DNA from: Rhodospirillaceae bacterium | GTDB taxonomy: Bacteria > Pseudomonadota > Alphaproteobacteria > Rhodospirillales > Rhodospirillaceae | Assembly: GCA_041905795.1 (NCBI GenBank) | Contig: JAYRKL010000007.1 | Coordinates: forward strand, 112,572 to 176,571 | Direction: 5' to 3' | DNA length: 64,000 bases | Shown here: one piece after another, positions 1 to 64,000 of the stretch | How the letters are laid out: each line of letters starts with the position of its first letter | Numbering within the stretch: the first letter of the stretch is position 1 | The notes under the pieces: generated by a model | What the model was told of the DNA's origin: nothing | Seen by the model: the letters and a program-made list of their open reading frames with translations, nothing else | Database searches by the model: none | Position numbers and translations under genes: made by a program

Positions 1-1
1 C

Positions 2-1222
2 GTGGCGCTGCGCAACCGCTGGCGGCGTCAGCAGCTGCCGGAAGACCTGCGCAACGAAGTACTGCCCAAGAACATCCTGATGGTGGGCCCCACCGGCGTC
101 GGCAAGACCGAGATCGCGCGGCGCCTAGCGAAACTCGCCAATGCACCGTTCCTCAAGATCGAGGCCACCAAATTCACCGAGGTCGGCTATGTCGGCCGCG
201 ATGTGGAAAGCATCGTGCGCGACCTGACCGAGATCGCGCTGACCATGACCCGCGAACGCCTGCGCAAGGAAGTCGCCGCCAAGGCCGAACTGGCGGCGGA
301 GGAACGCGTGCTCGACGCCCTGGTCGGCGACAGCGCCGGCGCCGAGACCCGCCAGAAATTCCGCAAGATGCTGCGCGAAGGCTCGCTCAACGACCGCGAG
401 ATCGAGATCCAGGTCCAGGAGGCCGCCTCCCTGCCGACCATCGACATCCCCGGCATGCCCGGCGCCCAGATGGGCATGGTGAACTTGAGCGATATGTTGG
501 GCGGCATGCTGGGCGGCCGGTCCAAGCCGCGCAAGATGTCGGTGGCGCAGTCTTACGAGGTTTTGCTGCGCGAGGAATCCGACAAGCTGCTGAACCAGGA
601 GCGCGTCACGCGCGAGGCCATCAGCGCCGTGGAAAACGACGGTATCGTCTTCCTGGATGAGATCGACAAGATCACCGGCCGCGAGGACGTGCGCGGCGCC
701 GACGTCAGCCGCGAGGGCGTGCAGCGCGACCTGTTGCCGCTGATCGAAGGCACCACGGTCTCCACCAAGCACGGCCCGGTGAAAACCGACCACATCCTGT
801 TCATCGCCTCGGGCGCCTTCCACCTCGCGAAACCGTCCGACCTGCTGCCGGAACTGCAAGGCCGCCTGCCGATCCGCGTCGAGCTGAAGGCCCTGACCCG
901 CGACGATTTCGTGCGCATCCTCACCGACACCGAAGCCAACCTGATCAAGCAGTACAAGGCGCTGCTCGCCACCGAGAACGTGATGCTCGATTTCGGCGAT
1001 GACGCGGTGATGGCGGTGGCCGACCTGGCTGCCGAGATCAACGCCAGCGTCGAGAATATCGGCGCCCGCCGGCTGCATACCGTGCTGGAGAAGCTGCTGG
1101 AGGACATCAGCTTCTCGGCCACCGACAAATCCGGCGAGACCTTCGCCGTGACCGCGGACTATGTGCGCACCCAGGTGGGCGAGCTGGCCCGTAAAGGTGA
1201 TCTCTCGCGCTTTATTCTTTAG
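2..1222 (+). CDS. hslU: ATP-dependent protease ATPase subunit HslU (5' end cut by window edge)
   Basis: Walker A '[15 protein letters not shown]' and an HslU-type AAA+ sequence through to '...GDLSRFIL'. No start codon lies inside the window. Confidence 0.95.
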
Positions 1223-1246
1223 TGTTTGCGTCTCAGCAGGACGCCC

Positions 1247-1768
1247 TTAGCGCCTTCGCTTAAGGAGCACGTAGAACGCCCCTGCGCCGCCGTCGTGGGT
1301 GCGGGCTTCGGTCACCGCCAGCACCAGCGGACGCAAGGTCGCCTGGTTCAGCCACAGCGGCGTCTCGCGGCGGATCTTGCCTTCGCCGCTTTTGCCTTTG
1401 CCGGTCACCACCACCACGCAGCGGGCGCCGCGGCCATAAGCGCCGCGGATGAAGCCCGTCAGCGCGCCGTGGGCCTGGTCCAAGGTGAGACCGTGAAGAT
1501 CGATGCGGCCGTCGACCGGCAGCTCGCCGCGCTTGAGGCGCCGCGCCGTGCGCCGGTCCATGTCCGCGACACGGCCGATATGCAGCGCGGCCTGCGGCGC
1601 CGGGGCCGCCGCGGGCTCGGGGGCGCGAAGCGGAGCGGGCTTTCGGGAGTCGGCGACGGCGGGCATCTCTTCCGTTAGATGCCGCGACCCGTGATAGGGA
1701 TTGACGTTGCGCGTGACATACCGCCAGAGCTGGGCGTCCTCCGGACTTAAGTCCCGAGAACGGGCCAT
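1247..1768 (-). CDS. Smr (MutS2 C-terminal-like) domain protein
   Basis: C-terminal 'IDLHGLTLDQAHGAL...VVVVTGKG' Smr signature. I chose the internal ATG (MARSRDL) because it overlaps the upstream gene's stop as TGATG. The 314-aa ORF in the track is an Arg/Pro-rich extension. Confidence 0.82.
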   Translation of the reverse strand: MARSRDLSPEDAQLWRYVTRNVNPYHGSRHLTEEMPAVADSRKPAPLRAPEPAAAPAPQAALHIGRVADMDRRTARRLKRGELPVDGRIDLHGLTLDQAHGALTGFIRGAYGRGARCVVVVTGKGKSGEGKIRRETPLWLNQATLRPLVLAVTEARTHDGGAGAFYVLLKRRR

Positions 1769-2328
1769 CACATGTTCATGTCTTGATAGCGCGACGGCTG
1801 GTCTTTGCCCTTGCCCTTGTCTTCGTCGACCTGGGGATGACGGAAGGCGTTGTAAATTTCGGTGCCTTCCATTTCCATTTCCGGCAGGTAGCGGGTGACG
1901 AACGCGCGCCAGTCGCCGTCCGGCGCCACGCAGCGTGTCTTGTTCATGTGGTTGAGCGTGATCACCAGCCCGCCGATCTTCCACAGCAGGTTCCAGTTGT
2001 GGAGGTTCTCGGTGGCGGCGTCGATGGCGCGGCGGTAGACGCGCTGCGCGATCCACGGGCGCATGATGAAGAGATAGAACATCACGCCCAGGACCATGAC
2101 GGCGATGCCCAGAAGCATCATGAAGAACATGATCGCCAGCGAGCCGATCAGGATGACCAGGAGCGGGGCGATGTTCTCCCAGGGATTCCACACCGGCGAG
2201 CGCGGGTGATTGAGGCGGTCGAAGTCGACAAAAATGCCGACGCGGTCGGCCTGATAGGACTCGATCAGCCGCGCGAACAGCGCCCGGTCGCGTTTCTTCT
2301 CACCGGCTTTCGGAGTTGGTGCGTTCAT
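1768..2328 (-). CDS. Hypothetical membrane protein (two hydrophobic helices)
   Basis: 186-aa ORF with hydrophobic stretches 'IAPLLVILIGSLAIMFFMMLLGIAVMVLGVMFYLFI'. It is stop/start coupled to the Smr gene. No family was recognised. Confidence 0.65.
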   Translation of the reverse strand: MNAPTPKAGEKKRDRALFARLIESYQADRVGIFVDFDRLNHPRSPVWNPWENIAPLLVILIGSLAIMFFMMLLGIAVMVLGVMFYLFIMRPWIAQRVYRRAIDAATENLHNWNLLWKIGGLVITLNHMNKTRCVAPDGDWRAFVTRYLPEMEMEGTEIYNAFRHPQVDEDKGKGKDQPSRYQDMNM

Positions 2329-2507
2329 GCCGTTTCCGCCGCGACTCGGCCCCTGAAGAGGGACCGGCGCGACATAAAGTCCAATGATTTAAAGGTTCAA
2401 GCAGGCTTTGCCGGCCGGCCTGGGAGCAGGTCGGGCGGACCGGGAAGCCGGTTCCGCCGCCCGACATGCGGCCAAACGCGACTCTAGCCGGGAAAGTTTA
2501 CCCGACT

Positions 2508-3791
2508 CTAAACGCCGGGCGGGACCGGCCGCGGGATGAATATGAAGTACGACCCCTGCGATTTCATGCGCGCGGCCTTCTGGAAGGCTTCCTCGCCGTG
2601 GCCCCAGAAATAGTCGCCGCGCACCGGTCCGGTGATGGCGCTGCCCACGTCCTGGGCCACGACCAGCCGCTGAAGCTCGACATTGTCCGGGTCCTTGAGG
2701 TCGAGCCACACCGGCGAACCCATGGGGATGTAGCGCTGGTCCACCGCCAGCGACCGGCCGGGGGTCAGCGTGATGCCTTGCGCCCCGATCGGGCCTTCGC
2801 TGTCGGCGGGGATGCGCCGGAAGAAGATATAACGCGTGTTGCGGTTCATGAATTCCGCCGCCTGGTCGGGATGCTGCTTGAGCCAGTCGCGCACCGCGAT
2901 CATGGAAGCGCCGCCGGCCGGCAGCTGGCCGGCCTCGATCAGGATGCTGCCGATGCCGCGGAAGGAGCGCCCGTTGTGGCCGGCGAAGCCGATGCGGATC
3001 TGGCTGCCGTCGGGCAGGTTGACCCGGCCCGAGCCCTGTACGTGCAGGATATGCACCGCCACCGGATCGTCGGCCCATAGCAGCACGTCGGCGTCATCGG
3101 CGATGGCGCGGCCGTGGTCGATCTCCTCGCGGGTGAAATAAGGCCGCAGGCGTCTTTGGCCGAGCCCGGCGTCTTCCGCATCGAGGCGGCCCACCAGCAC
3201 TTCCGGCACGCCGCTCGGCACCGGCCCGGATTTTGGCATGAAGTTCTTCAGGTTGGCGACGATCATGTTGCGCGGCGGCCCGTAGACCGGCACCTGGTAG
3301 CTGCCGCCCTGCTGCAGCGAACCGTTGAATTCGGCTTCGTAGTAGCCGGTGAACAGGCCCTTGGGCGTCTCGCGCCCGGCGCCGGTGGCGCTGGCCACGC
3401 GGTAGGGCATGAACTCGCGCTCCAAGGTGGCGCGCAGATTGGCGTCGCCGTCGGGCGTGGCCTGGATCGCCGCGCAGGCCGCATGCCAGGCGCTCGCGGG
3501 CCGCGCGATGGGACCGTTGCCGATGGTGGTGTCGGGAGACAATGATTTGAGCGCGGCGCAGGAACGCTTCAATCCCGGCAACGCCTGGCCCACCGCGTCC
3601 TGCGACCAGCCGGGCAACGTGGTCACGGCCACCGGCGTGTAGACCGCGCCGGCCTCGCGCGGTCCCTGGTCCCTGGCTTGTTCACGCTGTTCGGGCCCGG
3701 GCAGCATGCGCTGCATCACGCCGGCGCCGGCAATGGCGCCGACCAGCGCCGAAACCACGGCGACGGCGAGCAGGCGTTGGTTGGGTGTCAT
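2508..3791 (-). CDS. mltA: Membrane-bound lytic murein transglycosylase A family protein
   Basis: MltA-like core ('GYYEAEFNGS', 'RIGFAGHNG', C-terminal 3D-domain-like 'GSAITGPVRGDYFWG') with an N-terminal signal/anchor. Confidence 0.85.
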   Translation of the reverse strand: MTPNQRLLAVAVVSALVGAIAGAGVMQRMLPGPEQREQARDQGPREAGAVYTPVAVTTLPGWSQDAVGQALPGLKRSCAALKSLSPDTTIGNGPIARPASAWHAACAAIQATPDGDANLRATLEREFMPYRVASATGAGRETPKGLFTGYYEAEFNGSLQQGGSYQVPVYGPPRNMIVANLKNFMPKSGPVPSGVPEVLVGRLDAEDAGLGQRRLRPYFTREEIDHGRAIADDADVLLWADDPVAVHILHVQGSGRVNLPDGSQIRIGFAGHNGRSFRGIGSILIEAGQLPAGGASMIAVRDWLKQHPDQAAEFMNRNTRYIFFRRIPADSEGPIGAQGITLTPGRSLAVDQRYIPMGSPVWLDLKDPDNVELQRLVVAQDVGSAITGPVRGDYFWGHGEEAFQKAARMKSQGSYFIFIPRPVPPGV

Positions 3792-3813
3792 CAGCGGCGG
3801 AAGACGGAGGCGG

Positions 3814-4512
3814 CTATTCTACGCTGCGGGTCGCCACCAGCACCCAGTTGGGATCGCGGCTGGCGAGATCGCGGGCGAACGTCCACACATCGGTGACGCT
3901 CTCGACGTGGTCGCGGCTGCCTTCGATGACCGTTCCGTCCTTGGCGCGGATGACATTGACCTGTTCGCTCTGGAAGCGCACCGCCACCAGGGCGCGGCCG
4001 TCCGTGACTTCGAGGGAGTCGAGCCTGGGCGGTTTCAGCACCACCAGTTCGGTCTCGGCGGTCTCGCCGCGGTCTTCGCGTTCCTGGATCGAGGCGGCGA
4101 ACCCGCCGTAAACCTCATCGCTCAACAGCGGCTTCAAGGTGTCGGTGTCGTGTTTGGCGTAGGCGGCGACAATGATCTCGAACGCCTTGGCCGCACCTTC
4201 GAGGAAGCGCGCCACGGAGAAACTGGGGTCCGCCATCTTGAGCTGGACCAAGCCGGCTTCCAGCGGCGTGCCCTGATAGGCGGGCTCGATGTCCATCACA
4301 CCCTCGCGGCCGCGGCGGGCCGCGGGCGGCGGCATCTGCACCACGTTGTCCGACCCGCTATTATCGGGCGTGCGGCCATAGGTATCGCCGGCCTGGGGTG
4401 TCTGCGGCGGCTCATGGCCGGTACGGCGGCCCAGCACACTGCGCAACCGGAGCACGATGAAACCCGCGGCCATCGCGAGGATGATGATGTCGATAAACTG
4501 AAAACCTTCCAT
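3814..4512 (-). CDS. Tim44-like domain protein
   Basis: N-terminal TM helix 'FIDIIILAMAAGFIVLRL' followed by a Tim44-like C-terminal domain. It sits in the usual alphaproteobacterial position between mltA and secB. Confidence 0.82.
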   Translation of the reverse strand: MEGFQFIDIIILAMAAGFIVLRLRSVLGRRTGHEPPQTPQAGDTYGRTPDNSGSDNVVQMPPPAARRGREGVMDIEPAYQGTPLEAGLVQLKMADPSFSVARFLEGAAKAFEIIVAAYAKHDTDTLKPLLSDEVYGGFAASIQEREDRGETAETELVVLKPPRLDSLEVTDGRALVAVRFQSEQVNVIRAKDGTVIEGSRDHVESVTDVWTFARDLASRDPNWVLVATRSVE

Positions 4513-4810
4513 CGTCCGGGTCGCCTACAGAGGGGTCAAAGAAGCTCGGGGGAGCGAGCGGGGCTTATATATTAAGCCTGAAGTGTAATCCCAATATGGG
4601 GGCCGGCGGGGGCTTTTCACATATTTTTCGGCCCGTTCCGCTTAAATCCCGCAGATATTTAAGAAAAATAGGCCTCGCCCGGAAAAACGGCAAGTAACAG
4701 GCCCGGGCCAGGACGACGAGCCGCAGTCTGCTTGTTTCGCCGGGGCGAAGCGTGTTAGTTCCGCGCACTCTTTGGGGGTCCTGCCCCTCAGTTACCGGAG
4801 AATCCGCGAC

Positions 4811-5353
4811 ATGAGCGACACGTCCTTACCCCCCGACGCCCCGTCTTCGGAGCCGCTGCAGCTGGACAACCCGCCGCCGTCGCCGATCCGGATCATGGGC
4901 CAGTACATCAAGGACCTGTCGTTCGAAACCCCGCACGCGCCGGATATCTTCGCCACCTTACGCACCGAAGCCCCTGAAATCCCTATCGGCCTGGACACGT
5001 CCGTGCGCCACCTGGCCGGGTCCAGCTTTGAAGTGACCTTGAGCGTCCAGTTGGAAGCCGTGGCCGCCGGCCGCAAGGCCTTCATCCTGGAACTGGCCTA
5101 TGCCGCGGTGGTGGAAGTGAACCCCGAACTGGTACCCCAGGAACACGTCCATCCGATTTTGATGATTGAAGTCCCCCGCCAGCTGTTCCCCTTTGTGCGC
5201 CAGCTGGTCTCGGAGATCACCGGCAATGGCGGTTTCCCGCCGCTGATGCTGCAAGTGATCGATTTTGCCGACATGTACCGCAGGAAGTTCGGCGACCCGA
5301 CCCAGGCACCGCCGGCACCCGCCGATGGCGGCGAGCCGACGGCGGTTCACTAG
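4811..5353 (+). CDS. secB: Protein-export chaperone SecB
   Basis: 'IRIMGQYIKDLSFETPHAP' SecB core. Start set at the ATG for MSDTSL; the track ORF begins at an upstream alternative start. Confidence 0.9.
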   Translation: MSDTSLPPDAPSSEPLQLDNPPPSPIRIMGQYIKDLSFETPHAPDIFATLRTEAPEIPIGLDTSVRHLAGSSFEVTLSVQLEAVAAGRKAFILELAYAAVVEVNPELVPQEHVHPILMIEVPRQLFPFVRQLVSEITGNGGFPPLMLQVIDFADMYRRKFGDPTQAPPAPADGGEPTAVH

Positions 5354-5361
5354 ACTCTTTT

Positions 5362-6051
5362 TTAAGACGCCGCCGGTTCTTCGAGCTTCGACCACAAGGG
5401 GTTCTTGATGGTCGCGAGGAAGGCGGTGTGCGCCGCCAGTTCTTCCGCGCTCGGCGCGTGCGGACGGGGCTCACGCGCCACGCGCTCGGCCGCGGTCACG
5501 TTCACCGCCGCGGTTTCCGACAAGGCCAGGGCCAGGCCGGGTTCGCGCCCGCCCACCAGTTCCAGGTAGACCTGCGCCAGCAGCTGGGCGTCGAGCAGCG
5601 CGCCGTGTTTGCTGCGCGCCGAGGTGTCGATCTGGAACCGCCGGCACAGAGCGTCGAGGCTGGCCTGGGCGCCGGGGAATTTGCGGCGCGCCAGCAGCAC
5701 CGTGTCGATGGCGCGGTCCGGCGACAACGGCGCGCGGCTCAGGCGCTTTAGCTCGGCATTGATAAAACCCATGTCAAAGCCGGCGTTATGGGCTACCACC
5801 GGGGCATCGCCGATGAACGCCAGGAAATCTTCGACAATCGCCGCGAACAGCGGCTTGGTGCTGAGGAATTCCGACGACAGGCCGTGCACCGCCTCGGCTT
5901 CCGCCGGCATGTCGCGTTCAGGGTTGATATAGGCGTGATACTCTTTGCCCGTGGCGACGTGATTGATCAATTCGATACAGCCGATTTCCACCACCCGGTG
6001 ATCGACCGGGCTGAGTCCCGTGGTTTCGGTATCGAGGATGATTTCACGCAT
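5362..6051 (-). CDS. dnaQ: DNA polymerase III subunit epsilon (3'-5' exonuclease)
   Basis: Exo motifs 'MREIILDTETTGL' and 'VAHNAGFDMGFI'. The ATG at 6051 overlaps the coaE stop. Confidence 0.92.
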   Translation of the reverse strand: MREIILDTETTGLSPVDHRVVEIGCIELINHVATGKEYHAYINPERDMPAEAEAVHGLSSEFLSTKPLFAAIVEDFLAFIGDAPVVAHNAGFDMGFINAELKRLSRAPLSPDRAIDTVLLARRKFPGAQASLDALCRRFQIDTSARSKHGALLDAQLLAQVYLELVGGREPGLALALSETAAVNVTAAERVAREPRPHAPSAEELAAHTAFLATIKNPLWSKLEEPAAS

Positions 6052-6685
6052 CGGATTCCCGCTTTTTGTTGGCCAGTTTGAGCACATGTTTCAGGCGGCG
6101 CAAAGTCTCGCGCTTGCCGAGACTGGAGGGAATCACCGCGTCGGCCAGGCGGCGTTTTTTGTGGTCGCTCATCTGGCGTTTGAGCACGCCGCCCAGTTTT
6201 TCCGCCGACATGCCCGGCCGGCGTAGGGCGCGCTGGCGCTGCAGGAACGCCGGCGCCGATACCACCGCCACCAGGTCATAGAGGTGACGGCTGCCGCCTT
6301 CGAACAGCAGCGGCACGTCCAGGGCCACCACCGGGTCGCGCCGCAAGGCCGCGGCGCGCAGGAACCGAGCGCGGGCGTCGTGCACCAGGGGATGGATGAT
6401 GCGTTCGAGGTCCTTGAGCGCTTGGGGATCGGCGAACACCAGTGCGCCGATTTTTTTGCGGTCGAGGCCGGCCGGTCCCACCAGGCCCGGAAAACGCGCA
6501 GCCAATTGCGGCAAGGCGCGGCCCTGGGGGCCGGTGAGCCCATGGACCACCGCGTCGGCGTCGAACACGCGCACGCCCAACCGCGCCAGGAAGCGCGCTG
6601 CCGTGGTCTTGCCCATGGCGATGGACCCGGTGAGTCCCAGGGCGACAGGTCCGGGCCGTTTGCGCTGCGGCACCGGCCTGATCAT
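6044..6685 (-). CDS. coaE: Dephospho-CoA kinase
   Basis: 'LGLTGSIAMGKTT' P-loop and CoaE-like length. The start ATG overlaps the aroE stop (ATGA). Confidence 0.9.
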   Translation of the reverse strand: MIRPVPQRKRPGPVALGLTGSIAMGKTTAARFLARLGVRVFDADAVVHGLTGPQGRALPQLAARFPGLVGPAGLDRKKIGALVFADPQALKDLERIIHPLVHDARARFLRAAALRRDPVVALDVPLLFEGGSRHLYDLVAVVSAPAFLQRQRALRRPGMSAEKLGGVLKRQMSDHKKRRLADAVIPSSLGKRETLRRLKHVLKLANKKRESDA

Positions 6686-7533
6686 GCTGCCGCCAATACA
6701 TGAGCCCTGAGTTCGGGCGTCACCGCCGGCCTCACGCCGAACCAACCTTCGAATCCGGCCTGGGCCTGGTAGAGCAGCATGCCGAGGCCATCGACCCCCC
6801 GGAGGCCGCGCCCGCGCGCCGCCGCCAATAAAGGAGTCTCCAGCGGCGTATAGACGATGTCGTTGACCACGGCTGTCGCCGGCAGCCCCGCCAGATCCAG
6901 ATCCAAGGGCGGCTGGCCGGTCATGCCCAGGGTTGTGCAGTTGACTAAAAGTCCCGCGTTTTCAATGGCTTGATTGCGAGTCGCCCAGTCCTGGACGGTC
7001 ACCGGCGCGCCCAAATCCCGCGCCAGGGCGTCGGCCCGGTCGCGGGTGCGGTTGAGCAGGCGGATGTCCGGGCAGCCGGCGTCCTGCAAGGCGTAACTGA
7101 CCGCCCGCGCCGCGCCGCCGGCGCCGATGATCACCGCCGGAGCCTGCCGCGGATCGTAGGTGGGCGCGGCGCGGATGAGGGCGGTGATGAATCCATAGGC
7201 GTCGGTGTTGGTGCCGATGAGGCGGCCGCCGCGCACAAAGATGGTGTTGATGGCGCCGATGCGCGCGGCTTGCGGCGAGACCTCGTCGACCAGCGCCAGC
7301 GCCGCTTCCTTGTGCGGTATCGTCAAGTTCACGCCGGCAAATCCCGCGGCGGCCAGATTCGCCAGCGCCGCGGGCAGGTCTTTGGGTTCCACCGGCATGT
7401 GCACATAGCTTCCGTCGATGCCGTAGTGCTTCAACCAGTAGCCATGCAGCCGCGGCGAGCGCGAATGCGCCACCGGCCAGCCCATGACGCCGGTTTGTCG
7501 TGCTGGAAGCGCGCCAGCTTCAGATGCGGTCAT
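6682..7533 (-). CDS. aroE: Shikimate dehydrogenase
   Basis: 'SRSPRLHGYW', 'NLTIPHKEAA' and 'GAGGAARAV' motifs. Start set at the internal ATG (MTASEAG), which overlaps the maf stop (ATGA). The 432-aa track ORF is an artefactual extension. Confidence 0.9.
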   Translation of the reverse strand: MTASEAGALPARQTGVMGWPVAHSRSPRLHGYWLKHYGIDGSYVHMPVEPKDLPAALANLAAAGFAGVNLTIPHKEAALALVDEVSPQAARIGAINTIFVRGGRLIGTNTDAYGFITALIRAAPTYDPRQAPAVIIGAGGAARAVSYALQDAGCPDIRLLNRTRDRADALARDLGAPVTVQDWATRNQAIENAGLLVNCTTLGMTGQPPLDLDLAGLPATAVVNDIVYTPLETPLLAAARGRGLRGVDGLGMLLYQAQAGFEGWFGVRPAVTPELRAHVLAAA

Positions 7534-8138
7534 TTCATGATGACCTGATGCTCGCGCAGGAACGCGAGCAAGGGCAGCAGCGGCAAACCAAGAATAGTGG
7601 AGAAATCGCCGTCGATGCGCGCGAACAGCTGCACGCCCCAGCCTTCCAGCTGGTAGGCGCCGACGGAGCTGAGGATTTTTTCGCCGGTATTGGCGAGATA
7701 GTGCTCGATGAAGGCGTCGCTGAAATCGCGCATGGTCAGCTTCGGGCTGGCGCTGTGATGCCAGATCACCGACCCGTCCAGTACAACCGCCACCGCCGTC
7801 GGCAGGGTGTGGGTTTTGCCGCGCAGGGCGGCGAGATGGGCGCGGGCGCCGTTCATGTCGGTGGGCTTGTCGAACCAGACGCCGTCGCATTCGAGCATCT
7901 GGTCGGCGCCGATCACCAGTGCTCCCGGCAGGCGCTGCGACACCTGCACCGCCTTGATCTCGGCCAGGGTTTCCGCGCACTGACGCGCGCCTTGTTCCCC
8001 TTGCGCGCCTTCGGCCTTGAGCGCGAGCTTCACCGCATCCTCGTCGGCGTGGGCGGGAACGATGTCACAGGCGAGGCCGGCCGCCGCCAGCAGGTTGGCG
8101 CGGCTTTTGCTCGCGGAGGCGAGGACGACGTTACGCAT
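7530..8138 (-). CDS. maf: Maf-like nucleoside triphosphate pyrophosphatase
   Basis: 'VVLASASKSRANLL' N-terminus and Maf-like length of 202 aa. Confidence 0.9.
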   Translation of the reverse strand: MRNVVLASASKSRANLLAAAGLACDIVPAHADEDAVKLALKAEGAQGEQGARQCAETLAEIKAVQVSQRLPGALVIGADQMLECDGVWFDKPTDMNGARAHLAALRGKTHTLPTAVAVVLDGSVIWHHSASPKLTMRDFSDAFIEHYLANTGEKILSSVGAYQLEGWGVQLFARIDGDFSTILGLPLLPLLAFLREHQVIMK

Positions 8139-8964
8139 GCTCGGACTGGTGGGGATGACGTTGATTGTAGAGCTGGATGATGGTGGCCGCGGTTTCCTCG
8201 ATGGAGCGCCGGGTGACGTCGATCACCGACCAACCGTGTTTGGCGAACAGGCGGCGGGAGTCGGCGATCTCTTCCTTGACCTTCTCGATGTCGGCGTACC
8301 CTTCGCCGCGGGTGTCGTTCATGATGCGCAGGCGGCTCTGGCGGATGTCCGACAGGCTTTTGGGTTCGCGGGTCAGGCCCACGAACAGCGGTTTGGTGGC
8401 CGCCGCGATCTCGTCGGGCAGCTGGATCCCCGGCACCAGCGGGATATTGCCGACCTTGAGGCCGCGGTTGGCCAGGTACATGCAAGTCGGCGTCTTTGAC
8501 GTACGGGAGACCCCGATCAGGATGATGTCGGCTTCGGTCATGGTGGCCAAGGATTGGCCATCGTCATGCTGCACGGTGAACTGCATGGCGTCGATGCGCT
8601 GAAAATAGCCGTCGTCCAGCACATGCTGTTTGCCCACTTCGCCGACGGCCTGGCGATTGAAGAAGCGCGAGAACGCCTGCATCACCGGGTCCATGGCCGA
8701 GATATAGGGCATCTTCAGGTCGCGGCAGGCCTGCTCCAGGAGCGCACGCACCTTGCCGTCGAGCAGGGTGAACACCACCAGCCCCGGCGCCGCCTTGACG
8801 CCCTCGATCACCCGGTTCATCTGGCCGGCAGTGCGCACCAACCACCAGTAATGTTCGGTTACATGGACATCGCCGTACTGCACCAGGCAGGCGCGGGCGA
8901 TATTGGTGACCGTCTCTCCAGACGAATCGGAGACCAGATGAAGGTTGTATGTCGGTTTCTGCAT
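8131..8964 (-). CDS. Pyruvate, phosphate dikinase / PEP synthase regulatory protein (DUF299 kinase-pyrophosphorylase)
   Basis: 'LHLVSDSSGETV' N-terminus and 'GVSRTSKTPT' P-loop typical of the family. It is the first gene of the overlapped maf-aroE-coaE-dnaQ string. Confidence 0.88.
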   Translation of the reverse strand: MQKPTYNLHLVSDSSGETVTNIARACLVQYGDVHVTEHYWWLVRTAGQMNRVIEGVKAAPGLVVFTLLDGKVRALLEQACRDLKMPYISAMDPVMQAFSRFFNRQAVGEVGKQHVLDDGYFQRIDAMQFTVQHDDGQSLATMTEADIILIGVSRTSKTPTCMYLANRGLKVGNIPLVPGIQLPDEIAAATKPLFVGLTREPKSLSDIRQSRLRIMNDTRGEGYADIEKVKEEIADSRRLFAKHGWSVIDVTRRSIEETAATIIQLYNQRHPHQSEHA

Positions 8965-9607
8965 GCCGCCGGCTAGACCTGAAAACGCATCCTGACCATG
9001 GGGCGGAATAACTTGAGAATCCTGGGGATCATCCGGGGTTTGACCGTCACCGCCGCCGAACCATGAACCCTAGCCCTGATTCTATCCTGTCCCGCCGGCA
9101 CTGTGGATAGCATGGCGCGGCATGGGTGAATCCCGGGAAATCTCTGGCTGCGGAGAGGGTGTCGTCGACTTTTCCCGGCCGCCGGCCCGAGGATTTCACC
9201 GCCGCGGCCGGTTCACGGTGCGGTTCTCCCCGCAGTTCACAGGTTCATCGCCAGTCACCCTCGGGAAAACGGCTGGTCTGGGGAGAACAGCCGGCATGGC
9301 GGTAATCCCCCTGACTCACAGGACCAACTACTCTCCCCAACCTATCAAGATTCTTTTTCTTAGGATGAAGGGAACACGGGATAACTCCGGCCTTCTTCCG
9401 GGGATCTCGGCCAGGGAAGGAATTGACTTAGATTAGGGCCTCGGGTATCGCTGATGACGTCAGACCCAGGGCGCCCGCCCTTCCAGTTTCGTTGACTGAC
9501 CTTTTTTCCCTTCGGCCGACCTCTTACGTCCTCCGGTTCGCGGCAGCAGCTCATATGCTGTCTATTTTCCCAAACCCTCCCAGTCACCCTCAACATTTTC
9601 AAATCAC
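8965..9607. other. Long divergent intergenic region: candidate chromosomal origin (oriC) and/or rho promoter plus leader
   Basis: It is syntenic with the Caulobacter Cori position, upstream of the DUF299-maf-aroE-coaE-dnaQ string. It contains the DnaA-box-like TGTGGATAG at 9102-9110 and TGGGGATCA at 9023-9031. Five GANTC sites lie at 9017, 9078, 9128, 9313 and 9349. Confidence 0.4.
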
Positions 9608-10870
9608 ATGCACCTTCAGGAATTGAAGCGTAAATCCCCAGCCGAATTGCTGGCGTTCGCGGAAGAACTCGGCATCGAGAACGCATCCAACCTGCGCCGG
9701 CAGGACCTGCTGTTCGCGATCCTCAAGATCCTGGCCGAGAAAGACACCTCCATCGACGGCGACGGGGTACTGGAGATCCTGCAGGACGGCTTCGGCTTTC
9801 TGCGTTCGCCCGAGGCCAATTACCTGCCCGGCCCCGACGACATCTATGTCTCGCCCAGCCAGGTGCGGCGCTTCGGCCTGCGTACGGGGGATACCGTGGA
9901 AGGCGGGATCCGCGCGCCCAAGGACGGCGAGCGCTATTTCGCCCTGCTCAAGGTCAACACCATCAATTTCGAGGACCCGGACAACGTTCGTCACCGCATC
10001 AACTTCGACAACCTGACGCCGCTCTATCCCGACGAGAAGTTGAAGATGGAAGTCGAGCAGAAGGACACCAAGAATAAGGACCTGACCGGGCGCGTCATCG
10101 AACTGGTCTCACCGCTGGGCAAGGGCCAGCGCGCGCTTATCACCGCGCAGCCGCGCACCGGCAAGACCATCATGCTGCAAAGCATCGCCAACGCCATCGC
10201 CGCCAACCACCCGGAAGTCTACCTGATCGTTCTCCTGATCGACGAACGTCCGGAAGAAGTCACCGACATGGACCGCACCGTGAAGGGCGAGGTCGTCAGC
10301 TCCACCTTCGACGAACCGGCGTCGCGCCACGTGCAAGTGGCGGAAATGGTGATCGAGAAGGCCAAACGCCTGGTCGAACACAAACGCGACGTGGTGATCC
10401 TGCTCGACTCCATCACCCGCCTCGCGCGCGCCTACAACACCGTGGTGCCGTCCTCTGGTAAGGTGCTCACCGGCGGCGTGGACGCCAACGCCCTGCAGCG
10501 CCCCAAGCGGTTCTTCGGCGCCGCGCGCAATATCGAGGAAGGCGGGTCGCTGACCATCATCGCCACGGCGCTGATCGATACCGGCAGCCGCATGGACGAA
10601 GTGATCTTCGAAGAATTCAAGGGCACCGGTAACTCGGAAATCGTCCTCGACCGCAAGCTCTCGGACAAGCGCGTGTTCCCGTCCATCGACATCACCAAGT
10701 CGGGTACCCGCAAGGAAGAGCTGCTGGTCAAGCAGGCCGATCTCTCGAAGATGTGGGTCCTGCGCCGCATCCTCGATCCCATGGGCGTCCAGGACGGCAT
10801 GGAATTCCTCTTGGACAAACTGCGCGAGTCCAAGAACAACGGCGACTTCTTCGACCGTATGAACAAATAG
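9608..10870 (+). CDS. rho: Transcription termination factor Rho
   Basis: Full-length Rho: N-terminal '[25 protein letters not shown]', Walker A 'AQPRTGKT', and '[15 protein letters not shown]'. Confidence 0.97.
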
Positions 10871-10890
10871 CCCGTCACAGGGCTCAAATG

Positions 10891-10926
10891 AAACGGGCCG
10901 ATCTGGTGATCGGCCCGTTTTGTTTT
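10891..10926. terminator. Bidirectional intrinsic terminator between convergent rho and qor
   Basis: Perfect 13-bp stem AAACGGGCCGATC / GATCGGCCCGTTT with loop TGGT. It is followed by TGTTTT on the plus strand and by TTTCATTTG on the minus strand. Confidence 0.8.
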
Positions 10927-11920
10927 ACACCACGAGGATCGTAGATCCTGTTGTCTTACGCGACTCCAGATCGGTGTGGGCTCTGCCCGCCTGGTCGAGG
11001 GGATAGGACTGTCCTACGTCGATCTTCACATGGCCTTTGCCGACCACGTCGAACAGTTCATCGGCGGCACGCTCATATTCGTCGCGCTGGGCGATATAGT
11101 CGCCAAGCCGTGGGCGGGTGAGGAACAGTGAGCCTTTGCCGGCGAGGATCGCGGGCTCCATGGCAGGCACGGGCCCCGAGGCGTTGCCGAATGTGCACAT
11201 GATGCCGCGGCGCGCCAGGCAGTCGAGCCCGCCGGCGAAGGTGTCTTTACCGACACCGTCATAGACCAACGGAACGCCTTTGCCATGGGTGAGCTGCTTC
11301 ACTTTGGCGACCCAGTCTTCCTGTTTGTAAAGGATGGTGTGATCACAGCCCGCGGCTTTGGCGAGCTTGGCTTTGTCTTCGGAACCGACGGTGCCGATGA
11401 CGGTGGCGCCGAGATACTTGGCCCACTGGCAGAAGATCAGGCCGACCCCGCCGGCGGCGGCGTGGAATAAAACCGTATCGCCGGGCTTCACCACATAGAG
11501 CGCACGGATCAGGTACCAGACCGTGAGGCCGCGCAACATCATGCCGGCGACGGATTCATCTTTAATGCCCGCCGGCACCTTCACCACACTGGCGGCCGGG
11601 ATCAGGCGCGTTTCCGCATAACCGCCTGTCGGCCCATTGCCGTAAGCGACACGGTCGCCTTCCTTGATGCCGGTAACGCCAGCGCCGACCGCTTCAACGA
11701 TGCCGACGCCTTCCTGGCCAGGGATGAACACGCCGGCCGGAAACCCGGCGGCGGGCGCCGCTTTATAAAGTCCGGTGCGGAAATAAGTGTCGATGAAGTT
11801 CACGCCGATGGCGCTCTGGCGCAGCTTGATCTCGCCGGGGCCAGGCGCGCCAACCGTGATGTCTTCCAGCTTCAGAACTTCCGGGCCGCCGTTGGCCCGC
11901 ACGACGATGGCTTTGGTCAC
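10925..11920 (-). CDS. qor: NADPH:quinone oxidoreductase (zinc-type alcohol dehydrogenase superfamily)
   Basis: '[34 protein letters not shown]' and 'AAAGGVGLI' are typical of Qor. Confidence 0.87.
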
Positions 11921-11929
11921 GGTATGTCC

Positions 11930-12421
11930 TTATTCCAGGGATTCAAATAGCGGCAAGGCGGGCCCAAGGCCGGAAACAGGAGGATAACCTTCGAGCCGGA
12001 GGAGAACGAGTTTGGTGTCGACGCCGCCATCGCCGGAGTAACCGCCCATGCCCGCGGTACCGACGACGCGGTGGCAGGGGATGATGACAGGGATGGGATT
12101 GCGGCCGCAGGCGGTGCCGACCGCCCGGGCGCTCGCCTTCAGGCGTCTGGAGATTTCGCCGTAGGTCAGCACCTGCCCGGCGGGAATCTCGCACATGATC
12201 TTCCACACGGCGCGGTGGAAAGCCGTGCCGTTGGGATTCAGGGGCAGGTCGAAATCTCCGCGTTTGCCGTCAAAGTAGTCCTCCAGCTGGCGGCGCGCTT
12301 CCACCAGCACCGGGGTTTCGTCCTGGTCGCGTCCCCAGCCCCAATCGAGCGCGACGATCTTTTCATCTTCGGCGCTGACGGTGAGGTCGCCGATGGGCGA
12401 ATGCAGGGAAAGTTGCGGCAT
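11930..12421 (-). CDS. ogt: Methylated-DNA--protein-cysteine methyltransferase
   Basis: Active-site 'IPCHRVVG' and 'LTYGEISRRL' motifs. Confidence 0.88.
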   Translation of the reverse strand: MPQLSLHSPIGDLTVSAEDEKIVALDWGWGRDQDETPVLVEARRQLEDYFDGKRGDFDLPLNPNGTAFHRAVWKIMCEIPAGQVLTYGEISRRLKASARAVGTACGRNPIPVIIPCHRVVGTAGMGGYSGDGGVDTKLVLLRLEGYPPVSGLGPALPLFESLE

Positions 12422-12522
12422 ACACCCAGCGTAGCAGAGGCCGACGTCAAATGCTGCCTCGTGGACAGGTCATCGCTCAACCCCTACCCTGAAGCGTCTT
12501 TGGATGACTGGGAGGATCAGCC

Positions 12523-12762
12523 ATGAAAGTCTCGATCGACGTGGAATGCAGCCCCGAGGAAGCCCGCGCCTTCTTTGGGCTGCCCGACGTACGCCCGCTC
12601 CAGGAAAACATGCTCGCCCAGATGCAGGCGCAGATGCAGAAGGTCGCCGCCAATATGGACCCCGAGACCGCCTTCAAGGCGCTGTTCCCGCTGCAAACCG
12701 AGAGCTTCACGGAAATGCAGAAAGCCTTCTGGGGCCAGTTCACGGGCAAATCCGACAAGTAG
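12523..12762 (+). CDS. Small conserved-looking hypothetical protein (79 aa)
   Basis: GGGAGGA Shine-Dalgarno sequence 7 nt upstream of the ATG and GC-rich third codon positions. The stop lies 4 nt before the mnmE GTG. No function recognised. Confidence 0.6.
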   Translation: MKVSIDVECSPEEARAFFGLPDVRPLQENMLAQMQAQMQKVAANMDPETAFKALFPLQTESFTEMQKAFWGQFTGKSDK

Positions 12763-12766
12763 CGGC

Positions 12767-14089
12767 GTGAAACCCACCATCTTCGCGCTGGCGTCGGGGC
12801 AAGGCCGCGGCGGTGTCGCCGTCATCCGGCTGTCGGGGCCCGGCGCGGGCGAAGCCGTACACCGCCTGGCCGGCGCCGTACCGCCGCCGCGCCTGGCCAC
12901 CCGCGCTACCTTGACCGATCCGCGCACGGCCGAGGTTCTCGATCACAGCCTGCTGTTATGGTTTCCCGCACCGCGCAGTTTCACCGGCGAGGACGTGGCT
13001 GAATTTCAAATCCACGGCGGGCGCGCGGTGATCGACAGTGTGCTGACGGCTCTCGGCGCCATTCCCGGCTTGCGTCCGGCGGACCCCGGCGAGTTCACGC
13101 GGCGCGCTTTTGAACACGGCAAGATGGATCTGACCCAGGCCGAAGCGCTGGCCGATCTGGTGGACGCCGAGACGGCGGCCCAGGCGCGCCAGGCCTTGCG
13201 CCAGATGGGCGGTGCCCTGAAAGAGCTTTACGACGGCTGGCGTACGCGGCTGGTGAAAGCGCTGGCGCATCTGGAAACCGTGATCGATTTTCCCGACGAA
13301 GATCTGCCGGCCGATGTGGCCGAGCGTCTCTGGGCGGAGGTCCTGCGTCTTGCGCAGGATGTCGAACGGCATCTCGACGACGGCGGCCGCGGCGAACGTA
13401 TCCGCCAGGGCCTCGCTGTCGCCATCGTCGGCGCGCCCAATGCCGGCAAGTCGAGTTTGCTGAATGTGCTGGCTGGCCGCGACGCCGCCATCGTCACCGC
13501 CACGCCCGGAACCACGCGGGATGTGATCGAGGTGCACCTGAACCTCGCCGGTTTCGCGGTCACTCTGGCCGATACCGCCGGCTTGCGCGACAGCGCCGAC
13601 GCCATCGAACAGGAAGGCATCCGCCGCGCCCGTCTCACCGCCGCCGCCGCCGATGTGAAGATCGCGGTATTCGACGGCACGCAAGGCGGCGATGCGCCGA
13701 CCGCGGCGCTGGTGGACGCTGATACGGTGGTGGTGATCAACAAGGGTGATTTACTCGCCGCGCCGCCGGCGATGGTGGGGCATGTGATTTCAGGCCATGT
13801 GATCTCGGCCAGGACCGGCGCGGGCGTGACCGAGTTCCTGACCGCGCTGACGGAGAAAGTGAAAGCCAAGATCGGCGGCCAGGCGGCGGCCCCCCTGACC
13901 CGGGCCCGTCACCGCCGGGCGCTGGAGGAGTGCGCCAAAGCGTTGCGCGGCGCCCTGGCCGCGCCGCTACCGGAACTGGCGGCCGAGGATTTGCGTCTGG
14001 CAGCCCGGGCTCTGGGCCGGATCACCGGCCAGGTGGGTGTGGAAGAGGTGCTCGACGTGGTGTTCCGGGATTTCTGTATCGGCAAGTGA
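12767..14089 (+). CDS. mnmE: tRNA modification GTPase MnmE
   Basis: 'IFALASGQGRGGVAVIRLSG', G1 'GAPNAGKSSL', G3 'DTAG' and C-terminal 'FCIGK'. A GTG start at 12767 is inferred. The 504-aa track ORF extension overlaps the preceding small gene. Confidence 0.92.
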   Translation: MKPTIFALASGQGRGGVAVIRLSGPGAGEAVHRLAGAVPPPRLATRATLTDPRTAEVLDHSLLLWFPAPRSFTGEDVAEFQIHGGRAVIDSVLTALGAIPGLRPADPGEFTRRAFEHGKMDLTQAEALADLVDAETAAQARQALRQMGGALKELYDGWRTRLVKALAHLETVIDFPDEDLPADVAERLWAEVLRLAQDVERHLDDGGRGERIRQGLAVAIVGAPNAGKSSLLNVLAGRDAAIVTATPGTTRDVIEVHLNLAGFAVTLADTAGLRDSADAIEQEGIRRARLTAAAADVKIAVFDGTQGGDAPTAALVDADTVVVINKGDLLAAPPAMVGHVISGHVISARTGAGVTEFLTALTEKVKAKIGGQAAAPLTRARHRRALEECAKALRGALAAPLPELAAEDLRLAARALGRITGQVGVEEVLDVVFRDFCIGK

Positions 14090-14129
14090 TTGGCGGCCTG
14101 GGCGGTTTGGGGATATAAGGCCCGCCGAG

Positions 14130-14151
14130 ATATCCACAGAGGATATCCACA
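14130..14151 (+). promoter_or_regulatory. Two tandem DnaA-box-like 9-mers (ATATCCACA x2) in the mnmE-mnmG spacer
   Basis: 'gAGATATCCACAG aGGATATCCACAG'. Boxes at 14130-14138 and 14143-14151 each match 8/9 to TTATCCACA. They are in the same orientation, 13 bp apart, and end 8 nt before the mnmG ATG. Confidence 0.6.
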
Positions 14152-14158
14152 GGGTCTT

Positions 14159-16042
14159 ATGTCGATTTCCTCGCGATACGATGTGATCGTCGTCGGCGGC
14201 GGCCACGCCGGGACTGAAGCTGCGGCCGCTTCGGCCCGCTTCGGCGCCAAGACCCTGTTGATCACCCATAAGACCGAGACCATCGGTCAGATGTCCTGTA
14301 ACCCCGCCATCGGCGGTTTGGCCAAGGGCCACCTGGTCCGCGAGATCGACGCCTTCGACGGCATCATGGGCCGGGCCATCGACCGGGGCGGAATCCAGTT
14401 CAAAGTCCTCAACCGCTCCAAGGGCCCCGCCGTCCGCGGACCCCGGGCCCAAGCCGACCGACGCTTCTATAAGCAAGCCGTTCAGGACCTCCTGGCCGAA
14501 CAGGTCAACCTCACCATCCAGGCCGGCACCATCGAAGACCTGCTGTTCGATGGGTCTGGCCGCGTCTCCGGGGTGGTCACCGGCGCCGGCGAGCGCATCG
14601 CCTGCGGCGCCGTGGTGCTGACCACCGGCACCTTCCTGAGCGGCTTGATCCACCAGGGCGAAAAGCGCATCCCCGCCGGGCGCCTCGGCGAAGCGCCCGC
14701 CCTCGGACTATCTAATACGTTGAAATTAAAGGATTTTTTAGTTGGCCGGCTGAAGACCGGCACGCCGCCGCGGCTCGACGGCCGGACCATCGATTGGGCC
14801 AGCCTGGAGGTTCAGGAGGGCGACACTCCGCCGGAGCCGTTCTCTTTCCTGACAGACCGCATCACCACCCCTCAGGTCACCTGCGGCATTACTTATACGA
14901 CTCCCGAGAGCCATGCCCTGATCCTGGCCAATAAGCACCGGGCACCGATGTACAACGGCCAGATCCAGAGCACCGGCCCCCGCTATTGCCCCTCCATCGA
15001 AGACAAGGTGGTGCGTTTCGCCGACCGCGACCGGCACCAGATCTTCCTGGAGCCCGAGGGCCTGGATGATCCCACCGTCTATCCCAACGGCATCTCCACC
15101 TCCCTGCCGGAGGACGTCCAGCTCCAGCTGCTCAAGACCATCCCCGGTCTGGAGCGGGCCGTCATGCTCCAGGGCGGCTATGCCATCGAGTATGACTTCG
15201 TCGATCCGCGGGAGCTGTGGCCGAGCCTGGAAACCAAGAAGGTCAAGGGTCTGTATTTCGCCGGCCAGATCAACGGTACCACCGGCTATGAGGAAGCGGC
15301 CGGCCAGGGCCTGCTGGCCGGGCTCAACGCCGCCCGGGCCGTTTCCGGCGCCGCCCCGGTCTCGGTCGACCGCGCCGAAGGCTATCTCGGCGTCATGGTT
15401 GACGACCTCACCACGCTTGGCACTGCCGAGCCCTACCGCATGTTCACCTCCCGGGCCGAATACCGGTTGCTGCTGCGGGCGGATAACGCCGATCTCCGCC
15501 TGACCCCGAAAGCCATGGCCGCCGGCTGTGTCGGCGCCGCGCGCCAGGCCCATTTCACCGCCAAGGCCGCGGCTTTGGCCGAAGCCCGGGCGGCTTACGG
15601 TGGACTCAAGGTGTCGCCGTCGGAATTGGCGGCCAAGGGTGTGCCGGTGAACCAGGACGGAGTCCGCCGCAGCGGGATCGAACTTCTGGCCCTGCCCGGC
15701 ATGTCCATCGCCCGTCTCCGTGAGCTGTTCCCAGCCCTGCCGGCCCCCCGCGCCGATATCGCCGAGCAGCTGGAGATCGAAGGCCGCTATACCGGATATA
15801 TAGAGCGTCAGACCGCCGACATTCACGCCTTCCGCAAGGACGAGGCTCTGATTCTCCCCGCCACCCTAGACTTCGCCCAGGTCGGGGGGCTTTCCACCGA
15901 AGTCCGGCTGAAACTCCAGGCCGCCCGGCCCGCCACCCTGGGCGCCGCCGCCCGTATCCCGGGGATCACCCCGGCGGCCCTGACCGCTCTGCTCCGCCAT
16001 GTCCGCCGGAAGGATGCGGGAGATGTGGCCCGGTCCGCCTAG
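14159..16042 (+). CDS. mnmG: tRNA uridine 5-carboxymethylaminomethyl modification enzyme MnmG (GidA)
   Basis: '[16 protein letters not shown]' FAD-binding fold and full-length GidA-like sequence. Start at the ATG for MSISSRYD. Confidence 0.96.
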
Positions 16043-16056
16043 AAGGTGCGTTAACT

Positions 16057-16072
16057 TGTTTCACGTGAAACA
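16057..16072. promoter_or_regulatory. parS centromere-like site 1
   Basis: Exact 16-bp palindrome TGTTTCACGTGAAACA flanked by GTTAAC...TTAAC arms. Confidence 0.9.
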
Positions 16073-16104
16073 TATTAACGCCGCTGCGGCCAGGCTCGTT
16101 AACC

Positions 16105-16120
16105 TGTTTCACGTGAAACA
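16105..16120. promoter_or_regulatory. parS centromere-like site 2
   Basis: Exact TGTTTCACGTGAAACA within GTTAACCTGTTTCACGTGAAACAAGTTAAC. Confidence 0.9.
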
Positions 16121-16148
16121 AGTTAACGTCCTCCCAACTCTGTTAACC

Positions 16149-16164
16149 TGTTTCACGTGAAACA
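16149..16164. promoter_or_regulatory. parS centromere-like site 3 (overlaps the putative rsmG start codon)
   Basis: Exact TGTTTCACGTGAAACA within the same 30-bp unit as site 2. The only in-frame start candidate for rsmG, GTG at 16157, lies inside it. Confidence 0.9.
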
Positions 16165-16825
16165 AGTTAACGCCGCCCCCTACGGCTCCGCCGATTTCCA
16201 GCGCGACCTGAAGGTTTCCTCCGAAACCCTCCAGCGCCTCGAAGCCTATGCCGCCCTGCTCCAGACCTGGAACAAAACCACCAACCTGGTGGGCCCGACG
16301 ACGATCCCCGACCTGTGGTTCCGGCATATGCTGGACTCCGCCCAGCTTTATCCCTTCACCCAGGACAGCCCTAGTCTGGTGGACCTGGGCTCAGGCGCCG
16401 GCTTCCCGGGATTGGTCCTAGCCATCCTGGGCCAGCGCGACGTCCATCTGGTGGAATCCGATCAGAAGAAAATAGCCTTTCTCCGAGAAGCGGCCCGGGT
16501 TTCCCAGACCAAAGTCACCCTCCACGCCGCCCGGATCGAGTCCCTTCAGGGCCTCCCCGGCGCCCTGATCACGGCCCGGGCGCTCGCGCCGGTGGCCCAA
16601 TTGCTGTCCCTGAGCGCCAAGATTGCGACACCCGAGACAAAATTTGTGTTCTTGAAGGGTCAAAATGTAGAGGTCGAATTGACCGAAGCCCACAAAATAT
16701 GGAGAATGGAGGCGGAATCACACGTCAGCCGGACGGATTCGACGGGTCGTGTGGTGATTTTGCGAGAGGTATCGCCCCATGAGCGACGCTCCCCAGACCC
16801 AACTTCCCCCCGCTCAACTTCCTGA
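16157..16825 (+). CDS. rsmG: 16S rRNA (guanine527-N7)-methyltransferase RsmG (GidB)
   Basis: 'LLQTWNKTTNLVG' and SAM motif 'LVDLGSGAGFPGLVLAI'. The start is uncertain (GTG inside parS3). The 3' end overlaps parA by 47 nt. Confidence 0.86.
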   Translation: MKQVNAAPYGSADFQRDLKVSSETLQRLEAYAALLQTWNKTTNLVGPTTIPDLWFRHMLDSAQLYPFTQDSPSLVDLGSGAGFPGLVLAILGQRDVHLVESDQKKIAFLREAARVSQTKVTLHAARIESLQGLPGALITARALAPVAQLLSLSAKIATPETKFVFLKGQNVEVELTEAHKIWRMEAESHVSRTDSTGRVVILREVSPHERRSPDPTSPRSTS

Positions 16826-17630
16826 GCAAAACCGGGCTAAGTCGAAGCCCCGGGTCATTGCTATCTCCAACCAGAAGGGCGGAGTCGGCAAGACCACGAC
16901 GGCGGTCAACCTGGCCACCGCCATGGCCGCGGTGAAGAAGCGGGTTCTGGTCATCGACCTGGATCCCCAGGGTAATGCCTCCACCAGCCTGGGCATCGAC
17001 CAGAAGCACCGGCCGGTCACCACCTATCACCTGCTGACCGGCACCGGCTCGGTCGCCGCCGCCATTGTCCCCACCGGCATCCCGAACCTCAGCGTCATCC
17101 CCGCCGGCGTCGATCTGGCCGCGGCGGAACTGGAGCTGGTGGACCTGGACAACCGTCACGCCAGACTCAAAGAAGCCATTTTAAATCAATATGATAGCTG
17201 GGATTTTGTGCTCATCGACTGCCCCCCGTCCCTGGGTCTTTTGACCCTGAACGCGCTGGTGGCGGCGGATGCCGTCCTGGTGCCGTTGCAGGCAGAATTC
17301 CTGGCGCTGGAAGGGGTTAGCCAGCTGGTCCGCACCATCGAGCGGGTCAAGAAGGCCTTCAACCCGGCCCTGGAACTCCAGGGCATCGTCCTGACCATGG
17401 TCGACAAGCGCAATAATCTTTCCGAAGCGGTGGAAGGCGACGTGCGCGGCTATTTCGGCCCCAAGGTCTACGACACCACCATCCCCCGCAATGTCCGGAT
17501 CTCCGAGGCGCCGTCCCACGGCAAGCCGGTCCTGATCTATGATCTTCACTCCAAGGGTTCGCGGGCTTACCTCGACCTGGCCGGCGAAGTGCTCAAGCGC
17601 GAACAAGGCCTGGCTGGCCTCGCCGCATGA
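16779..17630 (+). CDS. parA: Chromosome partitioning ATPase ParA
   Basis: Deviant Walker A 'ISNQKGGVGKTTTAVNLA'. Confidence 0.95.
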   Translation: MSDAPQTQLPPAQLPEQNRAKSKPRVIAISNQKGGVGKTTTAVNLATAMAAVKKRVLVIDLDPQGNASTSLGIDQKHRPVTTYHLLTGTGSVAAAIVPTGIPNLSVIPAGVDLAAAELELVDLDNRHARLKEAILNQYDSWDFVLIDCPPSLGLLTLNALVAADAVLVPLQAEFLALEGVSQLVRTIERVKKAFNPALELQGIVLTMVDKRNNLSEAVEGDVRGYFGPKVYDTTIPRNVRISEAPSHGKPVLIYDLHSKGSRAYLDLAGEVLKREQGLAGLAA

Positions 17631-18622
17631 ACGCCGATACCCCGAAACGTAAAAACCTCGGCCGGGGCCTCGAGGCCCTGTTCGGGGAACAGGAAACCTC
17701 GTCCCCTCTGGGCGAAGGTGTGGCCGCGCCGGCGGGAGCAACCGCAAATAGAATTCCTGTAGAGTTTCTCTCACCATCGCCTTTACAGCCCCGGCGTCAC
17801 TTTGACGAGTCGGCCCTCGCCGACCTCGCCGCCTCCGTCGCCGAAAAGGGCGTGCTGCAGCCGCTCCTGGTCCGGCCCGATTCGCAGAAACCCGGTCATT
17901 TCGAGATTATCGCCGGCGAGCGGCGCTGGCGCGCCGCGCAACGCGCCCAGGTCCACGAAGTCCCGGTGCTGGTGATCGAACTCACCGACGCCGAGACCCT
18001 CGAAGTCGCCCTGGTCGAAAATCTTCAGCGCCAGGATCTGTCGCCGATGGAAGAGGCGCGCGGCTATCAGCGCCTGATCGCCGAGTTCCAGCACACCCAA
18101 GACCAGGTCGCCAATGTGGTCGGCAAGGGCCGCACCGCCATCGCCAACGCGCTCAGGCTCCTCACCCTGCCCGACGCCGTGCAGGACATGATCGAGAAGG
18201 GGCAGCTCTCCATCGGCCAGGCGCGTCCGCTGATCGGGCGCAAAGACGCCGAAGAGATCGCGCGCATCGTGGTGAAAAAAGGATTGTCGGCGCGCCAGAC
18301 CGAGCGCTTGTCCAAAAACTTCGGCGTCAGCAAGGCAACCCGCACCGGCGTTGCTATACTAGCCAAAGACGCCGACACCGCCGCTCTCGAACAGAGCCTC
18401 GCCCAGGCGACGGGCTACAACGTCACTATCAGCTTCAACGGCAAAGGCGGCGAGGTCACCATCGCCTATGCCACGCTCGAGCAGCTCGATGACATCGTCA
18501 AGCGTCTGTCCAACGGCCCGCGCAAAGTCGTGGCCGACGACGATACCGATGAGTTGCCGACGGAAGAAGGCATCAGCGGCAGCGATATCGGTCACGCCGA
18601 AGATATCCAGCCGATCCGCTGA
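17627..18622 (+). CDS. parB: Chromosome partitioning protein ParB
   Basis: 'GRGLEALFG' and 'IIAGERRWRAAQ' ParB-box motifs plus an HTH region. The ATG overlaps the parA stop (ATGA). Confidence 0.95.
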   Translation: MNADTPKRKNLGRGLEALFGEQETSSPLGEGVAAPAGATANRIPVEFLSPSPLQPRRHFDESALADLAASVAEKGVLQPLLVRPDSQKPGHFEIIAGERRWRAAQRAQVHEVPVLVIELTDAETLEVALVENLQRQDLSPMEEARGYQRLIAEFQHTQDQVANVVGKGRTAIANALRLLTLPDAVQDMIEKGQLSIGQARPLIGRKDAEEIARIVVKKGLSARQTERLSKNFGVSKATRTGVAILAKDADTAALEQSLAQATGYNVTISFNGKGGEVTIAYATLEQLDDIVKRLSNGPRKVVADDDTDELPTEEGISGSDIGHAEDIQPIR

Positions 18623-18630
18623 CCTAAATC

Positions 18631-19236
18631 TTGCTGACGCCGGTCCCCTTTTATTTCCTGCGCCACGGCGAGACCGATTGGAATCGCCGCCGCGTCATGC
18701 AGGGCCATCGCGACATCCCGCTCAACGCTTGCGGTATCGAACAAGCGCGCGAAGTGGCGCCGGCGGTGGCGAAGCTGCCCATCGTCACGGTGTGCTGCAG
18801 TACCCTGGGCCGCGCCAAGCAGACCGCCGAGATCGTCAACACGCGCGCCGCACCCCTGGTCATCATCGACGATCTCAAGGAATGCGGCTTCGGCGTCTAC
18901 GAAGGCCAGGACGCCGGCGGCTCCTGGCGCGAAGGCTGGCGCAACGGTGACTCCATTCCCGGCGGAGAGTCCCTCGCCGACTACGCGGCGCGTCTCCTGC
19001 GCGGTTTCAACGCCGCGCTCACGCAGCCAGGCCCGGTGCTGATCGTCGGCCATGGCGGCAGCGTCTGGCCGCTAGAACGATTCGCCGGCATCGCCACGGG
19101 ACTGCGCATCGCCAACTGCGCGCTGTTCAGATTCGATCCGCCGTCGTCGGATGACGCGCCCTGGACCTACACGACCCTGGCCGAACCCGCGAGCCCGAGT
19201 GTCGCGATTGGTGAGGCGCAGCCGTCGGCGTTTTAG
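18631..19236 (+). CDS. Histidine phosphatase family protein (phosphoglycerate mutase-like)
   Basis: 'FLRHGETDWN' catalytic RHG motif. TTG start 8 nt after the parB stop. Confidence 0.8.
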   Translation: MLTPVPFYFLRHGETDWNRRRVMQGHRDIPLNACGIEQAREVAPAVAKLPIVTVCCSTLGRAKQTAEIVNTRAAPLVIIDDLKECGFGVYEGQDAGGSWREGWRNGDSIPGGESLADYAARLLRGFNAALTQPGPVLIVGHGGSVWPLERFAGIATGLRIANCALFRFDPPSSDDAPWTYTTLAEPASPSVAIGEAQPSAF

Positions 19237-20258
19237 CGCCGCGAACTCCGCGCCACATTGGCGAGCTGGATCAGGGCCCGCTCGATCACCGCGTCGGCCG
19301 GCATATCGGTGCTCTTGGCGGTCATCTCGGCGTCGTTGAGCAAGTCCAATGCGCGCGCCAGCAGCGGTTCGGTCCATTTGTTGACCTGGCCCACAAACCG
19401 CGTCTTGAACTTGAAGAACACCGGCGGGCGCAGGCTCATGAGCGCACCTTCCAGAGTCTTGCCCTCGGCCATGCGGCCGCGGGTTTCATGCAGGCGCAGC
19501 ACATGGCGCGCCGCGGCGGTGAGGATGCTGATCGACGATGTGCCCTCGCTGGTGAGCCGCGCATAGACCCGCTGCACGGTGGCCTGGTCGCCGTCGCCGA
19601 CAGCGTAGATCAAGTCGTCGAGGCCCATGGCGGCGGTGTCGCCGATACAGGCCAGCACGTCATCCTCGGTGACGGTCTTGGCGTCACCCATGTAGATCGC
19701 CAGCTTTTCCAGTTCGCGGCGGCTGAGTTCGCGGTCGCCGCCCAACCGGTCCGTGAGCCAGGACAACGCGTCGGGGGCGATGGTCAGCCCGGCGGCCCTC
19801 AGGCTTTCGCGGATGACCGCTTCCAGGGTCTGTTCGGTGTCGGCGTAACAGGGCAGCGCCGCCGCGCGTTCGGCTTTCTCGAAGGCCAGGCGCAGTTTGG
19901 AGCGCGGGCTCAAATCATCGGCGGTGATCAGCACCAGCGCTTCACCCACCGGCTCTTCGGCGAAAGCGGCGATGGCCTCGGCCACGGTATCGGTGGCGCC
20001 GCGGATGCGCACCACCCGCCGCCCGCCGGTGAAGGCGAGCGCCGCGGCTTCATCGCCGAGACGCGCGGGATCGTCACGCAAGGCTTCGGGCGCGATGTCG
20101 CTGATGCGGAACGGATCGTCGAGACCGCCGGCCACGGCTTTGGTCAGCGCGTTGAGCCGCTCGCGCACCAGGCCGGCGTCGGGGCCGTAGATCAGGATCG
20201 CGGCCAGGGCCGGGTCGGGCTTGGCGATGAACGCCTCGGCGCGTCCCGTAATCTTCAT
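19233..20258 (-). CDS. holA: DNA polymerase III subunit delta
   Basis: HolA-like length and sequence ('ILIYGPDAGLVRE'). It follows lptE-leuS as in most Proteobacteria. Confidence 0.85.
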   Translation of the reverse strand: MKITGRAEAFIAKPDPALAAILIYGPDAGLVRERLNALTKAVAGGLDDPFRISDIAPEALRDDPARLGDEAAALAFTGGRRVVRIRGATDTVAEAIAAFAEEPVGEALVLITADDLSPRSKLRLAFEKAERAAALPCYADTEQTLEAVIRESLRAAGLTIAPDALSWLTDRLGGDRELSRRELEKLAIYMGDAKTVTEDDVLACIGDTAAMGLDDLIYAVGDGDQATVQRVYARLTSEGTSSISILTAAARHVLRLHETRGRMAEGKTLEGALMSLRPPVFFKFKTRFVGQVNKWTEPLLARALDLLNDAEMTAKSTDMPADAVIERALIQLANVARSSRR

Positions 20259-20795
20259 TTAGTGCGCGCCGGCCTGAGTCTTGGCGCGTTTGACGAAATA
20301 CACCGCGAGGCGGGTCTTGATGGCCTGACCGGCTTCGCGGATGGCGCGTTCCTCGGCATCCGCTTGGGCGGTGACGGTGGCGTATTGGTCATCGAGGATG
20401 TTGTAGCTGACGGTGCTCTGCACCCGGTCGCCATAGACCCGCTGGCCGCCTTCGTTGAGGTAGAAACTCGCCGACAGGATGAAGTTGGCGCGCGACGCGG
20501 TGGCGTCCTTGCGCACGCCCAGTTCCTCGACCCGGGTGGTGAGGGCGACGTCGAGGTCGTATTGCGCCGCGCCTTCCTGGCCGCGCGGCTGCAACTGTTC
20601 GCGCAGCACCTGGCGCAGGCGCATGCCCTGGCGGTCGGGCAGCTGGCGGATGGACACATGCGCGAGTTCCGCCACCACGCCCGGTCCGCCGGCCACGCCG
20701 TTCTCGCCGTACAGCGGCGTGAAGCCGCAGCCCGCCAAAGAAAGGCCGAGAGCGGTGCCGGCGATCAGGGCGGCGAAGGCGGTGTTGCGTTTCAT
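20259..20795 (-). CDS. lptE: LPS-assembly lipoprotein LptE
   Basis: Lipobox 'LSLAGCGF'. It lies directly downstream of leuS with a 4-nt overlap, the conserved position for lptE. Confidence 0.8.
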
Positions 20796-23401
20796 GCAGC
20801 CACGATATTGACGATCTTCTCGGGCACGACAATGACTTTGCGCGGCGGCTTGCCGTCCAGCAGCTTCTGCACCGCCGGCAGCGCCAGGGCCGCGGTTTCA
20901 CAAGAGGCTTTGTCCGCGCCCTTGGCCACGGAGATGGTCCCGCGCAGCTTGCCGTTCACCTGCACCGCCAGGGTGACCACGTCGTCCTCCAACAGGGCGG
21001 GGTTGAATTCCGGCCAGGGGTTGGCGACCAATAATGTCGTGTAGCCCAGCAACTGCCAGACTTCTTCGGCGATATGCGGCGTGATGGGCGCCACCAGCCG
21101 CGTCACCACTTCGACGCCGTAACGATACACCGCGTCGCCGCCGGCGGCCTTGCGGTCGAGGTCGGCCAGGGCATTGGTCAGTTCGCGGATACGCGCCACC
21201 GCCGAGTTGAAACGGAACTTCTCCAGGTCGTCACCCACCGCGGCAATGGTGCGGTGGATCTGGCGATTCACCGCCGCCGGGCCCGGATCAAGCGTGGCCG
21301 GGACGGGACCGGTCTGGATCTGGCTCGCGGCCGTGGCCAGGCGCCACAGACGGTTCAGGTAGCGCCAGGCGCCTTCGATACCGGCGTCGGTCCATTCCAG
21401 GTCGCGTTCCGGCGGAGAGTCGGACAGCATGAACAGCCGCGCGGCGTCGGCGCCATAGGTCTCGATGATGGCCTGCGGATCGACGACGTTCTTCTTGGAC
21501 TTGGACATTTTTTCAGAACGTCCAACCGTCACCGGCGCGCCGTCGGAGACACGCACCGTCGCGCCGGCCTCTTTGCGCACATCGCCCGGTTCCACCCAGG
21601 CGCCATCGGCGGCGCGGTAGGTCTCGTGGCACACCATGCCCTGGGTGAACATGCCGTCGAAGGGTTCGCGCAGATCGAAATAGCCGCAGTCGGACAGCGC
21701 GCGGGTGAAGAAGCGTGAATACAGCAGGTGCAGCACGGCGTGTTCGACGCCGCCGATATACTGGTCCACCGGCAGCCAGGCTTCGGCCTGTGCGCGGTCG
21801 AAGGCCTTGTCGGCCAGCCTCGGGCTGCAATAACGCGCGAAGTACCAGGACGATTCAAAGAAGGTATCGAAGGTATCGGTCTCGCGCTGCGCCGGGCCGG
21901 CGCAGGTCGGGCACTTGGTGTGCTTCCAGGTGGGATGGCGCGCCAGCGGATTGCCGGGGACGTCGAAGGTCACGTCTTCCGGCAAAGTCACCGGCAGGTC
22001 CTTGTCCGGCACCGGCACCGGGCCGCATTTCTCGCAGTGGATGATGGGGATCGGGCAGCCCCAGTAACGCTGGCGCGACACACCCCAGTCGCGCAGGCGG
22101 TATTGCACCGTGCCCTTGCCGCGGCCTTCGGCTTCCAGTTTTTGGATCGCCGCGCGCTTGGCCGGGTCCACCTTGAGACCGTTGAGGAAGCCGGAGTTCA
22201 CGATCACGCCGTCGCCGGTATAGGCCTCGTTGCCGGCTTCCAGATTCTTCGTGAACGCCGCCGCGTCCTCACCTTGCCCTTTATCTTCTGGCGCGACCAC
22301 GCATTTCACCGTCAGGCCGTATTTGCGCGCGAACTCCATGTCGCGTTCGTCATGGCCGGGGCAGCCGAAGATGGCGCCGGTGCCGTAAGCCATCAGCACG
22401 AAGTTGGCCACATACACCGGAACCGTCGCGCCCGCGATGAACGGATGCTCGGCCTTGAGGCCGGTGTCGAAGCCCAGTTTCTCGGCGGTCTCGATGGCGG
22501 CGGTCGAGGTGCCGACCTTGGCGCAATCGGCGATGAAGTCGGCGAGCGCGGCGTTGTGCTCGGCCAGTTTCACGGCCAGCGGATGCTGCGCGGCGATGGC
22601 GCAGAACGAGGCGCCGAACAAGGTGTCGGGCCGGGTGGTGAACACCTCGATGGACTGGCCGGTCGATTTGCCCGTGGACTCTTGGAGGGGCCACAGCACG
22701 CGCGCGCCTTCGGACTTTCCAATCCAATTGTGCTGCATAACGCGGACTTTTTCCGGCCAGCGGTCCAGGGTCTCGATGGCCGTCAGCAGTTCCTCGGCGT
22801 AATGGGTGATCTTCAGGAACCATTGGCTCAGCTCGCGCTGTTCCACCGGTGCCCCGGAGCGCCAGCCCTTGCCGTCCACCACCTGTTCGTTGGCGAGCAC
22901 CGTGTGCTCCACCGGATCCCAGTTCACCCACGACTTCTTGCGGTAGGCCAGGCCCGCTTTCAGGAAATCGGTGAACATCTTCTGTTCGTGTTTGTAGTAT
23001 TCGGGCTCGCAGGTGGAGATCTCGCGCTTCCAGTCGTGCGAGAAGCCCAAGGGCGCCAGCTGGCCCTTCATCACGCCGATGTTCTGACGGGTCCATTTGC
23101 CCGGATGCACGCCGCGCTCCAGCGCCGCGTTCTCCGCCGGCAAACCAAAGGCGTCCCAGCCCATGGGGTAGAGCACGTTGAAACCCTTGGCGCGTTTGTA
23201 GCGCGCGACCACATCGCCCAGGGTGTAGTTGCGCACATGACCCATGTGGATGCGCCCCGACGGATAAGGGAACATCTCGAGCACGTAGTACTTGGGCTTG
23301 GTGGAAGACTCTTCCGCGGCGAAGACATTGCCCGCGGTCCAGGTCCGCTGCCACTTGGGCTCGGACTCGGCGAAATTATAACGCTCTTCAGGTGACGACA
23401 T
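20792..23401 (-). CDS. leuS: Leucine--tRNA ligase
   Basis: '[15 protein letters not shown]' (HIGH) and 'KMSKSKKN' (KMSKS) motifs, 869 aa. Confidence 0.97.
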
Positions 23402-23489
23402 CGTTCATCTGCCTTGGTTGAGGCAGTCCACGATGATCAGTCCGGGCATGCCTCGAATGTGAGAAGCCGCGCCGTTCAGACTTGGCGGG

Positions 23490-24020
23490 CTAGTTATTTT
23501 CCGGAACGGCCCTAAGTCGCAGGTCGCGGGCGCGGGTCAGCACCGCGTTCTCGAACTCGGTGGACACTTCGGGGCCCACGGAGGCGTCGCGCCACTGGCC
23601 GCCGGCGTCGCGCTGCTGGCGGAAGACGGTGATCTTGAGGCCATCGGCGCGCAGGACGCGCGACAGGATGTAGACATTGACCTTGAAACGTTCGTCCGGC
23701 GCTTCGGGCGGCGCGTACCAGTCGGTCAGGATCACGCCGCCAAAGGGATCGGCCGAGGCCAGCGGCATGAAAGCGATGGTGTCGAGGGACGCGCGCCACA
23801 GGAAAGCGTTGATGGCGACGCTTTCGCCGTCCTTTTTGGAGCCGAACAGGGCGTTGCCGCCGCCGCCGCCGGTGAAGGAACCGTCGCTAGGGGCGGCGTC
23901 GCGGTCGCGCCCGCCCGAGGGCGCCGCCTGGTAGCTGCGGTCGGAGCCGCAGCCCACAAGCAGGGCAGCCGTCGCGGCAAAAGCCACAATTTTCAACGAT
24001 ACCAAGGCCTTAGCCGACAT
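23490..24020 (-). CDS. DUF3576-like lipoprotein
   Basis: Signal peptide plus lipobox 'ALLVGCGS' and conserved 'LWRASLDTIAFMPLASADPFGGVILTDWY'. Start set at the internal ATG (MSAKAL). Confidence 0.75.
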   Translation of the reverse strand: MSAKALVSLKIVAFAATAALLVGCGSDRSYQAAPSGGRDRDAAPSDGSFTGGGGGNALFGSKKDGESVAINAFLWRASLDTIAFMPLASADPFGGVILTDWYAPPEAPDERFKVNVYILSRVLRADGLKITVFRQQRDAGGQWRDASVGPEVSTEFENAVLTRARDLRLRAVPENN

Positions 24021-24250
24021 CTTGATCCGCTCCACAAGGGCATCCGAAGCGCGTCCAGGAAAAGTGGGCACCGGTTTTCCGGCCGGACACGCGACAAAAT
24101 AACAAGGCCAAGCAGGGTTCGGGAGGGTCTCCCGGCCCGCACGGCGAGGGCGTTTATAACCAACTGAGAGGGTCTTCGGAAGACCCGGCGCGCGCGGCTC
24201 AACCCCTTTTAAGATAAGGCTTTCGGCGCAGGAAACCGTGTACGCCAACG

Positions 24251-25105
24251 TCAGCCGAACCGGCCCGTCACATAGGCCTCGGTGCGCGGGTCCGCGGGCT
24301 TGGTGAAGATGTCCTCGGTGCGGCTGAATTCCACCAGTTCGCCCATCAGCAGGAAGGCGGTGAAGTCCGAGACGCGGGCCGCCTGCTGCATGTTATGGGT
24401 GACGATGGCGATGGTGTACTGGGACTGGAGGCTGTCGATCAGCTCCTCGATCTTGGCGGTCGAGATGGGATCCAGGGCCGAAGCCGGTTCGTCGAGCAGC
24501 AGCACCGAGGGGCGTACGGCGATGGCGCGGGCGATGCACAGGCGCTGCTGCTGGCCGCCGGAGAGCGACAGGCCGCTCTGGTTCAGCTTTTCCTTCACTT
24601 CGTTCCAGAGGGCGGCGCCCTTCAAGGCTTCTTCCACCCGGCCTTCGATCTCGCTCTGGGACAGGCGCTCGTAGAGGCGCATGCCGAAGGCGACGTTGTC
24701 GAAGATCGACATCGGGAACGGCGTCGGGCGCTGGAACACCATGCCGATGCGCGCGCGCAAGAGGTTGATGTCCTGTTTCGGGGACAGGATGTCCTGGCCG
24801 TCCAGGAGCACGGCGCCTTCGGCGCGTTGGCCCGGGTACAGGTCGTACATGCGGTTGAGCACGCGCAAGAGCGTGGATTTGCCGCAACCCGACGGCCCGA
24901 TGAAGGCGGTGACGCGCCGGTCGTAGATGGAGAGCGAGATGTCCTTCAGGGTCTTGTGGCTGCCGTAATAGAACGCGAGGTTCTTGATCGAGATCTTCTC
25001 GGTCAGGCTGGCGGGATCCATGGCGCGCGGGCTGGCTAGCGATATGCCGCGGAACTGGGTCGTGACGCCGGGGGCTTCCGAAGGACGATCCATGCTCATG
25101 CTCAC
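24251..25105 (-). CDS. pstB: Phosphate ABC transporter ATP-binding protein PstB
   Basis: Walker A 'GPSGCGKST', signature '[14 protein letters not shown]' and '[18 protein letters not shown]' PstB tail. Confidence 0.93.
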
Positions 25106-25944
25106 TGCCGTGCCGATGACCGCGACGTCAAGAGACGGGCGGCGATGTTGAGGACAAGAATTGTAGCCGTGATGATCAATGCGCCGCCCCAGGCCAGCCT
25201 GCGCCAGTCCTCGTAGGGGCTTAAGGCGAACTGGAAGATCACCACCGGCAGGTTGGCCATGGGCGCGTTCATGTCGGCGCTCCAGAACTGGTTATTGAGC
25301 GCGGTGAACAGCAAGGGTGCGGTCTCGCCGCTGACGCGGGCGATGGAGAGCAGGATGCCGGTGACGATGCCCGACCGCGCCGCGCGGTAGACCACATGGC
25401 TCACCACCTGCCATTTCGGCGCGCCGAGGCCGGCGGCGGCTTCGCGAAGTGAGTCCGGCACCAGGTTCAGCATGTCCTCGGTGGTGCGCAGCACCACCGG
25501 GATGACGATCAGCGACAGGGCCACGGTGCCGGCCCAGGCCGAGAAATGGCCCATCGGCACCACCATCAGCTCATAGACGAACAGGCCGATGATGATGGAC
25601 GGCGCCGACAGCAGGACGTCGTTGATAAAGCGGATCAGCGAGGCGAGAGGATTGCTCTTGCCGTATTCGGCGAGATAGGTGCCGGCGAGAATGCCGACCG
25701 GCGTGCCGAAGGCGATACCCAACAGGCTCATGACAAGACTGCCGTACATGGCATTGAGCAGGCCTCCCGCATTCCCCGGCGGCGGCGTGCTCTCGGTGAA
25801 AAGTTCGAGCGACAGCGAACTCACGCCGTTGACCACCAAGGTTCCGAGGATCGCCAGCAGCCAGAACAGGCCGATGAGCGCCGCGCCGCTGGATGCGGCC
25901 AGCGCCAGGCGGTTCTTCATCTTGCGGCGTTCGTACAAGGTCAT
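25102..25944 (-). CDS. pstA: Phosphate ABC transporter permease PstA
   Basis: PstA-like permease with the '[12 protein letters not shown]' EAA motif. It is overlap-coupled to pstC and pstB. Confidence 0.92.
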
Positions 25945-26939
25945 GTGCGTTTGCCCGCGTTGCGCTGCATGCGGATCAGCATGAGCTTGGCGAAGGCCAG
26001 CACGGTGAAGGTGATCACGAACAGCAGGAGGCCGAGCGCCACCAGGGAGCTGGTGTAGATGTCTCCGACGGCTTCGGTGAATTCATTGGCGATGGAGGCC
26101 GAGATCGTGGTGCCGGGGGCCAGGATCGAGGGGCTGATGCGGTGGGCGTTGCCGATCACGAACGTGACCGCCATGGTTTCGCCCAGCGCGCGGCCCAGGC
26201 CCAGCATGATGCCGCCGACCAGGCCGACGCGGGTGTAGGGGATGACGATCTGCCACACCACTTCCCAGGTGGTGGCGCCCAGGCCGTAAGCGGATTCTTT
26301 CAGCAGCGCCGGCACGGTCTCAAAGACATCGCGGGTGACCGAGGTGATGAACGGCAGCACCATGATGCCGAGGATCAGCCCGGCGGTGAAAATGCCGATG
26401 CCGTAGGGCGGACCGCCGAAGAAATCCTTGAGGACCGGCACGTCGGCGAACAGGGCGATGATCCGCGGCTGGATGTTTCTTTGCAGGAACGGCGCCAGCA
26501 CGAACAGGCCCCAGATGCCGTAGATGATGCTGGGGATACCGGCCAGAAGCTCGATGGCGATGCCGATGGGGCGCTTCAGCCACTCCGGCGCCAGTTCGGT
26601 GAGGAAGATGGCGATGCCGAAGCTCACCGGGATGCCGACGATCATGGCGATCGCCGACGTCATCAGCGTGCCGTAAATGGCGGCGCGCGCGCCGAAGATT
26701 TCGCGGACCGGATTCCAGCGTTCGGTGGTGAGGAAGTCGAAGCCGAATTTCCGGAGCGCCGGCAGCGCGCCGTCCACCAGCGACACGATCACGCCGCCCA
26801 GGATCAGCAGCACCAGCAGCGCGAAGCTCAAGGTCACATAGCGGAACGCGTTGTCCAGCCGGCGCTGTTTCTGGATGCGCGCGCCGATCTCGGGATGGAT
26901 CCCGGAATGAAGCGCCATGGTTTCGGTGGGCTGGGTCAT
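25941..26939 (-). CDS. pstC: Phosphate ABC transporter permease PstC
   Basis: PstC-like permease with the '[12 protein letters not shown]' EAA motif. Confidence 0.92.
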
Positions 26940-26967
26940 GAACGGGTCTGGAAGCGGAACAGGAAAC

Positions 26968-26993
26968 GGGGAGAGGCGAACGCGCCTCTCCCC
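26968..26993 (-). terminator. Strong intercistronic hairpin between pstS and pstC (attenuator / mRNA-stability element)
   Basis: 11-bp perfect GC-rich stem GGGGAGAGGCG / CGCCTCTCCCC with a 4-nt loop. On the minus strand it is followed by GTTTCCTGTTCC. Confidence 0.6.
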
Positions 26994-27019
26994 GGCAGGT
27001 CAGAGATGCTTATAGAGCC

Positions 27020-28093
27020 TTACTTGGCGGCTGCCCACGCGGCCTTGCCGTCGGCGCCTTTGATGTCGCCCCAGGTCTTTTCGACCATGGACACGACATT
27101 GGCGGGCATCGCTACATAGTCCAGTTCGTCGGCCATCTTACCGCCGTTCTTATAGGCCCAGGCGAAGAACTTGAGGGCGTCGCCCACGGCCGCGGCGTTC
27201 TGCGGCTGGCGATGCACCAGGATGAAGGACGCGCCGGTGATCGGCCAGCTGTCGGCGCCGGCCTGGTCGGTCAGCACCAGATAGTAACCCTTGGCGTTGG
27301 CCCAATCGGCGCCGGAGGCCGCCGCCTGGAACGCGGAGGCCTTCGGCTCCACGGTCTTGCCGTCCTTGTTGATCAGGTTGATGGTGGTCATCTTGTTCTG
27401 CTTGGCGAAGGCGTATTCGACGTAGCCGATGGCGCCGTCGGTCTGGGTGGTCATGCCGGCCACGCCTTCGTTGCCCTTGGCGCCGATGCCCGAGGGCCAC
27501 TCCACCGAGGTGGCCGCGCCGATGTCGTCTTTGAAGGCCGGGCTCACCTGCGAGAGATAGGTGGTGAACAGGAAGTTGGTGCCCGAGCCGTCGGAGCGGT
27601 AGATCGCGGCGATGGCGGTGGACGGCAGCTTCACGTCCGGGTTCAGCTTGGCGATCCTGGGATCGTTCCACTTGCTGACCTTGCCCATGTAGATGTCGGC
27701 CAGGGTGGCGCCGTCGAGCTTCAACTCGCCGGGCTTCACGCCTTTGATATTGGCCACGGGCACCACGCCGCCCATGACCATGGGGAACTGGATGAGGCCG
27801 TTCTTGTCGAGGTCTTCGGGCTTCAGCGGCTGATCGCTGGCGCCGAAGGTGACGGTCTTGGCGGTGATCTGCTTGATGCCGCCGCCGGAACCGATGGACT
27901 GGTAGTTCAGACCGACGCCGGTTTCCTTCTTATAGGCGTCTGCCCATTTGGCGTAGATCGGATAGGGGAACGTGGCGCCCGCGCCCGAAATGTCGGCGGC
28001 CATGACGGCGCCGGCCAGGATTGAGCTGGACAGAGTCGCGGCCGTCGCCAGGGCCAAGACGCCGTAAGCGATCTTTTTCGTGAATTGGTACAA
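27020..28093 (-). CDS. pstS: Phosphate ABC transporter substrate-binding protein PstS
   Basis: Signal peptide followed by 'ISGAGATFPYPIYAKWA' and 'GSGGGI' PstS motifs. Confidence 0.93.
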   Translation of the reverse strand: MYQFTKKIAYGVLALATAATLSSSILAGAVMAADISGAGATFPYPIYAKWADAYKKETGVGLNYQSIGSGGGIKQITAKTVTFGASDQPLKPEDLDKNGLIQFPMVMGGVVPVANIKGVKPGELKLDGATLADIYMGKVSKWNDPRIAKLNPDVKLPSTAIAAIYRSDGSGTNFLFTTYLSQVSPAFKDDIGAATSVEWPSGIGAKGNEGVAGMTTQTDGAIGYVEYAFAKQNKMTTINLINKDGKTVEPKASAFQAAASGADWANAKGYYLVLTDQAGADSWPITGASFILVHRQPQNAAAVGDALKFFAWAYKNGGKMADELDYVAMPANVVSMVEKTWGDIKGADGKAAWAAAK

Positions 28094-28171
28094 GCATCAC
28101 CTCCTGGTTCCTGGGACCCGGAGCTTCCGGAATCCTGACGGCGGCGATGCTAAGAACCGGCGGCGACCGTA

Positions 28172-28200
28172 GTGTTACGGATATATGATAGATATATGAC
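28172..28200 (-). promoter_or_regulatory. Pho-box-like PhoB binding site upstream of pstS
   Basis: The minus strand reads GTCATAT-ATCT-ATCATAT-ATCC-GTAACAC. These are three 7-mers at 11-bp phase, 79-107 nt upstream of the pstS ATG, in a locally AT-rich patch. Confidence 0.6.
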
Positions 28201-28363
28201 GTTCTTTGCCGCAGGCCGGCGGCGCAGGTCAGACAACAACTCTGGGTTTTGTGTCCCCAAAGCTTCATAAACCCTACATATTTCAGACTGGGGCCTAACT
28301 CCAAGCACTCCCACAGTTTTCTGCAAATCACGACACCAAAACACCCGGCACCGGCGGTTCCGG

Positions 28364-28392
28364 TTTCATAAAACCGTAACCGCAGTGTCACC
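28364..28392 (+). promoter_or_regulatory. Weaker Pho-box-like repeat upstream of the porin gene
   Basis: TTTCATA-AAAC-CGTAACC-GCAG-TGTCACC has the same 7+4 periodicity and lies about 135 nt upstream of the porin ATG. Confidence 0.35.
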
Positions 28393-28525
28393 AAAACCAG
28401 CGCATTGGCTGCCTAAGGTCCGCCGCGCCTTGCGCCCGAACTGTTGTTCCGGCAGCAGTTTCTGACGCCGAATCGCCCCGGAACCGCCCCGTCCCGCAAC
28501 CGGACGCGGGTCAAAGGAGAAAGAC

Positions 28526-30052
28526 ATGAGACGCATTTATGTCGCCGCGGCGACACTGCCGATGATCCTGGCGCCGGTGGTGTCGGCGCCGGCCTCGGCT
28601 GCGGACAACACCGCGGCGCTCTCGCGCCAGATCGAGCAGCTCCAGGAACAGCTGCGCTCCCTGCAGCAGCAGCTCGATGCGCTCAAGGCCGCCAATGAAG
28701 CAGCCCGCGACGCGGTGGCGCGCGAGGCCAAGGAACGCATCGCCGCCACCAATGCCATCGCCAACGCGCCGGCGCCGCAAACGCCGAAGGTCACGGAATC
28801 CGCCACGCACCGTTTCACGCTGTCGAGCGCCGACGGCGCCTGGACCATCGCGCCCACCGGCCGCATCCATTTCGACATCGGCGGCTATCTCGATCAGAAA
28901 CCCCAGGGCGCCACCGGCCTCGGCACCGATTCCGGCGGCCGTCTCACCAGCGGCCTCAATGTCCGGCGCGCGCGGCTCGGCGTCACCGGCAAGGCCATGA
29001 GCGATTTCACCTATTCGCTGATCATCGACGCCGGCGGCTCCACCGACAACGCCACGCTGCTGAACACCGCCAGCATCGGCTACACCGGTATCGCCAACAC
29101 CGTCATCGAAGCCGGCTATATGTCCTCGTATTTCACCCTGGACGAGGCCACCAGCTCCAACGACATCCTGTTCCTGGAACGGGCATCGCCCACGGCGCTC
29201 ATCGCCAACATCAATGTCGGCGATCCGCGCGCCAACCTCGGCTTCCGCACCTGGGGCCCGACCTGGTGGTTCGGCGCCTATCTGACGGGATCGAAACCCG
29301 GCGACGCCCACGCCCTCAGCCAGCGCACCTTGGGCGCTTACGCCCGCGCCACCTATCAGATCATCCAGAACAGCGACATGTCGCTGCATGTGGGCGGCGG
29401 CGTCGACCGCGTGTTCCGCGCGCCCAACGCCGGCGCCAACACGGCGGAATCCCTGACGCTTGCCAACCAGGCGGAACTGCGCATCGATCCCACCAACACC
29501 ATCACCACCGGCGCGCTCGGCACCGGGGCCAATCCGGTGGACAAGGCGACCATGGCCGGCGCCGAAGTGGCCGGCACCTACGGCCAGTTCTATTGGCAAG
29601 GCGAATACTACCGGTACGACATCCACCGCCTGGGCCGCGCCGCGGCCAAGTTCGACGGCGCCTACGCGCAGGTCGCCTACACCATCGGCGGCAAGCACAT
29701 CTACACCGTCGCCTGCGGCTGCTACAGCGGCGTCAATCCCACCACGCCGTTCAGCCCCACCAAGGGCGGCCCGGGCGCCCTCGAATTCGCGCTGCGCTAC
29801 AGCTGGATCGATCTCACCGACCGGTACAACAGCAGCATCCCGCTGGCGTTGCAGCCCGACGCCGTCAACGGCGGCCGCCAGGCGGCGGTGACGGCGGGTC
29901 TGAACTGGTACTGGAACTCGAACATGCTGTGGAAGCTGAACTACATCCACACCAACCTGCATAAGGCCAATCCGCGCACCGGCGGCGGACCGGGGGTCGC
30001 GGCCGGGCTCGACATCGACGCCCTGGCGGTGCGCTGGCAGGTGATGTTCTAG
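28526..30052 (+). CDS. Phosphate-selective porin O/P family outer-membrane protein
   Basis: Signal peptide, an N-terminal coiled-coil 'QIEQLQEQLRSLQQQLDALKAANE', then a beta-barrel ending in 'VRWQVMF'. It is divergent from pstS. Confidence 0.85.
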   Translation: MRRIYVAAATLPMILAPVVSAPASAADNTAALSRQIEQLQEQLRSLQQQLDALKAANEAARDAVAREAKERIAATNAIANAPAPQTPKVTESATHRFTLSSADGAWTIAPTGRIHFDIGGYLDQKPQGATGLGTDSGGRLTSGLNVRRARLGVTGKAMSDFTYSLIIDAGGSTDNATLLNTASIGYTGIANTVIEAGYMSSYFTLDEATSSNDILFLERASPTALIANINVGDPRANLGFRTWGPTWWFGAYLTGSKPGDAHALSQRTLGAYARATYQIIQNSDMSLHVGGGVDRVFRAPNAGANTAESLTLANQAELRIDPTNTITTGALGTGANPVDKATMAGAEVAGTYGQFYWQGEYYRYDIHRLGRAAAKFDGAYAQVAYTIGGKHIYTVACGCYSGVNPTTPFSPTKGGPGALEFALRYSWIDLTDRYNSSIPLALQPDAVNGGRQAAVTAGLNWYWNSNMLWKLNYIHTNLHKANPRTGGGPGVAAGLDIDALAVRWQVMF

Positions 30053-30151
30053 ACTCTGTTTCCGCTTCCTTGAATCGGAAACAGAGTCTAGGTCTTTGTT
30101 TGGTCGCATGTTGAGCGGCCGAACCGGTTTCCACTTCGGCCTAACATGCTC
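30049..30151 (+). repeat. Two-hairpin intergenic repeat element, copy 1
   Basis: Identical to 39787-39881 except for a 6-bp indel (gcttcc). Hairpin 1 is CTAGACTCTGTTTCC/GGAAACAGAGTCTAG, starts at the porin TAG stop and is followed by GGTCTTTGTTTGG. Hairpin 2 is GCATGTTGAGCGGCCGAA...TTCGGCCTAACATGC. Confidence 0.9.
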
Positions 30152-30239
30152 CAGGCGCGCCCAGCGGCCGCCAGCCCCGTTTGCCAAACCCCGCACATAG
30201 CATAAGGTGGCGCGGTCATTGGGGAATCACTCGCGCGCG

Positions 30240-31301
30240 ATGAAACTGTCAGCCGCCCTGTTTCCGATCTGCGGCGCGATGCTGTGCGCTGAAACCGCCC
30301 AGGCCGCGGACGCCATCACCCTGACCCTGGGCGGGCGCATCAAGGAGTTCTTCTCGGTCGCCGACCAGGACCAGGCGCCGGCCGAGGACCTCGCCGCCGC
30401 CGCCATGTTCAATGACGTGCGCATCTCGGTGGAGGGCAAGACCGCTCTCGACAACGGCATCAGCATCCGCAGTTACGTGCGCGCTTTCGCCGTGGGCCGC
30501 GAGGCCGTCGACGTCGACGAGGCTTATGTCGACGTGGTCACCACCTTCGGGCGGCTGCGCATGGGCGAGAAGGCCGGCGTCAACGCCTCCACCATCGGCG
30601 ATCCCATCCCCCAGGCATTTCTGACCGTGGACGACGAGCTGATCGGCGACGCGCTGAAAGCCCGCACCGGCCTCGTCTTGCGCGACGCCTTCACCTTCAA
30701 GCGCTTCACCGGCAACGCGCTGGGCGTGTCCTACCAGACGCCCGAGTTCCTTGGGCTGAAGGCCGGTGTCGCCTATCATCCCACCCCGACACCGGCCGTC
30801 GGCACCTTCGACCGCCGCTTCGGGCCCCATGACGCCATCGACGCCACCGTCGGCTATGAAGGCGACTTCACCGGCGGCACCTACCGCCTGGCCGGCGGCT
30901 ACTTCCACCTTGCCTCGCGCACCGGCGCCATCACCGCGGCCAGGGACGGCGTCGAAGCCTGGAACATGTCGGCCGGCGCCACCTACGGCGGCTGGGAAAT
31001 CGGCACCGGCTACATGCGTGTGACCCCGGAGAACGGCCTGACGGAGTCCGATTACATCGTCGGCTTGCTCTACGGCATCGGGCCGTTCCAGATCTCCGCC
31101 GACTACAGAGTGGCCAGCCGCAGGGCTTCGCTCGTGACCACGGCGCGCGAGCGCGCCGACCGCGGCACCCTGCAGGCGTCCTACAAGCTCGGGCCCGGCA
31201 TCGTCGTCGGCCTTGGCGGCTTCCATGTGACGCAGCGCGACACCACCGGCACCGCCTGGGAGTCCGGCGGCGTCCTCAGCGGATTGAAGATCGGGTTCTA
31301 G
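30240..31301 (+). CDS. Outer-membrane porin (general beta-barrel porin family)
   Basis: Signal peptide 'MKLSAALFPICGAMLCAETAQA', alternating beta-strand pattern and C-terminal 'GLKIGF'. Confidence 0.7.
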   Translation: MKLSAALFPICGAMLCAETAQAADAITLTLGGRIKEFFSVADQDQAPAEDLAAAAMFNDVRISVEGKTALDNGISIRSYVRAFAVGREAVDVDEAYVDVVTTFGRLRMGEKAGVNASTIGDPIPQAFLTVDDELIGDALKARTGLVLRDAFTFKRFTGNALGVSYQTPEFLGLKAGVAYHPTPTPAVGTFDRRFGPHDAIDATVGYEGDFTGGTYRLAGGYFHLASRTGAITAARDGVEAWNMSAGATYGGWEIGTGYMRVTPENGLTESDYIVGLLYGIGPFQISADYRVASRRASLVTTARERADRGTLQASYKLGPGIVVGLGGFHVTQRDTTGTAWESGGVLSGLKIGF

Positions 31302-31302
31302 C

Positions 31303-31878
31303 GTGGTCACCAAGGGCGCTCGGAAAAAAACCGCGAAGCGCCGCCCGCCGCTGGCGGAAGTCAGGATCGGCGGCGATATCGAGATCGCCACGCCGCTCCC
31401 GCCGGCGCGGAAAAAAAAGATCATCGGCTGGCGCGAATGGGCGCGGCTGCCGGACCTCGGCGTCGAACGCATCAAGGCCAAGATCGACACCGGCGCCCGG
31501 ACCTCGGCGCTGCATGCCTTCCGCATCACGCCGTTCAGCAAATACGGCGCGGCCTATGTGCGCTTCGTGCTGCATCCCATCCAGCGCAAGAAGACACCCG
31601 AGGTGCCCTGCGTGGCGCTGGTGATCGACTACCGCAAGGTCACGGATTCAGGCGGACGGGCCGAAGAACGCTATGTCATCCGCACCACCCTCAAGATCGG
31701 CAAGAGCCGCTGGCCGGTGGAACTCACCCTCACCAACCGCGACCAGATGGGGTTCCGCATGCTGATCGGCCGCCAAGCTTTGCGGCGGCGGTATGTGGTC
31801 GACCCGAGCCGGTCATTCGTGGCCGGCAAACCGAAGAAGAAAAAGCGCCCCAAGAAATCCATGGGCAAAAGCGCATAA
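31303..31878 (+). CDS. RimK-associated retropepsin-like protease (ATP-dependent zinc protease / DUF785 family, RimB-like)
   Basis: 'IKAKIDTGARTSALHA' aspartic-protease-like core and 'GFRMLIGRQAL'. Basic Lys/Arg-rich N- and C-termini. It lies upstream of rimK. Confidence 0.78.
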   Translation: MVTKGARKKTAKRRPPLAEVRIGGDIEIATPLPPARKKKIIGWREWARLPDLGVERIKAKIDTGARTSALHAFRITPFSKYGAAYVRFVLHPIQRKKTPEVPCVALVIDYRKVTDSGGRAEERYVIRTTLKIGKSRWPVELTLTNRDQMGFRMLIGRQALRRRYVVDPSRSFVAGKPKKKKRPKKSMGKSA

Positions 31879-31934
31879 GCGGGAATGAACTGACAGCCGG
31901 GTGCGGACCCCGAAATCGCTCCCCTGTGCACGCG

Positions 31935-31960
31935 CCCGGGTTAAGTCCCCGGGTTAAGTC
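31935..31960 (+). repeat. Perfect tandem 13-mer (CCCGGGTTAAGTC x2) in the spacer upstream of rimK
   Basis: Read directly: 31935-31947 and 31948-31960 are identical. Confidence 0.9.
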
Positions 31961-32108
31961 ATTGTGACTGTTTGACATCCACCAGAAACAGGGTTTGCTT
32001 CGACTCCAACCCACCCGGTAAAATAACGTCCCTCAGCGGACCTCAAGAGCCGCCCGTTTCCATCCTCATCACCCGGTTCTTTTTCCACGTAAGGTTCAGG
32101 CGGCGGAC

Positions 32109-33014
32109 ATGAAGCTCGCGATGTTGGCGCGCAATGCCGGTCTCTATTCCCACAAGCGCATCGTCGCCGCCGCCAAGGCGCGCGGCCACGACATCGACGT
32201 CATCGATACCCTGCGCTGCTACATGAACATCGCCGCCCACCGGCCCGAGGTGCGCTACAAGGGCCGCAGCCTGGAAGGTTACGACGCGGTGATTCCGCGT
32301 ATCGGCGCCTCGATCACGTTCTACGGCTCGGCGGTCTTGCGCCAGTTCGAGATGATGGGCGTCTATCCGCTCAATGAATCGGTGGCCATTTCCCGCTCGC
32401 GCGACAAACTGCGCTGCCTGCAACTCCTGTCGCGCAAAGGCATCGGCTTGCCGGTGACCGCTTTCGCCCACGCCACCAGCCAGGCCGATGACTTGATTGA
32501 TATGGTCGGCGGCACGCCGGTGGTGATCAAACTGTTGGAAGGCACCCAGGGCATCGGCGTGGTACTCGCCGAAACCCGGTCCTCGGCCAAGTCCATGATC
32601 GAGGCCTTCGGCGGCGTCGAAGCCAACATCCTGGTCCAGGAATTCATCAAGGAAGCCGAGGGCAGCGATATCCGCGCCTTTGTCATCGGCGGGCGGGTGG
32701 TGGCAGCCATGCAGCGCACCGGGGCCCCGGACGATTTCCGCTCCAACCTGCACCGGGGCGGCAAGGCGCTGGCGGTCAAGGTGACCCCGGAAGAACGCTC
32801 GACGGCGGTCCGGGCCGCCAAGATCATGGGACTCAATGTCTGCGGCGTGGACATGCTGCGCTCCAACCACGGCCCGGTGGTCATGGAGGTCAACTCGACC
32901 CCCGGCCTGGAAGGCATCGAGATCGCCACCGGCGTGGATATCGCCGGCCAGATCATCGAATTCCTGGAAAAGAACGCGGCGCCGGGAAAGACCAAGACCA
33001 AGGGCGAGGGTTAG
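32109..33014 (+). CDS. rimK: Ribosomal protein S6--L-glutamate ligase RimK (ATP-grasp)
   Basis: '[18 protein letters not shown]...', '[19 protein letters not shown]' and '[12 protein letters not shown]' are typical of RimK. Confidence 0.93.
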
Positions 33015-33110
33015 GGCATTTCAGGCCCGGCGACCCGGGGCCTGGGCCGGCAAAAGATCGAGTCGCCGCCGGGGAAACACGCGGAAAATTTGCCCGTCAC
33101 AACCCTGTAA

Positions 33111-33135
33111 CTGGCCGCAGGGCCAGGGCTTTTTT
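33111..33135 (+). terminator. Putative intrinsic terminator downstream of rimK
   Basis: CTGGCC-GCAG-GGCCAG hairpin followed by GGCTTTTTT. Confidence 0.55.
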
Positions 33136-33291
33136 ACAACAATTCAGGGCCGAAACGAGCCGATGTGTGGGGTTAATGTCACAATCGGTTCGATTCCAGG
33201 ACCGGTCCGGCCCGGCTTATTGATTCCCCCAACCCGGGGTGCAATTTAGCCGACAGAGAGACTTAAGAGAGTTCCGCGTTTCCGAGTGATC

Positions 33292-34050
33292 ATGCGCTTC
33301 GCCGTCCCATATCTTCGCTCAAGCCTCCGGGCCATTGCCGCCGTCACGGCTATGGTTGCCTGTGGCGTGGTTGCGAGCGGCGGGGCGGCTGCCGCCGAAA
33401 CACCGGCGGTGCAGACCGCGCCTGCGGCGCCTGCCTCTTCCCTGTTCGTCAGTTCGGTCGACGCGTTGACCTTCGGGATCACGCCGGCCTACAGCCTGTT
33501 CGGCACGACGCTCCAGTCCTCCCCCGCCCGCGTGGGTGCGGGCGGTCTCGGCATCGCCGACGCCTTCAACGTCAGCAGCGAATTCAACACCGCCGTCAGC
33601 GGCGGCACCGTGGGCCTGTTCGGCGACGTGGCCGAGCGTCCTTCGCTGTTCGCGCTGACCCCGGCCACCGCCTGGAACATGGGCGGTTCGCTGGGTTACG
33701 CCGGCTTCTATCTGCGCGCCGGCGTGTCCGGCACCCCGCAGCTCGGTCCGTTCCAGCGGACCCAGGGTTGGCAGGCCGGCCTCGGTTTCGCCAGCGGCGG
33801 GTTCGACGTGCGCCTGATGTTCCTCACCGCCCAGACCGGCAACTTTTCCTCGGGCGAGACCGAGATGGACAGCCAGCGCTGGATGGTCGGCGGCATCTAT
33901 CGCCTGAGTTCATCGCTGCGCCTGAACGCGGACGCGTTCTACGGCCTGCGTGACAGCCGCAACGGCACCTTCTTCACGCCGCAGCCGGCGGCCGGCACCC
34001 AGCCGCCCCAGGGCACCGGCGCCCGCGTCGGCGTCCAGCTGCGCTTCTAA
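33292..34050 (+). CDS. Putative outer-membrane beta-barrel protein
   Basis: Signal peptide ending 'GGAAAAE', Gly/aromatic-rich alternating pattern and terminal 'VGVQLRF'. The start is ATG 33292 or GTG 33286. Confidence 0.6.
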   Translation: MRFAVPYLRSSLRAIAAVTAMVACGVVASGGAAAAETPAVQTAPAAPASSLFVSSVDALTFGITPAYSLFGTTLQSSPARVGAGGLGIADAFNVSSEFNTAVSGGTVGLFGDVAERPSLFALTPATAWNMGGSLGYAGFYLRAGVSGTPQLGPFQRTQGWQAGLGFASGGFDVRLMFLTAQTGNFSSGETEMDSQRWMVGGIYRLSSSLRLNADAFYGLRDSRNGTFFTPQPAAGTQPPQGTGARVGVQLRF

Positions 34051-34598
34051 TTTCCTAAAGCGAAACCAATCCCCGCGACGCCCGCGAATCCGCGGCGTTT
34101 GAGTGCGCGCAAGGTCTTCGGGCCGACGCCGCCCAAGGCAACAACCGGTATGCGCACCGACCGGATCATCAGCGCGGCGCGCGTTGCGCCGAGAGCCTTA
34201 CGATCCGGATGGCTGGCCGTGGGATTGATGGGCGACAACAAAGCGGCGTCGGCTTTCATCGCCCGCGCGCGCGCCAGCGACCTTGGCCCGTGCGCCGCCA
34301 TGGTCAGCATCCGCCCGCGTTTGCGCCAGAGCCGAGCGCCGGGCGCCGGTGTCTGGTGCTGCGGCAGATGCAAGCCCGCGGCGCCGGTGGCCGCGGCCAG
34401 GCGCCAGTTTCCGGCGATCACCAGGAACAGGCCCAGCCGCCGGCAGGCTTGCGCCATCTTCATCGCCAGCGGCGTGCGGTCGCCGGCTCCGTAGTGCCGC
34501 AGGATCACCGCCGCGCCGCGCGGCAGGCGCGCCAGCACCGGCACCGGGTCCGCAAGGCGCGTCTCGTCGGTCATCCACCAGAGTCTCGGCAGCCTCAT
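34047..34598 (-). CDS. Thiamine phosphate synthase (ThiE)-like family protein
   Basis: 'LWWMTDETR', 'AVILRHYG', 'GLHLPQH' and 'VVALGGV' are TMP-synthase-like motifs. Start set at the internal ATG (MRLPRLW). Confidence 0.72.
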   Translation of the reverse strand: MRLPRLWWMTDETRLADPVPVLARLPRGAAVILRHYGAGDRTPLAMKMAQACRRLGLFLVIAGNWRLAAATGAAGLHLPQHQTPAPGARLWRKRGRMLTMAAHGPRSLARARAMKADAALLSPINPTASHPDRKALGATRAALMIRSVRIPVVALGGVGPKTLRALKRRGFAGVAGIGFALGN

Positions 34599-34654
34599 GC
34601 GCCTGTTATACACGCGAATTGCCAAGGGTATCGAACCCGGATAAGTCCAAGGCC

Positions 34655-35323
34655 ATGACCGATGCTTCCATTCCCGGCGCACTGTCCGGTGTCCGCTCAC
34701 GGATCGCCGCCGCCGCCAGATCCTGCGGCCGCGATCCCGCGTCGGTGCATCTGATCGCCGTCAGCAAAACCCACGGCGCCGATAAGATCGCGCCCGCCCT
34801 GGCCGCCGGCCAGCGCGACTTCGGCGAAAACCGGGTGCAGGAAGCCGAAGGCAAATGGCCCGATCTGAAAGCCGCGCATCCGGCGACATTGCATTTGATC
34901 GGGCCGCTGCAGACCAACAAGGTCCGTGACGCGGTCGCGCTGTTCGATGTGATCCACACCCTGGACCGCCCGCGCCTTGCCGAGAAACTCGCGGCGGAGA
35001 TGCAGGCGCAAGACCGGCGCATCCCCTGCTTCGTGCAGGTGAACACTGGGCGCGAGGAACAGAAAGCCGGTGTCGACCCCGCCGATGCCGACGCCTTCGT
35101 CACGGCCTGCCGCGAGCGATGGCGCATTCCGGTGGCCGGGCTGATGTGCATCCCGCCGGTGAACGAGGAGCCGGCGCTGCATTTCGCGTTCCTGCGCGAA
35201 ATCGCCAAACGCAACGGGCTCGCACAGCTCAGCATGGGCATGAGCGATGATTTCGAGATCGCCATCGCGCTGGGGGCCACGCATATCCGCGTCGGCAGCG
35301 CCATCTTCGGCGCGCGTGCCTAG
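34655..35323 (+). CDS. yggS: YggS family pyridoxal-phosphate homeostasis protein
   Basis: 'LIAVSKTHG', 'FGENRVQE' and 'LHLIGPLQTNKV' motifs. Start set at the ATG for MTDASIP; the track ORF is an extended artefact. Confidence 0.9.
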   Translation: MTDASIPGALSGVRSRIAAAARSCGRDPASVHLIAVSKTHGADKIAPALAAGQRDFGENRVQEAEGKWPDLKAAHPATLHLIGPLQTNKVRDAVALFDVIHTLDRPRLAEKLAAEMQAQDRRIPCFVQVNTGREEQKAGVDPADADAFVTACRERWRIPVAGLMCIPPVNEEPALHFAFLREIAKRNGLAQLSMGMSDDFEIAIALGATHIRVGSAIFGARA

Positions 35324-35427
35324 AGCATTTTCCGATGAAGTGGATGCCGGTTCATCGCAGAAAATGCGACCAAACCAAAAAGACTAGAGCATGATCGCGA
35401 TTCAATATGACTCGATCATGCTCTAGA
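35323..35427 (-). repeat. Two-hairpin intergenic repeat element, diverged inverted copy 3
   Basis: The reverse complement aligns by eye with copies 1 and 2, sharing TCTTT..GTTTGGTCGCAT..GAACCGG..TCCACTTC..ATGCTC. Hairpin 1 has a different stem (CTAGAGCATGATCG/CGATCATGCTCTAG) but a similar TTGAATCG loop. It spans the stops of convergent yggS and the L,D-transpeptidase gene. Confidence 0.75.
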
Positions 35428-35944
35428 CTGTTTTGATTTCGATGATGCTGCCGGGATCCAGCGCGCGCAGGATGGCCACTAAGTATTCGCTCTTGATGGC
35501 GACGCAGCCGGCGGTGGCGCCGCCGTCCGGCGCCCGCACATGCAGGAACACGGCGCTGCCCAATCCCGGAATCACCGGATTGTCGTTGTGGCCCAGGACC
35601 ACGATCAGGTCGTAGAGATTGTCTTCGCGCCACAGCTCCTCGTGGCTGGCCGCGAACGGCAGCTTGACCTGCTGATTGTATTTCGGATGCGCCATGTCGT
35701 CGCACCAGCCGTCATCCTTGGCGATGGCGGTCACGGGCAGCTTGGTGACGGGGAGTTGCAAGCGATCGGCGCGATATAACAGACGCCGCAACTGAAAGCG
35801 GCCCGTGGGCGTGGCGCCGTCGCCTTCGTGTTTGTCACGGCTGAGGCCGGAGCGCCCGACGCTGCACGGCACCGTCAGGCCCTCGCAGCGCAAGGTGCCG
35901 TGGATATTTCCGGGCTGGCCTTCAACGATGATGTCGATGCTCAT
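35423..35944 (-). CDS. L,D-transpeptidase (YkuD) family protein
   Basis: 'GSAVFLHVRAPDGGATAGCVAI' catalytic His...Cys motif. Confidence 0.85.
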   Translation of the reverse strand: MSIDIIVEGQPGNIHGTLRCEGLTVPCSVGRSGLSRDKHEGDGATPTGRFQLRRLLYRADRLQLPVTKLPVTAIAKDDGWCDDMAHPKYNQQVKLPFAASHEELWREDNLYDLIVVLGHNDNPVIPGLGSAVFLHVRAPDGGATAGCVAIKSEYLVAILRALDPGSIIEIKTV

Positions 35945-35954
35945 GCACCAAAGT

Positions 35955-36239
35955 TTAGCGCTTTTGCGGGCCGAGCGGATGCTTTGTTCCGGCGCCCAGG
36001 GCCTCCACCGGTTTGGCTTCGGCCGGGCCCATGGCAGACGCGCGATTGAGCGGCAGGAAGCGCGGTTCCTTGGTCATGGATTTGAACCCGTCACCGGCCG
36101 GGGTCATCTTGGGACCCGGACGTAAGCCTTCCTTCAGCTCCTGATTCACCAGGGCGCCGAAACTGGCGTCGTTGAGGGTCTTCTCGGGCGCTTTGGCCCG
36201 GGGAAGGGGTGTCGCGGATGTGACGGGATCGACCGGCAT
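35955..36239 (-). CDS. Small Pro/Lys/Ala-rich hypothetical protein (94 aa)
   Basis: ATG (MPVDPVTS) preceded by GGGAAGA, with strongly GC-biased third codon positions. No family recognised. The longer 132-aa version would overlap ribA. Confidence 0.4.
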   Translation of the reverse strand: MPVDPVTSATPLPRAKAPEKTLNDASFGALVNQELKEGLRPGPKMTPAGDGFKSMTKEPRFLPLNRASAMGPAEAKPVEALGAGTKHPLGPQKR

Positions 36240-36294
36240 GGACCGATCTTCCCGCGCCGGTCTTAAAGAAACTTTTAAGGCCGGCAGGAAGCTT

Positions 36295-37458
36295 TTACAG
36301 CAGGTGCCCGGACCGCTTGGCCTTGGTCTGGAGATAGGTCCAGTTGTGTTCATTGGACGGGAAGCTGTGCGGGACCCGTTCCGTCACCTCGACGCCGTGG
36401 CGCGCCAACGCGCCCACCTTGGCCGGATTGTTGGTGAGCAGCCGCACCTTGGCGAACCCCAGGGATTTCAGCATGCGCACGGCCGGCTGGTAGACACGTT
36501 CGTCGTCGTCGTAGCCCAACTGCTCGTTGGCATCGACGGTGTCGAAGCCTTTGTCCTGCAGGCCATAGGCGCGCAGCTTGTTGACTAGGCCGATGCCGCG
36601 TCCTTCCTGGGCGAGATACAGCAGGACGCCGCTGCCGTGTTTGGCCAGGGCGTCGACGGCGCCGCGCAATTGATCGCCGCAGTCGCAGCGCAAGGATCCC
36701 AGGAGATCGCCGGTCAGGCATTCGGAGTGCAGCCGCACCAATACCGGTTGCGATGCGTCCGGTTGGCCGACGATCACCGCGATATGTTCGGCGCCGCCGT
36801 CCTCGGGGCGGAAGGTGATGACGCGGGTGTCGCGGGCGCCGGCCAAGGGCACGCGGGCTTCGCTGACGGGTTTCAACGCACAGGCCGAACGGCTGTCGTA
36901 CTGTTCGATGTCGGAGGTGGCGGCCACCACGCGATCGTGGGCCGCCGCCCAGGCCAGGGCGTCCTCGCCCAAAGGTGTCATGATCGCGGCCGGCAACAGC
37001 CGCGCGATCTTGGCCAGGCGGATGGCGGCGTTGGCCGGGCTGTAGTCGGCGACGGTGGCGGCGCTCACGCCCGCCGGCGGCAGGCTTTGGGATTCAGCCT
37101 GCGGATCGATCAGCGGGCGCAGGCGCTCGGGCGTCAGGTCGCCGGCGATGTTCAACTGCACCGCCCGGGCGGCAGGATCGGACAGGCCCAGGATCGACGC
37201 GCGCCGGCCGGTGACAATCAGCGATACCGGGCCGGGAAGCTCGCGGAATAGCGGCAACGGCCAGCCCGCGACGGTTTCCGCCGCGCGCACCAGGATGGCG
37301 CTCTTGTTTTGACCGGCGCTGGTTTGCGGCGCGGTGATCACCACCGCGCCGCCGCGGCGCAGGTCGGCGACCGCGCGCTCCACCGCTTCACGGGACCGGC
37401 TGTCGTCGGGAGCCGGAACGTCCTGTGGCCTTGCCTGGTGTGACATGTGCTGTGACAT
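36295..37458 (-). CDS. ribA: GTP cyclohydrolase II with a RibB-like N-terminal region
   Basis: 'VRLHSECLTGDLLGSLRCDCGDQL' zinc/GTP motif and 'QEGRGIGLVNKLRAYGLQDKGFDTVDAN'. The start is ambiguous (37458 or 37446). Confidence 0.85.
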   Translation of the reverse strand: MSQHMSHQARPQDVPAPDDSRSREAVERAVADLRRGGAVVITAPQTSAGQNKSAILVRAAETVAGWPLPLFRELPGPVSLIVTGRRASILGLSDPAARAVQLNIAGDLTPERLRPLIDPQAESQSLPPAGVSAATVADYSPANAAIRLAKIARLLPAAIMTPLGEDALAWAAAHDRVVAATSDIEQYDSRSACALKPVSEARVPLAGARDTRVITFRPEDGGAEHIAVIVGQPDASQPVLVRLHSECLTGDLLGSLRCDCGDQLRGAVDALAKHGSGVLLYLAQEGRGIGLVNKLRAYGLQDKGFDTVDANEQLGYDDDERVYQPAVRMLKSLGFAKVRLLTNNPAKVGALARHGVEVTERVPHSFPSNEHNWTYLQTKAKRSGHLL

Positions 37459-37664
37459 GGCGCTTATATAGCCCTGAGCCCTCCGGGTCGCCACGGGCGA
37501 AGATGTCGGCCAAGCCCGTAACCGGCGGGCACCCGTTTATTTAGAAGCTGTCAGCTTCCGCCAACCATCCTGAAAACCGTCATAATCGACAGTATATTAT
37601 CACGAGATTGCCACGGTTTCCCGGCGCCTTGGTTAGGGGCGGGGCCCATAGAAGGAGATTGACG

Positions 37665-38357
37665 GTGTCCTCGACCCGCACCCTTTTGATTGTCGATGAC
37701 GACGACCTGCTGCGCCGGGCCCTGGCCGAGCAGTTGATGGCCCAAGGCGAGTTCCAGGCGATCGATGAGGCCGCCGACGGCCTGTCGGCCCTGGCCAAAT
37801 CCAAGGCCAAGGTGTTCGACATCATCCTGCTCGACATCGGCTTGCCCGACATGGACGGCCGCGACGTCTGCCGCCAGATGCGCGCGCAGGGCGTGCGCTC
37901 GCCGATTATCATGCTGACGGCGGCGGATTCCGACGACGACACCATCACCGGCCTCAACGCCGGCGCCAACGACTACGTCACCAAGCCGTTCCGCATGGCG
38001 GTGCTGCTGGCGCGGGTGCGCGCGCACCTCCGGCAGCACGACCAGTCCGACGACGCCATCTTCGCCATCGGTCCTTACAAGTTCCAGCCGGCGGCCAAGA
38101 TGCTCATGACCAACGAGGGCCAGCGCAAGATCCGGCTCACCGAAAAGGAAGCCGCGATCCTCAAGTACCTCTACCGCGTCGGCAATAAAACGGTCTCGCG
38201 CGAGACTCTGCTGGGCGAAGTGTGGGGCTACAACGCCGGTGTCACCACCCATACGCTGGAAACCCACATCTACCGCCTGCGCCAGAAGATCGAAGCCGAC
38301 CCCGCCCAGGTGCGCCTGTTGATCACCGAGCCGGGTGGATACCGCCTGAGCGCCTAA
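37665..38357 (+). CDS. OmpR/PhoB-family response regulator (no adjacent histidine kinase)
   Basis: Receiver domain 'LLIVDDDD...DIILLDIGLPDMDG...MLTA...YVTKPF' plus a winged-helix C-terminal domain 'LTEKEAAILKYL...THIYRLRQKI'. GTG start 7 nt after GAAGGAG. Confidence 0.9.
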   Translation: MSSTRTLLIVDDDDLLRRALAEQLMAQGEFQAIDEAADGLSALAKSKAKVFDIILLDIGLPDMDGRDVCRQMRAQGVRSPIIMLTAADSDDDTITGLNAGANDYVTKPFRMAVLLARVRAHLRQHDQSDDAIFAIGPYKFQPAAKMLMTNEGQRKIRLTEKEAAILKYLYRVGNKTVSRETLLGEVWGYNAGVTTHTLETHIYRLRQKIEADPAQVRLLITEPGGYRLSA

Positions 38358-38509
38358 TATGGGTTCACACGGCGCCCTTCATCTGACGCTGGTGCTGGCC
38401 CTCGTGATCGCGACGTTGTTCTGGCTGCGGCCCCGCTAAGGACCACACAAACAAAAACGCCGCCGTGAAAACTCACGGCGGCGTTTTGCATTTCGGTCTC
38501 TCGTAAACG

Positions 38510-38971
38510 CTACTCGCGCTTGGAGATATTGCCGAGAAGCTCGAGCACATTGCGGCGCAGGTCCGCGTTGTGCAGGCGCCAGTAGGCGCGCACGAGTTCC
38601 AGGGTTTCGGTGCGCTGCATCGGGTCGGCGTCCGGGCCCAGGGCTTCCTCTTCCGCCGCCGTCTCGCCGCTGCGGGCGGCGGGCGTGGTGCGGTCGCCGG
38701 TGGTCTCCGGTCCGATGTCCTCGAAGAAATAGGCGATCGGGCAATTCAGCACGCGAGAGATGTCGAACAGCCGGCTCGCGCTGACGCGGTTATGGCCGCT
38801 CTCGTATTTCTGCACCTGCTGGAAGGTCACGCCGATATCGCCGGCCAACTGCTCCTGGCTGATATGGAGCAGGGTCCGCCGCAGCTTGATCCGCTTGCCG
38901 ACATGGATGTCGATCGGGTCCGGGCCGCCGCCGCGTGTGCCGGGCTGGCGGCCTCTACCGCGGGCTTTCAT
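38510..38971 (-). CDS. XRE-family helix-turn-helix transcriptional regulator
   Basis: 'ISQEQLAGDIGVTFQQVQKYESGHNRVSASRL' HTH_3 pattern. Start at the ATG for MKARGRG. Confidence 0.85.
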   Translation of the reverse strand: MKARGRGRQPGTRGGGPDPIDIHVGKRIKLRRTLLHISQEQLAGDIGVTFQQVQKYESGHNRVSASRLFDISRVLNCPIAYFFEDIGPETTGDRTTPAARSGETAAEEEALGPDADPMQRTETLELVRAYWRLHNADLRRNVLELLGNISKRE

Positions 38972-39400
38972 TGATACGACTGTCAACTCTATTACCCATT
39001 TTTGTGTGTTGTTGTAATTTAGTGTCAGTAGGGAATCTATGTTGCGACGGTGGGCAACATTTGCAGCGAGTCTAGTCCAAAACACCCGTTTTGTCGCGCG
39101 AACAAGCCTAATCTAACAGCTTAGTGATGCAAGCAAGCGACGGTTACCCGAGATGATTGCGCAAGTCGTTGCGACCGCAACCGCTTCCATGGGCTCGGCG
39201 CCAACCGTCCCGCATAGGTCTCACGGCACCATAGACAATCACTCAACCGTGCCAAGAATAAGGCAATCGCGACGCGGGGGATTTGATCTGGCTCAATATC
39301 GTTTCGCGGCCCGCTTGCTACCAGCTAACGGCCAGCTTTCGGCCCCCGCCGCCGGCTCATCGACAAACGCCCTGAAATCACACGAGGAATGAGAACGCCC

Positions 39401-39766
39401 ATGTCCGCCTACGACAACAACAACATCTTCGCGAAGGTGCTGCGGGGCGAGATCCCCTGCACCAAGGTCTATGAGGACGACCACACCCTGGCTTTCGAGG
39501 ACATCCATCCGCAGGCGCCGGTGCATACCCTGGTGATCCCCAAGGGCAAATATGCCTCCATGCGCGACTTCGCCGCCAAAGGCAGCGATGCCGAACTCGC
39601 CGCCTTCGTGCGCGCGGTCGGCAAGGTGGCGACGCTCAAGGAGCTGGACGACCAGGGCTTCCGCATCATCATCAACACCGGTGTCGACGGCGGCCAGGAA
39701 GTGCCGCACCTGCATGTCCATGTGTTCGGCGGGCGCCGTCTGGGCCGCATGCTGGCGCAGAACTGA
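39401..39766 (+). CDS. HIT (histidine triad) family protein
   Basis: 'IFAKVLRGEIPC' and 'VPHLHVHVFGG' histidine-triad motifs. Confidence 0.9.
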   Translation: MSAYDNNNIFAKVLRGEIPCTKVYEDDHTLAFEDIHPQAPVHTLVIPKGKYASMRDFAAKGSDAELAAFVRAVGKVATLKELDDQGFRIIINTGVDGGQEVPHLHVHVFGGRRLGRMLAQN

Positions 39767-39786
39767 AAAACGGAAAATAAAACCCC

Positions 39787-39881
39787 AGACTCTGTTTCCT
39801 TGAATCGGAAACAGAGTCTAGGTCTTTGTTTGGTCGCATGTTGAGCGGCCGAACCGGTTTCCACTTCGGCCTAACATGCTC
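39787..39881 (+). repeat. Two-hairpin intergenic repeat element, copy 2
   Basis: 95 bp identical to copy 1 apart from the 6-bp indel. It begins 21 nt after the HIT stop and ends 30 nt before the convergent comM/yifB stop. Confidence 0.9.
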
Positions 39882-39910
39882 TAGGCCCCACGCCGTCGCG
39901 ACGCACACGT

Positions 39911-41434
39911 CTACGCGCCGCCGAGCGTGCGGCCGGGTATCACGCGGCGATAGGACAAGGCTTCGGCGATGTGGCCGCGTTTCACCGCGGTCTTGCCGTC
40001 AAGGTCGGCGATGGTGCGCGCCACGCGCAGGATGCGGTGATAGCCGCGCGCCGACAGGCGCAGTCTTTCCGCGGCGCCGGTGAGCAAGGCGCGGCCCTCG
40101 TCGTCGGGCGCCGCCACCCGCTCCAGCAATTCGCCGTCGGCCTCCGCATTGCTCGCCGGTCCCTCGGCGCCGTAGCGGTCCTTCTGGACGGCGTGCGCGG
40201 TCAGGACCCGCGCCGCCACGGCGGCGGAGTCCTCGCGCGGCGGCGGCAAGGACATATCCAACGGATCGACCGCGGCCACGTCCACATGCAGATCGATACG
40301 GTCGAACAGGGGGCCTGAGATCTTGCTCTGGTAATCTGCCGCGCATTTCGGCGCCTTGCCGCAGGCCAGCTGCGGGTCGTCCAAGTAGCCGCAGCGGCAG
40401 GGGTTCATGGCCGCCACCAGCTGGAACCGCGCCGGGAAGCTGACGTGACTGTTGGCGCGCGCCACCGTCACCTTGCCGGTCTCCAAGGGCTGGCGCAGAG
40501 CCTCGAGCGACTGGCGCGAGAACTCCGGCAGTTCGTCGAGGAACAGCACGCCGCGATGGGCCAGCGAGATCTCGCCGGGCCGTACGCGCACGCCGCCGCC
40601 CACCAGGGACGCGGTCGATGCCGAATGATGCGGATCGCGGAACGGTCGCCGCCGCAGGATCGCGCCGTCCTCCAGGTGTCCCGCCACCGAGTGGATCATG
40701 CTCACTTCCAGGGCTTCGGCCGCGGTCATGGGCGGCAGCAATCCCGGGATGCGGCTCGCCAGCATCGACTTGCCGGCGCCCGGCGGTCCGACGAGAAGCA
40801 GGTTGTGACGTCCGGCCGCGGCCACTTCGGCGGCGCGCTTGGCGGTCTCCTGGCCTTTGATGTCGCGCAGGTCGGCGAAGGCCGCGTCATCCTTGGGCAT
40901 GGCCGGCGCCGGCGGCGACAGGACGCCGGCGCCTTTGAAGTGATTGATCAGTTCCAGGAGCGTGCGCGGGGCCAGCACATCGGCGTTGCCGGCCCAGGCC
41001 GCTTCGCCGCCCTGGGCGCCGGGACAGATGAGGCCGCGGCCGGCGGCATTGGCGCCGATGGCTGCCGCCAGCACGCCGCTCACCGGCGCGAGGGAGCCGT
41101 CGAGGCCCAGTTCTCCCAGCGCCACATAGCGTTCGAGTTCTTCCACCGGAAGCACAGCCATGGCCGCCAGCAGGCCGAGGGCGATGGGCAGGTCGAAGTG
41201 GCTGCCTTCCTTCTGCACGTCGGCGGGCGCCAGGTTGACGGTGATGCGTTTGGCCGGAAGCGCCAAGCCGATGGCGTTCAAGGCCGCGCGCACGCGCTCG
41301 CGCGATTCCGCGACGGCTTTGTCAGGCAGCCCGACGATGGTGAAGGTGGGAAGCCCGCCGGCGATGGCCACCTGGACCTCGATCGGCGCCACATCGATGC
41401 CGACAAAAGCGACGGTATTGATATGCGCGACCAT
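39911..41434 (-). CDS. YifB/ComM family Mg-chelatase-like AAA+ ATPase
   Basis: 'GLPDKAVAESRERV', Walker A 'LVGPPGAGKSML' and 'FLDELPEF'. Start set at MVAHINTVAF. Confidence 0.9.
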   Translation of the reverse strand: MVAHINTVAFVGIDVAPIEVQVAIAGGLPTFTIVGLPDKAVAESRERVRAALNAIGLALPAKRITVNLAPADVQKEGSHFDLPIALGLLAAMAVLPVEELERYVALGELGLDGSLAPVSGVLAAAIGANAAGRGLICPGAQGGEAAWAGNADVLAPRTLLELINHFKGAGVLSPPAPAMPKDDAAFADLRDIKGQETAKRAAEVAAAGRHNLLLVGPPGAGKSMLASRIPGLLPPMTAAEALEVSMIHSVAGHLEDGAILRRRPFRDPHHSASTASLVGGGVRVRPGEISLAHRGVLFLDELPEFSRQSLEALRQPLETGKVTVARANSHVSFPARFQLVAAMNPCRCGYLDDPQLACGKAPKCAADYQSKISGPLFDRIDLHVDVAAVDPLDMSLPPPREDSAAVAARVLTAHAVQKDRYGAEGPASNAEADGELLERVAAPDDEGRALLTGAAERLRLSARGYHRILRVARTIADLDGKTAVKRGHIAEALSYRRVIPGRTLGGA

Positions 41435-41540
41435 GGCCCCCGCAGCATGTTGGATCGAAGGGAAAGCCGGTTCGGCCGCGAACATGCGGCCAAGCAAGAA
41501 TCTCCCCCGGGGATTGACCTAGCATATCGGCGGCGAGTCT

Positions 41541-42419
41541 TTAAGCGCGCGGTACGCCGGCCGGGAAGCCGGTCCTCTGCGGCGACGGCATGGTGATCTT
41601 GGCCTGGTCGAAAGCCATCTTCACCGCGCGGTTCACGTCCAGCTGCACCTGGCCGAAGTCACCAGTGCTCATCCAGAAGCCGGCAACGATGACCACGCCG
41701 TCCACGGTCATGGACTGGACGCCGATCACCGGCGCCGGCTGCTTCTGGATGCGGGCGTCGTTCTCCAGCGCCGTTCTGACCAGGCCGATGACGGTATCGG
41801 CGCTGTCGGCATAGGAGATCAGGAACTTAAGCTCCGCGCGCCGGTGAGCGTTGGCGGAGAAGTTCTTGATCTCCTTGCTCCAGATGAGCCCGTTGGGCAC
41901 CAGGATATGGACATTGTCGGCGGTGTCGATCTCGGTGACGAACAGGGTGATGGCGCGCACGGTTCCTGAAATGCCCGCGGCTTCGATGGTGTCGCCGATG
42001 CGGAACGGGCGGAAGATGATCAGCATCACGCCCGAGGCCACATGGTTCAAGGTGCCCTGCAAGGCCAAACCAATGGCGAGGCCGGTGGCGCCCAGGACGG
42101 CGACGAAGCTGGTGGTCTCGACCCCGAAGCTGGAGAGCACGGCGATGATCGTGAAGGAGATCGCAGCGTAGCGCGCCACCGAGGCCAGGAAAGTGAAGAT
42201 GGTGATGTCGATGCGCTTGGATTCGCGGCCGGCGCGCAGGATGGCTTTCTGCAAGACGCCGGCGGCGATCCAGCCGACGATCAGGATGACGATGGCACCC
42301 ACCGCCTTGAGGCCGTAAGCCGTCCCGACCGTGAGCGCGGTGTCGACGGCGCCGGAGATATGGCTTTCCAGCTTGGCCGGATTCTGCACCAGTCTTTCAA
42401 GATCGAGGGCGTCGGCCAT
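41541..42419 (-). CDS. Small-conductance mechanosensitive channel (MscS family)
   Basis: TM helices followed by 'FRPFRIGDTIEAAGISGTVRAITLFVTEI' MscS beta-domain pattern. Confidence 0.88.
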   Translation of the reverse strand: MADALDLERLVQNPAKLESHISGAVDTALTVGTAYGLKAVGAIVILIVGWIAAGVLQKAILRAGRESKRIDITIFTFLASVARYAAISFTIIAVLSSFGVETTSFVAVLGATGLAIGLALQGTLNHVASGVMLIIFRPFRIGDTIEAAGISGTVRAITLFVTEIDTADNVHILVPNGLIWSKEIKNFSANAHRRAELKFLISYADSADTVIGLVRTALENDARIQKQPAPVIGVQSMTVDGVVIVAGFWMSTGDFGQVQLDVNRAVKMAFDQAKITMPSPQRTGFPAGVPRA

Positions 42420-42434
42420 GGGCGGGGGTCTACC

Positions 42435-43385
42435 TCAAACGTTTCGCTTCAGGCGTTTCTCGATGGCGTCCCAGACATCCGCTTCCAGGGTGACGCCGTT
42501 GAAGCGGTTGATCTCCTGGATGCCGGTGGGTGACGTCACGTTGATCTCGGTCAGGTAGTCGCCGATGACGTCGATGCCGACGAACAGCAAGCCGCGCTCG
42601 CTCAAGGCCGGGCCGATCTGCGCGCAGATGTCCTGTTCCCGCCGGGTGAGCGCGGCCTTCTCGGGCTTGCCGCCGACATGCATGTTGGAGCGCGCCTCGC
42701 CGGCCGCCGGCACGCGGTTGATGGCGCCCACCGGCTTGCCGTCCACCAGGACGATGCGCTTGTCGCCCAGACGCACCTCGGGGACATAGCGCTGCACCAT
42801 CACCGGCTCGCGCCAGGTGGTGGTGAACAGCTCCAGGAGCGACGCCAGGTTCTCATCGTCGGGGCGGATGTGGAACACGCCGGCGCCGCCGTTGCCGTAG
42901 ATCGGTTTGACGATGATGTCGTTGTGGGCGCGGCGGAAGGCTTTGACCTCTTCGACGTCGGCGGTGATCAGGGTCGGCGGCATCACGCCGTCGAAGTGGG
43001 TGACGAACAATTTTTCCGGCGCATTGCGCACATGGGCGGGATCGTTGACCACCAGAGTCTTCGGGTGGATGTGTTCGAGGATATGGGTGGCGGTGATATA
43101 GGCCATGTCGAAGGGCGGGTCCTGGCGCATGAGCACCACGTCCATCTCCGCCAGGTCGACCACTTGTTCCTCGCCCAGGTCGTAGTGCCGGCCGAGTTCG
43201 CGGCGCACCTTCAGCGCGCGGCCGCGGGCGGTGACCTTGCCTTCGTTCAAGGTCAGCTTGCGCGGCAGGTAATGGAACAGCTCGTAGCCGCGCTTCTGGG
43301 CTTCCAGCGCCAGGACAAAGGTCGAGTCCGCGTTAATGTTGACGGACTCGATCGGGTCCATCTGGATGGCGACTTTCAAGGTCAT
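42435..43385 (-). CDS. gshB: Glutathione synthetase
   Basis: '[15 protein letters not shown]', '[14 protein letters not shown]' and '[10 protein letters not shown]' ATP-grasp GshB motifs. Confidence 0.93.
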
Positions 43386-43453
43386 TTGGGGAGCCCCTTA
43401 TTGAACCCGCACTCTAATAAAGCTTGTGGGGTTTGCCAGAGGCAAAACCCACT

Positions 43454-44302
43454 TCAGTGAAGGCGCTCGCGCAACTCTTTCACCACATCGGCGATCTTGC
43501 GCCGGTCAGGGCCGTCGGGGGTCCTGGCGACAAAGGCTTCAAAGGACTCGACGGCATGTTTGAGGTGCCCGAGGCGCATATGCATCACCCCGGCCTCCCG
43601 CCAGAAGGAACCGTTGGCCGGGTCCAGGGTTTGCAGGGAGTCCAGGGCTTCCAGGGCGCCGGCCACCTCGTTCTGCTCCAGGCGCCGGGTTTTGACGTTG
43701 TTCTGCAGGCGGATCAGGATCTCGCGGTTGGTCACCGGCTGATAGTGGCTCGCGTCCAGTTCTTCGGCCGCGCCCCGCACCACCTTGAGCAATTCGCGCA
43801 ACGCCCGGATCTCCAGCGAGCGGCCGTTGTAGAACGGGTCGACGATCACCCGCTGGCCGTCGCTGCTTTCCAGGCGGATCAGGAAATGGCCGGGGAAATT
43901 GAGCCCCGCCGCGCTCCAGCCCTGGGCCCGCGCCGCGAACAGATAGAGGATGCCCAAAGACACCGGCAGGCCTTTGCGGCGCTCGATCACGCGCATGAAG
44001 TTGGCGTTGTCGAGGTCGTTGTAGGTTTCCTCGTCGCCGGTGTAGCGGAACTCTTCGGCCAGAACCCGGCGCAAGGTTTCGGCCATGTCCTCGGGCGCCG
44101 CGTCGGCGCCCAGGCCCTGCTCGTCGGCGGCGTCGCGCACCGCTTTCGCCAGCGCCTTGAGATGATCGCGATAGACCTTGAGGTCGGCGGCGGGATGATC
44201 GAAGGACGCGAGCACCAGCGCGGCCTCGGCCAGATCGATGTCCTCGTCGCCCTGCGCGGCGATCTCGCGCAGGGCCGCCTTGCTTCGCTCCGCCGCCGCC
44301 AA
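43454..44302 (-). CDS. SirB1-like protein (transglutaminase-like N-domain plus TPR)
   Basis: 'RRKGLPVSLGILYLFAARAQGW...NFPGHFLIRL' is characteristic of the SirB1/UPF0162 family. Confidence 0.78.
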   Translation of the reverse strand: MAAAERSKAALREIAAQGDEDIDLAEAALVLASFDHPAADLKVYRDHLKALAKAVRDAADEQGLGADAAPEDMAETLRRVLAEEFRYTGDEETYNDLDNANFMRVIERRKGLPVSLGILYLFAARAQGWSAAGLNFPGHFLIRLESSDGQRVIVDPFYNGRSLEIRALRELLKVVRGAAEELDASHYQPVTNREILIRLQNNVKTRRLEQNEVAGALEALDSLQTLDPANGSFWREAGVMHMRLGHLKHAVESFEAFVARTPDGPDRRKIADVVKELRERLH

Positions 44303-44365
44303 GGAGACGCTCCGGTTACAGATTTGCCTTGGATTATCTAGCGCACTTCGCGCGCGCTTCCAACA

Positions 44366-44758
44366 TCAGGGACGCCAGGCGTCAATGATGTGCTGCGGCC
44401 AGAGGCCCCGGCCCAGGCTCATGACATCGAAGCGTATGTCAAAATCCGCGCAGGCAGGGTTGCGTTCAATGAAGACCTGTGCCGCGCGCGCGATCCGTGC
44501 GCGTTGCGCCGCCGTGACGGACTCTCTCGCGGTGTCGTGATCGGCGCGGGCTTTTACCTCGATGAAAGCCACGGTGCGCCCGCGTTTGGCGACAATATCG
44601 ATTTCACCCAGGCCGGTGCCGGCTCCCGCTTTCAGGCGATGGGCGAGGATGCGCCAGCCGGTCAGGCGCAGGATCGAGAGGCAGAGGAACTCCGCGATCC
44701 TTCCGCGCCGCTCCGCGGCGACCCGCCCCCGCCGCTCTGCCTGCTGCTTGGCGCTCAC
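44366..44758 (-). CDS. yraN: YraN family endonuclease-like protein (UPF0102)
   Basis: 'GEIDIVAKRGRTVAFIEVKAR' motif. Overlap-coupled to rsmI. Confidence 0.85.
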   Translation of the reverse strand: MSAKQQAERRGRVAAERRGRIAEFLCLSILRLTGWRILAHRLKAGAGTGLGEIDIVAKRGRTVAFIEVKARADHDTARESVTAAQRARIARAAQVFIERNPACADFDIRFDVMSLGRGLWPQHIIDAWRP

Positions 44759-45735
44759 GTGTCCTTGGCCAGTTCCAGGGCGCGGCTGTAGATGGCGCGG
44801 CGCGGCTGGTTCAGCTGTTCCGCCACCAGGGCGGCGGCGTCGCGCAAGGACAGTTTCTCCATGGCCTGGCGCAAGGCGGCATCGATGTCGTCGGCGCTGA
44901 TCTCGGCGACAACGTTCGGCGCGCCCGCCACCACGATCACGGCTTCGCCTTTGGGTGTGGGCTCCTCAGCGTAGGCCACCGCGAGATCGGCGAGCGATCC
45001 GCGCCGCACCTCTTCGTGAAGCTTGGTGAGTTCGCGGCAGACGGCGGCGTCGCGTGCGCCCAGACCGGCGTGAAGATCGGCCAGGGTCTCGGCGATGCGC
45101 TGGGTGGATTCATAGAACACCAAGGTTGCCGCCAGGCCGCGCACTTCGGCGATGGCGTCCTGTCGCGCCTTGGCGCGATTGGGCAGGAAGCCGGCGAACA
45201 GGATGCGGTCGGTGGGGATGCCGGCGGTCACCGCGGCGGCCAACATCGCCGACGGGCCGGGGATCGGCACGACGCTGTGGCCGGCGTCGGCGCAGGCGCG
45301 CACCAGCTTGTAACCGGGATCGGAGATCAGCGGCGTGCCCGCGTCGCTCACCAGCGCCACGGCGGCGCCTTCGGCGATGCGCGCCAGCAGGGCAGGCCGC
45401 GCCCGGTCGGCGTTATGGTCGTGATAGGGCGTCAGCGGCGTCGGGATGTCGAAATGCAGCTTCAGGCCCCCGGTGACGCGGGTGTCCTCGCAGGCGATCA
45501 GGTCGGCGTCCCGCAAGGTCCGCGCCGCCCGCGCGGTCATGTCGCCGAGGTTGCCGATGGGCGTCGCCACCACATACAGGCCGGGGGCTAATTTGCCTTT
45601 GAGGGCGTTGGTTGCCGAACCGGTTGCCTTGGGGCCGCCCGATTTACTTGCGACGCTCGCGCCTGTAGGTTCGCCGCCACGCTTACCCCCGCTGTCAGAG
45701 GTGCCCCTTGGGCCTCGTTTTCCCCCGGCTTTCAT
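44755..45735 (-). CDS. rsmI: 16S rRNA (cytidine1402-2'-O)-methyltransferase RsmI
   Basis: 'LYVVATPIGNLGDMTARA...LIACEDTR' motif. The basic Gly/Lys-rich N-terminal extension makes the start uncertain. Confidence 0.88.
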   Translation of the reverse strand: MKAGGKRGPRGTSDSGGKRGGEPTGASVASKSGGPKATGSATNALKGKLAPGLYVVATPIGNLGDMTARAARTLRDADLIACEDTRVTGGLKLHFDIPTPLTPYHDHNADRARPALLARIAEGAAVALVSDAGTPLISDPGYKLVRACADAGHSVVPIPGPSAMLAAAVTAGIPTDRILFAGFLPNRAKARQDAIAEVRGLAATLVFYESTQRIAETLADLHAGLGARDAAVCRELTKLHEEVRRGSLADLAVAYAEEPTPKGEAVIVVAGAPNVVAEISADDIDAALRQAMEKLSLRDAAALVAEQLNQPRRAIYSRALELAKDT

Positions 45736-47132
45736 GGCTCAAAACGGTCCTGGTTTCGGCGTCGGTGGTGGCGTCGCTCACCCTCGCGGGATGCGCGTCG
45801 AAAGGTGTAGCACCGCGTGCGCCTCAGCCCCAGCGGCAAGCTGTCGTTAAGCCGCCGGTCTCGACCCAACCGCAATCCACCTTGCAGCCGCCGCCCGCCG
45901 CGGCGCGCGCGGTCCTGCCGCCGAACCAGCTGATCCCCGGCCTCGGCGCGCAAAGCCAGGCCCAGGGTCAAGCGGGCCGGCCCGACGCCGGCGGCCTGGT
46001 GCGCGTCGGCCTGTTGGTGCCGCTCAGCGGTCCGTCGGCGGCCATCGGCCAGGCGCTGCTCAACGCCGCCGAGATGGCGCTGTTCGATGTCGGCGACGAA
46101 CACCTGGTGATGCAGGTCTATGACAGCCAGGGCACGCCCGAAGGCGCCGCGCAGGCCGCGCAAAAGGCCATCAGCCACGGCGCGCAGTTGCTGCTGGGGC
46201 CGCTGTTCTCGGCGGAAGCCAAGGCCGCCGCCGGCCCCGCCGCCGCCGCGGGCGTCAACCTGGTCGCCTTCTCCACCGACCCCGCCATCGCCGGTCCCAA
46301 TACGTTTGTGATCGGCTTCCTGGTGCAGGAACAGGTGCGCCAGATCGTGGCCTATGCGCGCAGCCAAGGGCTTTCCAAATTCGCCGTGCTGGCGCCCAAC
46401 TCGGCCTATGGCCAGGCGGTGGTGGAGGCGCTGCAGCGTTATGTGCCGGCGCGCGGCGCCAAGGTCACGCAAGTGTCCTTCTACGATCCCGACGGCAAGG
46501 ATCTCACGGAAGTGGTGCGCTCGCTGGCGTCCTTCGACCAGCGCAAGAAAACCCTCGAACAGCAGAAAGCCGAGCTGGTCGGCAAGACCGACGAGATTTC
46601 CCAAATGGCGCTGAAGCGCCTGGAGCGCCTGGAAACCGTGGGTGAAGTGGGTTTCGACACCATCCTGTTGCCGGAACAGGGCACGCGCCTCACCCAGGCC
46701 GCATCCTTGCTGTCGTTCTATGACATCGATCCCGGCCGCGTGCAGTTGCTGGGGACCCTGTTGTGGGATTCGCCCGGCCTGGGCCGTGAGCCGGTGATGG
46801 TGGGCGGCGTCTATCCGGCGCCGCCGCCGGAGGCCAACCGCCAATTCTTCGCCCGCTACCGCGAACTCTATGGCCGCGCCGCGCCGACCATCGCCAGTCA
46901 TGGCTACGATGCTTTGGCTCTGGCGGCGATCCTGGCGCGCAGCGGCGAGCCGGCGCCGTTCTCGGCCCAGGCGCTGATGTCGCCGTCGGGCTTCGCCGGC
47001 GTGGACGGGATTTTCCGCTTCATGCCCGATGGCCTGTCCCAGCGGGGCTTTGCCATCATGCAGGTGACCAAGACCGGCAGCGCCGTGGCGCAACCGGCGC
47101 CCACGGCGTTCGACGCGCCCGCTACCAATTAA
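45708..47132 (+). CDS. Penicillin-binding protein activator (LpoA-like) lipoprotein with type-1 periplasmic binding fold
   Basis: Lipobox 'LTLAGCAS', a Pro/Gln-rich linker, then a Leu/Ile/Val-binding-protein-like domain. It is divergent from rsmI, as is commonly seen. The TTG start is inferred. Confidence 0.72.
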   Translation: MGLVFPRLSWLKTVLVSASVVASLTLAGCASKGVAPRAPQPQRQAVVKPPVSTQPQSTLQPPPAAARAVLPPNQLIPGLGAQSQAQGQAGRPDAGGLVRVGLLVPLSGPSAAIGQALLNAAEMALFDVGDEHLVMQVYDSQGTPEGAAQAAQKAISHGAQLLLGPLFSAEAKAAAGPAAAAGVNLVAFSTDPAIAGPNTFVIGFLVQEQVRQIVAYARSQGLSKFAVLAPNSAYGQAVVEALQRYVPARGAKVTQVSFYDPDGKDLTEVVRSLASFDQRKKTLEQQKAELVGKTDEISQMALKRLERLETVGEVGFDTILLPEQGTRLTQAASLLSFYDIDPGRVQLLGTLLWDSPGLGREPVMVGGVYPAPPPEANRQFFARYRELYGRAAPTIASHGYDALALAAILARSGEPAPFSAQALMSPSGFAGVDGIFRFMPDGLSQRGFAIMQVTKTGSAVAQPAPTAFDAPATN

Positions 47133-47134
47133 AC

Positions 47135-47866
47135 TTATTCCGCCGGCTTGGCGGGATAGATGCTCTTCGCCAACGAATCTTTCACGTTGGTGGCGGCGCG
47201 CAGCTGGTTGCGCTGGATGATGGCCTGTGGGTTGTCGTTGCCGACGCCGTAGACCGCCGCGTTCCAGTCCTTGCGCGGACGGATGACCGCGCCTTCCAGG
47301 CTGCCGCCGGCGAATAGGCCGGAGCTTTTGGAATAGGCGACGATGTCCTGGCCGACATGCGTCGTGGTGGCGGCTTCGGCGCCGGCACCGATGGTGCCGA
47401 TGCTCATGCCGACATTGGCACCCAGTTTGAACTCGTCGTTCAGCACCGCCGACAGGCCCTTCTCGGTCAGGATCATGAACACGATCTCGTCCGACTTCAT
47501 GCCGATCTGCAAGCCGATGGAGCCCGCGGTCATGCGGTAGAAGGCGGGATCGCCGAAGCCAGAGCCATCGGGCAGGCGCTGCAGCAGCACGCCGTCGCCG
47601 TAGGCGCCGCCCAGCACGAAACTGGCCTTGTTGTAGGACGGGATGATCAGCACGCCCTTGGCGCGGGCCAGGAGGTCGTCCATGTCGCTGGACTTCTTCA
47701 ACTCCTGGCGCACGCGGTCGACGGTGATCGAGGACTCGTCCAGCACGTGGCGGGCGTCGAGCACGTCATCGGCGCGGGCGGGGGCCGCTGCTGCGGCGCC
47801 CAGCGCGAGAATCCCGGCAGCCGCCGCGCGGCGGGACATGAGGTTGGTCATGGTGTGTGTCTCCAA
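47135..47866 (-). CDS. SYLF (Ysc84-like, DUF500) lipid-binding domain protein, exported
   Basis: 'SRRAAAAGILALGAAAAAPARA' Tat-like signal. 'FYRMTAGSIGLQIGMKSDEIVFMILTEKG' SYLF core. Confidence 0.8.
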   Translation of the reverse strand: METHTMTNLMSRRAAAAGILALGAAAAAPARADDVLDARHVLDESSITVDRVRQELKKSSDMDDLLARAKGVLIIPSYNKASFVLGGAYGDGVLLQRLPDGSGFGDPAFYRMTAGSIGLQIGMKSDEIVFMILTEKGLSAVLNDEFKLGANVGMSIGTIGAGAEAATTTHVGQDIVAYSKSSGLFAGGSLEGAVIRPRKDWNAAVYGVGNDNPQAIIQRNQLRAATNVKDSLAKSIYPAKPAE

Positions 47867-47964
47867 AACGCTGGGCGAGAAACTCGCCCAACAATAGGCC
47901 GGAACTATGGCGGAGGGGTTAAAGACCCCGGCGCGTGCCGGACACGCGACCGAACGACAGGCCG

Positions 47965-48753
47965 TTAACCGGCATTAAGCAGTAATCCCCGTTTGCGGGC
48001 AATGTGAAAGGTCCACTGGAAGACGGCAATTCCGAGCGCCAGGTAAACCAGGTCCAGGACAAAGCCCTGCCAGAGGTAGTCGGTGCGCACCACGCCCTCG
48101 AGCACGATGGCGCGCATGCCCTCGAACACATAGGCGCTGGGCAGGGCCCAGGCCACCGGCTGCAGCCAGCCGGGAAGTGCTGCGATCGGATAATAGACGC
48201 CGGCGATGGGCATGATGGCGAACATGGCGGCCCAGGCAAAAGCTTCCGCCGCGAGGCCCCAGCGGATCAGGATCGCCATGATGAACATACCGAAGGCCCA
48301 GCCGAACATGGACAGGAGCAGGTAGAAGGCGATCAGCGGCGCGCCCAGGTCGAAGATGGAATAGCCGAACAGCGGCACCAGCCCGAGGATCGCCGGCAGC
48401 AGGCTGACGACGGTGCGCACCAGGCTGGTGACCATGCAGCCGATCAGAAGCTCATGGGGCCGCAACGGGCTGATGAACAGGTGCCCAAGATTGCGCGAGA
48501 AGAACTCTTCGACAAAGGTGACGGTCATGCCGAGGTTGGAGCGGATCAGGATCTCCCACAGCACCACCGCGCCGAGGAACAGGCCGGCGGCCTGGGTGAT
48601 GCCGAAGGTATTGCTGCGCAGATAGACCGTGATGAAGCCCCATACGGCGAGATTCATGAACGGCCAGTAGATCAGCTCGACGATCCGCATGGGCGAGCGC
48701 CGCAGCAGGTAGAGGTAGCGCAAGGCCATCGCATAGATGCGTGTGAAGTTCAT
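47965..48753 (-). CDS. ABC-2 type transporter permease
   Basis: Six predicted hydrophobic helices at ABC-2 family length. Its ATG overlaps the ATPase stop by 4 nt. Confidence 0.85.
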   Translation of the reverse strand: MNFTRIYAMALRYLYLLRRSPMRIVELIYWPFMNLAVWGFITVYLRSNTFGITQAAGLFLGAVVLWEILIRSNLGMTVTFVEEFFSRNLGHLFISPLRPHELLIGCMVTSLVRTVVSLLPAILGLVPLFGYSIFDLGAPLIAFYLLLSMFGWAFGMFIMAILIRWGLAAEAFAWAAMFAIMPIAGVYYPIAALPGWLQPVAWALPSAYVFEGMRAIVLEGVVRTDYLWQGFVLDLVYLALGIAVFQWTFHIARKRGLLLNAG

Positions 48754-49502
48754 TTGCCCGCCTCCTCGCCGCCGCGGGCGATATGCAGGAACACTTCCTC
48801 GAGGCTATCGCGGCCGTATTTCTGGATGAGATCCTTAGGTGCGCCGCGGTCGTGGATCTTGCCGGCCTTCATCATCAGGAGTTCGTCGCACATGCGCTCG
48901 ACCTCCAGCATGTTATGCGAGGCGAAGAAGATGGCCGCGCCGCTGGTGCGGGCATAGTCCGACAGCACGCCGCGCACCCAGTCGCCGGTGTCTGGATCGA
49001 GGGACGCGGTGGGCTCATCCAGCACCAGCACCTTGGGCGCATTGATGAGCGCCTTGGCCAGAGCCACACGGGTTTTCTGTCCCGCGGACAATTCGCGCAC
49101 CCGGCGCTTCAGGACCTCGTTCAACTGCAAAAGCCCGGCGAGTTCTTCGATGCGCGCGTTCAAAGCCTTCACGCCATAGAGCCGGCCGTAAACTTTCAGG
49201 TTCTCCGTGACCGTCAACTCGCCCGGCAAATCCACATAAGGCGAGGAGAAGTTCATGAACGGCAGCGCCTGGAACCGTTCGCTGGCCATGTTGTGGCCCA
49301 GCACGCGCGCTTCGCCCGCGGTCGGCAGCAACAGGCCGAGCAGCATGGCGATGGTGGTGGTCTTGCCGGCGCCGTTGCCGCCCAAGAGTGCGACGATGCC
49401 GCCCTGCGGCACGGTGAACGAGATTCCGTTCACGGCCGGGACGTCCTCGAAATGTTTGGTCAGCCCGCGCGCTTCGATGGCCGGGACGGCGTCTTCAGAC
49501 AT
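48750..49502 (-). CDS. ABC transporter ATP-binding protein (ABC-2 exporter type)
   Basis: Walker A 'GGNGAGKTTT', signature 'LSAGQKTRVALAKAL' and Walker B 'LVLDEPT'. Start set at the ATG for MSEDAV, which overlaps the upstream stop as TGATG. The 564-aa track ORF is an artefact. Confidence 0.92.
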   Translation of the reverse strand: MSEDAVPAIEARGLTKHFEDVPAVNGISFTVPQGGIVALLGGNGAGKTTTIAMLLGLLLPTAGEARVLGHNMASERFQALPFMNFSSPYVDLPGELTVTENLKVYGRLYGVKALNARIEELAGLLQLNEVLKRRVRELSAGQKTRVALAKALINAPKVLVLDEPTASLDPDTGDWVRGVLSDYARTSGAAIFFASHNMLEVERMCDELLMMKAGKIHDRGAPKDLIQKYGRDSLEEVFLHIARGGEEAGK

Positions 49503-50752
49503 CAAAGCCGCGTGCGTACCAGGCCGTCGATATAGCGGCCCTGGAACAAGGTGATACCCAGCTGCTGGCCGACCTTGACGCAGGCTTCGGAGTCGCAGCG
49601 CGCGAGGATGGTGCGGCCTTTCTTGCGCTCGCGGATCAGGTCTTTCAGGTCCTTGCCCATCTCGGAACCCGCATAAGCGGCCATTTCCTGGCTCCAGCCG
49701 AGTTTGGCGTAGGCGACGCCCAGGCGCAGGGTGTCGGCGTAAGGGAACGTGTTCAGGTTCAGGCCGTCGACACAGATGCGGTAGCCGCGCTCGGTGACGA
49801 AGTCGCGGGCGAAGGCGAAGGCATTGGGATCGGCGAACATGTCTTCCAGGCGCATCTCCAACACCACGTCCTGGCTCGAGGGCGCGAAGTCGTCGTCGAA
49901 CTGCAGGAAATCTTCCGACAGCACGGTGGAGACGTTGACATTGATGGAGAAGCCGTCGCGCACCAGGGTTCGGTCCTCGCGCCGCGCGATCTGCGCCATG
50001 ACGCGCCGGTCCAGGGTCTGGGTGAAGCGCTGGAACAGCCACGGATTGATGGTCAGATTGGTGCGCGGCATCAGGGTTTCGCGCAGGTCGGGGATCGACA
50101 CGAACACTTCCGTGAAGATCACTTCGGGCTTGCCGTCCTCGACGAAGGCGCACACCGGTTGTCTGCGGGTGAAGCTCGACAGATCGACGCGCTGCAGCGA
50201 GTCCTCGGCTTTGCCCAGTTCCAGCGGCGTGAGCGGCGTGCCCTTCTCGGGGTTGGAGCGCATCAGTTCGCGCTCGGCGATCAGCTCGGTCAGGTTCTTG
50301 CGCACGGCCTTCTCGCTGCCGGCGCTCTGGCGCATGGCAAAGGCCAATAACTTGTCGTAGTCCTTGCTCATGTCGAACCAGCTCGACAGCCGGTTCTGGC
50401 GCGCGTCGTTCTTGAATTTCTGCATCAGCGCGTCGCGTTCCCACAGCTTCAGCAGCTTGAGGACGGCGCGCTCGGCGGTGTCGGTCTCGTGGCGCTCGAA
50501 CACGACCATGAGGTCGGAGTTGCGCAGGCGGTAGAGCCAGGCGGAGCGCGTGCGCGTGAGTTCGTCGAAGGCGGTTTCGGCGTTGCGCAGGTTCTGCTTG
50601 TCGCGGTGTTCGGGCTCCAGGCGCGACAGATGCAGGCGGATCACGCCCTTGTTGCGGTTGCCCGGATCCATGGCGCGCAGATCGTCGAGGAAGCGCGCTT
50701 CATGGCTTTCGCCCAGGGGATGGGTGGCGGTGCCGCCGGCCTGATCGCTCAT
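49502..50752 (-). CDS. Cytoplasmic protein with degenerate GGDEF-like and EAL-like regions (paralogue B)
   Basis: By-eye alignment to EAL landmarks: FTEVFVSI / INVNVS / VVLEMRLED / ICVDGLNLNT / AKLGW / LARCDS / FQGRY. The N-terminal region has 'LRNSDLMVVF' where GGDEF would sit. ATGA overlap with paralogue A. Confidence 0.72.
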   Translation of the reverse strand: MSDQAGGTATHPLGESHEARFLDDLRAMDPGNRNKGVIRLHLSRLEPEHRDKQNLRNAETAFDELTRTRSAWLYRLRNSDLMVVFERHETDTAERAVLKLLKLWERDALMQKFKNDARQNRLSSWFDMSKDYDKLLAFAMRQSAGSEKAVRKNLTELIAERELMRSNPEKGTPLTPLELGKAEDSLQRVDLSSFTRRQPVCAFVEDGKPEVIFTEVFVSIPDLRETLMPRTNLTINPWLFQRFTQTLDRRVMAQIARREDRTLVRDGFSINVNVSTVLSEDFLQFDDDFAPSSQDVVLEMRLEDMFADPNAFAFARDFVTERGYRICVDGLNLNTFPYADTLRLGVAYAKLGWSQEMAAYAGSEMGKDLKDLIRERKKGRTILARCDSEACVKVGQQLGITLFQGRYIDGLVRTRL

Positions 50753-51993
50753 TTCGGCGCTCCCGCCGGGGTGCGCGCGCCCGCCGCCGGCGCGGCCTGC
50801 GCCGGGCGCTTGCGGCCCTTGCTGAAGGCGTCGAGGAAGTGGCCTTGGAACACGCAGATGCCGGTCTTCAGCCCCCACGCCAGGGCGGCGGCTGATTCGC
50901 AGCGGGAGAGGATGGTCTTGTCGGCGCCGATCTCGGCGATCATGGCGCTGGTGTTGGCGAGGCTCTTGGTGTTGGACGTGTCGAGGAGTTCCGGCGCCCA
51001 GACGATCTTGACGTAGTCGGGCTTCATGGCCGCCACGTCCAGCATCTCGATGGTGGTGGTGGTGAGGCCGTCGATCAGGATGGCGTGGCCCATGGACGCC
51101 ATCACGTTGCGTATGTCGATATACATGCCGATGTTGGTCAGGAGGTCGGCCGCGGTCACCTCGACGATGACTTTCTGCCCTTTCTCCAGCGCCTGGACGA
51201 AGCTGCCGAAGGCGGGCGTCAGGATGGTCTCGAGGTTGAGATTCAGGCTGAGGCAGGGAATGCCGCGGGCCTGGGGGGCACGCACCACGCTCTCCAGCAT
51301 GCGGATGTCCATGGTGCGGGACAGGTCCTGGAACAGCGACCGGTCGCCGAACAGATTGATGTGGGGCGCGATGGTGCGCTGCAGATCGCCCACCGACAGG
51401 AAAAACTCGTAGAACTCGATCGAGGCTTCCTTGGTCTGCGGATTGATGCGCAAGGCCACCTGGTCGCGGATGAAGGGCACGACGTTGGCGAAGGCGAGTT
51501 TCTTCTGCACGTCATCGAGCATCGCCGGCGTGATCGGCGGCAGCGGCGCGGCCAGCGCCCGGGGCGGCGCAACCTGGGCTTCCTGGCGCAACTGCTGGGC
51601 GGCGTGGATCGCCACCGCGGCGTCCAGCGCCAGGTCGTACCAGGCGATGAACTGGTCGTTGCCCTCGGCGTCGTCCAGGGTGATCGGGTCGCCCTCGAAC
51701 AGTTTGCGTACGCGCAGCACGATGTTGTTGACGTCGCGCTGGGCGCCGCCGTTGAGGATCAGCACCAGGTCGTCGTTGGACAGGTTGAAGAGCTGCGCCT
51801 GGCGGCCGCTTTCCAGCACGCGGAACATGCGCGTGACGATCTTGATGCGGACCGGGGTGCGGTTGGAGGGCAGCAGCTTGGACAGGCGGATATGCACCGC
51901 CTTGCGGCCCTCGGGGTTACGCCGGACGCGGTCGAGGGTGTCGACCAACAGGGTCTCTTGGTAGCCTTTGGCGCCCTGGTTCGTTGCGTTCAT
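50749..51993 (-). CDS. Cytoplasmic protein with degenerate GGDEF-like and EAL-like regions (paralogue A)
   Basis: It has the same architecture as paralogue B: FYEFFLSV / LNLNLE / VIVEVTAAD / ILIDGLTTTT / VKIVW / LSRCES / FQGHF. The N-terminal region has 'LSNDDLVLIL'. No signal peptide or TM segment. Confidence 0.72.
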   Translation of the reverse strand: MNATNQGAKGYQETLLVDTLDRVRRNPEGRKAVHIRLSKLLPSNRTPVRIKIVTRMFRVLESGRQAQLFNLSNDDLVLILNGGAQRDVNNIVLRVRKLFEGDPITLDDAEGNDQFIAWYDLALDAAVAIHAAQQLRQEAQVAPPRALAAPLPPITPAMLDDVQKKLAFANVVPFIRDQVALRINPQTKEASIEFYEFFLSVGDLQRTIAPHINLFGDRSLFQDLSRTMDIRMLESVVRAPQARGIPCLSLNLNLETILTPAFGSFVQALEKGQKVIVEVTAADLLTNIGMYIDIRNVMASMGHAILIDGLTTTTIEMLDVAAMKPDYVKIVWAPELLDTSNTKSLANTSAMIAEIGADKTILSRCESAAALAWGLKTGICVFQGHFLDAFSKGRKRPAQAAPAAGARTPAGAPK

Positions 51994-52232
51994 GCGTCTT
52001 CAATTGTAGAGAAGCGGAAAGCCGTCCAGCCGGGGTTTCCGGACCCTGGTTGCCGTGTGGTTTTAGCGTCTCAAACCCTGGCCGTCCAATGGGTCATCCT
52101 GACCGGTAACCATTTGGAAAAGATTAACGAATATTTTGCTGCACGGTCCGGGTATACCCGGAAAAGCGGCCCCGGCGGCGGTTTCCGGGATCCGCGTACG
52201 CGACCGGCTCTTGAAGTGGGTTTGAGGATCGA

Positions 52233-53171
52233 ATGACACGCATTGTGGTGACGGGCGGCGCCGGGTTCATCGGTTCCCATATATGTGAACGGCTCCTGGC
52301 CGCCGGCAACGAGGTGCTGTGTGTGGATAACTTCTTCACCGGGCGCCGGCAGAACATCACGCCGATGCTCGCCAACCACAATTTCGAGCTGATCCGGCAC
52401 GACGTCACCTTCCCGCTCTATATCGAGGCCGACCAGATCTACAACATGGCCTGCCCGGCCTCGCCGGTGCACTACCAGTTCGATCCGGTGCAGACCACCA
52501 AGACCAGCGTCCACGGCGCCATCAACATGCTGGGGCTGGCCAAGCGCACAAAGGCGAAAATCCTCCAGGCTTCCACCAGCGAGGTCTACGGCGACCCGGC
52601 CATTCATCCGCAGGTGGAAAGTTACTGGGGCAACGTCAATCCCATCGGCCCGCGCGCCTGCTACGACGAAGGCAAGCGCTGCGCCGAAACCCTGTTCTTC
52701 GACTATTACCGCCAGCACAAGCTGCGCATCCGCGTGGTGCGCATCTTCAACACCTATGGCCCGCGCATGCTGCCGGACGACGGCCGCGTGGTGTCCAACT
52801 TCGCGGTGCAGGCGCTCAAGGGCGAGCCCATCACGGTCTACGGCAAAGGCGACCAGACCCGGTCGTTCTGCTACGTCGACGATACCGTGGACGGGATCAT
52901 CCGCCTGATGAACGCGCCGGACGACGTCACCGGCCCGGTCAACATCGGCAATCCCGTGGAGACCACGGTCTACGAACTGGCGGAAAAGATCATCAAGCTC
53001 GCCAAGTCGCCGTCGAAAATCATCCACAAGCCCTTGCCGCAGGACGACCCCGTGCGCCGCCGTCCCGATATCGGCATCGCCAAGGACAAGCTGTCGTGGC
53101 AGCCGTCCGTCGCTCTCGACGACGGCCTGGAACGCACGGTGCATTTCTTCCGCGGACTGCTCGCGCAATAG
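52233..53171 (+). CDS. UDP-glucuronate decarboxylase (UDP-xylose synthase) SDR
   Basis: '[13 protein letters not shown]', '[10 protein letters not shown]' and 'YDEGKRCAE' are characteristic of UXS. Confidence 0.9.
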
Positions 53172-53187
53172 ACCGGACGGGCCATCC

Positions 53188-54690
53188 ATGCCTTCAGGCC
53201 CCGACGGTTCCGATCCCAGCGCGCCCTTTGAGCAAGCGGCGGCCGGACTGATCGGCGATTTCGCCGGCCGGCGCATCCTGTGTGTCGGCGACGTGATGGT
53301 GGATCACTCGCTCTACGGCGAAGTCAAACGCCTGTCGCCGGAAGCCCCGGTGCCGGTGGTGCGCGTCACCCGCGAGTCCAGCGACCTTGGCGGCGCCGGC
53401 AACGTGGCGCGCAATATCGCCGCCCTGGGCGCGTCCTGCGCCTTCGTGTCGATCATCGGCGACGATCGCGGCGGTCAGCAGGCCAGCGAATTGCTGGCGC
53501 GCCTGCCGCAGACCGATCCCTACCTGCGCGTCGCGAAGGGCCGCGAAACCACCATCAAGAACCGCTTCTTCAGCAACGACGGCCATCATCTGCTGCGCGC
53601 CGACCGCGAAACCGTGATGCCGCTGACCGGCGCCGATCTCGCCGACCTCGAACGCGCGGCGGCGGCGGAGATCGTCCGCTGCGACGCGGTGATCCTGTCC
53701 GACTACGCCAAAGGCATGCTGACCACCGGCCTGGCGGCGGCCGTGATCGCCGCCGCGCGCGCCGCCGGCAAGCCGGTGATCGTCGATCCGAAAACGTCCG
53801 ATTACGAGCGCTACCGCGGCGCCACCATCATCACCCCCAACCGCGCCGAACTGGCCGAAGCCACCGGCATGGCGGTGGAGTCCGACGCGGCCATTGTCGC
53901 GGCTGCGCAAGTCCTGCGCGGCCGCACCGGCGCCGCCGCCATCCTGGTCACACGCTCCGGTGAAGGCATGAGCCTGGTCGCCGGCGACGGCGTCTATCAT
54001 CTGCCGGCCGAGAACCGCGAAGTGGCCGATGTCACCGGCGCGGGCGATACCGTGATCGCGGTGTTCTCGCTGGCGGTGGCCGGCGGCGCATCCATGGTCG
54101 CGGCGGCGCGGCTGGCCAATATCGCTGCGGGTATTGTCGTCGGCCGCCAGGGCACGGCGGTCGCCACCGCCGCCGATCTCACGGCGGCGCTGCGGCACAG
54201 CGGTTTGGCCGGGGCGGAAGAGAAAATCGTGGACCGTGCGACCGCCGCCGCGAAGGCCGGCGACTGGCGGCGGCAGGGCTTGAAAGTGGGTTTCACCAAC
54301 GGCTGCTTCGATTTGCTGCATCCCGGCCATGTCTCGCTGCTGCGCCAGGCGCGCGCCGCCTGCGACCGCCTGGTGGTGGGTTTGAACAGCGACGCTTCGG
54401 TCAGACGCCTGAAGGGCGAGACCCGGCCGGTGCAGACCGAATCCGCGCGGGCGACGGTCATGGCCTCGCTGGCGTCGGTCGATCTGGTGGTGATCTTCGG
54501 CGAAGATACGCCGCTGGACCTGATCGAACAGGTGCGGCCCGACGTGCTGGTGAAAGGCGCGGACTACACCCGGGACAAGGTGGTCGGCGGCGATTTTGTC
54601 GAGAGCACCGGCGGGCGGGTAGTACTGGCGGAGGTGGTGCCGGCGTTTTCGACCACCGCGACCATTGCCTCGCTCAAGAAACCTGGGTGA
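53188..54690 (+). CDS. hldE: Bifunctional D-beta-D-heptose 7-phosphate kinase / heptose 1-phosphate adenylyltransferase
   Basis: N-terminal ribokinase-like domain ('GDVMVDHSLYGEV...PEAPVPV', 'TGAGDTV') and C-terminal cytidylyltransferase domain ('GFTNGCFDLLHPGHV'). Confidence 0.92.
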   Translation: MPSGPDGSDPSAPFEQAAAGLIGDFAGRRILCVGDVMVDHSLYGEVKRLSPEAPVPVVRVTRESSDLGGAGNVARNIAALGASCAFVSIIGDDRGGQQASELLARLPQTDPYLRVAKGRETTIKNRFFSNDGHHLLRADRETVMPLTGADLADLERAAAAEIVRCDAVILSDYAKGMLTTGLAAAVIAAARAAGKPVIVDPKTSDYERYRGATIITPNRAELAEATGMAVESDAAIVAAAQVLRGRTGAAAILVTRSGEGMSLVAGDGVYHLPAENREVADVTGAGDTVIAVFSLAVAGGASMVAAARLANIAAGIVVGRQGTAVATAADLTAALRHSGLAGAEEKIVDRATAAAKAGDWRRQGLKVGFTNGCFDLLHPGHVSLLRQARAACDRLVVGLNSDASVRRLKGETRPVQTESARATVMASLASVDLVVIFGEDTPLDLIEQVRPDVLVKGADYTRDKVVGGDFVESTGGRVVLAEVVPAFSTTATIASLKKPG

Positions 54691-54714
54691 TGATGGGGGC
54701 TTGGGGGACCGACG

Positions 54715-55104
54715 ATGAAAAAATCAGGATCGCATCTTCTGGCTTGTGCCGCGGGGCTGGCGCTCTCGGCCTGCGGCAATGACGGCCGCCTGTTCCCCGA
54801 TGTGAAGACCGCCGAAGTCTTCGGCACCCAGTACGCCGCTCCGGCGCCGACCGTGCGCCAGCCGATCCTGCCGGAAATGCTGGTGCCCTGCCGCGGCCAT
54901 GTGCTGGTGCCGGCCATCGGCATGCTGCTGGTGCCGCGCGGCAAGGAAGCGCCGGCGGAAGGCCAATACCTCAAGGAAGAGCACCTCACCGCGCCCTACC
55001 GCATCCTGCCGCCGGGTGCGCGCATCAGCCAGGAAATCAGCCCGGCGCGCCTGAATGTCGAACTGGACCGCGATGGCCGCATCACCGGCCTGTATTGCGG
55101 CTGA
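54715..55104 (+). CDS. Lipoprotein with peptidase-inhibitor I78-like C-terminal domain
   Basis: Lipobox 'LALSACGN' and C-terminal 'YRILPPGARISQEISPARLNVELDRDGRITGLYCG'. Confidence 0.68.
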   Translation: MKKSGSHLLACAAGLALSACGNDGRLFPDVKTAEVFGTQYAAPAPTVRQPILPEMLVPCRGHVLVPAIGMLLVPRGKEAPAEGQYLKEEHLTAPYRILPPGARISQEISPARLNVELDRDGRITGLYCG

Positions 55105-55152
55105 GCGCGTTTCCGGGAAAGCCGTTCCGTCCGGACAGGCGCCGAAAATACA

Positions 55153-55701
55153 TCAGTAATCTTGAATCCGCGGATCGGTCATGGCGTTGAGCCTTTGACC
55201 GGCGGCCAAGGCAAACCGCAATGTCAGCGCCTTGCGCCGGCCGGCGTGCAGCGGATGATGCGGCGCCTGGCGTACCACCGCCGCCGAGTAGTTATCGGCG
55301 ATGATGACGCCGCAGGTGGCAGGCAGGATCTGCCAGGGGAAGTGCGGCGGCACGGCGAAGGAAAACGCGTCGCAGTAAGGCACGTATTCCAGCCACTTGG
55401 CGTCGCCCCTGAAATCCTCGGGCGTGCTTTTCACTTCCACCATCAGGATGACGCCGGCGGCGTTGAGGCCCACCACATCCGCCCGCCGGCCGTTGCCCAG
55501 CTTGAATTCCATCAGGTTCGAGAACCCCAGGTCATCCATCCAGCGGCAGACGCCGCGCGTGACGGCGGCGGTCACTGCCGGCGGCGACATGGCGCGGCTC
55601 AGGGTGCTGTGGGCCTCTGCGCCGGGTGCGATCACCGGCGCATCGGCGGCGCCGAAGTCAGTTGCAGAAACCAGATCGGACAAGCCCGGGATGTTCCTCA
55701 T
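55153..55701 (-). CDS. MmcB-family DNA repair (endonuclease-like) protein
   Basis: 'RRADVVGLNAAGVILMVEVKSTPEDFRGDAKW' PD-(D/E)xK-like core. Start set at the ATG for MRNIPG. Confidence 0.72.
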   Translation of the reverse strand: MRNIPGLSDLVSATDFGAADAPVIAPGAEAHSTLSRAMSPPAVTAAVTRGVCRWMDDLGFSNLMEFKLGNGRRADVVGLNAAGVILMVEVKSTPEDFRGDAKWLEYVPYCDAFSFAVPPHFPWQILPATCGVIIADNYSAAVVRQAPHHPLHAGRRKALTLRFALAAGQRLNAMTDPRIQDY

Positions 55702-55891
55702 ATGTTCCCCCGCACCGCACTCTACGGCGCGCCGCGTCCGCTCGCAACAACATGACCGACAAGCCAGGGCCAACAAGCGGGCCAGCAAGGGAGGCAAGGA
55801 CATGGCTGCCATCGCGTCCTCGTGTGTTTTATTCGCCGGCTAACTCCCTATGGTGTCGCCGCTTTTTTGGTTTGAGACGGTGGAGACGACG

Positions 55892-56311
55892 ATGAAAGTG
55901 ATCCGGGCCAAGCTTCACGGCATCAAGGTGACGGGGGCGGATCTGCATTATCACGGGTCCATTACCCTGGACCCCGAGCACGGCGCGGCCGCCGGGCTCT
56001 ATCCCACCGAGTTCGTGGAGATCTGGAACAAGAATTCTGGCGCCCGCATCACCACCTATGTGATCTACGGCGTGCCGGGATCGCGCTGCTGCATCTTGAA
56101 CGGCGCCGCGGCGCGCACCTGCCAGAAGGGCGACGAGCTGATCATCGCCGCGTCGGACGACGTGCGGCCGGAAGACCTGTATGCCTTGAAGCCGAAGGTG
56201 TTGACCTTCACCCCCGACAACGACATCGACCAGGTGCTGCAGTACGAGGTCTACAAAGGACCCGAGCGGGATTTCGATTTCCGGATCGTTGACCTGACGC
56301 CGCGTAAGTAA
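55892..56311 (+). CDS. panD: Aspartate 1-decarboxylase
   Basis: 'MKVIRAKLHGIKVTGADLHYHGSITLD', including the Gly-Ser self-cleavage site. Confidence 0.92.
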   Translation: MKVIRAKLHGIKVTGADLHYHGSITLDPEHGAAAGLYPTEFVEIWNKNSGARITTYVIYGVPGSRCCILNGAAARTCQKGDELIIAASDDVRPEDLYALKPKVLTFTPDNDIDQVLQYEVYKGPERDFDFRIVDLTPRK

Positions 56312-56320
56312 AGCGGCGGA

Positions 56321-56361
56321 CTACTGGCCGGTGGTGATGCGCTCAACAAGCTGCTTCACAG
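56321..56361 (-). pseudogene. Orphan duplicate of the last 13 codons plus stop of the downstream NMO-family gene
   Basis: 41 bp match 56405-56445 with 3 mismatches. The fragment reads AVKQLVERITTGQ-TAG, against TVKQLVERITTGQ-TGA in the intact gene. Confidence 0.7.
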
Positions 56362-56404
56362 CCAAAGGCCGTTTACGGCCGTCTAAAACAAAACGGCAGG
56401 GCAC

Positions 56405-57802
56405 TCACTGGCCGGTAGTGATGCGCTCAACAAGCTGCTTCACAGTCGGCACGAAGCCGTTGCGGTACCAGGGGTCTTGCCCGAAGCGATACGCGTTATG
56501 ACCGGCGAACATCAGTTCCTGTTCGATGTTGCCGTCGTGGGCGATGTTCTGCAGGGTCTTCTGGATGCAGAAGCTGCGCGGATCGGCTTTGCGGCCGGTG
56601 GCGCCTTCTTCGTTCTGCGACCAGTTGGAGAAGGCGCAGGCCGACAGGCAGCCCATGCAATCGATCTGGTCGACGCGAATCTCTTCGGCCTTGGGCGGGG
56701 TCACGAAGATCAAGGTCGCGTCGGGGGTTTTCATGGTTTCGGTAAACCCGGCCGCGATCCAGGCCGCGGCGCGCACCTTGTCGGCGGCGGTCACATAGAC
56801 ATCGCGTTTGCGCGCGCCCACCGACAGCGTCGTGTCGTGGGCGCCCACGGGCTCGGGCGTAAAGGGAATCTGGCGCTCGCTGCGCTGATGCAGCTCGTCC
56901 AGGAACGGATTGCGCACCGCCGACGAATAGAAGCCGGTGGGGCTGAACCTCTGCAGATCGACGTCACCGGGCCGCAGTTCGGCGAGGCGTTTCTTCCACT
57001 CCGGTGAAATCGGGCTTTCCTGGGTGAGCAGCGGGCGCGTGCCGAACTGGAACGCCACCGGGCCGATCTCCGGATTGTCCAGCCAGTGTTCCCATTCCGA
57101 CAGCCACCACACACCGCCCGCCATGATGATCGGCGTCCGCTGCAGGCCGGCTTCGTTCATCACCGCGCGCAGGGCGGCGACGCGGGGATACGGATCCTCG
57201 GGATGGCGCGGGTCTTCGGAGTTGGACAGGCCGTTGTGACCGCCGGCCAGCCACGGGTCTTCATAGACCACGCCGCCCAGCAGTTCGGAGAATTTGTGAT
57301 AGGCGCGTTTCCATAAGGCGCGGAAGGCGCGGCCCGAGGAAATGATCGGGTAGTAATGCAGGCCGTAATGCGCGGCGATTTCGGCGAGTTTATAGGGCAT
57401 GCCGGCGCCGCAGGTGACGCCCTGGATGATGCCTTTGCACTTCTCCATGACGCCGTGAAGCACACGCTCCGCGCCGCCCATTTCCCAGAGGATATTGATG
57501 TGCAGGCGGCCCTGGCCGCCCCGCGTTTCGTGGGCGATGCGCGCCTGGGTGACGCCGCCGTCGATGGCGTAGCGCACCAACTCTTCGTGGCGTTCCTTGC
57601 GGGTGCGGCCGTGGTAGATCTGCGGAATGAATTTGCCGCCGGCGTCGTAGGAGTCGGCGTTGACGCCGGAGAAGGTGCCGATGCCGCCGGCGGCGGCCCA
57701 GGCGCCCGACGACAGGCCATTGGACACGGCCACGCCTTTGCCGCCCTCGACGAGGGGCAGCACTTCCTGGCCGGCAATGACAATCGAATTCAGCGCCTTC
57801 AC
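56405..57802 (-). CDS. NAD(P)H-dependent flavin oxidoreductase (nitronate monooxygenase / 2-nitropropane dioxygenase family, long form)
   Basis: 'LPLVEGGKGVAVSNG', 'VTCGAGMPY' and 'IIMAGGVWW' NMO-like motifs. GTG start (VKALNS) inferred. Confidence 0.82.
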   Translation of the reverse strand: MKALNSIVIAGQEVLPLVEGGKGVAVSNGLSSGAWAAAGGIGTFSGVNADSYDAGGKFIPQIYHGRTRKERHEELVRYAIDGGVTQARIAHETRGGQGRLHINILWEMGGAERVLHGVMEKCKGIIQGVTCGAGMPYKLAEIAAHYGLHYYPIISSGRAFRALWKRAYHKFSELLGGVVYEDPWLAGGHNGLSNSEDPRHPEDPYPRVAALRAVMNEAGLQRTPIIMAGGVWWLSEWEHWLDNPEIGPVAFQFGTRPLLTQESPISPEWKKRLAELRPGDVDLQRFSPTGFYSSAVRNPFLDELHQRSERQIPFTPEPVGAHDTTLSVGARKRDVYVTAADKVRAAAWIAAGFTETMKTPDATLIFVTPPKAEEIRVDQIDCMGCLSACAFSNWSQNEEGATGRKADPRSFCIQKTLQNIAHDGNIEQELMFAGHNAYRFGQDPWYRNGFVPTVKQLVERITTGQ

Positions 57803-57916
57803 GATGTTCTTCGTCCCAACCCGCGAACTATGGGAAGTCCGCGCGCAATATAATGTGCCTCGACCCTTCAACCAAGCTTGCTAGTCAGTGGTGGTACACC
57901 AAGAAGCCCTTGAAAC

Positions 57917-58642
57917 CTAAGGAAAACTCTTCAGCAGAACCCCGGGGACGTCACTGAACAGCGCGTCCACGCCCCAGGAGAACAAAAGGCTCGCCCGGGC
58001 CTCGTCGTTGACGGTGTAGGCGGTCACCTTGCGGCCGGTGGCATGGACCGCGGCGACGATCTCCCGGCTCAGGTGCCGATGGTTCGCGCCCACCGATACC
58101 ACCTCAAGTTTGTCCGCCGCCTCCCGCCAGTCCTCCGCCACATGATCGAACAGGATGCCCCGGGGCCAGCCCGGCTGGACGTCCCTGGCGGTGGCGACGG
58201 CGGTGCGGGAAAAGCTCGAGATCAGGGGCGCTGCGCCGTCCCAGCAGGCGCGGGCGGTGGTCAGCGCCACGTCGGCGGTCTCCTGCTCGCGCCCGGCCGC
58301 CGGCTTGATCTCCATATTGAAGCCGAGGCCCAGCTCGGCGAACAGTTCGAGGGCTTCCTCGAGGGTCGGCACCGGCTCGCCGGAAAAATTCCGCGAGAAC
58401 CACGAGCCGGCGTCGAGATTGCGCAGCACGTCGAAGGGTGTGTCGCCGATGGCGCCGGCGCCGTCGGTGGTGCGGTCGAGCACGTCGTCGTGGAAGATCA
58501 CGGGGCGCCCATCGGCCGTGAGCACCACGTCGAACTCGACCCATTTGGCGCCATCGGCCGCGGCCTGGCGGAACGACGCCAGCGTGTTCTCGGGCGCCAG
58601 CCTGGGCGAGCCGCGGTGCGCGATGATGCGGGGAATCTGCAT
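57917..58642 (-). CDS. Glycerophosphodiester phosphodiesterase
   Basis: 'IIAHRGSPRLAPENTLASF' and 'VEFDVVLTADGRPVIFHDD' GDPD motifs. Start set at the ATG for MQIPRI. Confidence 0.88.
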   Translation of the reverse strand: MQIPRIIAHRGSPRLAPENTLASFRQAAADGAKWVEFDVVLTADGRPVIFHDDVLDRTTDGAGAIGDTPFDVLRNLDAGSWFSRNFSGEPVPTLEEALELFAELGLGFNMEIKPAAGREQETADVALTTARACWDGAAPLISSFSRTAVATARDVQPGWPRGILFDHVAEDWREAADKLEVVSVGANHRHLSREIVAAVHATGRKVTAYTVNDEARASLLFSWGVDALFSDVPGVLLKSFP

Positions 58643-58651
58643 CAGGAAGAT

Positions 58652-58678
58652 GCCCCCGCTCGGAGAATGAGCGGGGGC
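58652..58678 (-). terminator. GC-rich hairpin between the pnp stop and the next gene's start
   Basis: 10-bp stem GCCCCCGCTC / GAGCGGGGGC with a 7-nt loop. The U-tract on the minus strand is poor, so this is either a partial terminator or a 3'-end protecting hairpin. Confidence 0.45.
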
Positions 58679-58686
58679 TTTCCTTC

Positions 58687-60813
58687 TTAGGTGGCGGCGG
58701 TTTCGCCGGCTTCGAGATCGGCGCCGGTGGCCTGGTCCACGCGCTTCATGGACAGCTTCACCTTGCCGCGGTCGTCGATGCCAAGGCACTTCACCTTCAC
58801 CACGTCGCCTTCCTTGACCACTTCGCCGACGGTCTGCACGCGCTTGGGCGCCAGTTCGGAGATGTGCACGAGGCCGTCGCGCTTGCCGAGGAAGTTCACG
58901 AACGCGCCGAAGTCCATGGTTTTGACGACGGTGCCGGTGTAAATGACGCCGACTTCCGGCTCCGCGACGATGTCCTTAATGCGGCGCACGGCTTCGTTCA
59001 TCATGTCCTGATCGGCCGAGGCCACGCGCACGGTGCCGTCGTCCTCGATGTCGATCTTGGTGCCGGTGGTTTCCTGCAGCTCGCGAATGACCTTGCCGCC
59101 GGTGCCGATGATCTCGCGGATCTTGTCCTTCGGCACGGTCAGCGTGGTGATGCGCGGGGCATGCTGGGCCACCTGGTCGCGGGCGCCGGTCATGGCCTTG
59201 GCCATTTCGCCCAGGATGTGCAAGCGGCCGTCCTTGGCCTGGCGCAGCGCGATATCCATGATCTCGCGGGTGATGGACGTGATCTTGATGTCCATCTGCA
59301 GCGAGGTCACGCCGGCGCTGGTGCCGGCGACCTTGAAGTCCATGTCGCCGAGGTGATCTTCGTCACCCAGGATGTCCGACAGGACCGCGAAGTCGTTGCC
59401 TTCCTTGATCAGGCCCATGGCGATGCCCGCCACCGGACGGGCCAAAGGCACGCCGCCGTCCATCAGCGCCAGCGAGGTGCCGCAGACGGTGGCCATGGAG
59501 GACGAGCCGTTGGACTCGGTGATTTCCGAGACCACGCGCAGCGTATAGGGGAACTGGTCGCGGCCCGGGATCAGCGGGTTGATGGCGCGCCACGCCAGCT
59601 TGCCGTGGCCGATTTCGCGGCGGCCCGGGCTGCCCATGCGGCCGGCTTCACCCACGGAATAGGGGGGGAAGTTGTAGTGCAGCATGAAGTACTGGCGGTA
59701 TTCGCCTTCCAGGGCGTCGATGATCTGTTCGTCCTGGCCGGTGCCCAGGGTCGCGGTGACCAGCGCCTGGGTTTCGCCGCGGGTGAACAGAGCCGAGCCG
59801 TGGGCGCGCGGCAGCACGCCGACTTCCACTTCGATCTGGCGCACGGTCTTGGTGTCGCGGCCGTCGATGCGGGTGCCGGTCTTGAGGATCTGGCCGCGGA
59901 CCACGTCCGCTTCCATGTGCTTGAACACGCCGCCGGCAACGGCCAGTTCGGCGGCGTTGTCGCCGAGGCTGGCGATGGCCTTCTTCTTCACGTCGCCGAC
60001 CGCGGCATAACGTTCCTGCTTAACCCGATTCCGATAGGCGGCGTCGAGGTCGGCGGTAAACGCTTTGAACTTGTTCTTCACGATCGCCACTTCCGGGGCT
60101 TCCGGGGCGAGGGTGAACGGTTCCTTGGCGCAGGCTTCGGCCAGGCTGATGATCATATTGATCACGGTCTGCATCTGGTCGTGGCCGAAGTTGACCGCGC
60201 CCAGCATGACTTCTTCCGACAGTTCCTTGGCTTCGGACTCGACCATCAACACGCCTTCACGGGTGCCGGCGAGGACGAGATCCAGCACCGACTTCGGGGC
60301 TTCGTCCATGCGGGTGTTGAGGACATACTGGCCGTCGATGTAGCCGACGCGGGCGGCGCCGATGGGGCCCAGGAACGGAATGCCGGAGATGGTGAGCGCC
60401 GCGGACGCGCCGATCATGGCGACGATGTCCGGGTCGTTCTTCAGGTCGTGCGACAGCACCGTACACACCACCTGGGTTTCGTTGCGATAGCCGTCAACGA
60501 ACAGCGGGCGGATCGGACGGTCGATCAGGCGCGAGGTCAGCACTTCCTTTTCGGTGGGGCGGCCTTCGCGCTTGAAGAATCCGCCCGGGATCTTGCCGGC
60601 GGCGAACGCTTTTTCCTGATAGTTGACGGTCAGCGGGAAGAAATCGACGCCGGGCTTCGGCGACTTGGCGCCGACCGCGGTGCACAGCACGGTGGTCTCG
60701 CCGTAGGTGGCCAGGACGGCGCCGTCAGCCTGACGGGCGATCTTGCCGGTTTCCAGGACCAGCTTGCGGCCGCCCCATTCGATTTCTCTGCGATGAATTT
60801 TGAACATGGACAT
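58687..60813 (-). CDS. pnp: Polyribonucleotide nucleotidyltransferase (PNPase)
   Basis: Two RNase PH domains plus KH and S1 domains ('GGKVIRELQ', '[19 protein letters not shown]'), 708 aa. Confidence 0.97.
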
Positions 60814-61150
60814 TGGTGGTCTTCCTTCTTCCCCTCATGGACCGGCGCCGGATTGCGCGCCCAACTCGACCGCCCAAAACCCACCAAGTCGCGCGCCCAA
60901 CGCGCGCTTCAAAAATGTGGGTTGAAAACGGACCGAGGGTTCGAGCCGGGATTTCGATCCTCGGCAGAGATGCTCTGCCTTCTCCACGCAGCGCGTTTCC
61001 GCCTCAGCGGGGTACACGCTTAATTTTCAGCGGTCTTACTTCAAACCCGGCTCCGGCCGCTGGTGGCTGTGAATACGGCAACGCGCCCGGCTTGGACTGC
61101 TCCAAGGGGCGCTAAGCCGTCCTCACCGGAACCGGGTAATGGCCAGCGTA
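60814..61150 (-). promoter_or_regulatory. Long rpsO-pnp intergenic leader with several hairpins
   Basis: 337-nt gap. Hairpins include GCGCCCGGCTTGGA-CTGC-TCCAAGGGGCGC (61083-61112) just after rpsO, GGCAGAG-ATG-CTCTGCC (60963-60979) and a CGCGCG-CCCAA-CGCGCG stem (about 60886-60910). Confidence 0.5.
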
Positions 61151-61420
61151 TTACTTACGCAGGCCGAGGCGCGTGATCAGGGCGTCGTAGCGCGGGGCGG
61201 ACGAGCCCTTGAGATAGTCGAGCAAACGGCGGCGCTGACCGACCATCACCAGCAGGCCACGGCGCGAGTGGTTGTCCTTGGTGTGACCCTTGAGATGTTC
61301 GGTGAGGTTCTTGATGCGCTCGCTGAGCACCGCCACCTGGACTTCCGGCGAACCGGTGTCACCCGACTTGGTGGCATATTCTTTGATGAGCGCTTGCTTG
61401 CGCTCCGCGGTGATCGACAT
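61151..61420 (-). CDS. rpsO: 30S ribosomal protein S15
   Basis: '[16 protein letters not shown]...[16 protein letters not shown]' is canonical S15. Confidence 0.97.
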
Positions 61421-61451
61421 CGTGTACTCCTATTTTTTGCGTCGCGCGCTT

Positions 61452-62378
61452 TCAGCGCGACAAGTTCATGACACGGACGGGGCGGACCATGCCCTCCCCG
61501 ACCTCGGCCACCGCTACGAGCGTCTCCCCGCATTTGACCTGTACCGCGTCGCCGGGTGTCAGGCCTGAAAGGGGGCTCCGCTTTGCTACCGGCCACAGGG
61601 CGATGGACTGCCCCTGGCGCATGCGGCGGGCCTCTTCGGCGGTCAGGGCCAGTGCCGGGATGTCGTCCAGCACGGTCGCGACCGGAAGAAGGTATTCGGA
61701 AGCGGCGGCTTTATGCCCCAGGGATTCCAGCATTTCCAGGGAAATCGCCCCCTCCAGGCCGAACGGGCCGCAGCGAGTGCGCCGAAGCACCGAAATATGG
61801 CCCAACGTGCCCAGATGACGGGCTAAATCCCGGACCAGAGCCCGGATATAGGTGCCTTTTCCGCAGTCCACCTCGAATTTTGCCCGCTCGGGGCCGCTTT
61901 CGAGCAGGGAAAACCGGTCCACACGCACGGTTCTGGCCTCCAAAGCCAGGGTTTCCCCCTTCCGGGCCAGGTCATAGGCCCGTTTCCCAGCCACTTTGAT
62001 GGCTGAATAGTCGGGAGGCACCTGTTGGATGGACCCGGTGAAAATCGGCAGGGCGGCCTCGATCTCGGCCCGGCCCGGACGTCCTTCAGCGGTAGCAATC
62101 TGCTGCCCATCGCTGTCGTCCGTATCGGTTTGGACCCCCCAAACCAGCTCAAACTGGTAGGTTTTCCGCCCATCCATGGCGAAAGCGACGGTTTTGGTGG
62201 CTTCCCCCAGGGCAATGGGCAGGAGTCCGGTGGCCAAGGGGTCCAAAGTCCCCCCGTGACCCACCTTTTCGGCATTCATGGACCGCTTGATGCGGGCAAC
62301 CACCGTCGCCGCCGTCAGGCCTGTCGGCTTGTCGACGGCGATCCAGCCGTGGATCGGCTCACCTTTCCGCCGTCCCAA
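61452..62378 (-). CDS. truB: tRNA pseudouridine(55) synthase TruB
   Basis: 'GWIAVDKPTGLT' and 'KVGHGGTLDPLATGLLPI' catalytic Asp motif. Confidence 0.94.
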   Translation of the reverse strand: MGRRKGEPIHGWIAVDKPTGLTAATVVARIKRSMNAEKVGHGGTLDPLATGLLPIALGEATKTVAFAMDGRKTYQFELVWGVQTDTDDSDGQQIATAEGRPGRAEIEAALPIFTGSIQQVPPDYSAIKVAGKRAYDLARKGETLALEARTVRVDRFSLLESGPERAKFEVDCGKGTYIRALVRDLARHLGTLGHISVLRRTRCGPFGLEGAISLEMLESLGHKAAASEYLLPVATVLDDIPALALTAEEARRMRQGQSIALWPVAKRSPLSGLTPGDAVQVKCGETLVAVAEVGEGMVRPVRVMNLSR

Positions 62379-62383
62379 CGCGC

Positions 62384-62839
62384 TTAGTCCTTGTCCGAGT
62401 CGGTGTCGGACGCGACCTCATCCGCGGCGCCGTAGCGGTCGGCGTCCAGGTCCCGGGCGACCTCGGGTTTGTGCAGCAGGCGCCCGATGCGCTCGGCCTC
62501 GTCGAAGCTCTGGTCGGCGGCGAAGATCAGGTCCGGGATGAATCTCATCTGCAGGCGGTCGGCCAGCTGGCGCCGCAGGAACGGCTTCACGCGCTTGAGG
62601 CCTTCCAGGATGGCCGCGGTATCGCCGCCGCCGAGCGGCACCACATAGACGCGGGCGTGGCGCAGGTCCGGCGACGGGCGCACCTCGGTGACGGTGATGT
62701 GCTTGCCGGCGAGCGCGGGGTCGCGGAAGGTCTCGCGCTCGAACAGCGCCGCCAGCACGTGGCGAATCTCTTCGCCGACGCGCAGCTGGCGCTGGCCGGG
62801 AGGCTGTTTGGCGTTACGGGTGTTTCTCGGCATAAGCAC
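62384..62839 (-). CDS. rbfA: Ribosome-binding factor A
   Basis: 'RQLRVGEEIRHVLA...ITVTEVRPSPDLRHARVYV' RbfA pattern. Confidence 0.92.
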   Translation of the reverse strand: MLMPRNTRNAKQPPGQRQLRVGEEIRHVLAALFERETFRDPALAGKHITVTEVRPSPDLRHARVYVVPLGGGDTAAILEGLKRVKPFLRRQLADRLQMRFIPDLIFAADQSFDEAERIGRLLHKPEVARDLDADRYGAADEVASDTDSDKD

Positions 62840-62890
62840 TCCTTCCAGGGAACGCGCCCCCGGACGAAACGGTGGCGCGGAATGGCGGGA

Positions 62891-64000
62891 CTAGAGAGTC
62901 GCCGCCACCCGTTCCATTTCGAAGCACTCGATCATGTCGCCCTTCTGGATGTCCTGGTAGTTGGCGAGCGCCATGCCGCACTCGTAACCCTCGCGGACTT
63001 CGCGGGCGTCGTCCTTGAAGCGCTTGAGCTGCGACAGATCGCCCTCGTGGATGACCACGTTGTCGCGCAGCAGGCGGACTTTGCAGCCGCGCTTGATGAC
63101 GCCCTGGGTGACCATGCAGCCGGCGATCTTGCCGACCTTGGTGATGTTGAACACTTCGCGGATCTCGGCGTAGCCGATGAAGTTTTCCTTGAAGGTGGGC
63201 GCCAGCATGCCGGTGAGCACCATTTTGATGTCATCGGCGACGGCGTAGATGATCGAGTAGTAGCGGATGTCGACGTTGTCGCGCTTGGCGGTTTCGCGCG
63301 CCTGGCTGTTGGCGCGGACGTTGAAGCCGATCAGGAGCGCGCCGTAGGTCTTGGCCAGCGTCACGTCGGATTCGTTGATGGCGCCGACGGCGCCGTGGAT
63401 CACGTTCACCTTCACAGCATCCGTGCCGAGCTTGCCCAGCGTGCCGGTCAAGGCTTCGACCGAGCCCTGCACGTCCGCCTTGACGATGACGTTGAGCACG
63501 GTGTCCTCGCCGGCTTTGATCTTGGCGAACATCTGCTCCATGGTCGACGTGCCGACGCCGGCGGCGTGTTCCTTGTCGCGGATCTTGCGGCGGCGGAATT
63601 CGGTGACTTCGCGGGCGCGGGCTTCGTCCTCGACCACGACGAAATCGTCGCCAGCCGACGGCGTGCCGCCGAAGCCGATGACTTCCACCGGCGCCGACGG
63701 CATGGCCGACTTCACCTGCTTGCCGTGTTCGTTGACCAGCGCGCGCACGCGGCCCCATTCGGCGCCGGCGACGAAGATGTCGCCCAAACGCAGGGTGCCG
63801 CGCTGCACCAGCACGGTGCCGACCGAGCCGACGCCCTTTTCCATCTTGGCTTCGATGATGGAGCCTTCGGCGGCGCGGTCCGGGTTTGCCTTGAGGTCGA
63901 GGAGTTCCGCCTGCAGCAGGATGATTTCCTCGAGCTTGTCGAGGTTGGTCTTCTGCGTCGCGGACACTTCCACCGACAGGGTTTCACCGCCCATGTCTTC
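62891..64000 (-). CDS. infB: Translation initiation factor IF-2 (C-terminal part; 5' end beyond window edge)
   Basis: IF-2 domains from 'VEVSATQKTNLDKLEE' to the C-terminal 'IECFEMERVAATL'. The reading frame stays open to position 64000. Confidence 0.95.
   Translation of the reverse strand, partial: EDMGGETLSVEVSATQKTNLDKLEEIILLQAELLDLKANPDRAAEGSIIEAKMEKGVGSVGTVLVQRGTLRLGDIFVAGAEWGRVRALVNEHGKQVKSAMPSAPVEVIGFGGTPSAGDDFVVVEDEARAREVTEFRRRKIRDKEHAAGVGTSTMEQMFAKIKAGEDTVLNVIVKADVQGSVEALTGTLGKLGTDAVKVNVIHGAVGAINESDVTLAKTYGALLIGFNVRANSQARETAKRDNVDIRYYSIIYAVADDIKMVLTGMLAPTFKENFIGYAEIREVFNITKVGKIAGCMVTQGVIKRGCKVRLLRDNVVIHEGDLSQLKRFKDDAREVREGYECGMALANYQDIQKGDMIECFEMERVAATL

Follow-up and report, generated by a model that had tools for sequence, protein, structure and literature searches.

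A divergent gap at a Cori-like locus

Does the 643-bp gap between two divergently transcribed genes at positions 8965-9607 hold the chromosome replication origin of this uncultured alphaproteobacterium? The positions refer to the window, which is the whole stretch of DNA analysed (64,000 nucleotides). An earlier note on this DNA had put the gap forward as a candidate origin, and this proposal gained support from synteny of the Caulobacter crescentus Cori type and from the unique genome-wide match of an origin-core profile. Very probably, chromosome replication does start in this gap, which has the DUF299 gene on one side and rho on the other. The gap is divided into an origin part (~8965-9400) and the rho promoter and leader (~9420-9607). 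With a probability of roughly 80%, the part from 8965 to ~9400 is a chromosomal origin of the alphaproteobacterial hemE/DUF299-linked (Cori-type) class.

The left flank of the gap is a gene for a DUF299/PpsR-like regulator (COG1806; 8131-8964, minus strand; NF003742, 322 bits), the canonical left flank of alphaproteobacterial origins, which heads a DUF299-maf-aroE-coaE-dnaQ string and adjoins the origin gap in all relatives examined. The right flank is rho (9608-10870, plus strand; TIGR00767, 704 bits), and the full gene order is dnaQ-coaE-aroE-maf-DUF299 / gap / rho-(qor-ogt)-mnmE-mnmG-rsmG-parA-parB-holA-leuS. Three exact parS sites (TGTTTCACGTGAAACA) were found at 16057, 16105 and 16149 (16057-16164), upstream of rsmG-parA-parB and ~6.5 kb from the gap. 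Additionally, two ATATCCACA DnaA boxes at the mnmE-mnmG junction (14130-14151, plus strand) lie 4.5 kb from the gap and make up a cluster of DnaA sites near the predicted origin. Both flanks and the three parS sites are as the earlier note had described them. Its comparison with the Cori layout was borne out for the DUF299 string and the rho side, but not for the adjacency of hemE, which is absent here and sits in a hemC-hemE-hemF-hemJ operon on another contig.

In relatives (gene arrangement compared at 80 loci), hemE plus ~2 kb of other DNA separate the origin from rho, and the hemE-containing segment missing from this locus amounts to roughly 3 kb. The genus has lost the hemE-bearing segment between the origin and rho, with hemE now in the heme operon elsewhere, so that the origin adjoins the rho promoter and leader. 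The published Cori neighbourhood (PMC6393856) and the Azospirillum/Magnetospirillum cluster rho-hyp-hemH-hemE-[ori]-hyp-maf-aroE-coaE-dnaQ (PMC2818188) both match the synteny of the gap. For the Cori-type class we used the criteria of Brassinga 2001 and Ioannidis 2007 in the form quoted in PMC1914354. By the criteria quoted there, the gap is intergenic and adjoins a COG1806/DUF299 orthologue, which starts at 8964, and its A/T content is above average (G+C 58.6% vs 65.6% for the genome). The same paper counts against the call in one respect, since hemE and COG1806 lie apart in Wolbachia and the predicted origin remained with hemE. The Rickettsiales represent the opposite outcome to this locus, which would be another independent case of an alphaproteobacterial origin kept with DUF299 after hemE loss.

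Elements of the predicted origin

The predicted Cori-type oriC (8965-9400) is delimited by conserved blocks in 23 genus members, profile homology and a cluster of matches to a DnaA-box PWM. Its length of ~435 bp agrees with the 374-496 bp measured between DUF299 and hemE in sibling families.

Beside the DUF299 start, two DnaA-box-like sites of the same orientation, CGGAATAAC and TGGGGATCA (9004-9031, minus strand), occupy columns that are 94-96% conserved in the genus, with GGGATAA as the genus consensus of CGGAATAAC. Sibling families carry TG(G/T)GGATAAC at the equivalent DUF299-proximal position. The resemblance of TGGGGATCA (9023-9031) to the weak G-box class of Cori, which the earlier note had pointed out, was confirmed, as its reverse complement TGATCCCCA has the T-to-G change of the Caulobacter G-box as defined in PMC4468827. 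The best DnaA box of the gap is TGTGGATAG (9102-9110, minus strand), which matches the consensus at 8 of 9 positions and is kept as TGTGGA(T/C)A(G/A) by roughly half of the genus members. This box overlaps the -35 element of a sigma-70-like promoter directed toward DUF299 (TCCACA-17-TAGAAT; 9079-9107, minus strand), the only one found by the consensus scan (0.2 expected), which may drive the DUF299 operon. A GTGAATC block (9126-9132; reverse complement GATTCAC), 94% conserved, contains a GANTC CcrM site and is a candidate weak methylatable DnaA box; in sibling origins, the GATTCAC motif comes after the TAATCCCCA box. The genome encodes a CcrM homologue.

Farther toward rho lies the first copy of a 24-nt direct repeat (D1), GCGGTTCTCCCCGCAGTTCACAGG, which comprises the box-like TTCTCCCC and TTCACAGG (9220-9243, plus strand) and recurs at 9299-9322 with 71% identity and 79-bp spacing. 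Between the copies, the DnaA-box-like TGGGGAGAA (9279-9287, minus strand; two mismatches) is inverted relative to 9224-9231 and falls inside the profile alignment. The best-conserved block of the gap is the core double box GCGG-TAATCCCCC-TGACTCACA-GG (9299-9322, plus strand), with a GANTC at 9313. Here, GACTCACAGG is 97% conserved in the genus and aligns to TAATCCCCATGATTCAC, TTATCCACAGG and GGTAATCCACAGGACTCACAG of DUF299-hemE origins (sibling families and Nisaea), and the box TAATCCCCC has three mismatches to the DnaA consensus. The adjoining G-free tract of 26 nt, ACCAACTACTCTCCCCAACCTATCAA (9323-9348, plus strand), as read from the letters, is the counterpart of the DnaA-trio-like (CTA/CAA)n array in sibling origins, for example CTACTACTACTAC and CAACTACAACAACAACA. 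The AT-rich patch at 9340-9368, with a GANTC at 9349, is a candidate DNA-unwinding element. It is short (about 25 bp), and 16 of the 20 positions at 9343-9362 are A/T (80%), which places this segment in the top 0.04% of the 20-mers of the window. The region of the patch is AT-rich in all genus members, and sibling origins carry 25-30 bp of pure A/T there. Beyond the patch, an GGGATAAC box (9378-9385, minus strand) repeats the site at 9004-9013 in direct orientation (D7) and occupies the same position in two sibling origins (L035 and L036).

The IHF consensus (WATCAANNNNTTR) had no match in the gap on either strand. The gap is also free of any TTAA, and no CtrA site (TTAA-N7-TTAA) was found in it even with one mismatch allowed per half-site. 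CtrA sites are a feature specific to Caulobacter and Rickettsiales. An Rfam scan of the gap returned just one sub-threshold chance match.

The inventory of the earlier note also proved accurate in its remaining points: the 8/9 box at 9102-9110 and the AT-rich patch are present, the missing CtrA site is indeed missing, and the five GANTC sites that it had counted in 340 bp lie at 9017, 9078, 9128, 9313 and 9349 (337 bp). GANTC is found at 1.76 per kb genome-wide, vs 3.15 per kb expected from composition, and 5.1% of 275 intergenic regions of 400-900 bp contain at least five such sites; the enrichment is therefore real but moderate. The reservation about DnaA boxes was equally correct. By the E. 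coli consensus, the gap holds one box with at most one mismatch and three with at most two, vs ~1.7 expected, a weak signal that lies within chance expectation. A genome-wide search with this consensus found no locus with more than two boxes per 600 bp. A PWM built from the origin boxes of sibling families (threshold of at least 8 bits) gave four matches in 450 bp of the gap, which is in the top 0.06% of windows. At least four PWM matches occur at 18 loci of the genome, and only the gap and C12:48322-48537, on another contig, are fully intergenic.

Also as anticipated, the rest of the gap is occupied by the rho promoter and leader. The predicted promoter (TTGACT, 17-nt spacer, TATCGC; 9423-9451, plus strand) is 99-100% conserved in the genus, and both its consensus match and its position suggest promoter function. 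The leader (9452-9607, plus strand) combines a conserved GGGC-N4-GCCC hairpin (9469-9480) and a terminator-like one at 9542-9562 with a C-rich, G-poor tail. No covariation was seen in the leader hairpins. The rho upstream regions of different families, compared with the aim of treating the promoter/leader half as a separate module, were too diverged to align.

Conservation and homology to canonical origins

The arrangement DUF299 / origin-like gap / hemE ... rho is that of most of the alphaproteobacteria sampled and of sibling families in the same order: six sibling families and ~40 other alphaproteobacterial loci have DUF299 and hemE facing each other over 200-500 bp, the canonical location of the origin. 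The sibling-family gaps contain 7-13 DnaA boxes (at most two mismatches), most with perfect boxes, plus a CTA/CAA array. In all 23 genus members, DUF299 and rho are divergent, the gap measures 604-687 bp, and it shares blocks that are 94-100% conserved even though the proteins are only ~78% identical.

An origin-core profile was built from 14 DUF299-hemE cores (hemE-proximal) and searched with nhmmer against both strands (7.8 Mb). Its sole match in the 3.9-Mb genome was C6:121847-121929(+), which is 9276-9358 of the window, in the correct orientation (genome-wide E = 0.12). A six-family profile likewise placed the gap first genome-wide. Moreover, the origin-core profile matched 15 of the 23 genus gaps at the same position (12-15 over the searches), with E-values down to 6e-7. 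The anatomy of the gap, its conservation and its homology to canonical origins are direct observations, and we regard the comparative data as decisive for the predicted origin. The element is best read as a known Caulobacter-type origin, minus hemE and joined to the rho promoter; the annotation is sound and involves no new type of element.

Strand composition, terminus and rearrangement

Raw cumulative GC skew was tried as a locator and rejected on account of the GC3 skew of the coding strand (-0.17). V or inverted-V shapes appear on several contigs (C45, C15, C38 and C39), and the V of C45 stems from gene orientation and from a single 16-kb gene. Intergenic-only skew gave no visible signal (too few bases; standard error ~0.012). 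The rRNA genes and rpoB lie on other contigs and are therefore uninformative as markers of replication direction. The skew check named in the earlier note was not decisive and did not refute the call either: in the draft genome, contig C6, which carries the gap, shows a skew V with a flat bottom at 80-155 kb, compatible with an origin at the gap, but the change-point (p = 0.41) does not pin the location.

In five relatives, GC3 change-points were sought within 200 kb on each side of the gap. The main change-point lies +7.5, +13 and +9.7 kb from the gap in G001, G023 and G006, respectively (p < 0.003 each), and no strand-composition switch was found at the gap in G017 and G022. The GC3 switch of the former three has terminus-like polarity, the strand leaving the gap being C-rich. 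In the five relatives, cumulative gene orientation reaches its minimum on the rho side, 60-200 kb from the gap, and G001 and G023 have a zone of ~100 kb without net skew on that side.

Taken literally, the cumulative GC-skew maximum in G001, G023 and G006 would make the gap a replication terminus, and in these three relatives GC3 skew, whether raw or corrected for transcription, is positive on the DUF299 side and zero-to-negative on the rho side. This reading is extremely improbable. Every genome carries one dif only, and it never shares a contig with the gap (in the genome studied here it is on C42, near 5 kb), so the gap is not the terminus, which is located elsewhere; this effectively refutes the reading. 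When calibrated at dif, the polarity of the genome studied here is normal and the gap lies within a minimum. Moreover, parABS, mnmG/rsmG, dnaQ and dnaA are near the gap, the genes of the 600-kb left flank in G001 would be 58% head-on to replication, and the TA3 switch of G001, -2.5 kb from the gap, has origin polarity. The inverted GC3 skew polarity at the same locus in some congeners is the sole real oddity of a locus whose biology is otherwise expected.

Between G000 and G001, a ~272-kb inversion has arms of ~149 and 123 kb from the gap, which is a roughly origin-symmetric pattern about it.

Other candidate sites

If the gap were only a divergent promoter/regulatory region for the DUF299 operon and rho, the active origin would lie elsewhere, for example in the uvrC-upstream spacer C12:48225-48640, which contains the inverted pair ATATCCACC-N5-TGTGGATAA, a 55-bp A/T tract and five GANTC sites. 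This spacer surpasses the gap in its box pair and, by far, in the length of its AT tract; it also contains a perfect DnaA box and ties with the gap in the PWM cluster test. The gap, for its part, certainly holds a strongly conserved rho promoter/leader, plus the promoter-like site facing DUF299, and the skew of the genome itself cannot pin the origin. However, we consider this explanation unlikely. The gap blocks are also present in DUF299-hemE gaps, where rho is 2 kb away, and therefore cannot be rho regulatory sites, and both parS and the inversion centre are near the gap. The origin-core profile misses the C12 spacer and matches the gap uniquely, and the spacer has no synteny with any known alphaproteobacterial origin. 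Additionally, neither its GC3 skew nor its TA3 skew changes sign across 48 kb, indicating no switch there. The hemE flank was also rejected as an origin site, having no adjoining spacer (the hemC-hemE-hemF-hemJ junctions are 23-bp and overlapping).

A gap that is a decaying ancestral origin, conserved through its promoters only, would imply that initiation has moved, for instance toward dnaA, which lies on contig C43, about 120 kb from the gap on the rho side by synteny. The genus has 0-3 boxes with at most one mismatch, vs up to five in sibling families, and the gene-orientation minima and the zone of zero net skew on the rho side would also agree with such a shift. Nevertheless, it is very unlikely, because conservation in the gap peaks at the core unwinding module (97%), many canonical DUF299-hemE gaps of other alphaproteobacteria are equally box-poor (0-2 boxes with at most one mismatch), and Cori itself uses only weak and moderate boxes (PMC6393856, PMC4468827). 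The GC3 change-points of three relatives lie at most 13 kb from the gap and not at dnaA. An origin beside dnaA is the most frequent layout in bacteria. The region upstream of dnaA was itself rejected as an origin site here: its 785 bp contain no DnaA box with at most two mismatches and no AT tract, and in the genome studied here it coincides with a skew maximum, not a minimum.

A possible mode of initiation

From these elements we infer how DnaA binding, unwinding, methylation and transcription might operate in the gap. DnaA would bind mostly weak boxes of the T(T/G/A)ATCC(C/A)C type between the DUF299 start and the core, where the double box TAATCCCCC-TGACTCACA (9303-9320) would steer it onto the adjoining G-free tract, and the duplex would open at the AT-rich patch (9340-9368). 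Forks would then depart bidirectionally, and ParB on the parS sites 6.5 kb away would segregate the new origins. The CcrM homologue would methylate the positionally conserved GANTC sites, two of which lie inside box-like GAnTCAC motifs and may therefore affect either the binding of DnaA or the promoters on the flanks.

Past the AT-rich element, at a distance of 55 bp, is the almost invariant rho promoter, which is directed away from that element. At Caulobacter Cori, the strong hemE promoter has a transcriptional-activation role. It is conceivable, if doubtful, that after hemE loss the rho promoter became the transcriptional activator and that the almost invariant GAnTCAC motifs, as methylation-sensitive degenerate DnaA boxes, replaced most of the consensus ones. 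If true, the rho promoter in the role of the hemE promoter would couple initiation to Rho-autoregulated transcription.

The prediction provides a defensible origin annotation for a Rhodospirillales-like genus represented only by draft MAGs, and could be used for contig ordering, metagenomic peak-to-trough estimates of growth rate and the reading of rearrangements.

Comparison with known origins

Like the gap, Cori (hemE / CCNA_00001 duf299) lies directly upstream of DUF299-maf-aroE-coaE-dnaQ, with rho-trmE-gidA-gidB-parA-parB on the other side. Both have mostly weak or moderate DnaA boxes, including the TGATCCCCA site with the T-to-G change of the G-box, as well as five GANTC sites, a short AT-rich region and promoters within the origin. 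Unlike Cori, the gap is without hemE, has rho and its promoter adjoining the predicted origin, and contains no match to the IHF consensus and none of the CtrA sites, of which there are five in Cori.

The predicted origins of Azospirillum sp. B510 and Magnetospirillum AMB-1 have the same gene order on both sides as the gap (PMC2818188). The core of sibling, Azospirillum and Magnetospirillum origins is homologous to that of the gap, with a TAATCCCC-type box, GAnTCAC/TCCACAGG, a CAA/CTA tract, an AT-rich element and GGGATAAC. In contrast to the sibling-family gaps, the gap has fewer consensus DnaA boxes and a higher G+C content (58.6% vs 32-50%).

The order of elements in the gap is that of the basal unwinding system of Bacillus subtilis and other bacteria: a box pair, a short G+C spacer, a strand-asymmetric period-3-like tract and an AT-rich unwinding element. 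The basal unwinding rule calls for a DnaA box with at most two mismatches, 0-16 bp from at least three NAN trios beside an AT-rich region (PMC8287927). In the gap, the proximal box TAATCCCCC has three mismatches where two are allowed, and 9323-9348 fits two to three trio-like units; sibling origins, with TAATCCCCA followed by (CTA)4-5, fit this system much better.

The loss of hemE at the origin flank has counterparts in independent lineages, likened here by gene arrangement: DUF299 (or maf) directly faces rho in Bradyrhizobium/Rhodopseudomonas (gap of ~1.1-1.2 kb) and Bartonella (579 bp), and maf and rho face each other directly in Rhodobacterales.

A conserved gap between divergent DUF299 and rho genes

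The 643-bp spacer at 8965-9607, between the divergent DUF299 (8131-8964, minus strand) and rho (9608-10870, plus strand) genes, very probably (about 0.8, judged from sequence comparison) houses the origin of the chromosome, which loss of the hemE segment has left joined to the rho promoter. The genome is a draft of 48 contigs (3.9 Mb, 65.6% G+C), and its nearest public relatives are MAGs labelled Rhodospirillaceae. Family models agreed with the flanking genes named in the earlier note, which had proposed this gap as a candidate origin: dnaQ, coaE, aroE, maf and DUF299/PpsR-like on the left (minus strand), and rho, mnmE, mnmG, rsmG, parA and parB on the right (plus strand). The models further placed qor and ogt, on the minus strand, between rho and mnmE. 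The note's three parS sites were also found as exact matches, at 16057, 16105 and 16149.

The DUF299/rho divergence was kept in all 23 same-genus genomes having the locus, with a gap of 604-687 bp. DUF299 is ~78% identical in most of the genus, yet several gap blocks are 94-100% conserved, namely GGGATAA, GGGGAT(A/G)A, GTGAATC, GACTCACAGG-N-CCAAC, the AT-rich patch, and TTGACT-17-TATCGC with a small hairpin after it. Two MAG loci, L005 (CANJOI010000007.1) and L007 (CANISR010000001.1), encode a DUF299 protein 93-96% identical to that of the window under the label 'Candidatus Marinimicrobia', which is probably wrong, since both MAGs have the alphaproteobacterial DUF299-rho locus.

Homology of the gap core to probable origins of relatives

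Within the same order, six sibling families have hemE rather than rho opposite DUF299. The gaps between these two genes (374-496 bp) contain 7-13 DnaA boxes at no more than two mismatches, with perfect TGTGGATAA/TTATCCACA sites in most of them, and are by their sequence textbook origins. Their hemE ends share a core of TG(T/G)GGATAA-N3-T(T/A)ATCCCC(A/G)-N3-AT(T/C)CAC, a (CTA/CAA)n array and 25-30 bp of A/T, continued in two families by GGGATAAC after the A/T stretch.

With a profile of six sibling cores, window positions 9301-9332 ranked first genome-wide, in the expected orientation. A 14-core profile including Nisaea and Nitrospirillum gave one match in the 7.8 Mb searched, at 9276-9358 (genome-wide E = 0.12); it is decisive for homology because the location was fixed beforehand and 643 bp makes up 8e-5 of the sequence searched. 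Core profiles found the corresponding position in 12-15 of the 23 genus gaps as well (lowest E ~1e-7). By eye, GGTAATCCCCCTGACTCACAGGACCAACTAC of the window corresponds to GGTAATCCACAGGACTCACAGCACCACTAC of Nisaea and to TAATCCCCATGATTCACCGTACTACTAC of one sibling family. Because rho is ~2 kb away in those relatives, the conserved blocks belong to the origin and not to rho regulation.

The hemE gene of this genome is on another contig (C4), without an adjoining spacer, in a hemC-hemE-hemF-hemJ operon (C4:179288-184387, outside the window) with a two-component system upstream. Its identity with the hemE copies that flank the sibling-family origins is only 36-50%, suggesting that it was replaced or relocated upon loss of the origin-side copy.

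Sequence features of the gap

The predicted origin proper (~8965-9400) has the size of the sibling-family gaps. DnaA-box-like sites lie next to DUF299 (9004-9031), including TGGGGATCA at 9023-9031, and the best DnaA box, TGTGGATAG at 9102-9110, overlaps a promoter-like site reading toward DUF299; both sequences had been reported in the earlier note. They are followed by the GTGAATC block (9126-9132), a duplicated 24-nt double-box module (9220-9243 and 9299-9322), a 26-nt tract without G (9323-9348), the AT-rich patch and GGGATAAC (9378-9385). The patch noticed earlier was located at 9343-9362 (16 of 20 nt A/T, top 0.04% of the 20-mers in the window). No CtrA consensus is present in the gap, as had been stated, and an IHF consensus was not found there either.

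The remainder (9420-9607) holds the rho promoter and leader. The promoter TTGACT-17-TATCGC (9423-9451) shows almost no variation within the genus. A GGGC-N4-GCCC hairpin is conserved in the leader, which in this genome also forms another hairpin, CAGC...GCTG, accompanied by a T-run, and which ends C-rich and G-poor. This make-up would be compatible with Rho autoregulation by attenuation.

The five GANTC sites counted previously lie at 9017, 9078, 9128, 9313 and 9349. GANTC is rarer than expected across the genome (1.76 versus 3.15 per kb), and the gap is in the top 5% among 275 comparable spacers, as is the dnaA upstream region; the enrichment is thus real but moderate. A full-length CcrM homologue is encoded. 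The 785-bp dnaA upstream region (C43:27807-28591, outside the window) has five GANTC sites and no DnaA box at no more than two mismatches, a make-up that may fit CcrM-linked dnaA control, as in Caulobacter, and that would argue against DnaA autoregulation.

DnaA boxes and rival sites

Measured against the E. coli consensus, DnaA boxes are scarce in the gap (one at no more than one mismatch; three at no more than two, versus ~1.7 expected), and nowhere in the genome did such boxes exceed two per 600 bp. With a weight matrix trained solely on boxes of sibling-family origins (cut-off at least 8 bits), four matches fell inside 450 bp of the gap (top 0.06% of windows). Only two of the 18 loci with at least four matches are fully intergenic, the gap and a uvrC-upstream spacer (C12:48225-48640). 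Another of the 18 clusters combines weaker sites with two ATATCCACA boxes, 13 bp apart, at the mnmE-mnmG junction (14130-14151), 4.5 kb from the gap.

The active origin might instead be the uvrC-upstream spacer, which has an inverted box pair, ATATCCACC-N5-TGTGGATAA (one box perfect), five GANTC sites and, against a genomic G+C content of 66%, a 55-bp tract made almost purely of A/T. However, it lacks origin synteny, is unmatched by the origin-core profile and has the same skew sign on both sides; it may serve as a promoter under DnaA control, or as a site that titrates or reactivates DnaA. The poverty of the gap in consensus boxes might also mark it as a relic of a former origin. This reading is disfavoured, as the core is the best-conserved part of the gap, and many canonical DUF299-hemE gaps, as well as the Caulobacter origin, are equally or likewise poor in such boxes.

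Replication direction

Raw GC skew is confounded by a coding-strand GC3 skew of -0.17. Corrected for gene orientation, the skew of the gap's own contig (C6) falls over 0-80 kb, is flat over 80-155 kb and climbs over 155-188 kb, with the gap at 121.5 kb. The skew analysis, proposed in the earlier note for the complete replicon and run here on the draft, gave a flat bottom that includes the gap, and the change-point on C6 was not significant. A pseudo-scaffold ordered on the congener G001 again gave a flat-bottomed V around the gap. A giant ~16.4 kb gene (C45:120769-137169, outside the window) with strongly deviant GC3 skew alone produces an apparent switch on C45.

The single dif site (AAGTCGCATAATGTATATTATGTAAAAG, C42:5218-5245, outside the window) marks the terminus region; enrichment of the leading strand in G, T and genes at this site shows that skew polarity is normal in this genome. 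Five congeners each have exactly one dif, never on the contig that holds the gap, and the gap is excluded as a terminus in all six genomes.

In three congeners, scanned for 200 kb to either side of the gap, the strongest change-point in GC3 lies rho-ward of it, by 7.5 (G001), 13 (G023) and 9.7 kb (G006) (each p < 0.003). Their transcription-corrected GC3 polarity at this locus (G001:C11, L038-L095; G023:C1, L096-L115; G006:C1, L116-L135) is reversed relative to that of the window's genome, with C enriched on the strand that departs from the gap. One conjecture is that leading-strand genes favour pyrimidine-ending codons more strongly. A TA3 change-point of origin polarity lies at -2.5 kb in G001, where TA3 skew and gene orientation point to divergent replication around the locus. 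No skew switch was found at the gap in G017 and G022.

Relative to G001, a ~272-kb inversion (G001:C11 ~859-1131 kb versus C43, C8, C13, C6 and C20) ends ~149 and ~123 kb on either side of the gap, a roughly origin-symmetric pattern; C43 is split in G001. The dnaA-dnaN-gyrB genes are ~117-120 kb from the gap on the rho side.

Comparison with other alphaproteobacteria

Among 80 alphaproteobacterial rho loci, maf-DUF299, gap, hemE ... rho was the most frequent order. Published origin predictions for Azospirillum and Magnetospirillum show the same order (PMC2818188), and the mapped Caulobacter origin agrees with it (PMC6393856; PMC1914354). The origin type is already known, as is the DUF299-rho arrangement, which has arisen independently in Bradyrhizobiaceae and Bartonella.

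Follow-up and report, generated by a model that had tools for sequence, protein, structure and literature searches.

A tandem pair of EAL-fold proteins with a remodelled pocket, facultatively linked to an ABC-2 exporter in Rhodospirillales-like Alphaproteobacteria

Four minus-strand genes lie at positions 47965-51993 of the window, the whole 64,000-nucleotide stretch of Rhodospirillaceae bacterium DNA that was analysed (GCA_041905795.1 JAYRKL010000007.1:112572-176571). Gene A (50749-51993) encodes a soluble protein of 414 aa with a palm-like (GGDEF-like) region at residues ~10-145 and an EAL-fold region at ~155-392, and gene B (49502-50752) encodes a 416-aa paralogue with the same architecture and pocket residues. 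They are followed by genes for an ABC ATPase (48750-49502; 250 aa) and an ABC-2 family permease (47965-48753; 262 aa, with multiple hydrophobic segments). Direct reading of the minus strand confirmed the three junctions reported in a preliminary description: the A stop and B start codons share ATGA at 50752-50749, TGATG at 49504-49500 contains the B stop (TGA, 49504-49502) and the ATPase start (ATG, 49502-49500), and the ATPase stop and permease start share ATGA at 48753-48750. Three public contigs from the same species, whose genes were called independently, gave identical lengths for all four genes and identical overlaps. Shine-Dalgarno-like sequences precede the starts of B (GGGAG, 50764-50760) and the permease (GAGGAGG, 48767-48761), each by 7 nt, and none was found ahead of the ATPase start. 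A search of the coding strand between the four genes found no terminator-like or sigma-70-like sites. All four genes share a strand, overlap at their stop and start codons and are interrupted by neither a terminator nor a promoter, which at the sequence level gives them the look of a single transcription unit.

Gene overlaps of 1 and 4 nt are an ordinary signature of bacterial operons. Here they argue for co-transcription and perhaps for coupled translation, and are uninformative with respect to the fixed stoichiometry that had been proposed from them; nor are they conserved in relatives. Leaving aside the few loci disrupted by a frameshift or an assembly break, the A-to-B junction always measures -4 to +26 nt, while the B-to-ATPase junction ranges from -4 to +141 nt. 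Overlaps of -1 or -4 nt were seen again at five loci (L068, L070, L071, L078, L120).

Downstream of the permease, after 98 nt, lies a SYLF/Ysc84-domain gene on the same strand (47135-47866; PF04366, E = 2e-28), which directly follows B in most relatives. Divergent from A, on the plus strand, are genes for a UXS-like NAD-dependent sugar-nucleotide decarboxylase/epimerase (52233-53171) and for HldE, a bifunctional heptose kinase/adenylyltransferase (53188-54690). The syntenic block panD-mmcB-hldE-UXS-[A-B]-[ABC]-SYLF-lpoA-rsmI-yraN is conserved in 49 genomes, and hldE or UXS adjoins family genes in a distant clade as well (tblastn synteny). The spacer that separates A from the divergent UXS-hldE genes (51994-52232) carries the inverted repeat CGGAAA-N15/17-TTTCCG twice (52015-52041 and 52159-52187); sigma-70 consensus, terminator and Rfam matches were all absent from it. 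Alignment of this region revealed an invariant AT-rich 22-nt block on the minus strand, TTAATCTTTTCCAAATGGTTAC (52106-52127), with conserved context extending to ~52133. The block is unique in the window (0 expected) and is present as one copy, oriented as A, in 63 loci at ≤3 mismatches. It is a candidate operator or promoter element, and is retained at a locus that is missing A-B (L138).

The assignment of the last two genes to an ABC ATPase and an ABC-2 permease was upheld by Pfam matches above cut-offs (ATPase: PF00005, 103 bits, E = 2e-29; permease: PF01061, 38.8 bits, and PF12698, 42.4 bits). The ATPase translation shows GGNGAGKTT, LSAGQ and VLVLDEP, and these nucleotide-binding domain (NBD) motifs together with an adjoining, separate ABC2_membrane permease mark an ABC-2 (type V) exporter. 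Like DrrAB, NodIJ, YadGH and Wzm-Wzt, it is a two-gene ATPase-plus-permease unit with an ATGA overlap and ABC_tran and ABC2_membrane domains. Its NBD is nearest to ABCA NBDs and to the DrrA and NodI models, yet it reaches no NCBIfam equivalog cut-off, every score against DrrA/NodI/RbbA-like models falling below. In the PDB, the closest solved relatives of the ATPase are ABCA-type NBDs (ABCA7, ABCA3, ABCA4 and ABCA1), and no close solved relative of the permease was found. Compared with E. coli proteins, the permease is 21% identical to YadH and the ATPase 32% identical to YadG. The ATPase is an NBD only, with no extra domain able to dock a regulator, and the neighbours of the ABC pair included no partner gene for a glycosyltransferase, PCP or OPX protein.

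The first two genes encode soluble paralogues of about 415 aa, as had been proposed: A and B are 26% identical over 382 residues (E = 1e-38), and hydropathy analysis found no transmembrane-like window in either, against several in the permease. A protein 100% identical to B is present in public assemblies (P0121). N-terminal input domains are absent from both, which begin with just a ~14-residue helix. An AlphaFold2 model of A (pLDDT 88.8) matched many EAL structures in Foldseek (E = 1e-13 to 1e-6), with TMt ~0.55-0.60 to EAL-only structures. At full length it resembled the GGDEF-EAL tandems MorA, RbdA, PA0575, DosP and LapD (E = 3e-13 to 1e-8) in alignments spanning ~430 columns. At the sequence level the resemblance to EAL domains of solved structure is marginal (profile E = 1e-6 to 1e-3), and the Pfam EAL model (PF00563) scores A at 27.6 and B at 27.5 bits, below its gathering cut-off of 31.3; an EAL match at E ≤ 0.01 was obtained for 64 of 77 diverse family members. 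On the strength of the model, the C-terminal halves of A and B are predicted to adopt the EAL fold.

Support for a GGDEF-like N-terminal half is thinner. Residues 1-150 of A and B matched no Pfam or NCBIfam model, GGDEF (PF00990) included, and PDB sequence and profile searches likewise gave no hit there. By hand alignment, the position of GG[DE]EF is occupied by x-N-x-D-L, in which N73 is nearly invariant and D75 invariant. Modelled alone (pLDDT 90.8, pTM 0.85), the domain had GGDEF domains as its top PDB matches (DosC, PA2567, TM1788, GcbC, FimX and WspR), all weak (E at least 0.013, TM 0.32-0.46); any likeness to a trimmed GGDEF domain is weak. The preliminary label of pseudo-GGDEF/EAL proteins thus stands for the C-terminal half, while its pseudo-GGDEF part, with that domain taken by itself, retains weak, fold-level support. 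Profile databases and the literature yielded no described family or published account, in line with the earlier remark that no such system was known to be described; A and B are members of an uncharacterised family of Rhodospirillales-like Alphaproteobacteria.

The same description saw no recognisable catalytic signature in A and B. Counts over 171 family sequences, with positions mapped onto PdeL by hhalign, instead revealed a conserved one that differs from the canonical form. Q178, E196, N251, E278, D283, D308 and K329 are invariant, S200, P210, N253, G309, D/E366 and Q383 are nearly so, and both paralogues retain the signature. The PdeL equivalents are E141 (E196), N200 (N253), E232 (E278), D262 (D308), K283 (K329), E321 (D/E366) and Q339 (Q383). 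A and B lack the complete EAL catalytic signature (EALxR, N, ExxE, DDFG(T/A)GYSS, K, EGVE, QG): the Arg after "EAL" is Ser (S200) in 165 of the 171 members, the second Asp of DDFG is almost always Gly (G309), the first Glu of EGVE is Ser, Ala or Cys, ExxE lacks its second Glu and loop 6 (DFGTGYSS) can no longer be recognised. Nor do the 171 sequences conserve an RxxD I-site. By this pattern of residues, the pocket is remodelled rather than decayed: one full predicted metal site (E196, N253, E278, D308), the catalytic-type Lys (K329), D/E366 and two Gln residues (Q178 and Q383) are kept, while the Arg that contacts c-di-GMP and the second metal-binding Asp are the residues replaced by S200 and G309.

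With the catalytic EAL phosphodiesterases PdeL/YahA, RocR and RbdA the family shares the EAL fold and the conserved Q, E, N, E, first D, K, second acidic residue and QG; it departs from them in EALxR (Ex[FY]xS), DD (DG), EGVE ([SAC]RC[DE]), the degenerate loop 6, its sub-threshold Pfam score and its TM-score of ~0.55-0.60 to EAL-only structures. The degenerate GGDEF-EAL c-di-GMP receptors LapD and FimX are alike in combining palm-like and EAL-fold domains with non-canonical motifs in both, and in an output expected to pass through protein-protein contact; LapD structures (3pjw, 6pwj/6pwk) were matched by the full-length model and FimX by its EAL domain. The LapD pathway is tied to an ABC-dependent export system. 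A and B do not belong to the LapD/FimX type, however: they have neither the TM/HAMP region of LapD nor the REC/PAS input domains of FimX, they form a tandem paralogue pair, and the transporter beside them is of the ABC-2 (type V) kind rather than a type I secretion ABC. In LapD the metal-binding Glu is gone (KVL motif) but an Arg (R450) is kept at the centre of its c-di-GMP site (PMC3032553), whereas the A/B family shows the reverse, with the Glu kept and the Arg replaced by Ser. Because LapD's central Arg is Ser in nearly all members, c-di-GMP is a doubtful ligand. The likeness to PelD and BcsE, c-di-GMP receptors that gate polysaccharide secretion and in which a catalytically dead cyclase-like domain serves as sensor for envelope export, is conceptual; the I-site is not conserved here, and no sequence or fold match to PelD or BcsE was found.

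The family is large and unnamed, comprising 429 clusters at E ≤ 1e-30. Both proteins are under strong purifying selection, with median cross-species identities of 69% (A) and 76% (B); hldE and rsmI reach 68% and 61%. The duplication is old, since both the A and the B clade include distant pairs; single-copy distant relatives gave better tblastn matches to B than to A. Linkage to the exporter varies. In the window's own clade, where A-B is highly conserved, the ABC genes lie between B and the SYLF gene in just 4 of 49 species-level genome loci and are missing from the locus in the other ~45; three metagenome loci of the close clade (L055, L056, L139) also have the four-gene arrangement. At L138 the synteny and the ABC genes are retained but A-B is missing; A-B-ABC, A-B only and ABC only thus all exist. 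Distant relatives (28-44% identity) often retain (A)-B-ATPase-permease amid different flanks (ADSL/nitroreductase, hybrid kinase/UbiA, CobT, gpsA, MFS, hemerythrin). There, about half of the informative loci have the ABC genes. Overall, of 22 informative clusters at 70% identity, 13 have the ABC pair immediately after the last family gene, 10 of them uniformly and 3 in mixed fashion; some 20 distant loci have no ABC genes downstream, and 12 of these have hldE there instead. The preliminary description named a lack of co-conservation in related genomes as grounds for refutation; such a lack is seen in the close clade and not in the distant one. The arrangement recurs at a distance and is mostly absent nearby, which leaves the exporter link apparently real but facultative, and clearly not the hard-wiring first proposed.

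It is quite possible, if short of probable, that the two units are neighbours only, with A-B a self-contained signalling module whose target lies elsewhere (for example the divergent heptose/UDP-sugar genes or another envelope process), the pump an unrelated housekeeping exporter in an old syntenic block and co-transcription incidental. The rarity of the ABC genes within a block conserved in 49 genomes, the three locus states and the persistence of the invariant upstream block where A-B is deleted all fit this explanation. So do pump homologues (permease 53-54% identical) without A/B in other Alpha- and Gammaproteobacteria, including an alphaproteobacterium whose ABC pair lies near Ysc84 and rsmI. 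Given that hldE/UXS adjacency is widespread, with hldE or UXS beside family genes in many distant loci, part of the A-B/pump linkage may be inherited synteny. Against it, distant loci have had their flanks replaced, yet the genes of (A)-B-ATPase-permease remain side by side on a single strand, overlapping or separated by short gaps; such persistence, in 13 of 22 clusters and at 28-44% protein identity, is unusual for functionally unrelated genes.

The pocket bears on two further explanations. Invariance or near-invariance of E196, N253, E278, D308, K329, D/E366 and Q383 in both paralogues, and retention of the Glu that receptor-type EALs such as LapD lose, would suit active enzymes. In that case the pocket of A and/or B, whose first metal site, Lys and acidic general-base position are intact, would hydrolyse c-di-GMP or a different phosphodiester such as pGpG, some other cyclic dinucleotide or a nucleotide-sugar, by a modified, effectively one-metal mechanism. 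The changes in DDFG, EGVE, ExxE, EALxR and loop 6 are of a kind that usually abolishes c-di-GMP hydrolysis, and with Pfam EAL scores under threshold they make this unlikely. Conversely, A and B could be nucleotide-independent adaptors like CsrD or YdiV, whose degenerate domains bind protein or RNA, the conserved polar residues being structural or partner-binding. GGDEF-EAL and EAL proteins that do not bind c-di-GMP have precedent, the c-di-GMP Arg is lost and NCBIfam CsrD gave a weak match, which is not significant (E = 0.064). Adaptor-type EALs have lost their metal ligands, whereas here four metal ligands and the Lys persist in both paralogues over very deep divergence, which is best explained by a ligand or metal site; the adaptor explanation is accordingly very unlikely.

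We tentatively lean towards a nucleotide-binding A/B sensor pair whose genes ancestrally shared a transcript with those of a type-V ABC-2 exporter, and which probably modulates that exporter. As cytoplasmic proteins, A and B would cooperate, probably by forming an EAL-EAL heterodimer, and would sense a nucleotide in a metal-dependent manner while hydrolysing it weakly or not at all. In lineages with the ancestral arrangement, they would be co-transcribed with the exporter and modulate it by protein-protein contact, the cargo probably being an envelope lipid or glycoconjugate. The pump would be a self-sufficient unit of two genes, able to function in the absence of A/B as well, and since A/B in turn persist without an adjacent pump, the coupling would be accessory and regulatory rather than that of an obligate complex. 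A regulator-plus-pump partnership of this sort is plausible, although the loci at which one unit stands without the other, and an ATPase with no additional domain for docking a regulator, count against it. A bolder version, which we regard as distinctly unlikely, is that the retooled pocket recognises or cleaves a ligand other than c-di-GMP, such as a different (cyclic) nucleotide or an activated nucleotide-sugar supplied by the persistently adjacent hldE/UXS pathway, and that the A/B heterodimer thereby gates type-V ABC-2 export of an envelope glycoconjugate or lipid. If that were true, these genes would represent a class of ABC-2 export module, gated by a nucleotide sensor, that has not been recognised before and is widespread among Rhodospirillales-like bacteria.

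Four consecutive minus-strand ORFs occupy positions 47965-51993 of the window: gene A (50749-51993, 414 aa), its paralogue gene B (49502-50752, 416 aa), an ABC ATPase (48750-49502, 250 aa) and an ABC-2 permease (47965-48753, 262 aa). Read base by base, the A/B junction is ATGA at 50752-50749, the B/ATPase junction is TGATG at 49504-49500 and the ATPase/permease junction is ATGA at 48753-48750; independent gene calls on three public contigs of the same species give the same four products with the same overlaps, confirming the arrangement in the preliminary description. SD-like sequences lie 7 nt ahead of the start codons of B (GGGAG) and the permease (GAGGAGG), and no terminator-like or sigma-70-like sites were found between the four genes on the coding strand. 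Overlapping stop and start codons are an ordinary hallmark of bacterial operons, and the fixed stoichiometry that had been read into them is not evidenced by this usual signature.

A and B are 26% identical across 382 residues (E=1e-38), and no hydrophobic segments were found in either. Their C-terminal halves match Pfam EAL below threshold (A 27.6 and B 27.5 bits, cut-off 31.3), PDB sequence and profile searches matched EAL domains marginally, and an NCBIfam search of both proteins gave no significant match. For the N-terminal 150 residues, Pfam, NCBIfam and PDB phmmer and profile searches returned no match. The full-length AF2 model of A (mean pLDDT 88.8) matches solved GGDEF-EAL tandems, with MorA best at 3e-13, followed by RbdA/PA0861, PA0575, DosP, LapD and BlrP1; EAL-only structures reach TMt 0.55-0.60. 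Paralogy and EAL affinity, both claimed at the outset, are upheld, the EAL-like part being the C-terminal half. The pseudo-GGDEF assignment fared less well: with the N-terminal domain modelled alone (pLDDT 90.8, pTM 0.85), GGDEF domains are the top matches, yet weak ones (E>=0.013, TM 0.32-0.46). For what is modelled as a trimmed beta-alpha-beta-beta-alpha-beta palm domain, "pseudo-GGDEF" is the most fitting label to hand, though a putative one. At the hand-aligned GG[DE]EF position the family reads x-N-x-D-L, N73 being nearly invariant and D75 invariant.

E. coli PdeL served as the reference for pocket positions and was matched to the family profile by hhalign, a direct HMM alignment of the two being too weak; HMMER alignments to RbdA agree with the mapping for the C-terminal half of the EAL domain, from the Asn onward. 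Residues were counted in 171 family sequences comprising five groups (close A, distant A, close B, distant B and single-copy). Invariant in all 171, in A numbering, are the Q of "QP" (Q178), the E of EAL (E196; PdeL E141), N251, the first E of ExxE (E278; PdeL E232), a family-specific Asp (D283), the first D of DD (D308; PdeL D262) and the K (K329; PdeL K283). The catalytic N (N253; PdeL N200) is kept in 170, the P of the loop after EALxR (P210) in 168, and the Q of QG (Q383; PdeL Q339) in every sequence with a residue there (5 of the 171 are gapped), while the second E of EGVE (E366; PdeL E321) is Asp or Glu in 162. Other positions differ: the R of EALxR (PdeL R145) is S200 in A and Ser in 165/171, the second D of DD (PdeL D263) is G309 and Gly in 162/171, the first E of EGVE (PdeL E318) is S363 and Ser, Ala or Cys across the family, and the second E of ExxE is A281, which is not conserved. 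What the family pocket has lost is the Arg, the Asp for the second metal, and loop 6; the whole conserved set is kept in both paralogues. The pocket is therefore remodelled, not decayed, with strong selection acting on the Lys, on the acidic base position and on the ligands of the first metal. In LapD the Glu is lost (KVL motif) and the Arg retained (PMC3032553), whereas the family keeps the metal ligands and loses the Arg, an inverse signature that speaks for a working pocket for metal and nucleotide and leaves it uncertain whether the family binds or hydrolyses c-di-GMP in the canonical way.

Close homologues are plentiful in metagenomes and Rhodospirillaceae-labelled MAGs (A 58-90%, B 56-100% identity). 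When 1.84 billion cluster representatives were searched with a family profile, 1455 proteins reached E<=1e-3, and 429, each standing for a cluster at 50% identity, reached E<=1e-30; the 150 best profile matches are mostly full-length, at 400-465 aa. Members with names are "hypothetical" or "EAL domain-containing" proteins from Alphaproteobacteria, Rhodospirillales, Stellaceae and Magnetospirillum MAGs. Pfam EAL is the sole match for 64 of 77 diverse members, Pfam and NCBIfam hold no name for the family, and literature searches for it or for an EAL/ABC-2 system found no relevant paper, in agreement with the earlier statement that no described system of this kind was known. In many distant members (P0242, P0244, P0245, P0247 and P0249-P0253; columns ~430-470 of A4, an alignment of distant relatives) the protein continues into a C-terminal extension whose four conserved Cys, spaced roughly C-x5-6-C-x4-C-x13-14-C, may bind a metal or an Fe-S cluster; the window's A and B lack this extension. 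A cultured organism, Azospirillum brasilense Sp7, encodes a full-length B homologue, 27% identical, on a chromid (plasmid p1, NZ_CP012915.1, 501921-503045), between an RNase D-like gene (rnd) and polyphosphate kinase (ppk) and with no linked ABC pump. It offered no lead on function; the record is unannotated and the PLSDB gene table is empty for this stretch.

Within the window's own clade, the order hldE-(UXS)-A-B-...-SYLF-lpoA-rsmI is common to 49 species-level genome loci, with an A-to-B gap of -4 to +26 nt throughout, except where frameshifts or assembly breaks disturb a few loci. Compared with the window, A has a median identity of 69%, B of 76%, hldE of 68%, UXS of 80% and rsmI of 61%. 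Only 4 of these 49 loci (L001, L022, L027 and L046) have ABC genes separating B from SYLF, and three further ABC-positive loci come from metagenomes (L055, L056 and L139). On an NJ tree without bootstrap values, ABC-positive loci are dispersed among ABC-negative sisters, a scatter that fits repeated loss or relocation. One metagenome contig, L138 (2963-5816), has the synteny (panD, mmcB, hldE, UXS, ABC pair, Ysc84, LppC, rsmI) and lacks A-B, with ~540 nt in their place; its hldE and ATPase genes appear fragmented, so that either a deletion variant or poor assembly may be the explanation. The window's flanking gene orders are also kept there, namely a transglutaminase/TPR-like gene, yraN, rsmI, an lpoA-like LppC gene and SYLF at 43454-47866, and UXS, hldE, a small lipoprotein-like ORF, an mmcB-like gene and panD at 52233-56311; part of the block resembles the E. 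coli rsmI-lpoA-yraN cluster.

More distant loci, whose family proteins share 28-44% identity with A or B, came from a metagenome scan with a profile of the A4 members. Eight (L067, L068, L070, L071, L077, L078, L080 and L082) have A-like, B-like, ATPase and permease genes in sequence; in about 11, a lone family gene, nearer B than A in tblastn in all but one, is followed directly by the same pump; and in three more, including a Magnetospirillum MAG (L134), the pump is within 2.5 kb of the family gene. These pumps share 59-64% identity with the window's in the ATPase and 44-53% in the permease, and B-to-ATPase overlaps of -1 or -4 nt occur in L068, L070, L071, L078 and L120. The flanks vary by locus (adenylosuccinate lyase/nitroreductase, hybrid kinase/UbiA, CobT, gpsA, MFS, hemerythrin), and survival of the link through such replacement gives good comparative support to co-transcription and to a functional tie. 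A recent insertion of the ABC genes, which the close-clade loci taken alone made look likely, was rejected on the shared distant arrangement and the tree scatter, which imply an ancestral link that was lost repeatedly. A gene for a calcineurin-like phosphoesterase (Metallophos) runs divergently from the A-like gene in one distant subclade (L068:544-1350, L077:4104-4913, L080:3979-4821, L082:3175-3948) and may be another conserved partner.

Some 20 distant loci that extend far enough downstream lack the pump, and 12 of them have hldE directly downstream. Clustering of the last family gene at 70% identity gives 10 clusters in which the pump is always linked, 3 that are mixed and 9 in which it never is. 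Pump homologues (53-54% permease identity) also occur without a family gene, near Ysc84 and rsmI in another alphaproteobacterium and in a gammaproteobacterial assembly labelled Thiogranum longum. The "hard-wired" complex of the preliminary description is therefore not borne out, since A-B without pump and pump without A-B both occur; co-conservation, the lack of which it named as a refutation, is rare in the close clade and found in about half of the informative distant loci. What is conserved as a unit is the family gene, single or paired, and its link to the ABC-2 pump is ancient and recurrent, yet facultative both ways.

The A/UXS divergent spacer is unalignable across species apart from TTAATCTTTTCCAAATGGTTAC, a 22-nt AT-rich block at 52106-52127 on the minus strand, with conserved context to ~52133. 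The window and 62 close-clade loci whose sequence reaches far enough upstream carry the block, mostly with 0-1 mismatches, although A itself is only 55-90% identical among them. The block is single-copy per locus, oriented as A, 75-254 nt upstream of the A start in intact loci, occurs once across the 64-kb window and is retained in L138 despite the missing A-B. It was not found in the distant clade and matched no recognisable consensus. As an operator or promoter element of the locus it is a strong candidate. The same spacer holds the inverted repeat CGGAAA-N15/17-TTTCCG twice (52015-52041 and 52159-52187, 144 nt apart; 0.06 expected), with exact copies limited to the near-identical strains L142-L144. 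No Rfam match (riboswitch or known RNA) was found in the leader at E<=1, nor were sigma-70 consensus promoters or coding-strand terminators.

The ATPase is a bare NBD, closest among solved structures to ABCA-type NBDs; its nearest NCBIfam models are DrrA/NodI/RbbA, with every score under cut-off. The permease is a plain ABC2_membrane protein for which no solved close relative was found. Orthology to E. coli YadGH was ruled out (21%/32% identity to YadH/YadG, no NCBIfam equivalog cut-off reached), as was an anti-phage defence system, PADLOC giving nothing for A, B or the permease and generic ABC-type matches alone for the ATPase. No glycosyltransferase or outer-membrane export genes adjoin the pump.

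The most economical model, which we hold tentatively at a little below an even chance, is that A and B form a sensor modulating a co-encoded exporter. A and B would constitute a cytoplasmic, metal-dependent nucleotide-binding sensor, and likely a heterodimer, since EAL domains commonly dimerise; the sensor would modulate the exporter, presumably by contact, wherever both are co-encoded, while the pump would be autonomous and A/B would probably have at least one other target. Nearly as likely is that the genes are mere neighbours with no functional coupling, a reading that sits comfortably with the many pumpless loci and less so with a link that outlasts its flanks. Active enzymes, as the retained metal ligands might suggest, are less likely in a pocket short of the second-metal Asp and the Arg; less likely too is a nucleotide-independent adaptor, which would suit the losses and fit the invariant pocket residues less well. 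The persistent proximity of the hldE and UXS genes hints at a role in envelope or nucleotide-sugar biology, but inherited synteny would explain it equally well.

Overall, the locus appears to carry a module of degenerate GGDEF/EAL type whose pocket is unusual and conserved and whose link to an ABC-2 exporter recurs without being obligate. Among "orphan" c-di-GMP-type receptors such degenerate proteins form the main class, and LapD, FimX, CsrD and YdiV each, once understood, showed a different output mechanism. If the link is synteny only, the finding shrinks to a new uncharacterised EAL-like family, notable in being large, strongly constrained, unnamed in Pfam/NCBIfam and opposite in its pocket to the LapD type. 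Magnetospirillum (so far only through a MAG placed in that genus) and, more distantly, A. brasilense Sp7 may offer cultured entry points. The recurrent position before one ABC-2 pump and beside heptose/UDP-sugar genes gives a concrete hypothesis, control of envelope export, in a poorly studied and mostly uncultured alphaproteobacterial group.

Follow-up and report, generated by a model that had tools for sequence, protein, structure and literature searches.

Two adjacent minus-strand genes in the analysed stretch of DNA (the window, 64,000 nucleotides) encode A and B, anciently diverged paralogues within an uncharacterised protein family of Alphaproteobacteria. In their predicted EAL-type barrels one metal site is kept while the second is lost together with the catalytic base, which makes nucleotide sensors, not enzymes, the most likely description. 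The reading that we put forward, at roughly even chances, is that of non-hydrolysing nucleotide receptors, probably for c-di-GMP: soluble EAL-type pseudoenzymes that would act as an A-B pair. Positions 49502-51993 correspond to both genes exactly, and their surroundings are organised as follows.

47965..48753, minus strand: ABC-2 type permease, 262 aa (Pfam ABC2_membrane and ABC2_membrane_3)
48750..49502, minus strand: ABC transporter ATP-binding protein, 250 aa, DrrA/NodI type (Pfam ABC_tran, E=2e-29)
49502..50752, minus strand: paralogue B, 416 aa, B-type (gene call, 100% identical to P0121)
49517..50227, minus strand: B, EAL-like domain, residues ~176-412 (Pfam EAL, alignment to A)
50303..50716, minus strand: B, predicted N-terminal alpha/beta domain, residues ~13-150 (full-length alignment with A)
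50749..51993, minus strand: paralogue A, 414 aa, A-type (ORF and gene call on the identical contig)
50821..51528, minus strand: A, EAL-like barrel, residues ~156-391 (Pfam EAL, HMMER alignment, Foldseek)
51571..51972, minus strand: A, predicted N-terminal alpha/beta domain, residues ~8-141 (predicted secondary structure, Foldseek, hhalign)
51994..52232, no strand: divergent intergenic region, 239 bp, between gene A and the uxs-hldE genes
52233..53171, plus strand: UDP-sugar dehydratase/decarboxylase-like gene, a conserved divergent neighbour
53188..54690, plus strand: hldE, bifunctional heptose kinase/adenylyltransferase (NCBIfam HldE, E=2e-138)

Judged from the junctions, A, B, the ATPase and the permease form a four-gene operon that is translationally coupled through stop/start overlaps: the stop of A and the start of B share 4 bases (ATGA), the stop of B and the start of the ATPase a single base (TGATG), and the stop of the ATPase and the start of the permease, the last gene of the unit, again 4 bases (ATGA). 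The start of B is the ATG at 50752, from which its product is 100% identical to the database protein P0121 over 416 aa; an upstream GTG, the start of the mechanical ORF of 458 aa, was rejected. The best NCBIfam matches of the ATPase are RbbA, DrrA and NodI, each under its cut-off, and the permease has 43 hydrophobic windows. The 239-bp intergenic region is presumed to hold the promoters of both divergent units; it gave no Rfam match, and hence no c-di-GMP riboswitch, and no match to the sigma-70 consensus.

A and B can be aligned over their whole length with 26% identity (E=1e-38), which confirms the tandem paralogues described in the first-pass annotation. The duplication itself is ancient and conserved, not recent, and it lies within the operon with the ABC-2 exporter that this annotation had missed. 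The family comprises at least 741 clusters at 50% identity, and no characterised member was found; homologues of A at 60-90% identity come from Rhodospirillaceae-like MAGs. In a set of 142 diverse representatives with a mutual identity of at most 50%, on which the per-residue conservation percentages below are based, 106 are of the B-like type. Wherever the contig permits a check, A is accompanied by B in the genome loci, and B-like genes also occur alone. The B-type is thus the core form of the family and the A-type a diverged duplicate, seen only together with B. In the family member P0241 a single chain contains two EAL-like domains, which could be an artefact of gene calling.

The similarity of both proteins to EAL domains is well above chance. 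Pfam EAL (PF00563, gathering score 31.3) matches residues 223-387 of A with 27.6 bits (E=2.2e-6) and residues 281-450 of the 458-aa ORF of B with 27.1 bits (E=3.2e-6), over model positions 58-233; neither score reaches the gathering score. Among the 110 family members scanned for Pfam domains 102 match at E<=1, the best with E=3.8e-11, and many homologues of A and B have a precomputed PF00563 annotation. The AF2 model of A (mean pLDDT 86.6) confidently predicts an EAL-type (beta/alpha) barrel. A Foldseek comparison of this model with the PDB yielded 91 matches at E<=1e-3, and all 50 listed are EAL-containing structures. The top 19 are multidomain EAL proteins, mostly GGDEF-EAL tandems, and include RbdA (5xgb, E=4e-13), MorA, PA0575, DosP, LapD and the BLUF-EAL protein BlrP1; isolated EAL domains (FimX, YahA) rank after the tandems, with TM values of 0.53-0.62 normalised to the target. 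By sequence profile RbdA was the only PDB match (8pps, E=0.0015; 5xgb, E=0.0065). The EAL fold proposed earlier is thereby supported by structure prediction, at E=4e-13 against GGDEF-EAL tandems.

The N-terminal domain is far more diverged. Its elements follow the order alpha0-beta1-alpha1-beta2-beta3-alpha2-beta4-alpha3 in the model of A, and the place of GG(D/E)EF is taken by a hairpin, L71-S-N-D-D75 in A and L-R-N-S-D80 in B, in which D75 is the only conserved residue (99%). Strand beta1 reads HIRLSKLLPSNR where the canonical form is LDLDHFKxxND, so that the metal-binding Asp and the GTP-binding Asn/Asp motif are not matched. The I-site RxxD is likewise absent: R64 is nearly invariant in the sequence alignment and at about the right distance, yet the sequence is RQAQ in A and RSAW in B. 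Pfam GGDEF (PF00990) matched neither A nor B at E<=10 and none of the 110 family members at E<=1. Among the 50 best PDB matches of the N-domain model of A (pLDDT 86.5), the majority are GGDEF domains or class III cyclases, with weak scores (best E=0.029, none below 1e-3, TM 0.35-0.45). An hhalign comparison with 120 canonical GGDEF domains was marginal, with a probability of 8.5%, P=0.0039 and a score of 22.2 over 126 collinear columns, against a highest score of 20.1 in 40 shuffled controls. The domain is probably a very diverged remnant of a GGDEF/cyclase fold from which the nucleotide-binding motifs are gone; we infer its GGDEF identity weakly and at the level of the fold only, as GGDEF/cyclase-like in topology. 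The GGDEF landmarks that the first-pass annotation took to be kept are not supported by sequence (0/110 by Pfam), and what stands is a weak fold-level signal (E=0.029; hhalign P=0.0039). The domain is conserved to the same degree as the EAL half (A-type: 0.70 for the N-domain and 0.64 for the EAL half; B-type: 0.62 and 0.70), and both are under strong constraint. Neither protein contains a hydrophobic segment (maximum Kyte-Doolittle mean over 19 residues 1.2 in A and 0.93 in B) or an additional Pfam domain. The fold of A begins at residue ~10, and neither A nor B leaves room for a sensor domain; the earlier statement that membrane and sensor domains are lacking is upheld.

In EAL domains four residues coordinate metal M1: the Glu of the EAL motif, the Asn, an acidic residue at the position of ExTE (Asp130 in PA3825) and the leading Asp of DDFGTG (PMC5301497). 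Metal M2 is coordinated by the other Asp of DDFGTG together with the KxD Asp and the Glu of EGVE, and activation of the nucleophile needs both metals (PMC5301497). Residues were mapped by HMMER alignment to RbdA and Bd1971, which places N251 of A on the Asn of NLS, E278 on the Glu of EVTE, D308 on the first Asp of DDF and K329 on the Lys of KxD. Kept in A are Q178, E196, N251, E278, D308, K329, E366 and Q383-G384, and in B E215, N271, E299, D329, K350, D387 and Q404-G405. The M1 ligands E196, N251, E278 and D308 of A, equivalent to E215, N271, E299 and D329 of B, are 99-100% conserved, while Q178 of the QP motif, the catalytic Lys K329 and Q383-G384 reach 96-100%; the last acid of EGVE, E/D366, is conserved as an acidic position only. 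D283, in or near the pocket, is conserved to 98%. Across the entire protein, conservation peaks at the residues of the pocket.

The ligands of the second metal are missing. The second Asp of DDFGTG is replaced by G309 in A and by Gly in B (91% Gly family-wide), the Asp of KxD by V331 and Gly, and the first Glu of EGVE, the general base, by S363 and Ala. By alignment, then, both paralogues and the family throughout have lost all three M2 ligands, the general-base Glu among them, and with both metals required for activation (PMC5301497) a loss of phosphodiesterase activity is expected. The second Glu of ExTE is also replaced, and the loop-6 motif DFG(T/A)GYSS is absent, A reading IDGLTTTTIEML and B VDGLNLNTFPYA. 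R364, next to the lost general base, is 87% conserved. The Arg of EALxR, four residues after the EAL Glu and present also in LapD, is a Ser (S200). All strings quoted in the first-pass annotation for the EAL and GGDEF places were found in the translations of two minus-strand ORFs: FYEFFLSV, LNLNLE, VIVEVTAAD, ILIDGLTTTT, VKIVW, LSRCES, FQGHF and LSNDDLVLIL in A, and FTEVFVSI, INVNVS, VVLEMRLED, ICVDGLNLNT, AKLGW, LARCDS, FQGRY and LRNSDLMVVF in B. Its conclusion that most catalytic residues are lost is too strong, with the M1 ligands, the catalytic K329 and the glutamines of QP and QG kept at 96% or above. To the first Glu, the Asn, one Asp and the QG that it correctly listed as retained, E278, K329, Q178 and E/D366 have to be added, and the replacement of the DDFGTG and EGVE ligands applies to the second Asp and the first Glu but not to the first Asp, D308, or the last acid, E/D366.

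This combination sets A and B apart from the degenerate receptors that they resemble. LapD of Pseudomonas fluorescens and Vibrio cholerae likewise places a non-catalytic alpha/beta domain before a non-catalytic EAL barrel, its structures 3pjw and 6pwk align to the full-length model of A (E=5e-10 to 1e-8), and LapD and A/B alike are expected to sense a nucleotide, not to degrade it. LapD, however, sits in the membrane and has an output domain in the periplasm, HAMP and S-helix, whereas A and B are soluble and start at the alpha/beta domain, which in their case Pfam does not recognise as GGDEF. Its partners are LapG and LapA, while A and B form a paralogous pair, and no lapG-like or lapA-like gene was found near them among the neighbouring genes in the window and in the genome loci. 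FimX (Pseudomonas aeruginosa, Xanthomonas), of REC-PAS-GGDEF-EAL architecture, is likewise a degenerate tandem with the EAL domain as the receptor, and its EAL domains (3hv9, 4afy, 4foj) are among the best single-domain structural matches to A. Its c-di-GMP contacts Q463 and Q673-G674 (PMC7288161) correspond to Q178 and Q383-G384 of A. It differs in its N-terminal REC and PAS domains, which A and B do not have, and in its output through PilZ-PilB to type IV pili, of which there is no sign at A/B. Both LapD and FimX bind c-di-GMP without a metal, the DDFGTG metal ligands being absent (PMC5301497; Table 2 for the LapD EAL domain), but the A/B family keeps the four M1 ligands; conversely, the Arg that follows the EAL motif is present in FimX (R481) and is a Ser in the family. 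The likeness to LapD and FimX noted in the first pass therefore holds for the superposition of the whole model and the expected loss of catalysis, and fails in the detail of the pocket, where the M1 set is complete and the EALxR Arg lost.

The catalytic set of YkuI is complete and its PAS-like domain lies at the C-terminus, whereas A and B have lost the M2 ligands by substitution and carry their additional domain at the N-terminus. The entry for YkuI in Table 2 of PMC5301497, '1 metal (M1), c-di-GMP', describes the state into which the residue pattern of A and B would be locked. The active tandems RbdA/PA0861, MorA, PA0575 and DosP are the best two-domain structural matches to A (E=4e-13 to 4e-11). 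Their GGDEF and EAL signatures are intact, and they have two-metal sites as well as sensor domains, while in A and B neither the M2 ligands nor the general base is present, nor are the loop-6 DFGTGYSS and GG(D/E)EF.

YdiV and CsrD are established examples of degenerate EAL proteins that work without binding c-di-GMP; together with STM1697 they are small or degenerate EAL-like regulators that have no known phosphodiesterase activity, act by protein-protein contacts, have lost most pocket residues and are not known to bind the nucleotide. On this precedent A and B might be ligand-independent adaptors whose domains serve as protein-protein surfaces without any nucleotide. The lost Arg of EALxR would fit, as would the N-domain, whose conservation on a par with the EAL half suggests partner-binding surfaces. 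We nevertheless consider this unlikely, because in A and B no part of the protein is better conserved than the pocket (E196, N251, E278, D308, K329, Q178 and Q383-G384 at 96-100% in the 142 representatives), a pattern that is difficult to account for if no metal or ligand is bound. Note that the similarity to the NCBIfam CsrD model is weak and not significant (E=0.064). The complete M1 site and the kept catalytic Lys could alternatively belong to enzymes that still hydrolyse c-di-GMP or some other phosphodiester, slowly or with one metal, and that are perhaps active only as an A-B dimer completing the site in trans, and the additional family-specific acids D283 and E/D366 in or near the pocket could in principle substitute for what is lost. 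With the M2 ligands and the general-base Glu missing from both paralogues and the entire family, such an activity appears highly improbable; in RocR single substitutions at these positions reportedly abolish activity. The need for both metals in nucleophile activation (PMC5301497) further argues against it.

The remodelling of the pocket that is specific to the family, with S200 in place of the Arg, R364 beside the lost base and D283 at 98%, might also reflect a ligand other than c-di-GMP, be it pGpG, another cyclic dinucleotide or a nucleotide-sugar such as the ADP-heptose made by hldE, and the family would then be its sensor. The persistence of hldE as a neighbour, and a TPR-GT9 gene inserted between the family gene and the ABC ATPase in two loci, would agree with a link to heptose. 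We rate this as rather improbable, as the guanine-contacting positions known from EAL domains and FimX, Q178 and Q383-G384 (PMC7288161), are kept, the hldE synteny may merely be inherited gene order, and nucleotide-sugar binding by any known EAL-fold protein is not documented here.

In the favoured reading, A and B would be second-messenger receptors. The barrel pocket, with its M1 site, the catalytic Lys and the guanine- and phosphate-contacting glutamines Q178 and Q383, would bind a metal-nucleotide complex, most likely Mg2+-c-di-GMP, without hydrolysing it. That the pocket binds c-di-GMP without turnover we infer from the conserved pocket residues only. As the Arg replaced by Ser in the family is R481 in FimX, where it is on the list of c-di-GMP contacts (PMC7288161), affinity or specificity for c-di-GMP is uncertain. 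The gene arrangement, the co-occurrence and one fused protein, itself possibly a gene-calling artefact, suggest that A and B would associate into a heterodimer through the usual EAL-EAL interface. As output, they may control either the ABC-2 exporter transcribed with them or some envelope function tied to heptose synthesis. The more specific proposal, in which the A-B heterodimer is a one-metal nucleotide receptor and gates the co-translated ABC-2 exporter directly, is distinctly improbable; if true, it would couple the level of a second messenger, c-di-GMP or a nucleotide of the heptose pathway, to the export of envelope glycoconjugates, by a soluble pseudo-GGDEF/EAL to ABC-exporter module that is conserved in Rhodospirillales, Kiloniellales and relatives and has no described precedent.

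Both hldE and the ABC pair recur beside family members across alphaproteobacterial orders, with hldE the most persistent neighbour. It lies upstream and divergent of the family genes in most of the 79 genome loci, where synteny among close relatives is not independent evidence, and upstream in 21 of the 32 distant loci. An ATPase gene adjoins the family members downstream in 19 of these 32, and a permease gene is found in 15. The ABC pair is missing from the locus in ~40 close relatives (L002-L044), and Azospirillum brasilense has a single family member, located between rnd and ppx-ppk, so that the exporter is not the sole or obligatory partner. In two loci the gene between the family gene and the ABC ATPase is a TPR-GT9 gene, of the heptosyltransferase family.

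The interval 49502-51993 holds two minus-strand genes, A and B, whose products are 26% identical in an alignment that spans both whole lengths (E=1e-38), and all the peptide strings quoted for them in the first-pass annotation were recovered from the translated reading frames. B starts with the ATG at 50752, as called on an identical metagenomic contig. A longer reading frame of 458 aa with a GTG start (49502-50878) was considered for B and rejected, as the 416-aa ATG protein fully matches a database protein, P0121, and the same call is made on the identical contig. The genes of the locus are as follows.

50749-51993, minus strand: gene A, 414 aa
49502-50752, minus strand, ATG start at 50752: gene B, 416 aa, 100% identical to P0121
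47965-51993, minus strand: four-gene unit of A, B, ABC ATPase and ABC-2 permease, stop and start codons overlapping throughout
47135-47866, minus strand: Ysc84/SYLF-domain lipoprotein gene, downstream of the operon
45708-47132, plus strand: LppC/periplasmic-binding-protein-like gene, downstream of the operon and convergent
52233-54690, plus strand: UDP-sugar dehydratase/decarboxylase-like gene and hldE, divergent, upstream of A across a 239-bp region

Stop and start codons overlap between A and B (ATGA), between B and the ABC ATPase (TGATG) and between the ATPase and the ABC-2 permease (ATGA). From these overlaps the four genes appear to form a single unit with coupled translation, and the sequence of the junctions implies that their products would be made in a fixed stoichiometry. 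The ATPase (250 aa) is of the DrrA/NodI type, while the permease (262 aa) matches generic ABC-2 models alone in Pfam and NCBIfam, and no informative PDB relatives of the exporter were found. The 239-bp divergent intergenic region upstream of A contains neither an Rfam match nor a consensus promoter, and a scan of the operon's surroundings for terminators and sigma-70 promoters returned nothing above shuffled expectation. In the window no c-di-GMP riboswitch or other RNA element was found, and outside A and B a motif search of it detected no gene for a canonical GGDEF or EAL enzyme. As evidenced by a 19-residue Kyte-Doolittle scan, A and B have no hydrophobic segment, with maximum means of 1.2 and 0.93, respectively, versus 2.3 in the adjoining permease; both proteins are stand-alone, in line with the earlier remark that they lack a membrane or sensor domain.

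In Pfam, A and B match EAL alone (E=2e-6 and 3e-6), with scores of 27.6 and 27.1 bits, short of the gathering cut-off of 31.3, and with coverage limited to the final three quarters of the model. NCBIfam yielded no meaningful family for either protein, and its matches to MagA and CsrD (E=0.03-0.06) were judged to be noise. The sequence of A alone gave a single match in the PDB, a spurious one to a photosystem I subunit (E=0.09), so that a family profile was needed to reach EAL structures. Built from 27 members, this profile found the solved EAL domain of RbdA (E=0.0015) and Bd1971. An AlphaFold2 model of A, calculated from the same 27-member alignment, was confident (mean pLDDT 86.6) and gave 91 Foldseek matches in the PDB at E<=1e-3. 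Multidomain EAL proteins take the first 19 ranks; most of these are GGDEF-EAL tandems such as RbdA (4e-13), MorA, PA0575, DosP and LapD, and the BLUF-EAL protein BlrP1 is also among them. The isolated EAL domains of FimX, YahA, PA3825 and BifA rank after these. The EAL fold that had been assigned to A by eye is thus confirmed at the level of the predicted structure.

Residues of the EAL half (A numbering) were matched to canonical motifs through HMMER alignments to RbdA and Bd1971 (N251 to E/D366) or by motif position in alignment A1, the family alignment (E196, Q178 and Q383-G384).

N251: Asn of the NLS motif
E278: first Glu of E-x-T-E
D308: first Asp of DDFGTG
G309: second Asp of DDFGTG
K329: Lys of K-x-D
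V331 in A, Gly in B: Asp of K-x-D
S363 in A, Ala in B: first Glu of EGVE
R364: Gly of EGVE, after the first Glu
E/D366: last Glu of EGVE
E196: Glu of EAL
Q178: Gln of the QP motif
Q383-G384: QG motif

In EAL phosphodiesterases the ligands of M1, the first of two catalytic metal sites, are the Glu of EAL, the Asn, the acidic residue of ExTE (Asp130 in PA3825) and, from DDFGTG, the first Asp; those of M2, the second site, are the other Asp of DDFGTG, the KxD Asp and the Glu of EGVE. Activation of the nucleophile needs both metals (PMC5301497). Set against this scheme, the retained and replaced ligands indicate that the family keeps M1 and has lost M2. Among 142 family representatives of at most 50% mutual identity, E196, N251, E278, D308, K329, Q178, Q383 and G384 are 96-100% conserved, position 309 is Gly in 91% and position 364 is Arg in 87%; the Arg of EALxR is replaced by Ser in the family. 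Judged from these alignments, the whole M1 set is kept and the whole M2 set lost family-wide. The earlier statement that most catalytic residues are lost was therefore too strong, as the M1 ligands, K329, Q178 and QG persist, although it does hold for the M2 ligands and the general base, and 'M1-only' is the accurate description of the pocket.

In the model of A the elements of the N-terminal half follow the order alpha0-beta1-alpha1-beta2-beta3-alpha2-beta4-alpha3, and the beta2-beta3 hairpin, LSNDD in A and LRNSD in B, takes the place of GG(D/E)EF in cyclases. Modelled on its own (pLDDT 86.5), the domain matched chiefly GGDEF domains and class III cyclases in Foldseek, but weakly (best E 0.029, TM 0.35-0.45). 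Pfam detected no GGDEF in A or B at E<=10 and none among 110 family members at E<=1. With hhalign, the N-domain profile aligned to 120 canonical GGDEF domains over 126 collinear columns (P=0.0039, probability 8.5%) with a score of 22.2, to be compared with 13.3 for the reversed profile, at most 20.1 for 40 block shuffles and 18.9 for the EAL half. The proposed placement of the hairpin thus fits the model, while the evidence for homology to GGDEF domains is weak; the domain is probably a very diverged remnant of a GGDEF/cyclase fold. It is certainly not a cyclase: near-invariant positions are limited to D75 in the hairpin, D102, S38 and L40, and the domain lacks the metal ligand of beta1, the residues that bind GTP and the RxxD I-site. 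Mean pairwise identity in the N-domain and the EAL half is 0.70 versus 0.64 for A-type and 0.62 versus 0.70 for B-type proteins, so that by this measure the N-domain is constrained as strongly as the EAL half and is a working domain, plausibly a surface for binding a partner.

A full HMMER scan of 1.84 billion cluster representatives retrieved 1758 clusters when the limit was E<=1e-3 and 741 when it was E<=1e-30. Almost all have lengths of 400-430 aa and are matched end to end; the family thus comprises at least 741 clusters at 50% identity. Orthologues of A and B at 60-97% identity occur in many Rhodospirillaceae-like MAGs, annotated as 'hypothetical' or as 'EAL domain-containing protein (putative c-di-GMP-specific phosphodiesterase class I)', and we found no relevant paper on a characterised member. 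The named members found here are from Alphaproteobacteria only: Thalassospira, Kordiimonas, Rhodospirillales, Caenispirillum, Insolitispirillum, Novispirillum, Roseospirillum, Haematospirillum, Telmatospirillum, Kiloniella and Desertibaculum, with one more on an Azospirillum brasilense chromid. When representatives were scored with A-only and B-only HMMs, 106 were classed as B-like and 20 as A-like, with 16 ambiguous. Wherever the contig reaches far enough, each A gene in the 79 genome loci has a B gene after it, whereas only one gene, of the B-like kind, is present in Kiloniellales and further distant lineages. As A-like sequences are the minority, A never occurs without B where this can be checked and B-like genes do occur alone, B is the core form, and A is an old, diverged duplicate dependent on B. 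A recent duplication was rejected on the grounds of the 26% identity, the separate orthologues across Rhodospirillales and the ancestral B-type.

The usual order in the 79 loci is hldE-(uxs), divergent from A-B, then an optional ABC ATPase and permease, and beyond these the Ysc84/SYLF lipoprotein gene and the convergent LppC-like gene, the latter two being syntenic in about 45 related loci. In distant loci the most persistent neighbours are hldE (21/32), the ABC ATPase (19/32) and the permease (15/32). About 40 close relatives have no exporter at the locus. The lone Azospirillum brasilense Sp7 member (replicon p1, NZ_CP012915, L083:5884-7173, plus strand), full-length with 429 aa and 27% identical to B, sits between rnd (RNase D) and ppx-ppk with neither hldE nor the ABC pair nearby. 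The exporter was consequently rejected as an obligatory partner, and the link of the family to exporter and heptose metabolism is recurrent but not obligatory.

The pocket residues are the best-conserved positions of the protein and the second-metal and base machinery is gone, which makes non-hydrolysing receptors that would bind a metal-nucleotide complex the most economical reading of the A/B family. c-di-GMP is the candidate ligand by default, because the guanine-contacting Gln residues and QG, positions taken from the FimX contact list (PMC7288161), are kept. That the proteins might be ligand-free adaptors in the manner of YdiV or CsrD, in spite of so well kept a pocket, we consider unlikely. 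With the Arg of EALxR lost, R364 conserved and D283 particular to the family, the specificity may be altered; a sensor for another nucleotide, e.g. an intermediate of the heptose pathway whose gene hldE recurs nearby, is marginally less likely still. Residual hydrolase activity could draw on the intact M1 site but would lack M2, and is quite improbable. For the preferred receptor reading, three things hint that A and B may form a heterodimer: the coupled translation of the genes, their strict co-occurrence and the dimers that EAL domains usually form. The operon suggests the ABC-2 exporter as one possible output.

That degenerate GGDEF-EAL proteins can serve as c-di-GMP receptors is established, and the inactive EAL domain as a receptor is a known concept. 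In their putative role A and B would resemble LapD and FimX, the inactive receptors named in the first-pass annotation, but they lack the defining features of both. LapD and FimX possess sensor or membrane domains and bind c-di-GMP metal-free (PMC5301497), whereas the stand-alone A/B proteins are devoid of membrane, HAMP, REC or PAS parts and have a pocket predicted to be metal-competent. Furthermore, their N-domain is not recognisable as GGDEF by profile, and they form a conserved paralogue pair in an exporter operon. The family sets itself apart as a large, stand-alone group, alphaproteobacterial in its named members, with exactly one of two metal sites kept at very high conservation.

The evidence is computational, for a family that is large and clearly constrained. 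The label 'putative c-di-GMP phosphodiesterase' is a misleading and common mis-annotation, and the ligand, once shown, would put thousands of annotations right and extend the known receptor types by one with a defined 'M1-only' pocket. Such work could also reveal how a second messenger acts on an ABC-2 exporter or on an envelope function in the group to which Azospirillum belongs, together with many abundant lineages of freshwater and marine habitats, and the ancient A/B duplication offers a natural case of pseudoenzyme paralogue specialisation.

Some further observations concern the wider locus. Long reading frames antisense to or overlapping real genes at 46000-56000 of the window, e.g. 48750-50444 (564 aa), 51085-52236 and 52071-53276, are the usual artefacts of DNA with about 65% G+C and not genes. 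On the identical contig L080 an rsmI-like methyltransferase gene is next past the Ysc84/SYLF and LppC-like genes. In most of the loci L001-L079, distant orders included, hldE (ADP-heptose synthesis), often accompanied by a UDP-sugar dehydratase-like gene, is upstream of the family gene and divergent from it. Lineage-specific insertions ahead of the exporter occur in some cases: in Caenispirillum a gene for a methyl-accepting chemotaxis protein separates B from the ABC ATPase, and in two MAGs a gene for a TPR-repeat protein with a Glyco_transf_9 domain (heptosyltransferase family) separates the single B-like gene from the ATPase gene. Lineages with a single-copy family gene have three genes just downstream on the opposite strand, and a calcineurin-like metallophosphoesterase gene (PF00149) is found directly upstream of the family gene in one distant locus and 10 others.

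L045:11196-12668 and L050:11072-12532, plus strand: chemotaxis protein gene
L065:9254-10513 and L067:4348-5610, plus strand: TPR-GT9 gene, a second heptose-related neighbour
L064:9299-12373, minus strand: response regulator (REC and Fis-type HTH), histidine kinase and cobT, at similar positions in L065, L067, L069, L075 and L076
L057:7105-7854, minus strand: metallophosphoesterase gene

The metagenomic protein P0241 (712 aa) combines the N-domain with two successive EAL-like domains in a single polypeptide, which fits paired barrels working together and could be a natural fusion or a gene-calling artefact. The A. brasilense Sp7 gene carries no annotation in the PLSDB table, and this strain is a genetically tractable host for the family.
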